Below are positions 1 to 20,000 of a stretch of 20,000 nucleotides of DNA, piece by piece. The stretch's first letter is position 1, and each line of letters opens with the position of its first letter. Made by a program: the position numbers and the translations under genes. The stretch comes from an uncultured virus (IMG/VR IMGVR_UViG_3300044701_002172) (Duplodnaviria; Heunggongvirae; Uroviricota; Caudoviricetes), in the IMG/VR virus record IMGVR_UViG_3300044701_002172, positions 108,803-128,802 of that record. One strand, 5' to 3'. The notes under the pieces were generated by a model. That model did not search any database. It was not told the origin of the DNA and saw nothing but the letters and a program-made list of their open reading frames with translations.

Positions 1-392
1 CCCATCTGTTCTTTCATTTGAATACGAATCTCTTCCCATTGTTCAATAGTAGTATTCATATCAACTTCATCAACGTAATTAATTACAAATCCAATAAACT
101 GATGAATATAGTCCATTACATGATGAAAGTCTGTATCTCTCCAATACTCACAAAGAATAGTATTAATTGTTTGTGGAGTTTTAAGAAGATCAATAAGATG
201 ATAGATCTCAATACGTTCAAACTTATATTGATAGGTAGAAGAATACCCATTATCTTCATACCGTTTAACTGTATCTTTCCAATCTTTTAGTTCACGATCA
301 TAAAGACGAAAAGGATTGTAGTCTTGATAAGAAAGTTCATTCGTGATCATTTCCCATTGAGGGAGGCTGAGCCAGATGTTACGACGAGACAT
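1..392 (-). CDS. Hypothetical protein, 3' end runs off the window (MSRRNIWLSLPQWEMITNEL...)
   Basis: Manual translation from ATG at 392 stays open to position 1; lies directly behind the promoter at 416-473; absent from ORF track. Confidence 0.8.
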   Translation of the reverse strand, partial: MSRRNIWLSLPQWEMITNELSYQDYNPFRLYDRELKDWKDTVKRYEDNGYSSTYQYKFERIEIYHLIDLLKTPQTINTILCEYWRDTDFHHVMDYIHQFIGFVINYVDEVDMNTTIEQWEEIRIQMKEQM

Positions 393-415
393 GTGAAGTT
401 GTTTGAACTGAAGTT

Positions 416-473
416 AGTATATGGTGTTTTGTGTGGTGATGGTGGTCATGTGTGCCAGTTTAGGAAGTGGCTG
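416..473 (-). promoter_or_regulatory. Early-type promoter: -10 TATACT plus upstream palindromic box, no consensus -35
   Basis: TATACT at 421..416; box GTGCCAGTT-TAGG-AAGTGGCTG at 452-473 (+ strand reading). Confidence 0.7.
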
Positions 474-482
474 GTGGTAGTA

Positions 483-1052
483 TTATTCCGCTGTTCCTAT
501 ATTAACATCAAACACTACTACCCAACGAGGTGTAGTAATAGGTGTAGTCCAATGGAGAATCTTACCTGGGAAGATCATCACATCACCTTCTTTACATTGT
601 GTCGAAGATACAATACCATCAAAGAGAGGATAAGTATTTGATGAATTGTTTGTTGGTAGGAATTTGGTTGGATTAGGTTCTTCTAGATGTAGGAGATAGA
701 TCCCTGTGAAATCTGATTGATAATGCCTATGAGGATTACAGACTTCATGGGGATCATAATAATTCCACCAGATAGTTTTTACATTAGATTTGACCAGTTT
801 AACCTTGTTTAGATTAGAATCAAATTCTTGTAGCATCTGGTTAAATGGATTCCAGATAGCATCAGTTACAAACTCTTTGTGGAATAGATCAAAATTAACT
901 AGACCACTGGTTGTAATACCTGTACCATTAACTTCACCACGATGAGCACGTTCTTTATCCTTTTCGAGTTTAGGAAGAAGAATATCTTTGTGTTGTTGGT
1001 GATTAGGTACAGATTGATAGAAGAAAAACTCTGGTGTGAATGTGTGAATCAT
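483..1052 (-). CDS. Putative 2OG-Fe(II) oxygenase (2OG-FeII_Oxy_5/TIGR02466-like)
   Basis: Motifs NPHRH..SDFTGIYLL, EGDVMIFPGKILHW, RWVVVFDV match the HxH...H...R pattern of cyanophage 2OG oxygenases. Confidence 0.85.
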   Translation of the reverse strand: MIHTFTPEFFFYQSVPNHQQHKDILLPKLEKDKERAHRGEVNGTGITTSGLVNFDLFHKEFVTDAIWNPFNQMLQEFDSNLNKVKLVKSNVKTIWWNYYDPHEVCNPHRHYQSDFTGIYLLHLEEPNPTKFLPTNNSSNTYPLFDGIVSSTQCKEGDVMIFPGKILHWTTPITTPRWVVVFDVNIGTAE

Positions 1053-1294
1053 TTTGCTTTTCTTTCTTTGTAATCTTTTTTAAGTTCATGCTCATTGTAA
1101 TACAAGAACACTTCATCAGGATACTGACCAATCCATTCAATGTATTCATCACCAATGGCAATGGCATCATCCATACGATTATCTTCCATGAGTTCTTGGA
1201 AGCGATCTTGCATGTATAATAAGATCTGGTCTGATTGCTCAGACACAGATTCATATTCTCTTTCTTGAAGTTGTTGTAGTTCGTGTTCGTTCAT
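1049..1294 (-). CDS. Hypothetical acidic protein
   Basis: 81-aa ORF with ATGA overlaps at both ends. Confidence 0.8.
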   Translation of the reverse strand: MNEHELQQLQEREYESVSEQSDQILLYMQDRFQELMEDNRMDDAIAIGDEYIEWIGQYPDEVFLYYNEHELKKDYKERKAK

Positions 1295-1527
1295 ACAATC
1301 TCCACGGTAATACGATTTGATAAGTGATCATACGAGACAAACTTGTATGGTTGAGGGAGAGATTCTTGAATTGCTTTGGCGAAGTCATTTGGAAAATGCC
1401 CATGATAACGCCAAAAGAGATTAGCTTCTCTTAACGAGAGGGATTCTTTAGGTGATGGTCTGTAGGTGGACTCATCTAATTGTGTCAGACAAAGAAGTTG
1501 CTTGACATGATCTGCTACGATGTTCAT
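1291..1527 (-). CDS. Hypothetical protein
   Basis: 78-aa ORF with ATGA overlaps at both ends. Confidence 0.8.
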   Translation of the reverse strand: MNIVADHVKQLLCLTQLDESTYRPSPKESLSLREANLFWRYHGHFPNDFAKAIQESLPQPYKFVSYDHLSNRITVEIV

Positions 1528-1742
1528 TTGACGTACATGGCTTTAGTGTTTGCTTGAAGAAAATCAACTGCTGCTTTGAACAGGTCATAATCATTAGGCA
1601 GGAGTTCCATCCAGTCAATTAAATCAAATGAATCCCAGTCTACTGTACCATCTGGATTCATGTCACAAATAACTGGTGTACCCATTTGATCAATCATAAT
1701 AGCTTGACCATTAATTACGAAATACATTTCGTCGTGTTCCAT
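1524..1742 (-). CDS. Hypothetical protein
   Basis: 72-aa ORF, GGAGG Shine-Dalgarno just upstream, first gene after the promoter at 1767-1795. Confidence 0.8.
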   Translation of the reverse strand: MEHDEMYFVINGQAIMIDQMGTPVICDMNPDGTVDWDSFDLIDWMELLPNDYDLFKAAVDFLQANTKAMYVK

Positions 1743-1766
1743 GTTCCTCCGTTGTTGTGTGATGAT

Positions 1767-1795
1767 AGTGTAGCAGGGTTTCAGGCAGGTGTCAA
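1767..1795 (-). promoter_or_regulatory. Consensus sigma70-type early promoter
   Basis: TTGACA (1795..1790), 17-bp spacer, TGn-extended TACACT (1772..1767) in an intergenic gap. Confidence 0.8.
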
Positions 1796-1798
1796 GCG

Positions 1799-2059
1799 TT
1801 ATGCTTCATACTCTTTGATGACCACATTCTTTTGTGCTGGATACATTTCTTGTTTGTGTAGCACAAAATCAATAAACTTCTCCACACGATCCAAACAGGT
1901 ATCATGTGATTGCATCATCATTTCTTGTGAATACATCAATGGAAGAATTAGATCTTTGTTACAATCAATCCAAATACCGAGTCGTTTGATCTGAGCATGA
2001 TACCAAAACACATTCGATTGACCCAAAAGTGATGGACGTTGCTGAATTCTCAGTTTCAT
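1799..2059 (-). CDS. Hypothetical protein
   Basis: 86-aa ORF with ATGA overlap. Confidence 0.75.
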   Translation of the reverse strand: MKLRIQQRPSLLGQSNVFWYHAQIKRLGIWIDCNKDLILPLMYSQEMMMQSHDTCLDRVEKFIDFVLHKQEMYPAQKNVVIKEYEA

Positions 2060-2349
2060 GGCTGTGTTTCAGTTGGTGCTTGTGGGGCTACTGGAGGGGC
2101 TGGAGGGATTTGTGGCGTGGGTGGCAGCTGAGTTGCTGCTGGAGCCTGTTGTAGGGGCTCCTGGATGGGTGTGGAGAGCTTTTCTTCTAGTTTCTGCTCC
2201 AACTGTGTTAGTTTCTGCTCAATAGCAGGCTGTGGCTCCTCTGGTTTGTAGTCTGGTTGAGTTTGTGCTAGTTTCCAACCAGCAGCACCAGCACCAAAGA
2301 TACTAGCCAGTGCTGCTACTGTTGAAATAGTAGATTGAAACTTACTCAT
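2056..2349 (-). CDS. Membrane-anchored protein with short coiled coil and Pro/Gln-rich tail
   Basis: N-terminal hydrophobic stretch ISTVAALASIFGAGAAGW, EQKLTQLEQKLEEKL heptads, PPTPQIPPAPPVAPQAP tail. Confidence 0.8.
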   Translation of the reverse strand: MSKFQSTISTVAALASIFGAGAAGWKLAQTQPDYKPEEPQPAIEQKLTQLEQKLEEKLSTPIQEPLQQAPAATQLPPTPQIPPAPPVAPQAPTETQP

Positions 2350-2533
2350 TTTTGTTGTTAATGATTGCTTTCAGTTCATAGATGGCGTTGCTTACAGTCG
2401 CCTCAAGATAACCATAACAATAGGGATAACCATGCTCATTTTGAATGGCAGGGTTCTTTGTCACCTTAAGAGCATCCTCAAGACCTTCCAGAATGGTTTC
2501 CAGATGCCAGGTGGTGACTTTGGTGGTGCTCAT
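2342..2533 (-). CDS. Hypothetical protein
   Basis: 63-aa ORF directly after the promoter at 2556. Confidence 0.8.
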   Translation of the reverse strand: MSTTKVTTWHLETILEGLEDALKVTKNPAIQNEHGYPYCYGYLEATVSNAIYELKAIINNKNE

Positions 2534-2553
2534 GTCTGTTGTGTGAACTGAGA

Positions 2554-2709
2554 TCAGTCTACAACGCTCAGGTCATCCAGCAGATCCTCTGGGACAGTTT
2601 CAAAACTGGTCTCCATCCATTGATCCTCAGCATTCCGTAAGATATTCTTACGAACGCTGTAATCATCATAATAGTATTCAGTTGTTTCAAAATCAGAAAA
2701 ATAAGTCAT
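2554..2709 (-). CDS. Small acidic hypothetical protein (51 aa, MTYFSDFETTEYYYDDYSVRKN...)
   Basis: Manual translation; ATGA overlap with the upstream gene; fills the gap; below ORF-track cutoff. Confidence 0.65.
   Translation of the reverse strand: MTYFSDFETTEYYYDDYSVRKNILRNAEDQWMETSFETVPEDLLDDLSVVD
2556..2612 (-). promoter_or_regulatory. Early-type promoter: -10 TAGACT plus palindromic box, embedded in the 3' end of the upstream CDS
   Basis: TAGACT 2561..2556; box GGGACAGTT-TCAA-AACTGGTCT 2591-2612; shares the TCAGTTCA leader with other promoters. Confidence 0.65.
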
Positions 2710-2897
2710 GATTCGTGGGAATGATTACCGTTTACAAGTTCAAGTTCGTGTTGTTGATTTTTATAGACGAGCATACAAACATCTCGTCTTGGATCATCAG
2801 GAAAATGGCGAACACATACAGTCATGTATTCGTCACAGGTAAATTTTACTTTACCATACAATCCTCTATAATATACCTCTGTTCCTTCTGGCAGCAT
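2706..2897 (-). CDS. Hypothetical protein (probable start MLPEGTEVYY)
   Basis: ORF track 2706..2924; start moved to 2897 to reduce overlap. Confidence 0.75.
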   Translation of the reverse strand: MLPEGTEVYYRGLYGKVKFTCDEYMTVCVRHFPDDPRRDVCMLVYKNQQHELELVNGNHSHES

Positions 2898-3129
2898 ATT
2901 CGTACTCAGTAACTGGTGTTTCATTTACACTGCTGCCAACATTATCAGGATACATGGTTTGTACAATGTACAATGCTTGGTAATAGCTTGCTGCTACCAC
3001 ATACACATCAGCATCAATGGTGCTTGGTGCTTCATCTGGAGCATCTTGTAAAGGTAATGATACCTCCGCAAGATACACATGCCCATTTCTTAGGCTATTA
3101 TCAAAATCAACAACCATATCAGACATCAT
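2866..3129 (-). CDS. Hypothetical protein
   Basis: 87-aa ORF in the co-oriented gene string. Confidence 0.75.
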   Translation of the reverse strand: MMSDMVVDFDNSLRNGHVYLAEVSLPLQDAPDEAPSTIDADVYVVAASYYQALYIVQTMYPDNVGSSVNETPVTEYEYAARRNRGIL

Positions 3130-3289
3130 ATTCTTTGTTTAATTGAGATGATAGTTCAAAACGTATTTCTTCAAGCTCTTCACGAAGATGCTTGATTTCT
3201 TTTTGAAGACCAATGATCTCACCTTGCTGTGTCTTGATTAACTCAGCGTACTCTACGATAAGAGCTTCTGCTTGTTCTAGACTAGTCAT
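3119..3289 (-). CDS. Small coiled-coil protein (MTSLEQAEALIVEYAEL...)
   Basis: Heptad pattern IIGLQKEIKHLREELEEI; ATG at 3289 preceded by AGGA. Confidence 0.75.
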   Translation of the reverse strand: MTSLEQAEALIVEYAELIKTQQGEIIGLQKEIKHLREELEEIRFELSSQLNKEYDV

Positions 3290-3290
3290 G

Positions 3291-3407
3291 TTAGTTCCTA
3301 GAGGACAAATGATATTTAGTGTGTTCAATGTTACTGATTTGTGACTCTCGTTGTAGTGTATATTGTGCTACACCAAGAGCAATCAAAGCAATCATGATTG
3401 ATTTCAT
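3291..3407 (-). CDS. Small protein with hydrophobic N-terminus (38 aa, MKSIMIALIALGVAQY...)
   Basis: Manual translation; ATGA overlap at 3404-3407; stop 1 bp before the next ATG. Confidence 0.55.
   Translation of the reverse strand: MKSIMIALIALGVAQYTLQRESQISNIEHTKYHLSSRN
3313..3319 (-). promoter_or_regulatory. Possible T4-type late promoter variant (CTAAATA)
   Basis: CTAAATA about 23 nt upstream of the ATG at 3289; short motif, chance match possible. Confidence 0.35.
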
Positions 3408-3613
3408 CCCATACCTCGTGGAAATTGATGCTTACAATCAGGACACAGCCAATAGGCAATACGATCTTCGTGAATAGGTTCTACACCAATCACTCGTGAA
3501 AAGAAATACGGAGCTGAATAGTATTGTCGATACTCTTTGGGGATAGGTTTATCCACCCAGTTTGCCCCACATTCAGGACAGTTCCGCATTTTGGTAATAC
3601 ATGTGTATTTCAT
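3404..3613 (-). CDS. Zinc-ribbon protein
   Basis: CPEC and CPDC pairs. Confidence 0.8.
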   Translation of the reverse strand: MKYTCITKMRNCPECGANWVDKPIPKEYRQYYSAPYFFSRVIGVEPIHEDRIAYWLCPDCKHQFPRGMG

Positions 3614-3733
3614 TTACATAAACTCCGCCATGTAATAATCAACAGTCACCTCAAGTTCCGCGGCTTTCTCCTCAATGGCAGCCATGAATGCGGAATCAAT
3701 GTCCAGTTGATCGTGCTTTTGTTGTTCAGTCAT
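3614..3733 (-). CDS. Small cyanophage-type protein (39 aa, ...IEEKAAELEVTVDYYMAEFM)
   Basis: 3' part of track ORF 3614..3889; ATG at 3733 overlaps the upstream stop; the C-terminal motif is familiar from cyanomyovirus hypotheticals. Confidence 0.7.
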   Translation of the reverse strand: MTEQQKHDQLDIDSAFMAAIEEKAAELEVTVDYYMAEFM

Positions 3734-3899
3734 TGGTTTCAAGAGCTTCCCAAGCAGTAAATAGTTTAGCATGGAGTTCGTTTCCGTCAACTTGTGTGTG
3801 ATTTTCGAGATGAACTTGGACAAGTTTGTTGAGGTATTGGAGAGAACCGATAAGATAGTTAAGTTCTCCAGCACTGAGACGTACATCAACCTCAGGCAT
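3726..3899 (-). CDS. Hypothetical protein (MPEVDVRLSAGEL...)
   Basis: Track ORF 3726..3938; start moved to 3899. Confidence 0.7.
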   Translation of the reverse strand: MPEVDVRLSAGELNYLIGSLQYLNKLVQVHLENHTQVDGNELHAKLFTAWEALETND

Positions 3900-4083
3900 C
3901 GTATCCAGCATAGCGTAGCATGGCTCGGCGGGCATCATAAGCAGTCAACTCATTGGGGTAGACTCCAAGGCAGTGGCGAGTCTCACGATCAATGATCTCC
4001 CACTTGCTGGTGCCAATCCTACCACGAACGATCATGGGGTTGTCAATGCCCAGGGGGTAGGGCTTCTTGGTGGTGGTGCTCAT
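3892..4083 (-). CDS. Hypothetical protein
   Basis: 63-aa ORF with AGGGAG SD, first gene after the promoter at 4109-4142. Confidence 0.8.
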   Translation of the reverse strand: MSTTTKKPYPLGIDNPMIVRGRIGTSKWEIIDRETRHCLGVYPNELTAYDARRAMLRYAGYDA

Positions 4084-4108
4084 AGGGATCTCCCTTGACT
4101 ACCCTCGT

Positions 4109-4142
4109 ATCATAGCACAAAAAAGGGGCTGGTCAAGCCCCC
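4109..4142 (-). promoter_or_regulatory. Sigma70-type promoter whose -35 lies in a GC hairpin; probable terminator for the upstream gene as well
   Basis: GGGGCT-TGACC-AGCCCC-TTTTTT; TTGACC (4136..4131), 16-bp spacer, TGn-TATGAT (4114..4109). Confidence 0.8.
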
Positions 4143-4149
4143 GAATCAT

Positions 4150-4371
4150 TTAAAATTTTAATGTATACAAATGTGTATGATCATGATAATGTTGGGATGC
4201 TGTAGTTGTATCAAAATGTGTCAATTCATAATTGTTTTCGACACACCATTTCTTCACTCGATTGTAGACAGTATTTGCTTTTTCGCATGTGCTCTCACCA
4301 TATTGTATCAGTTCGTTGTTGTCTTGATCAAGATAGTGAAGCTCGAAATACCAATGAAAGGGAATTGCCAT
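4150..4371 (-). CDS. Hypothetical protein
   Basis: 73-aa ORF with its own promoter upstream and a terminator hairpin downstream. Confidence 0.75.
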   Translation of the reverse strand: MAIPFHWYFELHYLDQDNNELIQYGESTCEKANTVYNRVKKWCVENNYELTHFDTTTASQHYHDHTHLYTLKF

Positions 4372-4392
4372 TGTGGTAATTTGATCTGATTT

Positions 4393-4421
4393 AGTTTACC
4401 AATGTTGTTGGTGGTTGTCAA
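4393..4421 (-). promoter_or_regulatory. Sigma70-type early promoter
   Basis: TTGACA (4421..4416), 17-bp spacer, TAAACT (4398..4393), intergenic. Confidence 0.75.
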
Positions 4422-4442
4422 CCGACATAAGTTAATTTAATA

Positions 4443-6467
4443 CTATTCAGCGTTTCCTATTAGATAATATGGGGTTGACCTAAAACCAAGAGCATCTGAT
4501 ATACTGCCATACTTCTTCTGACCAGCTTTCTTTCCAGATTTATAGAGACCAGCTGGCTCTAGTGTAAAAATCTTAGATCCTTTCTTTGTAATTAGACCAT
4601 ATATGGTCATTGCTATTTGTTTCTTAAAATAATGATTTAATTGTGATGTGCCACCACTCATGAAAAACCACAACGCTTCTAGTTTTGCTACTCTATTCTC
4701 TTGATGAGTGACCTTAGAGTATTGTTTTATTGCTCTTCTTTGTTTACCTGATTGTGTCTTTGATCCATAATTATAAGCATCTCTAGTTGATTTTGGTAGT
4801 AAGCTTTCAATCTTTTCATTTGATATATCTCTACCAAATTGACCTAAAGCAGCCCAGATTTCTTTGATTTCTTTTTCATCACTATTAGAAGATCCTGTTA
4901 TGCTCTTGTCTATTAATAACGAATTTAATGTCACTAAGTACAATCCATAGATGTTATTCTTTAATGTATTGTCAGCAATGTTTTTGGGTAATAAACTGTT
5001 GATAGACAATTTTATTTGCTCTTGATCTCTAGACTCATTGATAATTGTTTGTTTGTTTAATACTTGAGGAAATTTGTTACTTGGAACCGTGACACCAATG
5101 GCAGCCATAGCAGCAGCAAATGCCATCTTTCTCTTTTGTATTATTTGATTGAATATAGTTCTTGTGCCTGGATACTTTTTCAATATATCTGCTACCAGAG
5201 TAAAACCAGCCCCACCTGTGTATGCTCCAATAACTCTACCTTCTCTATTAGTTGGTAAAGCATTCCATGTCATAGAAGCAGTGACAAGACTATAATGTTC
5301 ATCTGTTAATACTATGTTTCTATCCTTTAATCTTGGTATGTTTTGTGATAGATTTGAATAGTTAAAACTAAAATTTACAGCGAAAGTTTCTATAGTATGC
5401 TTGTAATCTATTTTATTAATTGTAACAAGTGTTTCAATCTCTTTCTTCAATGTGTTTGGATCATTGATACCAGAAAAGTAATCAATTATCTCAGTATATT
5501 CATCAACTAATTCATCCAACTCAGGTGGAAGATTTTGTGACATTCCAGTAAGATATACTGTTGGATTTTCTGATATACTTTTCTTCAATGAAATTGGTAT
5601 GACAGCTTTTGTTGTTATCAGTCTACGGGTTAATAAATTAAAACTGGCGGCATTTGAAACTTCTCCACTAACAATCTTATCAGTTTCTTTCTTATATGAA
5701 TCGATTGTTGATTTAAATGAGGATGTTTTGATAGCATAAATGTCTGCTGGGTTGAGCATGTCAGCTCTAGTATTAATTCCTTGCTCAGCAATGATTCTCA
5801 AACATGCTTCAGTCAGTGGAATGTCTTTAACAAGTCTAACATGATAACTTGTTGAATGACAATAAATGTATGAGGCATATCCTCCTTGTATTATATTTTT
5901 GCTTTTTAGTGCTTTGGCTGTCCAGAAAGCACTCTTGACCCAGCTCAAAGCATCTTCGTTCTCGCCAGAGAAAATGTATAACTTATTTTGGAGAGAAGAT
6001 TTTGATGTTGACCTACCACCAACCAAAGATGATTTTTTATTTTTAAATGTATCTACTTTCTTAACTAATCCTTCTTGTTTCTTTTTAAATGATGCTAAAT
6101 CTCGTAAGTCTTTTTTTGTTCTTGTATCAACTTTCTTTCTTGTGATTGTCTTTATGCTTTGCTTCAATTGATGTAATTCTTCTAATGTAGATAATATAGA
6201 AGAATTGAGCAATGGTAATGCTTCGTGTATAGATCTCAGATGTTTCTTTTGTGTGTCGCTTAAACTAGATGAGATTAGAGGATATGAAATATATCTATTG
6301 TATTTTGTGTATTTGTCTTCACACAAAGCATCTATTAATCCGTCTATTGATGGCTCTTGTCCTCTGGTTTCACATACAGCAAAATAAGCCAAGGCAAAAC
6401 AATGAACCATTTCCTTGGCTGTAGTGTCTCTGCTTAAACTAAAATCACCCTGATATCTTTCTCTCAT
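4443..6467 (-). CDS. Large basic protein, putative PD-(D/E)XK-like nuclease fold
   Basis: 674-aa ORF; motifs TAKEMVHC, WVKSA, NPADIY...IPISLKK resemble the E...(P)AD...SLK variant of the restriction-endonuclease-like fold; function is inference. Confidence 0.55.
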   Translation of the reverse strand: MRERYQGDFSLSRDTTAKEMVHCFALAYFAVCETRGQEPSIDGLIDALCEDKYTKYNRYISYPLISSSLSDTQKKHLRSIHEALPLLNSSILSTLEELHQLKQSIKTITRKKVDTRTKKDLRDLASFKKKQEGLVKKVDTFKNKKSSLVGGRSTSKSSLQNKLYIFSGENEDALSWVKSAFWTAKALKSKNIIQGGYASYIYCHSTSYHVRLVKDIPLTEACLRIIAEQGINTRADMLNPADIYAIKTSSFKSTIDSYKKETDKIVSGEVSNAASFNLLTRRLITTKAVIPISLKKSISENPTVYLTGMSQNLPPELDELVDEYTEIIDYFSGINDPNTLKKEIETLVTINKIDYKHTIETFAVNFSFNYSNLSQNIPRLKDRNIVLTDEHYSLVTASMTWNALPTNREGRVIGAYTGGAGFTLVADILKKYPGTRTIFNQIIQKRKMAFAAAMAAIGVTVPSNKFPQVLNKQTIINESRDQEQIKLSINSLLPKNIADNTLKNNIYGLYLVTLNSLLIDKSITGSSNSDEKEIKEIWAALGQFGRDISNEKIESLLPKSTRDAYNYGSKTQSGKQRRAIKQYSKVTHQENRVAKLEALWFFMSGGTSQLNHYFKKQIAMTIYGLITKKGSKIFTLEPAGLYKSGKKAGQKKYGSISDALGFRSTPYYLIGNAE

Positions 6468-6485
6468 TGTAGAAGCGATTTTTAG

Positions 6486-6656
6486 TTATTTATTTTTCTT
6501 TCTGGTTCTTGTGGGTTTATTCAGTTTTTCTCTATGTTTCTTTAGTGCTTCGATAGCTTGCTCATCAGTCTTGTGATCACTGATTTGAAAGCCATTGTGT
6601 ATTAAAACAAAACGGTTCCCCCAGGGAACCGTAGCATATCCATCTTTAGTTATCAT
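6486..6656 (-). CDS. Small basic protein (56 aa, MITKDGYATVPWGNRFVLIHNG...)
   Basis: Manual translation; AGGA before ATG; the TKDG..A.VP.G...IHNG pattern is familiar from cyanophage hypotheticals. Confidence 0.7.
   Translation of the reverse strand: MITKDGYATVPWGNRFVLIHNGFQISDHKTDEQAIEALKKHREKLNKPTRTRKKNK
6487..6494 (-). promoter_or_regulatory. T4-type late promoter (AATAAATA)
   Basis: NATAAATA match about 19 nt upstream of the ATG at 6467. Confidence 0.55.
6604..6632 (-). terminator. Candidate intrinsic terminator inside a small CDS
   Basis: Perfect 9-bp stem ACGGTTCCC-TGG-GGGAACCGT followed by TTTGTTTT on the minus strand. Confidence 0.55.
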
Positions 6657-6813
6657 ATCCTAATCGTTCTCTACAGTATTTAAACCTCCCCCATTCCTCG
6701 TCAGTGAAGTTATCGCTAGCATATGGGATACCCACTACATAAGCACAGAATCGGTTGATTTGCTCGGATTGATTGCTAGAAGCAATAACAGCACTGGCGA
6801 GGAGTTCAATCAT
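6646..6813 (-). CDS. Small protein (55 aa, MIELLASAVIASSNQSEQINRFCAYVVGIPYASDNF...)
   Basis: Manual translation; ATGA overlap with the upstream gene. Confidence 0.7.
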   Translation of the reverse strand: MIELLASAVIASSNQSEQINRFCAYVVGIPYASDNFTDEEWGRFKYCRERLGYDN

Positions 6814-7217
6814 TTGTTCATTTGGAGAGTAGGGACGGGCATTCCACCTTCGGTGGGCACATAGATGGTCACGTTACCTTTCTGTGAACCTTCTTCAATA
6901 CCAGTGATATACAGATACTGAAGATACTCACGATTGTCCTTCAGACTATCACCAATGATTTGGTTTGCCTTAGCAACACCACCAGCACGAATAATCTCTG
7001 CTTCAGCAAGTTGTTGAGCAGAATCTTTCTTTGCTTGTGCTTCAAGCACTGCTACCTGACGGGTATATTCTGCTTTCTGTAGTTCTGCTTTACCAGCAAG
7101 AGATTGTGACCACACATTATAGATAGGACCACCCAAAAAAAGAACGGCGGCACCAACAATTACAATTGCACCTACAACAACAGCAGCAGGGTCAATAAAT
7201 CCGTTTTGTTTGTTCAT
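6810..7217 (-). CDS. Membrane-anchored coiled-coil protein resembling the SPFH/prohibitin C-terminal region
   Basis: N-terminal TM helix, then AEAEIIRAGGVAKANQII...YLQYL and TIYVPT, typical of band-7 family tails. Confidence 0.7.
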   Translation of the reverse strand: MNKQNGFIDPAAVVVGAIVIVGAAVLFLGGPIYNVWSQSLAGKAELQKAEYTRQVAVLEAQAKKDSAQQLAEAEIIRAGGVAKANQIIGDSLKDNREYLQYLYITGIEEGSQKGNVTIYVPTEGGMPVPTLQMNK

Positions 7218-7336
7218 TTGTCATCCTCCAGAGTAGATTTCAGTAGTTCGTCCACAACACGACGAGCACGATAGTTTTGAATAATATCCATCACACAATA
7301 GCCAAAGGCAAATCCTGCCATAATACTAGTAATCAT
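7214..7336 (-). CDS. Small membrane protein (40 aa, MITSIMAGFAFGYCVMDII...)
   Basis: Manual translation; ATGA overlaps at both ends. Confidence 0.7.
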   Translation of the reverse strand: MITSIMAGFAFGYCVMDIIQNYRARRVVDELLKSTLEDDK

Positions 7337-7599
7337 AGTGCTTGTACCTCTTCCATAATGTTTTCCACATCTATCTCATCACGATGACCCATAACGTCAT
7401 CAGTGACAGTAGTATCATAGCACAGATCGTAGCCATCCTCGTTACCTTGAATGACTGCTACCTCGTACAAATCTTGCTCGTAACCATATGAACCAGGAAA
7501 ACGAACAACGCTCACGCCATAACCATTAGGAAAGAAATGACGAGCTTGAACACCACCATCAATAGAATGTGGTTTGAAATTAAGATCAGTGAATTTCAT
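7333..7599 (-). CDS. Conserved phage hypothetical protein (FPNGYGVSV...LYEVAV type)
   Basis: Recognisable motif of a widespread small phage protein family; function unknown. Confidence 0.8.
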   Translation of the reverse strand: MKFTDLNFKPHSIDGGVQARHFFPNGYGVSVVRFPGSYGYEQDLYEVAVIQGNEDGYDLCYDTTVTDDVMGHRDEIDVENIMEEVQAL

Positions 7600-7879
7600 T
7601 GTCAGAATTAATGTTGAAACGATCAGACCAAGCAGTGTTGAACCTCTCTCGGAGGTTCTCGATCATAGTATAGCGTTGAACCAGCTCGCTGTCAATAGGC
7701 ATGTCACCGATGCCATACGGACAGGCAAAATCTATCATGGTTTCTGCTTGACACAAAATGTCACACATCATCTCATGCTCAGCGTAAGTGAGAGTCACAA
7801 TAACATCATTTTGATCAATGTGACTATCATCTGTGGTATCCTCAACAACAGGATAGTTGGCAACAGAAAGGGCAATCAT
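7586..7879 (-). CDS. Hypothetical acidic protein
   Basis: 97-aa ORF in the gene string. Confidence 0.75.
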   Translation of the reverse strand: MIALSVANYPVVEDTTDDSHIDQNDVIVTLTYAEHEMMCDILCQAETMIDFACPYGIGDMPIDSELVQRYTMIENLRERFNTAWSDRFNINSDNEIH

Positions 7880-7881
7880 GA

Positions 7882-8037
7882 TCAGAAAGAAATTTCGTCG
7901 AGAGTGGGCACGTTCATGTCGCTGGTAGCGTCAAGAATTTCAGTGACACTGTTGCTGGTGATAGCATCGAGAATGTTAAGGATTTGCTCGCCGTTAGCAC
8001 CTTTACGAAGCATGGAAATCAGAACTTGCTTGCTCAT
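7882..8037 (-). CDS. Small hypothetical protein (MSKQVLISMLRKGANGEQILNILDAI...)
   Basis: 3' part of track ORF 7882..8136; ATG at 8037 follows the upstream stop at 8063. Confidence 0.7.
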   Translation of the reverse strand: MSKQVLISMLRKGANGEQILNILDAITSNSVTEILDATSDMNVPTLDEISF

Positions 8038-8062
8038 GGTAATAAAATAATAAGGTTTACAA

Positions 8063-8224
8063 TCAGTTTTCGATGGGGAACAGCTGCCAGGTGTCTGGGT
8101 GAATTCCCATTTCCTCACAGCGAACCTCGTAGGCAATACGTTGGAGCAGACGTAGATCCATGTTCATGACCGCTTTACGGATCGTGTGGCGGATCTGGGC
8201 GTCTTGGGCGGTGTCAGTAACCAT
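8063..8224 (-). CDS. Small hypothetical protein (53 aa, MVTDTAQDAQIRHTIRK...LQRIAYEVRCEEMGI)
   Basis: Manual translation; directly behind the promoter at 8250. Confidence 0.75.
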   Translation of the reverse strand: MVTDTAQDAQIRHTIRKAVMNMDLRLLQRIAYEVRCEEMGIHPDTWQLFPIEN

Positions 8225-8249
8225 TGTCGGTTCCGTTGTTGACTTACTC

Positions 8250-8308
8250 AGTATAGGGGTGGAACCACCCCGATGTGGGGTGGTTTGGGTCAGTTGTCAG
8301 GCTGGCAC
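8250..8308 (-). promoter_or_regulatory. Early-type promoter: TATACT, GC palindrome over the -35 position and palindromic box
   Basis: TATACT 8255..8250; AACCACCCC-GATGT-GGGGTGGTT 8263-8285; box GGGTCAGTT-GTCA-GGCTGGCAC 8287-8308. Confidence 0.7.
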
Positions 8309-8761
8309 AACCTCAGGCATTTCCAGCTCGTGAGTGTTGCCACTGCCCCAGCCGATCCTGTAGGCTCGCCACTTGCCCTCTGTGGTGTAGAGGTAGGCAT
8401 ACTCTTCCCCAGAGTCACCGCTGGTGAACTCCTCAAAGGTGCCATGCTGAACCCACAGCTCTTCGCCACGCTCAGTGTGGTAGAGAGGCTGAGGGGCACG
8501 AGTGGGGGAGTAGACCCAGTTGCCGTCCATGTCACGAGCGATGTCACCGTTCACATCACGAACCACCGAGGTGATCCACAGATGAGTGGTACGAAGCGAA
8601 GACATGCTGCCACCGTCGATCAGCTCACGAACAGCCTCACGATCCTGGTAGTGCTCAGCCAAAACACGCCCGTTGCCCTCCAGGTAGCCATCGTAGTGGC
8701 AGTAGGTGCTGACGATGCTGTTGTCAGGAAGTTGGTAGCCGATCCGAGAGCGAGTGCCCAT
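8297..8761 (-). CDS. Conserved phage hypothetical protein (MGTRSRIG...YCHYDGY...EEYAYLY family)
   Basis: Recognisable N-terminal and HxDGY motifs; start moved to ATG 8761, downstream of the promoter. Confidence 0.85.
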   Translation of the reverse strand: MGTRSRIGYQLPDNSIVSTYCHYDGYLEGNGRVLAEHYQDREAVRELIDGGSMSSLRTTHLWITSVVRDVNGDIARDMDGNWVYSPTRAPQPLYHTERGEELWVQHGTFEEFTSGDSGEEYAYLYTTEGKWRAYRIGWGSGNTHELEMPEVVPA

Positions 8762-8807
8762 GGTTGTTTCTGGTGGTGGTGGAGGTCCGTTTGCCTCCGA
8801 TGAACCT

Positions 8808-8865
8808 AATATAGGGCAAAGCAAAGGGGGCGTCAAGCCCCCTGTGCCACTCTGTCAACTGTCAC
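8808..8865 (-). promoter_or_regulatory. Complete early promoter cassette: box, hairpin-enclosed -35 and -10
   Basis: AGGGGGC-TTGAC-GCCCCCT (8843..8825); TTGACG, 17-bp spacer, TATATT (8813..8808); box GTGCCACTC-TGTC-AACTGTCAC 8844-8865. Confidence 0.85.
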
Positions 8866-9023
8866 ACACCATGTTCTCTCATGCTTCTCACAAGATACGA
8901 TGTAAATTGTTCCATTTTTTCTGGTGATACTGATTGAGGACAATAATGAATGGCATTCCGTAGAGCGACCATTTCATTGTATTCTTCCTGAGTCAGTAGA
9001 TCTTTTTTGTTTGAATAGGTCAT
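8862..9023 (-). CDS. Small hypothetical protein (53 aa, MTYSNKKDLLTQEEYNEMVALRNAI...)
   Basis: Manual translation; TATAAT at 9050..9045 upstream. Confidence 0.7.
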   Translation of the reverse strand: MTYSNKKDLLTQEEYNEMVALRNAIHYCPQSVSPEKMEQFTSYLVRSMREHGV

Positions 9024-9044
9024 CTTGTGTCAGCGTTTCAACAC

Positions 9045-9061
9045 ATTATACTAGTATTTAA
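9045..9061 (-). promoter_or_regulatory. Possible promoter (TTAAATA followed by TATAAT)
   Basis: Perfect -10 hexamer in an AT-rich intergenic gap, no -35. Confidence 0.4.
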
Positions 9062-9111
9062 CTAAAAACTACTAGTTCTTAATGTTGTGTTTATATTTGT
9101 GTGTAGTAATG

Positions 9112-9333
9112 TTACGCTCCAAATGGACCCCAACTACCTTTATCACCACCCATACGCTGTTCAAGTTTATCAATCAACTCATCGATTTTCATGAGTTGAT
9201 CAATATCACCAATCATAGCAGAGATAGTTTTACATACCAGTGGTCGTTCTTGGCGAGCAGCATAAGCAAGAGCATTACGAAGTGATGCTTCAGCTTCTTT
9301 CAGACTGGATTCAACAGATTCAGACAATGCCAT
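9112..9333 (-). CDS. Cyanophage-type hypothetical protein (MALSESVESSLKEAEASLRNALAYAARQERP)
   Basis: Track ORF; start moved to 9333. Confidence 0.8.
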   Translation of the reverse strand: MALSESVESSLKEAEASLRNALAYAARQERPLVCKTISAMIGDIDQLMKIDELIDKLEQRMGGDKGSWGPFGA

Positions 9334-9335
9334 AA

Positions 9336-9581
9336 TTAACTCCAAATTTGAATAAGTTTAATAGTTTCTACAGTAGCAAAAAACCCACGAATAGCTAATA
9401 TATCATACATTTTAATTTTTTGAAAGTACGGCCACGAAAGAGCATTGCCTACCAATCTAAACATGATGCCAACTTCTACGCTGGTAAACAGCAGTACACC
9501 ATATCCAACAATAAACATGGAATTACCAATAATTCTGCCGTAACTTAATAACTTATATTTCGGATCTATAAACTGATTCAT
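9336..9581 (-). CDS. Small multi-pass membrane protein
   Basis: Two to three hydrophobic segments; ATGA overlap. Confidence 0.7.
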   Translation of the reverse strand: MNQFIDPKYKLLSYGRIIGNSMFIVGYGVLLFTSVEVGIMFRLVGNALSWPYFQKIKMYDILAIRGFFATVETIKLIQIWS

Positions 9582-9853
9582 GTCATTGTCTCATAATGTT
9601 TAGCGAGAGTGTCAATCAATTTTTTAGTTTCTTTTTTTGTAAACAACACCTCAGCAAATGCCCCACAACCATACCTGGATTTCTTTCCCAAGACATACAA
9701 AAAGGCATACTTAATACGATTCCACAGCCCCATGTCAGACAGATGAACATGAAACCAAATAGTATCATTAAAGTCTGGGTCTGGATCAAATGACAAAACA
9801 ATTTGGTGATCAATCTCACCACATTGACAAACAAATAGAGTATTATTTTCCAT
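9578..9853 (-). CDS. Hypothetical protein with CxC...H motif
   Basis: FVCQCGEIDH N-terminus; fits the gene string. Confidence 0.75.
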   Translation of the reverse strand: MENNTLFVCQCGEIDHQIVLSFDPDPDFNDTIWFHVHLSDMGLWNRIKYAFLYVLGKKSRYGCGAFAEVLFTKKETKKLIDTLAKHYETMT

Positions 9854-10115
9854 GATTGCTAATAGTAGTTTGCCAAAATGTACTAGTCATGTGTTGTGAT
9901 CCTGCCATTTTTGCTACAATGTTGCCATCAATCAACGCCACAAGCGTTGGTGTTGCTTCAACGCCACATTGCTTAGCAAAATCAGACCACACACCGTCAA
10001 CTTTAGCAGGAGTGATGTTTACTACATCTTCCCACCCAGAAACTTTTTTCAGTTGAGTTTCGGCGTACAAGCAGGGACGACATCCCTCTTGTACAAATAA
10101 ATGAATTTCTTTCAT
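9843..10115 (-). CDS. Thioredoxin/glutaredoxin-like protein
   Basis: CRPC active site and GVEATPTLV cis-Pro loop. Confidence 0.85.
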   Translation of the reverse strand: MKEIHLFVQEGCRPCLYAETQLKKVSGWEDVVNITPAKVDGVWSDFAKQCGVEATPTLVALIDGNIVAKMAGSQHMTSTFWQTTISNHGK

Positions 10116-10468
10116 GATAGCAGTTCTTTAATAGTCATGTCATTGGTCATTGCTTCCATTTCCTCCTCAGTATATTGAGGATTTTCAGGATTCTTGAGGC
10201 GAGAGAGTTCAGCTTTCACACTATCAAGTTCTTTTCCTGCTTGAATAGTAGTTTGAAAAGCATCAAGAAATTTATTATGATACTCATCAGCAACAAAGTT
10301 TAGATACTTGTAGGTGATGTTGAGAAGATCTCCTGTCTCATTTCGCCCAGGATAGTCATTCTCGAACGAATCCAAGCAAGTAGAAACAAGAACCTTGAGT
10401 TCATCGAAAGAGCACTCACAAAGAGAAAGTTCGTTCATCTTATCCCAAACTTCACGGTAGCTGGTCAT
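10112..10468 (-). CDS. Hypothetical helical protein (MTSYREVWDKMNEL...)
   Basis: Track ORF 10112..10525; start moved to 10468. Confidence 0.75.
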   Translation of the reverse strand: MTSYREVWDKMNELSLCECSFDELKVLVSTCLDSFENDYPGRNETGDLLNITYKYLNFVADEYHNKFLDAFQTTIQAGKELDSVKAELSRLKNPENPQYTEEEMEAMTNDMTIKELLS

Positions 10469-10652
10469 GGGAGGTCTCCTGGTTGACGATGGGTGTATTG
10501 TAGGACGCTTGCTCCAACCTGTCAAGCCTGTTCAGGATCTCATACACAGTATTATCTGTCTCAACCAATTCAGTTTTGAGACGTTCTACTTCATTTTCAA
10601 GATAGTTAATTCTATCTTGTAAGGATTCATATTCAAAGTTGTATTCACTCAT
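10452..10652 (-). CDS. Small coiled-coil protein
   Basis: LQDRINYLENEVERLKTEL heptads. Confidence 0.75.
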   Translation of the reverse strand: MSEYNFEYESLQDRINYLENEVERLKTELVETDNTVYEILNRLDRLEQASYNTPIVNQETSHDQLP

Positions 10653-10653
10653 G

Positions 10654-11166
10654 TTATGCTACCCATTCTGGTTTACGTTCTGGCATACGAAGATAATTAG
10701 ATGCAACCCAAGGTTTGGACGAAATATACATTTTGTAAGCAGTAAAAGTGTCAATGCTTGTGTCAAGTTTAAATTCATCTGGCATCGCTCGTGTAAATTC
10801 TGTTACTTCTGTGATCTTACCCTTGGGAAACAAATAATATGCTTCAACTAAAGTATTATAACATGAATGAATTTTATTGTAACGAATAGCATATTCATCA
10901 CAAAGGTTCATGCCATGTTTAATCAGCCAATAGGCATTGTGAATAGATGCCGCTGCCCACTGTGTACAGGGATGATTACGAAATGCTCCTTTTGCTGTAG
11001 CATATGGAGTTTGATCTATTTTGTGAATATCGCCATAACTATGATACCATTTAGATGCTACAATAGAGAGCATTTGACAGCATTCAAGAGGCATCTTAAC
11101 AATATGCTTGTCGGGAAGACAAATAGCAGATTCAGCTGGCCATTGAGAAGTAACAAAAATGTTCAT
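10654..11166 (-). CDS. Pyrimidine-dimer DNA glycosylase family protein (Pyr_excise/DenV-related)
   Basis: MNIFV...LPDKHIVKMPLECCQMLS, NHPCTQW, RAMPDE, AYKMY...KPW motifs. Confidence 0.8.
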   Translation of the reverse strand: MNIFVTSQWPAESAICLPDKHIVKMPLECCQMLSIVASKWYHSYGDIHKIDQTPYATAKGAFRNHPCTQWAAASIHNAYWLIKHGMNLCDEYAIRYNKIHSCYNTLVEAYYLFPKGKITEVTEFTRAMPDEFKLDTSIDTFTAYKMYISSKPWVASNYLRMPERKPEWVA

Positions 11167-11330
11167 AGGATTCCAACTTCCTTTAAGTAATTACGATAGC
11201 GCATAAATCGACCAAGACTGGGTTGGTTCACAACTTGTAACTGATGGCAAATTTCACAATAGCACAACCAATCATACCATGGTGTGCTAGGATCTAATAC
11301 GTGATACTTTATTTCTGATTGCTTCGACAT
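11163..11330 (-). CDS. Small Cys-containing protein (55 aa, ...DPSTPWYDWLCYCEICHQL...RFMRYRNYLKEVGIL)
   Basis: Manual translation; ATGA overlap with the downstream gene; 5' end overlaps the halogenase homolog by 44 nt. Confidence 0.7.
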   Translation of the reverse strand: MSKQSEIKYHVLDPSTPWYDWLCYCEICHQLQVVNQPSLGRFMRYRNYLKEVGIL

Positions 11331-12705
11331 AATCAAGATGATGTGTTGTGTCAGTTTTGTATTCTGGTTGCTTGAAGGGTAATACCTCAGAAGATATGTC
11401 CCAATTATGATCTTTAGCCGCTATAGTGTGCATAAACATAATATAATCATCATGATCAATATATTGATCACCTAAAAGATTTATAATATGTTCTTGATAA
11501 TCATATTTTACATTTTTATGGTCTATCCAAAATCGAGTATCATCACGTTGACATGTTTTATATTGAGTTAAAATAAAAGCTGCCCAAAACTTGTATCGAC
11601 TTTCAATCCTATCATTAATAACTTCCCTCAAACTATTCACAATATTTTTATCTGGAATATCTTTCCATTGTTGTAAAATAGGTTTTAAATGATTAATGAC
11701 ATCAATTGTCAATGTTAGCCCAGGAGCATCTAATGGTTCTAGAAATCCATTAGCTAAACCAAGAGTACAGTAATTTTCGTGATATGTTTTTTTATTATAT
11801 CGAGGATAAAAATTAACGAGCCTCGGTTCTATATCTACACCAACATCATTAATAAACTCTTCTCTGGCTCTATCTTCACTGACATAGTTAGAACTAAATG
11901 TATACCCTGTACCAATTCTCGAATAAGTTGGTGTTATCCATCTCCACCCATACTTCATAGTTTTTGCTACTGTGTATGGATGAAATTGATTTCTTTTATC
12001 AGTATATTCTAGTGGATATACAAAAGCTTTGTTTGTTAACAATACATCAGACAAATCAACATATTCTTCATTCAAAATATCATTGTAACCAGTGGCAATA
12101 ATATAATAATCTGCTGTGATTACGGTGTCTTTATCAGTAATAAGTCTCTCAATTTTATCATTTGTTTTTTCTACTTTAACAATAGTTTCTGCTAATGTAG
12201 AAACATGTTTGTGCTTCTTACAATGCTTAGAAATAAAATTAATATACTTACCAGCATCAAAATGCCATGATTTTGGATAAAAGAAATCAGATTTAAATAC
12301 GTGATTATCTTTTACTGTATCATTTAAATTACAGGCAATAAGATCATTGATTGAAACATCTTTCGGTTTATTTGCCAAAAGTCTATAAAACATAGTTGTA
12401 TGAATGCTCATGGCATTCGATGACCTATTGTTTTTGAAATTGTGAATAAAGTTGTTTTTAGACCAGTTCTTATAATAGACACCATACTTCACAGCAGCAT
12501 CGGATTCGGCAATAAAAATATCATGGTTTACACCAATTTCTTGATGAAAACCATTTAACTTAATTGTATTGGATTCCCCAACCCCAATGCTAGGAATATG
12601 GGGAGAACCTACAATTATAATTTCACTAAAAAACTCTTTTTTAACTGCCATAGCAGCACAAGCCATCCAGCCTGCTGCCCCAGTTCCAACAATACAGAGT
12701 TTCAT
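11287..12705 (-). CDS. Flavin-dependent tryptophan-halogenase-family (PrnA-like) protein with an altered active-site loop
   Basis: GTGAAG FAD motif, IGVGES, conserved Lys (AAVKYGV), WHFDA, GWRWITP, RIGTGYTFSS, GFLEPLDAPG; start MKLCIVG at 12705 with ATGA overlap. Confidence 0.9.
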   Translation of the reverse strand: MKLCIVGTGAAGWMACAAMAVKKEFFSEIIIVGSPHIPSIGVGESNTIKLNGFHQEIGVNHDIFIAESDAAVKYGVYYKNWSKNNFIHNFKNNRSSNAMSIHTTMFYRLLANKPKDVSINDLIACNLNDTVKDNHVFKSDFFYPKSWHFDAGKYINFISKHCKKHKHVSTLAETIVKVEKTNDKIERLITDKDTVITADYYIIATGYNDILNEEYVDLSDVLLTNKAFVYPLEYTDKRNQFHPYTVAKTMKYGWRWITPTYSRIGTGYTFSSNYVSEDRAREEFINDVGVDIEPRLVNFYPRYNKKTYHENYCTLGLANGFLEPLDAPGLTLTIDVINHLKPILQQWKDIPDKNIVNSLREVINDRIESRYKFWAAFILTQYKTCQRDDTRFWIDHKNVKYDYQEHIINLLGDQYIDHDDYIMFMHTIAAKDHNWDISSEVLPFKQPEYKTDTTHHLDYVEAIRNKVSRIRS

Positions 12706-12923
12706 AGTTTTCCGCCTACTGTTCCTTCGTGTTGTTTGGTTTCTGGAAATCCTTCTTGAAGCCATTTAAGATAGCATCGAGTAGCATTAACACATTGTTC
12801 TTCTGTGAGAGAAGTGATGATGGGTTTCTCGTCTTTGTCAAAAGAATGCCAAAGTCCATAGTTAGTTTGTTTTAAATAAAACGCCCCCTCGTCATAAAAA
12901 ATTGGCTCTTGCTGGTTGCTCAT
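12702..12923 (-). CDS. Cyanophage-type hypothetical protein (ends ...EGTVGGKL)
   Basis: Track ORF 12702..12962; start moved to ATG 12923. Confidence 0.75.
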   Translation of the reverse strand: MSNQQEPIFYDEGAFYLKQTNYGLWHSFDKDEKPIITSLTEEQCVNATRCYLKWLQEGFPETKQHEGTVGGKL

Positions 12924-13119
12924 CTGGTACTCCTTCAATAATAATTTGTGCTGGTTTATCATTCCAATGACGAACTACTCCAGCAATGATAAAACAGTTA
13001 GTAATAAGATACGTAACAAAAATAATAGTTCTAACGATTGCCACTCGGTCTGCCACGTCGTCTTTTTTGTGTGCTTTCTCCCCCAGTGCTAGTGCCCACA
13101 GATGCCACAGGTGTTTCAT
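12892..13119 (-). CDS. Small membrane protein (WALALGEKA...YLITNCFIIAGVVRHW)
   Basis: Hydrophobic helix; motif familiar from cyanophage hypotheticals; start moved to 13119. Confidence 0.75.
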   Translation of the reverse strand: MKHLWHLWALALGEKAHKKDDVADRVAIVRTIIFVTYLITNCFIIAGVVRHWNDKPAQIIIEGVPDEQPARANFL

Positions 13120-13408
13120 TTGGTTCAAAAAATTGATCGAGAGATGAGAATAGTTGTTGTTTGGGTTTCCTGCCACGTTTCTTTGGTGTTTCTACTGGTT
13201 CTTCCTTGTCCACTACAGGAAGTGGCACAGCAAGAGTAGGATCTTGATAATGGATGGTAGCATCCTTGGTCTTGATGCTGTAACGAGTCAGATGTTTATC
13301 AAGGTGATTCTGGCATTGAAACCAGCAGATTTTATGTTCCTTCCCGTCCTGATACTCTAGACGAATCGGAAACCCAGTGTGAGGGAACAGGTCTTGGTCT
13401 TGCTTCAT
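13031..13408 (-). CDS. Hypothetical protein with basic C-terminal tail (FP..RLE...KICWFQC..HLDK)
   Basis: Track ORF 13031..13459; probable start MKQDQDLF at 13408. Confidence 0.7.
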   Translation of the reverse strand: MKQDQDLFPHTGFPIRLEYQDGKEHKICWFQCQNHLDKHLTRYSIKTKDATIHYQDPTLAVPLPVVDKEEPVETPKKRGRKPKQQLFSSLDQFFEPNETPVASVGTSTGGESTQKRRRGRPSGNR

Positions 13409-13754
13409 AATGTTGTAGTTTGCCGTTAAGGAAAGTAAGAGAGCATTCTGGCCAGTCATCCCACTGACCTTTGTGAGTCTGTGGATATACTACCACAGTT
13501 TTGGACAGTTGGCAAGCCTTGACCCTGCCATGGTTGCCGTTGAGGATGTATTCTAATCCTAGTAGGTTTTCATCTGAATCTACAATGTCATAAATGTCTT
13601 CATCTTCGATCACCCACAACCTACCAGATGGATCCAACCAATAAAGATCTAAGAATCCCCTGTATTTCTCATTGAATGTCTTAGATTGACACACAGTTTC
13701 AGTAAATGGTTCGCCCAGATCGTATGATGAGCGAAAGTAATCAAACATTCCCAT
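13332..13754 (-). CDS. Conserved phage hypothetical protein (MGMFDY...YWLDPSGRLW)
   Basis: Recognisable MGMFD-type N-terminus. Confidence 0.8.
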   Translation of the reverse strand: MGMFDYFRSSYDLGEPFTETVCQSKTFNEKYRGFLDLYWLDPSGRLWVIEDEDIYDIVDSDENLLGLEYILNGNHGRVKACQLSKTVVVYPQTHKGQWDDWPECSLTFLNGKLQHYEARPRPVPSHWVSDSSRVSGREGT

Positions 13755-13758
13755 GGTA

Positions 13759-13926
13759 TTATGTGGTAGTGATTCTAAAGTTAAAACTATCTATGAAGGT
13801 TTGCCATGCCCCATCATTAAATTCTTTTGTCTCATAAGAAAAACGATACCCGTTTTCTTCTTGTATAGCATAGTCAATCTCACACTGAATGAGTGCTCGG
13901 AGTTGTTCGATTTGTTCTTTAGTCAT
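13759..13926 (-). CDS. Small hypothetical protein (55 aa, MTKEQIEQLRALIQCEIDYAI...)
   Basis: Manual translation; ATGA overlap; fills the gap exactly. Confidence 0.7.
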   Translation of the reverse strand: MTKEQIEQLRALIQCEIDYAIQEENGYRFSYETKEFNDGAWQTFIDSFNFRITTT

Positions 13927-14459
13927 CCCAGTTTCCTCTTAATAGTTTCAAGACAGTCATTCCAACCTTCTACCAGTTCTTCAACACCAATAGATTGAGA
14001 ACCTTCAGCAGATTGTGGTTTAGGCAACCACTTCTTGATACGCTCAATCAAATCATCAATTGATTCATTGGATGACAAACTGGATTTAACTGTGAAGATA
14101 TCACTCCACCAATCATCAATCACATCACCAAGAGTGGGACCAAAGGTGAATTTGAGTGATCCTTGTGGATTAGCAGAAATGTCAGCAGCAAACATCTTCT
14201 CAAGCAGTCGGAATGTTTCAGCATCATCTACACGAGTTAGAATGCCACCTTCATCGTTCTCACGCCACCACTTGACCCAACCATCACTATGACGATAGTG
14301 ATTACGATAGTATGTGGTATTGTTGTAATCAACACAATACACCGTGCCTTCTTTCAGCGATTCCATTTTAGGAATGGGTGTCTTCTCAATCTCTTCAAGC
14401 AGTGCTACTTTCTTTTCAAGTAGTTTGATTTGTGCTTTTACTTCTTCAATTTCAGTCAT
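13923..14459 (-). CDS. Hypothetical protein with N-terminal coiled coil
   Basis: 178-aa ORF; IEEVKAQIKLLEKKVALLEEI. Confidence 0.8.
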   Translation of the reverse strand: MTEIEEVKAQIKLLEKKVALLEEIEKTPIPKMESLKEGTVYCVDYNNTTYYRNHYRHSDGWVKWWRENDEGGILTRVDDAETFRLLEKMFAADISANPQGSLKFTFGPTLGDVIDDWWSDIFTVKSSLSSNESIDDLIERIKKWLPKPQSAEGSQSIGVEELVEGWNDCLETIKRKLG

Positions 14460-14661
14460 TTTTTTCTACCCAAGTACAAGCAAAACAAATCTTCATCATA
14501 AACCTCACAAATCTATTAGGAACAGTTCCTTCGTTTGGTGTCCATTGAATACCATTACCAGGAGAACCACCAAACATATAACAAGTCCAGTCAGATAGCT
14601 TTGGATTGTGAATTTGTAATTGATAGTCAGGGAATTTAGTTTCGTAGAATTTATCAGTCAT
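14452..14661 (-). CDS. Hypothetical protein
   Basis: 69-aa ORF, overlapping start/stop. Confidence 0.75.
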   Translation of the reverse strand: MTDKFYETKFPDYQLQIHNPKLSDWTCYMFGGSPGNGIQWTPNEGTVPNRFVRFMMKICFACTWVEKND

Positions 14662-14843
14662 AGGTCAAAAGGTTGTTGAGGGTCTCGGGTCCACACTTTC
14701 GTATACACTAACCACTTCTCTTGTTTGTTATCCATCTCAGCAGTCCAGTGATACCCATTCTCATCAATAGCATCAAGGTAATGAATACCTTTACGGTCAT
14801 CAATCACACGAGTGACTGATACAAACTTTACTTTTTCAACCAT
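14658..14843 (-). CDS. Hypothetical protein (GIHYLDAIDENGYHW)
   Basis: 61-aa ORF, ATGA overlap. Confidence 0.75.
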   Translation of the reverse strand: MVEKVKFVSVTRVIDDRKGIHYLDAIDENGYHWTAEMDNKQEKWLVYTKVWTRDPQQPFDL

Positions 14844-14845
14844 AG

Positions 14846-14968
14846 TCAGTTACCGTTAATGATGTTCCAGAATTGTTTAGAATTAGCACCAGGAAGATGT
14901 GGTAGTTTCTTCTCCCAGTATCCTGTGATGTGATAATACCACGATTTTAGCACATATGGGAGTTTCAT
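14846..14968 (-). CDS. Small hypothetical protein (40 aa, MKLPYVLKSWYYHITGYWEKK...)
   Basis: Manual translation; ATGA overlap; fills the gap. Confidence 0.65.
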   Translation of the reverse strand: MKLPYVLKSWYYHITGYWEKKLPHLPGANSKQFWNIINGN

Positions 14969-15291
14969 ACTCCATCTCCAGTTTCTTGCCACAAAGCAAC
15001 AGGACTATATTTTTGCTCTACTTCTTTCACACGTTCCATGAAACTATCATCACCATGATCACCACTATACAGATAATCAATATGCCTCATAATTTCTGAC
15101 ATCTTACGAAGTTTAGGCAGTTGCTCTTTCAAATACTCAATCACTTCATCAGGATAGTTTGAATAGTAATAAGAATGGTCTCCATCTGTGCCTGCTTTAC
15201 CATTGTGTCGGATTTCTTCCTCCAACTCATCAGCAAATTGTGATACCTTGTAATAATCGTAACCGCAGTTACCGAAATGTCCGCCGCTCAT
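14965..15291 (-). CDS. Conserved phage hypothetical protein (MSGGHF...IDYLYSGDHG)
   Basis: 108-aa ORF with MSGG-type N-terminus. Confidence 0.8.
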   Translation of the reverse strand: MSGGHFGNCGYDYYKVSQFADELEEEIRHNGKAGTDGDHSYYYSNYPDEVIEYLKEQLPKLRKMSEIMRHIDYLYSGDHGDDSFMERVKEVEQKYSPVALWQETGDGV

Positions 15292-15491
15292 TGTTGTGCC
15301 TCAATAATAGATTTGATTTGTTGAAGATCTTCTATGCGTTCTTTGGTAAGATCATACTCTTCACAATACCAATCAAGATCAGGATTTTCCTGATTGGTTT
15401 CCTCCCGAATGTCCCATTCAATACACTGAAGATGTCCTTCTTGGTCTCGAATGAAATAGTTTAGAGTGTCAAATAAAGTCATGATCTTCAA
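15288..15491 (-). CDS. Hypothetical protein
   Basis: 67-aa ORF in the gene string. Confidence 0.75.
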   Translation of the reverse strand: MKIMTLFDTLNYFIRDQEGHLQCIEWDIREETNQENPDLDWYCEEYDLTKERIEDLQQIKSIIEAQQ

Positions 15492-15651
15492 AAGTAAAGT
15501 AATCAGTAATGGCAGACATCACAGCATCATTAATACGATCAAAAATAACATGTTCTTCTGGGTTTTCTACATGTTTGTGGGCAAGACGCCAACCACGTTG
15601 AACACCTTGTTCAATTGCCATTTCAAGAATAACGTGTGTTTTAGGTTTCAT
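15469..15651 (-). CDS. Hypothetical protein (AIEQGV.RGW..AHKH.ENP)
   Basis: 60-aa ORF, TAATG overlap. Confidence 0.75.
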   Translation of the reverse strand: MKPKTHVILEMAIEQGVQRGWRLAHKHVENPEEHVIFDRINDAVMSAITDYFTFEDHDFI

Positions 15652-15740
15652 TAGTCTTCAGGGTCGTTGTGGTGAATAGCATAGTTAAACACTAATGCAA
15701 TAAAAGCAAGGGCAAACCAAGATCCAAAAAAAGTAATCAT
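15651..15740 (-). CDS. Single-TM micropeptide (29 aa, MITFFGSWFALAFIALVFNYAIHHNDPED)
   Basis: Manual translation; ATGA and TAATG overlaps at its two ends. Confidence 0.65.
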   Translation of the reverse strand: MITFFGSWFALAFIALVFNYAIHHNDPED

Positions 15741-15898
15741 CGGATGTAAAGATGTTTTTTGTTTTCAATCATATGATCCAAAACTTGTGCTAGTTTTTGT
15801 TCATATGTGGCATTGTTATGTTTCATACACTCCACATAAGCATCATGAAGGCGAGCGTACAAGTCATCCCAATGAGTTTTGTCGATAGGTTTAATCAT
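15737..15898 (-). CDS. Small hypothetical protein (53 aa, MIKPIDKTHWDDLYARLHDAY...)
   Basis: Manual translation; ATGA overlaps at both ends. Confidence 0.7.
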   Translation of the reverse strand: MIKPIDKTHWDDLYARLHDAYVECMKHNNATYEQKLAQVLDHMIENKKHLYIR

Positions 15899-16098
15899 TT
15901 CCAAATGCCAGAAACAACAGCAATACCAAGAATAATAGCAAGAAAACCAAGAGCGATCAGGAAACTAATCCAAATAGGAGAAATAACCCAAATCCAAGGC
16001 CAAGAAATAAATCCAGTGAGTTTTAGACCAACAAACAGAATAGTCAACCATCCAGCAAATCCCATGCCAGAGTTGACGGTAGTAGTGTTGCTAGACAT
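15895..16098 (-). CDS. Small membrane protein (LTILFVGLKLTGFISWPWIWVISPIW family)
   Basis: Widespread phage membrane-protein motif; start moved to ATG 16098, downstream of the promoter. Confidence 0.8.
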   Translation of the reverse strand: MSSNTTTVNSGMGFAGWLTILFVGLKLTGFISWPWIWVISPIWISFLIALGFLAIILGIAVVSGIWK

Positions 16099-16120
16099 GT
16101 GTTTTGTTTGAACTGAAGAC

Positions 16121-16178
16121 AGTATAGACCATAAAAAAGGGGGCGTCAACCCCCTTGTGTCGGTTTCAGAACTGTCCA
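16121..16178 (-). promoter_or_regulatory. Complete early promoter cassette; the hairpin plus T-run also fits a terminator for the RNA-repair genes
   Basis: AAGGGGG-TTGACG-CCCCCTT-TTTT; 17-bp spacer to TATACT (16126..16121); box GTGTCGGTT-TCAG-AACTGTCCA 16157-16178. Confidence 0.85.
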
Positions 16179-16636
16179 TTTCCTTGACCAACATCAAACA
16201 CCCAGATGCCACGCTCAATCCACATGTTCACCACACGCTGGCGGTCATCAAAGACACCCAGAATCCTATGAGTTTTAATGATTTCATCAGCAATCTCACC
16301 TTTAACAATAGCATCATCACGGTGATCTTTATACTTTCTCATATACAACCCATCCCATTTGAAACCAAATTTGGTGAGCCACTCTTCTGTTTGATCACGA
16401 TAATCATCTGACCGACCAGATACAAAGAACAGATCAGCATTCATAATTCCCTTACTGGCATGTAGAGATTTGTATACAAGTTCTACTGCTAGGTTGGGAA
16501 CATCTTCACTCAGTCCTTTGTTCCAAGCATCCCAGTTACGGGGTTTGGTTGCCACATACTGACGACGATGGCGAACATCACAGATAGTTCCATCGAGATC
16601 GAAAACGAAGCACTTCTTTTGTTCCACATTCAACAT
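16166..16636 (-). CDS. HAD-family phosphatase, T4 PNKP 3'-phosphatase-like domain
   Basis: FDLDGT, VSGR, LYMR...DHRDDAIVK, FDDRQRVV motifs as in the PseT C-terminal domain; start could also be GTG 16627. Confidence 0.88.
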   Translation of the reverse strand: MLNVEQKKCFVFDLDGTICDVRHRRQYVATKPRNWDAWNKGLSEDVPNLAVELVYKSLHASKGIMNADLFFVSGRSDDYRDQTEEWLTKFGFKWDGLYMRKYKDHRDDAIVKGEIADEIIKTHRILGVFDDRQRVVNMWIERGIWVFDVGQGNGQF

Positions 16637-17087
16637 AATCAAATCCTTCAGATACAGTTGGTTTTTCAAATTGATGATACATTCTTTTCAGAATGTCTTT
16701 GGGAATGAACTTACCTTCACGATGATTATTTCGTTCCAGTGCTTCTTCTAAAGGAATCTCAAAGTAAACTGCTCCTCTGTGACAATGTGACGGCAGTTTA
16801 TTGAGTTTTTTCTTTCGTGCTTTGACACTGAGATTCGTCTGATCCCATATAATATTTTTGCCATTGTCAATGGCATATGGGATCAGTTTCTCCATCATCC
16901 GTGTTGCTTCTGTGATATACTGATCGAACACTTCATTATATGTTTTGCCTTCTTTTTTGGCATAATAATCAATATAGTAATCTGTCGAGAGAACCACAGA
17001 ATTTTTCCAATAGTCCAGAGCAAGAAGTTTATCCACATAGGTAGATTTCCCACTGGTGGGTATACCACAGAGCATTACACATTCCAT
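16578..17087 (-). CDS. P-loop kinase (AAA_33), polynucleotide 5'-kinase-like
   Basis: GIPTSGKST Walker A, LSTD, IIWDQTN, RNNHR lid; lies between the RNA ligase and the phosphatase. Confidence 0.85.
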   Translation of the reverse strand: MECVMLCGIPTSGKSTYVDKLLALDYWKNSVVLSTDYYIDYYAKKEGKTYNEVFDQYITEATRMMEKLIPYAIDNGKNIIWDQTNLSVKARKKKLNKLPSHCHRGAVYFEIPLEEALERNNHREGKFIPKDILKRMYHQFEKPTVSEGFDYVECGTKEVLRFRSRWNYL

Positions 17088-18244
17088 GACAAACCTCCAA
17101 ACAACCAGCGATTCTGGTCAATTTTAGTTTGAGTGGTGAGTAATTTGCTGATCATGTCAACAATGGTCTGGCGAGACCCTTTACCACCTTTCATAGCATA
17201 CATGATCGGGGCGTGGATTGGCAAGATTTTGGTCTGGACAAACTGGGTAGCAAAATCCTTTCGGTCAGGATACATGATACAACCAGCATTATACATGTCT
17301 GCCATCTCACTGGCAAGGTCGTCTACAGCCAGCCAGAAGGCGTTCTGGAACGCTTTAAGGCGGGTAGCGTCGTCTGGGGTCAGCAACGGCACAAGATCGT
17401 CTACAGAGTCACTGAGGATGGTCTGGAGGACGTTTTTCTCCTGACTGATCTGGTCTTTTGATTTGTGACGAAGCACATACTCATCTGCCTTGACTTTGAC
17501 CATGTGACCATTATCAAAACGGAGAACAACACCTTCTCCATCATCCCACTCACGAACTTGTTTCACAAACAAATCAATGTTTTGAACAGCAAGACCATCA
17601 ACTGCTTTGACTACAGGAATATCCCTAGCAGAAGCATAGTTCTTCATAGCATCATAATGTACATAATTACCATCAGATACATACCTCATGGCAGTCAGAA
17701 TGAGTTGATCTTCAGGATAATCAACCACAATACGGTTCTTACGAGAGCACCACTCAAAAATAGGAGTGATGTTTCGTTGGAAGCACTTGTGAATAAACTG
17801 AGAATAATGTTTTTTATCCGCAATAAAATACTCAGCATTCATTGCTACATCAGTAACACCAGCCTTTGTACCTAAACGAAAACCTTCTTTGGTTGGAATA
17901 GGACGAATCATAGACCCATCCAGTTTCTCCAACACCACATGAGGTTCGTATAGATTGATCTTGTTGATTGCTGTCTCTTCACGCTCACCAGCATTAAAGA
18001 ACTTGTGATACGGACGGGAGATAAGATTACCAGTGGCAGTATCAAAGATCAGACCACGACATTCACGACGAATCTTCATGTTGTAATGAGATCGCTCACG
18101 AATAAGTGAGAAAGTATCATCAAACGCCACCATGTAGTTAACAACGGTATACCAATCCTTCACCATCACCTTGAACTCGGGACGATCTTCAATGTGAGGG
18201 ATCACATCATCAATATGTTTGATCTCAGGAAAATCATAGTTCAT
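17075..18244 (-). CDS. rnlA: RNA ligase 1 (T4 Rnl1 family)
   Basis: ECRGLIF, KFFN, motif I EKLDGS, FE, NRIVVDY, EGVV, VKVK; start may be 18244, 18250 or 18253. Confidence 0.92.
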   Translation of the reverse strand: MNYDFPEIKHIDDVIPHIEDRPEFKVMVKDWYTVVNYMVAFDDTFSLIRERSHYNMKIRRECRGLIFDTATGNLISRPYHKFFNAGEREETAINKINLYEPHVVLEKLDGSMIRPIPTKEGFRLGTKAGVTDVAMNAEYFIADKKHYSQFIHKCFQRNITPIFEWCSRKNRIVVDYPEDQLILTAMRYVSDGNYVHYDAMKNYASARDIPVVKAVDGLAVQNIDLFVKQVREWDDGEGVVLRFDNGHMVKVKADEYVLRHKSKDQISQEKNVLQTILSDSVDDLVPLLTPDDATRLKAFQNAFWLAVDDLASEMADMYNAGCIMYPDRKDFATQFVQTKILPIHAPIMYAMKGGKGSRQTIVDMISKLLTTQTKIDQNRWLFGGLSWNV

Positions 18245-18590
18245 AGTCATCATCCCAGGGTGCTTTACGATCTAATAGTTTACGAATGCTTTCTACTGCT
18301 TCTGGATCTGGTGGTTGATTTAATCTTTCCGTAAGAGCATCAAAATCTGTTTGTGATAGAACAATACGCTCTGGAGGATATGATCCTTTACCCCAGAATG
18401 TCTCAAATGCCCACTTATAATTCATGTCTTCCCACCCACCATTCAGTGAAGACCAGAACGATCCCCAGATATGATAATCATCAAATCTAAACCCTTCATG
18501 GCACATCAACCTGAACCACCACCACAATGGAGTGTACATAATCGGTTTAAATCCGATTAACCTTTTGTATATGAACACTGGAATGTACAT
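18234..18590 (-). CDS. Hypothetical Trp-rich protein
   Basis: 118-aa ORF; C-terminal RIVLSQTDFDALTERLNQPP...LLDRKAPW. Confidence 0.75.
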   Translation of the reverse strand: MYIPVFIYKRLIGFKPIMYTPLWWWFRLMCHEGFRFDDYHIWGSFWSSLNGGWEDMNYKWAFETFWGKGSYPPERIVLSQTDFDALTERLNQPPDPEAVESIRKLLDRKAPWDDDYEL

Positions 18591-18836
18591 TTACCGATAC
18601 CAACTCAAGTCACGTTGACGATAGGCAAGGAAGTCAAATGAAATTGTGAGTTTATAAACACTCAAAGTGAATCCACACAAACTTTCTCCAAGCACATTAA
18701 TGAGCAGCAAAGGTCTACCTGACCATTCGGACCAATCCACATTGAATTGAAACAGATTAAACACCCTAGTACAAAATATGTTTAAATACCATTCATGTCC
18801 AAAATCGTACTGGTGAAAATAATCAACGAGTTTCAT
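18591..18836 (-). CDS. Hypothetical protein (DFGHEWY)
   Basis: 81-aa ORF, ATGA overlap. Confidence 0.75.
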   Translation of the reverse strand: MKLVDYFHQYDFGHEWYLNIFCTRVFNLFQFNVDWSEWSGRPLLLINVLGESLCGFTLSVYKLTISFDFLAYRQRDLSWYR

Positions 18837-19039
18837 GGTAGGTTCTCAATTTCTTTGGATAGAGTCATCATATCACCCTTGTCCAGCACTGTCAAGTTAT
18901 TCATCTTGGCTGCTGTCATGGTTTTCACATGTTCCATTGTCTTACGAATGACGGCAGCAACGAGTTTCTGTTCTGTATCTGCCCATGTGTTACGCTCATT
19001 CCAAATGGAATCCATGAGTTTTTGTGCTCTTTCACTCAT
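18833..19039 (-). CDS. Hypothetical protein
   Basis: 68-aa ORF, ATGA overlaps. Confidence 0.75.
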   Translation of the reverse strand: MSERAQKLMDSIWNERNTWADTEQKLVAAVIRKTMEHVKTMTAAKMNNLTVLDKGDMMTLSKEIENLP

Positions 19040-19236
19040 TCTGCTAACCTCAGTTTACGTTCAGGTGAAATGGTAGGATTGTACCAATCATCATAGTCAT
19101 AGATGTACATTTGATACCAACCATAGTTCAGTTCTTCAAAGAAAGCAAGTCGGTCTATGTTGTCATTGTATTCATCAAATCTAAAATAGAATACATTACG
19201 CCAATGCCAATAGGCATCTGATATCCACTCTTTCAT
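19036..19236 (-). CDS. Hypothetical aromatic-rich protein
   Basis: 66-aa ORF, ATGA overlaps. Confidence 0.75.
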   Translation of the reverse strand: MKEWISDAYWHWRNVFYFRFDEYNDNIDRLAFFEELNYGWYQMYIYDYDDWYNPTISPERKLRLAE

Positions 19237-19532
19237 TTGAGAATCTCCTGTACATTTACCTCACTGTAATCTTTAAAGTCAAGCATCTCCATCACATATC
19301 CGTCAAAGTCAGTAGCATCACATTCGTAAACATAATGACCGTGATTGTTGTCACTCTCAGTGTAGTTACCAAGATAATCAGCAAAGGTGAGGAAGATTGC
19401 CATAGCACGAGCTTTGTCGTGCTGAGTGATAGAAGTATGGGGGTGTGCTACGATTCGTGTGATACAATCAAACAACTCTTCACGGGTGTAAGAGAATACT
19501 TTGGCGTTTTCATCAAGTTTGTAGTTAGCCAT
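19233..19532 (-). CDS. Hypothetical protein (MANYKLDENAKVFSYTREELF...)
   Basis: Track ORF 19233..19625; start moved to 19532. Confidence 0.75.
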   Translation of the reverse strand: MANYKLDENAKVFSYTREELFDCITRIVAHPHTSITQHDKARAMAIFLTFADYLGNYTESDNNHGHYVYECDATDFDGYVMEMLDFKDYSEVNVQEILK

Positions 19533-19713
19533 CATACACCATTTCAAATTCTTCAAATTGGTCAACAGATACTTCGTGCTCGCCAGCAACAAGATACCAA
19601 TGCTTGCCATCTTCACGAACACCAAGATATTTCATCTGGTCTTCATCAAAATCATTTTCTCTCATGGCAGCTTGAATCTTGTAGTGAATAAGATCAGATT
19701 TACTTGGTGTCAT
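19525..19713 (-). CDS. Hypothetical protein (IHYKIQAAMRE...HWYLVAGEHEV)
   Basis: Track ORF 19525..19752; start moved to 19713. Confidence 0.75.
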   Translation of the reverse strand: MTPSKSDLIHYKIQAAMRENDFDEDQMKYLGVREDGKHWYLVAGEHEVSVDQFEEFEMVYDG

Positions 19714-19903
19714 CATTGACCCATTCCTCATAACGTGTATTGATCTTACCACAGTTGCGGAAGATATTCAAGTGTCCTGTGTTACCATTCTCAAAATAGA
19801 ATGCCATCCACACGTGCTCTCCTTCATCCATCACCTCATAGTGATAGGATTTGATGTTATCAAGCAGGAACTCATCAGGGTTGTAAAGTTCTTTGTCAGT
19901 CAT
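19700..19903 (-). CDS. Hypothetical protein (NPDE...HYEVMD..HVW)
   Basis: 67-aa ORF, ATGA overlap. Confidence 0.75.
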   Translation of the reverse strand: MTDKELYNPDEFLLDNIKSYHYEVMDEGEHVWMAFYFENGNTGHLNIFRNCGKINTRYEEWVNDDTK

Positions 19904-20000
19904 TGGTATTTCATCTCCTTAATAAGAGCAGTGAAGAATGCTATTCGGTCTTTTGAGTATTCAATGTCTACACCATAATTTCTACAGAAGCTTTCAAGTT
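19900..20000 (-). CDS. 3' end of a hypothetical protein starting beyond the window (...LESFCRNYGVDIEYSKDRIAFFTALIKEMKYQ)
   Basis: Open frame from the window edge to TGA at 19902..19900, ATGA overlap with the next gene. Confidence 0.6.
   Translation of the reverse strand, partial: LESFCRNYGVDIEYSKDRIAFFTALIKEMKYQ

Follow-up and report, generated by a model that had tools for sequence, protein, structure and literature searches.

A flavoprotein of the tryptophan halogenase family, encoded by an uncultured phage, reads DAPG at the positions where PrnA reads ESTG (346–349), and belongs to a conserved phage clade in which one of the two backbone amides associated with halide binding is gone. The remote-halogenation machinery is kept (a lysine some 10 angstrom off, the aromatic site next to it, the tunnel and two tryptophans), and on the simplest account the flavin continues to generate an electrophile that passes to Lys73 (PrnA Lys79). 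Our preferred reading, held tentatively and a little short of an even chance, is that enzymes of the clade go on forming hypohalous acid and use it at this lysine to halogenate an electron-rich aromatic, with bromide or iodide rather than chloride.

The gene and its setting

The window, by which is meant the whole stretch of 20,000 nucleotides that was analysed, comprises bases 108803–128802 of the 128.8 kb viral record G000, which has an estimated completeness of 66%. Because this record carries a photosystem II reaction-centre gene (psbA; PF00124, E 1e-52) and its ORF list includes recognisable T4-type structural and replication genes, the source virus is assigned by gene content as a T4-like cyanophage carrying psbA. 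Four of five phage records carry psbA, and the hosts are accordingly judged to include cyanobacteria. There is one PF04820 match per record, in G000 and in each of the five related records, one of which (98% complete) encodes a protein identical to that of the window (P0001). The gene (Table 1) is uninterrupted by stop codons and lies between a DUF7468 gene, the stop of which overlaps its ATG, and a pyrimidine-dimer glycosylase gene, with small hypothetical genes around.

Several other features of the window were recorded. A 55-residue ORF with a CxCxxC-like stretch (11163–11330, minus strand) overlaps the last 44 bases of the halogenase-like gene; it has no PHROG match, many unrelated contigs match its core (11239–11285) only, and it probably represents a small gene that is widespread in phages. 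A T4-type RNA repair set is present at 16166–18253 (minus strand), in which polynucleotide kinase is split into a kinase gene (16578–17087) and a HAD phosphatase gene (16166–16669) beside RNA ligase 1. A 674-residue ORF at 4443–6467 (minus strand) has no Pfam match and lies within a stretch of 33–37% G+C. Between 8001 and 9000 the G+C content is 53%, against about 38% in the surroundings, and an ORF of 154–179 residues located here belongs to a family that recurs near the clade's gene in five loci. The T4-type late promoter, which we take as TATAAATA, was absent from the window, where about one would be expected by chance, and ATAAATA was absent from the coding strand within 7 kb upstream of the gene; a hint of early or middle timing may be seen here. 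Two lake metatranscriptome runs from one study contain relatives' contigs over parts of the gene, but with DNA carry-over uncontrolled they do not count here as evidence of expression.

Table 1. Coordinates of the gene, its motifs and an associated gene family; positions are those of the window unless a locus is given
Feature	Position	Strand	Remarks
PrnA-fold flavoprotein gene, 472 aa (P0001), Trp_halogenase PF04820	11287..12705	-	243 bits against a cut-off of 21; model pLDDT 94.8
FAD-binding GxGxxG (GTGAAG), residues 7-12	12670..12687	-	Glycines 99-100% in clade
Lys73, catalytic Lys79 of PrnA	12487..12489	-	By alignment; 148/148 clade sequences
H88-x-F90, PrnA H101/F103 aromatic substrate site	12436..12444	-	95% each in clade
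WRWITP, residues 254-259	11929..11946	-	WxWxIP retains both Trp and the Pro; Thr258 in place of Ile; Arg255 fixed
FLEPLDAPG, residues 321-329, PrnA 341-349	11719..11745	-	Profile alignment
Asp326 codon	11728-11730	-	PrnA E346
Ala327 codon	11725-11727	-	PrnA S347
Pro328 codon	11722-11724	-	PrnA T348; first helix residue in model
Gly329 codon	11719-11721	-	PrnA G349
Gln381	11563..11565	-	Replaces the His (PrnA H395) usual elsewhere in the family; fixed in clade with Asp326
YgaP-like gene, examples	L032:1516-1734, L011:4461-4670, L042:3792-4001		Plus five more loci

Register of the DAPG motif and the halide site

The register was taken from a profile of 90 homologues, with residue numbers counted along the PrnA row. 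FLEPLDAPG aligned without gaps to FLEPLESTG of wild-type PrnA (2apg), FLEPLDSTG of the PrnA E346D mutant (2jkc) and FIEPLESTG of VirX1 (6qgm), confirming the replacement of ESTG proposed in the initial annotation and leading to rejection of a misregistered alignment. The segments that the annotation had listed as retained, namely GTGAAG, AAVKYGV, WHFDA and WxW..P (as GWRWITP), are all present. Relative to PrnA, the substitutions are E346D, S347A, T348P, H395Q and I276T, the first of which reportedly inactivates PrnA when introduced as a mutation.

The halide in RebH is held by the amide nitrogens of T359 and G360 (PMC5945002), and in AbeH it sits at the T357 and G358 amides, 3.2 angstrom away from the flavin's re-face (PMC11840605). 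The equivalent pair here is Pro328, which has no amide hydrogen, and the retained Gly329, so the predicted loss of one of two donors was upheld. Since proline places a ring carbon on the side to which the amide hydrogen would be directed, some 1.5 angstrom from the nitrogen, the conventional chloride site appears altered: judged by geometry, a chloride 3.2–3.3 angstrom from the residue-348 nitrogen would be untenable unless the backbone moves. With regard to the neighbouring residues, E346Q in PrnA is about 100-fold slower and K79A abolishes activity (PMC5727139), and modelling indicates that Glu346 holds HOCl and deprotonates the Wheland intermediate (PMC9764358). Phenol halogenases work without the glutamate, however, and a Glu-to-Asp change in MalA retains low activity (PMC8407142). 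The proposal that E346D and S347A add to the effect of the proline therefore stands only in part: Glu346 is missing from active phenol halogenases, and S347A adds little, Ala being present in 45 of 111 representatives outside the clade (among the best 150).

The family motifs described in PMC8407142 are WxWxIP, Fx.Px.Sx.G and FX[DE]PX[EFL]. Where the last of these is joined to Glu346 the window protein has Asp326 (outside representatives among the best 150: Glu in 105 of 111, Asp in none), and at the Ser of the Fx.Px.Sx.G tunnel motif it has Ala327. The strict WxWxI(P) annotation motif given in PMC13519999 is broken by Thr258 at the Ile position, as in 148 of 148 clade sequences; WxWxTP can also be read in some proteins outside the clade. 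The features of a variant A tryptophan-type halogenase that are present are PF04820 membership with a PrnA-type fold, GxGxxG, Lys79 and both tryptophans of WxWxIP. The protein thus belongs to PF04820 by fold and descent and is predicted to be closest in working to variant A flavin-dependent halogenases, as a non-canonical member, since it departs from the family at the halide amide, at Glu346 and in the annotation motif.

Conservation, phylogeny and selection

Of the 120 best homologues among 1637 matches (43–99% identity), 118 read DAPG, and the other two DSPG and DAGG. Profile scores at viral loci were at least 498 bits for full-length DAPG proteins against at most 260 for Glu-bearing ones, and an exhaustive search of 50%-identity representatives yielded about 29 full-length proteins at 412 bits or more, the next scoring 268. 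Among the best 150 representatives, 39 belong to the clade, fragments included, and at covered sites these have Asp346 in 37/37, Pro348 in 36/37, Gln395 in 36/36 and Lys79 in 30/30; the 111 outside have Glu346 in 105, His395 in 102 and Asp346 or Pro348 in none, position 348 being T (82), N (16), S (6) or others. Sequences were labelled as clade members by their motif, both here and in the comparison of 148 with 53 sequences below, which makes the Asp count in part a product of the labelling; the independent tests are the score gap and the tree. S347A was rejected as a clade marker, given the frequency of Ala outside.

The tree was built with FastTree from 149 full-length proteins (fragments below 420 residues dropped), on match columns 1–410 of the profile made from the clade itself, with midpoint rooting. 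In it the 29 Asp/Pro-type proteins form one group with support of 1.0 on a stem of 0.57 substitutions per site. The deepest branch of the clade is P0144, an unusually Ser/Thr/Asn-rich protein known from short Logan contigs only, which has FLDPLDSPT, Gln395, WKWTIP and the lysine. Since it carries Asp346, Pro348 and Gln395 without WRWITP, it would appear that these three residues arose together and before that motif. Nine proteins from eight cultured-phage records, VirX1 included, fall outside the clade; eight have Glu, one Gln and none Pro.

Comparison of 148 clade sequences with 53 others revealed Gln at position 395 in all of the former and His in all of the latter. Lys73, GVGE, W254, W256, F321, E323, P324, L325 and G329 are invariant in the 148, and other fixed changes include R255 and T258 (within WRWITP). 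In 97% the Glu that follows the second strand has become G33, a flavin-site change (E38 to G). In PrnA numbering, the clade has also lost G322 and W328, along with the DCxGF pattern. Among proteins outside it, those without Glu346 tend to be without His395 as well (3/6 against 5/104; Fisher p 0.005, uncorrected for relatedness). The two residues are hydrogen-bonded in PrnA. Glu346 was lost independently, to Gln, Ala, Gly or Arg, in P0161, P0180, P0223, P0238, P0243, P0250 and a protein of the cultured Synechococcus phage Sf-CH11, the halogenase homologue of which (L101:720-2117) reads QATS.

Relaxed selection was not found. The window gene differs from that of L003 by 112.5 synonymous and 38.5 non-synonymous differences (dN/dS 0.070); of 18 pairs with pN under 0.25, 16 showed amino-acid changes, and in these dN/dS was 0.05–0.20. 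Across 30 distinct genes the third positions of the Asp, Ala and Pro codons vary with the residues constant. The expectation that phage homologues with DAPG would form a conserved clade under purifying selection was thus borne out, and by these sequence comparisons decay of the gene is ruled out; sequencing error was rejected too, on the strength of near-identical intact copies in other runs, the conservation of the clade and dN/dS.

Occurrence and gene neighbourhoods

Of 47 viral stretches matched by a degenerate motif pattern, 44 code for proteins of the clade. Many homologues lie on unassigned metagenome contigs. Among 62 records of cultured phages there was no close relative, the best identity being about 31%. 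Two clade peptide patterns, searched across 185,579 prokaryote species (GTDB), gave 105 pattern matches and two confirmed relatives (24–25% identity), both with Glu. Within the limits of these searches, which for cells means the two-pattern GTDB scan, the clade appears to be phage-only, found on viral or unassigned contigs, and cellular members are less likely. Some clade loci have T4 core genes around them and no photosynthesis genes in view. Near-identical DNA was found in runs labelled aquatic or marine from six studies, and in four freshwater runs from which the window DNA may itself derive. BFVD, PHROGs, NCBIfam and the ESM Atlas give the protein generic halogenase labels only, and no description of the clade was found in the literature searched, which did not extend to the supplementary phage lists of the VirX1 paper.

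No fixed pathway context was evident across 31 loci, which have 16 different upstream and 18 different downstream neighbours. Genes resembling 2OG oxygenases are present in 17 of the 31, adjacent in seven, and tail-collar or tail-chaperone genes in three. The copy in the window has no fibre genes near it. A gene for a YgaP-like membrane protein of 69–72 residues with a GxCP motif is present in eight of the 31 loci, directly upstream in six. It was rejected as an obligate partner, being absent from G000 by a profile search that detected the copies at other loci; a search of five phage records, run without a positive control, also found none. One clade member (P0077, L031:4001-6112) is fused at its C-terminus to DUF6445 (26.8 bits, cut-off 24), a domain that looks 2OG-oxygenase-like by its HxD...H pattern. 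In L047:4001-7485 and L010:4915-7280 a DAPG gene lies close to a conventional EATS-type halogenase gene; the presence of both in one phage hints that they may have different jobs.

What the rebuilt pocket may do

According to the preferred reading, FADH2 from a host reductase and oxygen would give the C4a-hydroperoxide. Host supply is likely, because a search that was positive in 13 of 14 control genomes found no PF01613 flavin reductase in five phage records, of which two have a completeness of 90% or more. Pro348 would then remove one of two amide donors, its ring carbon filling part of the crystallographic chloride site, a change expected to cost chloride most. For Thal, the calculated barriers to forming HOX rise from 1.3 kcal/mol with iodide to 5.7 with bromide and 12.6 with chloride (PMC7948982); the barrier is thus highest for chloride and almost nil for iodide, and bromide and iodide are favoured here because they need least help from the pocket. 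The HOX would move through the retained tunnel to Lys73. There, in an open site, the shortened Asp/Gln pair may act as a base that is weaker or differently placed, such as would suit an activated ring, for instance a phenol, tyrosine or indole. The lysine is needed for HOX delivery and the tryptophans are proposed to bar substrate from the flavin (PMC8407142). Further support comes from the nearest folds, which are tryptophan-type halogenases ahead of QhpG and geranylgeranyl reductase, and from the retention of an acid at 346. The C-terminal segment after W393 has 79 residues (clade median 84.5, others 101, VirX1 113), which is consistent with an open site.

Several observations count against this reading. 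The absence of Pro348 from all 111 outside representatives (among the best 150) and all nine cultured-phage proteins means that there is no precedent for a working pocket of this kind with any halide, and to our knowledge no halogenase has proline at 348. In steric terms a filled pocket could hinder larger halides still more, the three published motifs are broken, and there are the further flavin-site changes (E38 to G, and loss of DCxGF). Bromide and iodide are scarce in fresh water, and the runs that best match the window DNA are labelled freshwater. Prediction of halide preference from sequence is also unreliable, since the preference of BrvH is not explicable from its pocket (PMC5945002; likewise PMC8269204), and QhpG keeps two such tryptophans, Trp181 and Trp183, and yet hydroxylates a protein tryptophan (PMC7876137). 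Of the loss of conventional halogenation that had been predicted at the outset, the altered active site stands, but loss of the chemistry does not follow, Lys79 and both tryptophans being invariant in the clade. As to the suggested alternatives to it, a changed halide preference is the best reading and a hydroxylase is possible; a reductase has no positive support.

It is somewhat unlikely, though a serious contender, that the clade left halogen chemistry: with proline closing the halide site, the tunnel and lysine would carry to an aromatic or a protein either another oxidant or a non-halide nucleophile in oxidised form. In the main form of this idea, which is unlikely, the halogenase scaffold would serve an oxygenase or oxidase that needs no halide, and its hydroperoxyflavin would hydroxylate a substrate (perhaps a protein residue, as in QhpG) or release hydrogen peroxide. 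Pro348, Asp346, Gln395, the Thr in WxWxIP and the flavin-site changes became fixed together on the long stem, as might be expected of such a switch, and QhpG itself is a halogenase-like hydroxylase. However, a direct hydroxylase needs neither Lys79 nor the HxF site, which known enzymes place some 10 angstrom from the flavin and which are invariant or nearly so here. Moreover, P0001 had no hit to the QhpG model NF049967 at E 0.001 (the basal P0144 scored 20.1 bits against a cut-off of 240), QhpG trails the top halogenase match by 13 Z units, and proline is not a monooxygenase signature, the QhpG loop being Pro267-Leu268-Ser269...Asn271 (PMC7876137). The 2OG-Fe(II) oxygenase-like genes nearby and the DUF6445 fusion would suit an oxygenase, but phage halogenases of the ordinary kind often adjoin 2OG oxygenases as well (PMC2938197).

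Improbable, too, is an ordinary chlorinating or brominating halogenase, in which a backbone shift or a new polar side chain (Thr258, for example) replaces the amide and the changes tune substrate choice only. The Gly349 amide is retained; the helix begins at Pro328 in the AlphaFold model, which contains neither FAD nor halide, and the first helix position is a common structural place for proline; position 348 varies outside the clade; and Bmp5 halogenates without the standard motifs (PMC13519999). Nevertheless, the amide NH is kept in all variants among the 111 outside representatives, and near-invariance in the clade suggests selection for proline, the only natural exceptions seen being DAGG and DASG.

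It is quite improbable that the gene is decaying, or that its product is a reductase or binds flavin or a ligand without catalysing anything. Three departures at the catalytic loop and loss of DCxGF and of the acidic residue after the second strand could be read in this way, but the low dN/dS, the intact frame and the invariant lysine argue otherwise, and a reductase in particular found no positive support, the geranylgeranyl reductase model TIGR02032 scoring 20 bits against a cut-off of 158.8 and the structure 3atq matching with a Z of 18.1. Least probable is oxidation by the flavin hydroperoxide of a non-halide nucleophile (sulfide, thiocyanate or similar), the product taking the same tunnel to Lys73: the tunnel and lysine are kept with the anion site changed, E. 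coli YgaP carries a rhodanese domain and the YgaP-like gene recurs across different gene contexts, but that match is weak (best E 0.005, short of the Pfam threshold), searches of G000 and four other records did not find the gene, and no precedent is known to us.

Significance

The determinants of halide preference in flavin-dependent halogenases are an open question (PMC5945002, PMC8269204), as is the role of many phage halogenase homologues (PMC10452541). In this clade, nature has in effect run an experiment on the halide pocket under strong selection: about 29 full-length clusters at 50% identity share the proline. A brominase or iodinase that shuns chloride would offer a starting point for biocatalysis, besides demonstrating that the halide site seen in crystals can be dispensed with. 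If the proteins do not halogenate, these phage genes have been mislabelled as tryptophan halogenases, and a departure from halogen chemistry would amount to a new, phage-only reaction type on the PrnA scaffold. Motif-based mining pipelines would miss clade proteins at present.

Comparison with known systems

The closest structural matches of the model were PyrH (2wes; Z 39.8), 2pyx (38.0), MibH (5uao; 36.4) and VirX1 (35.7), Foldseek being in agreement; across these tryptophan-type halogenases the rmsd was 2.6–3.2 over 436–455 aligned residues. Lower matches were CndH (27.2), QhpG (26.7; rmsd 3.6 over 329 aligned), RadH (23.5) and PltM (19.2). The protein shares with PrnA, RebH and PyrH the fold, GxGxxG, Lys79, HxF, the two tryptophans, F341–L345 and G349, but it is only about 21–23% identical to them in structure alignments and differs by the five substitutions given above and a shorter C-terminal region. 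VirX1, the iodinase of cyanophage Syn10, is likewise phage-encoded, with the same fold, a GEST loop type and Lys79; in contrast, it has FIEPLESTG, His at 395 and WVWNIP, is 530 rather than 472 residues long, and lies outside the clade in the tree. BrvH and MibH, the open-site halogenases, share with the protein its fold, the lack of a tryptophan lid and the possibility of larger or peptide substrates (PMC5945002), but BrvH keeps Glu349 and the amide donors Thr351 and Ser352 (PMC5945002). Phenol halogenases of the PltM and RadH type halogenate without an equivalent of Glu346 (PMC8407142), as the clade would, whereas their folds are more distant and the clade keeps an acid at that position. QhpG, a peptidyl-tryptophan dihydroxylase, is similarly a halogenase-like flavoprotein with two channel tryptophans, but it is more remote in fold, and as described in PMC7876137 no lysine is listed among its channel residues and the equivalent of position 348 is not proline.
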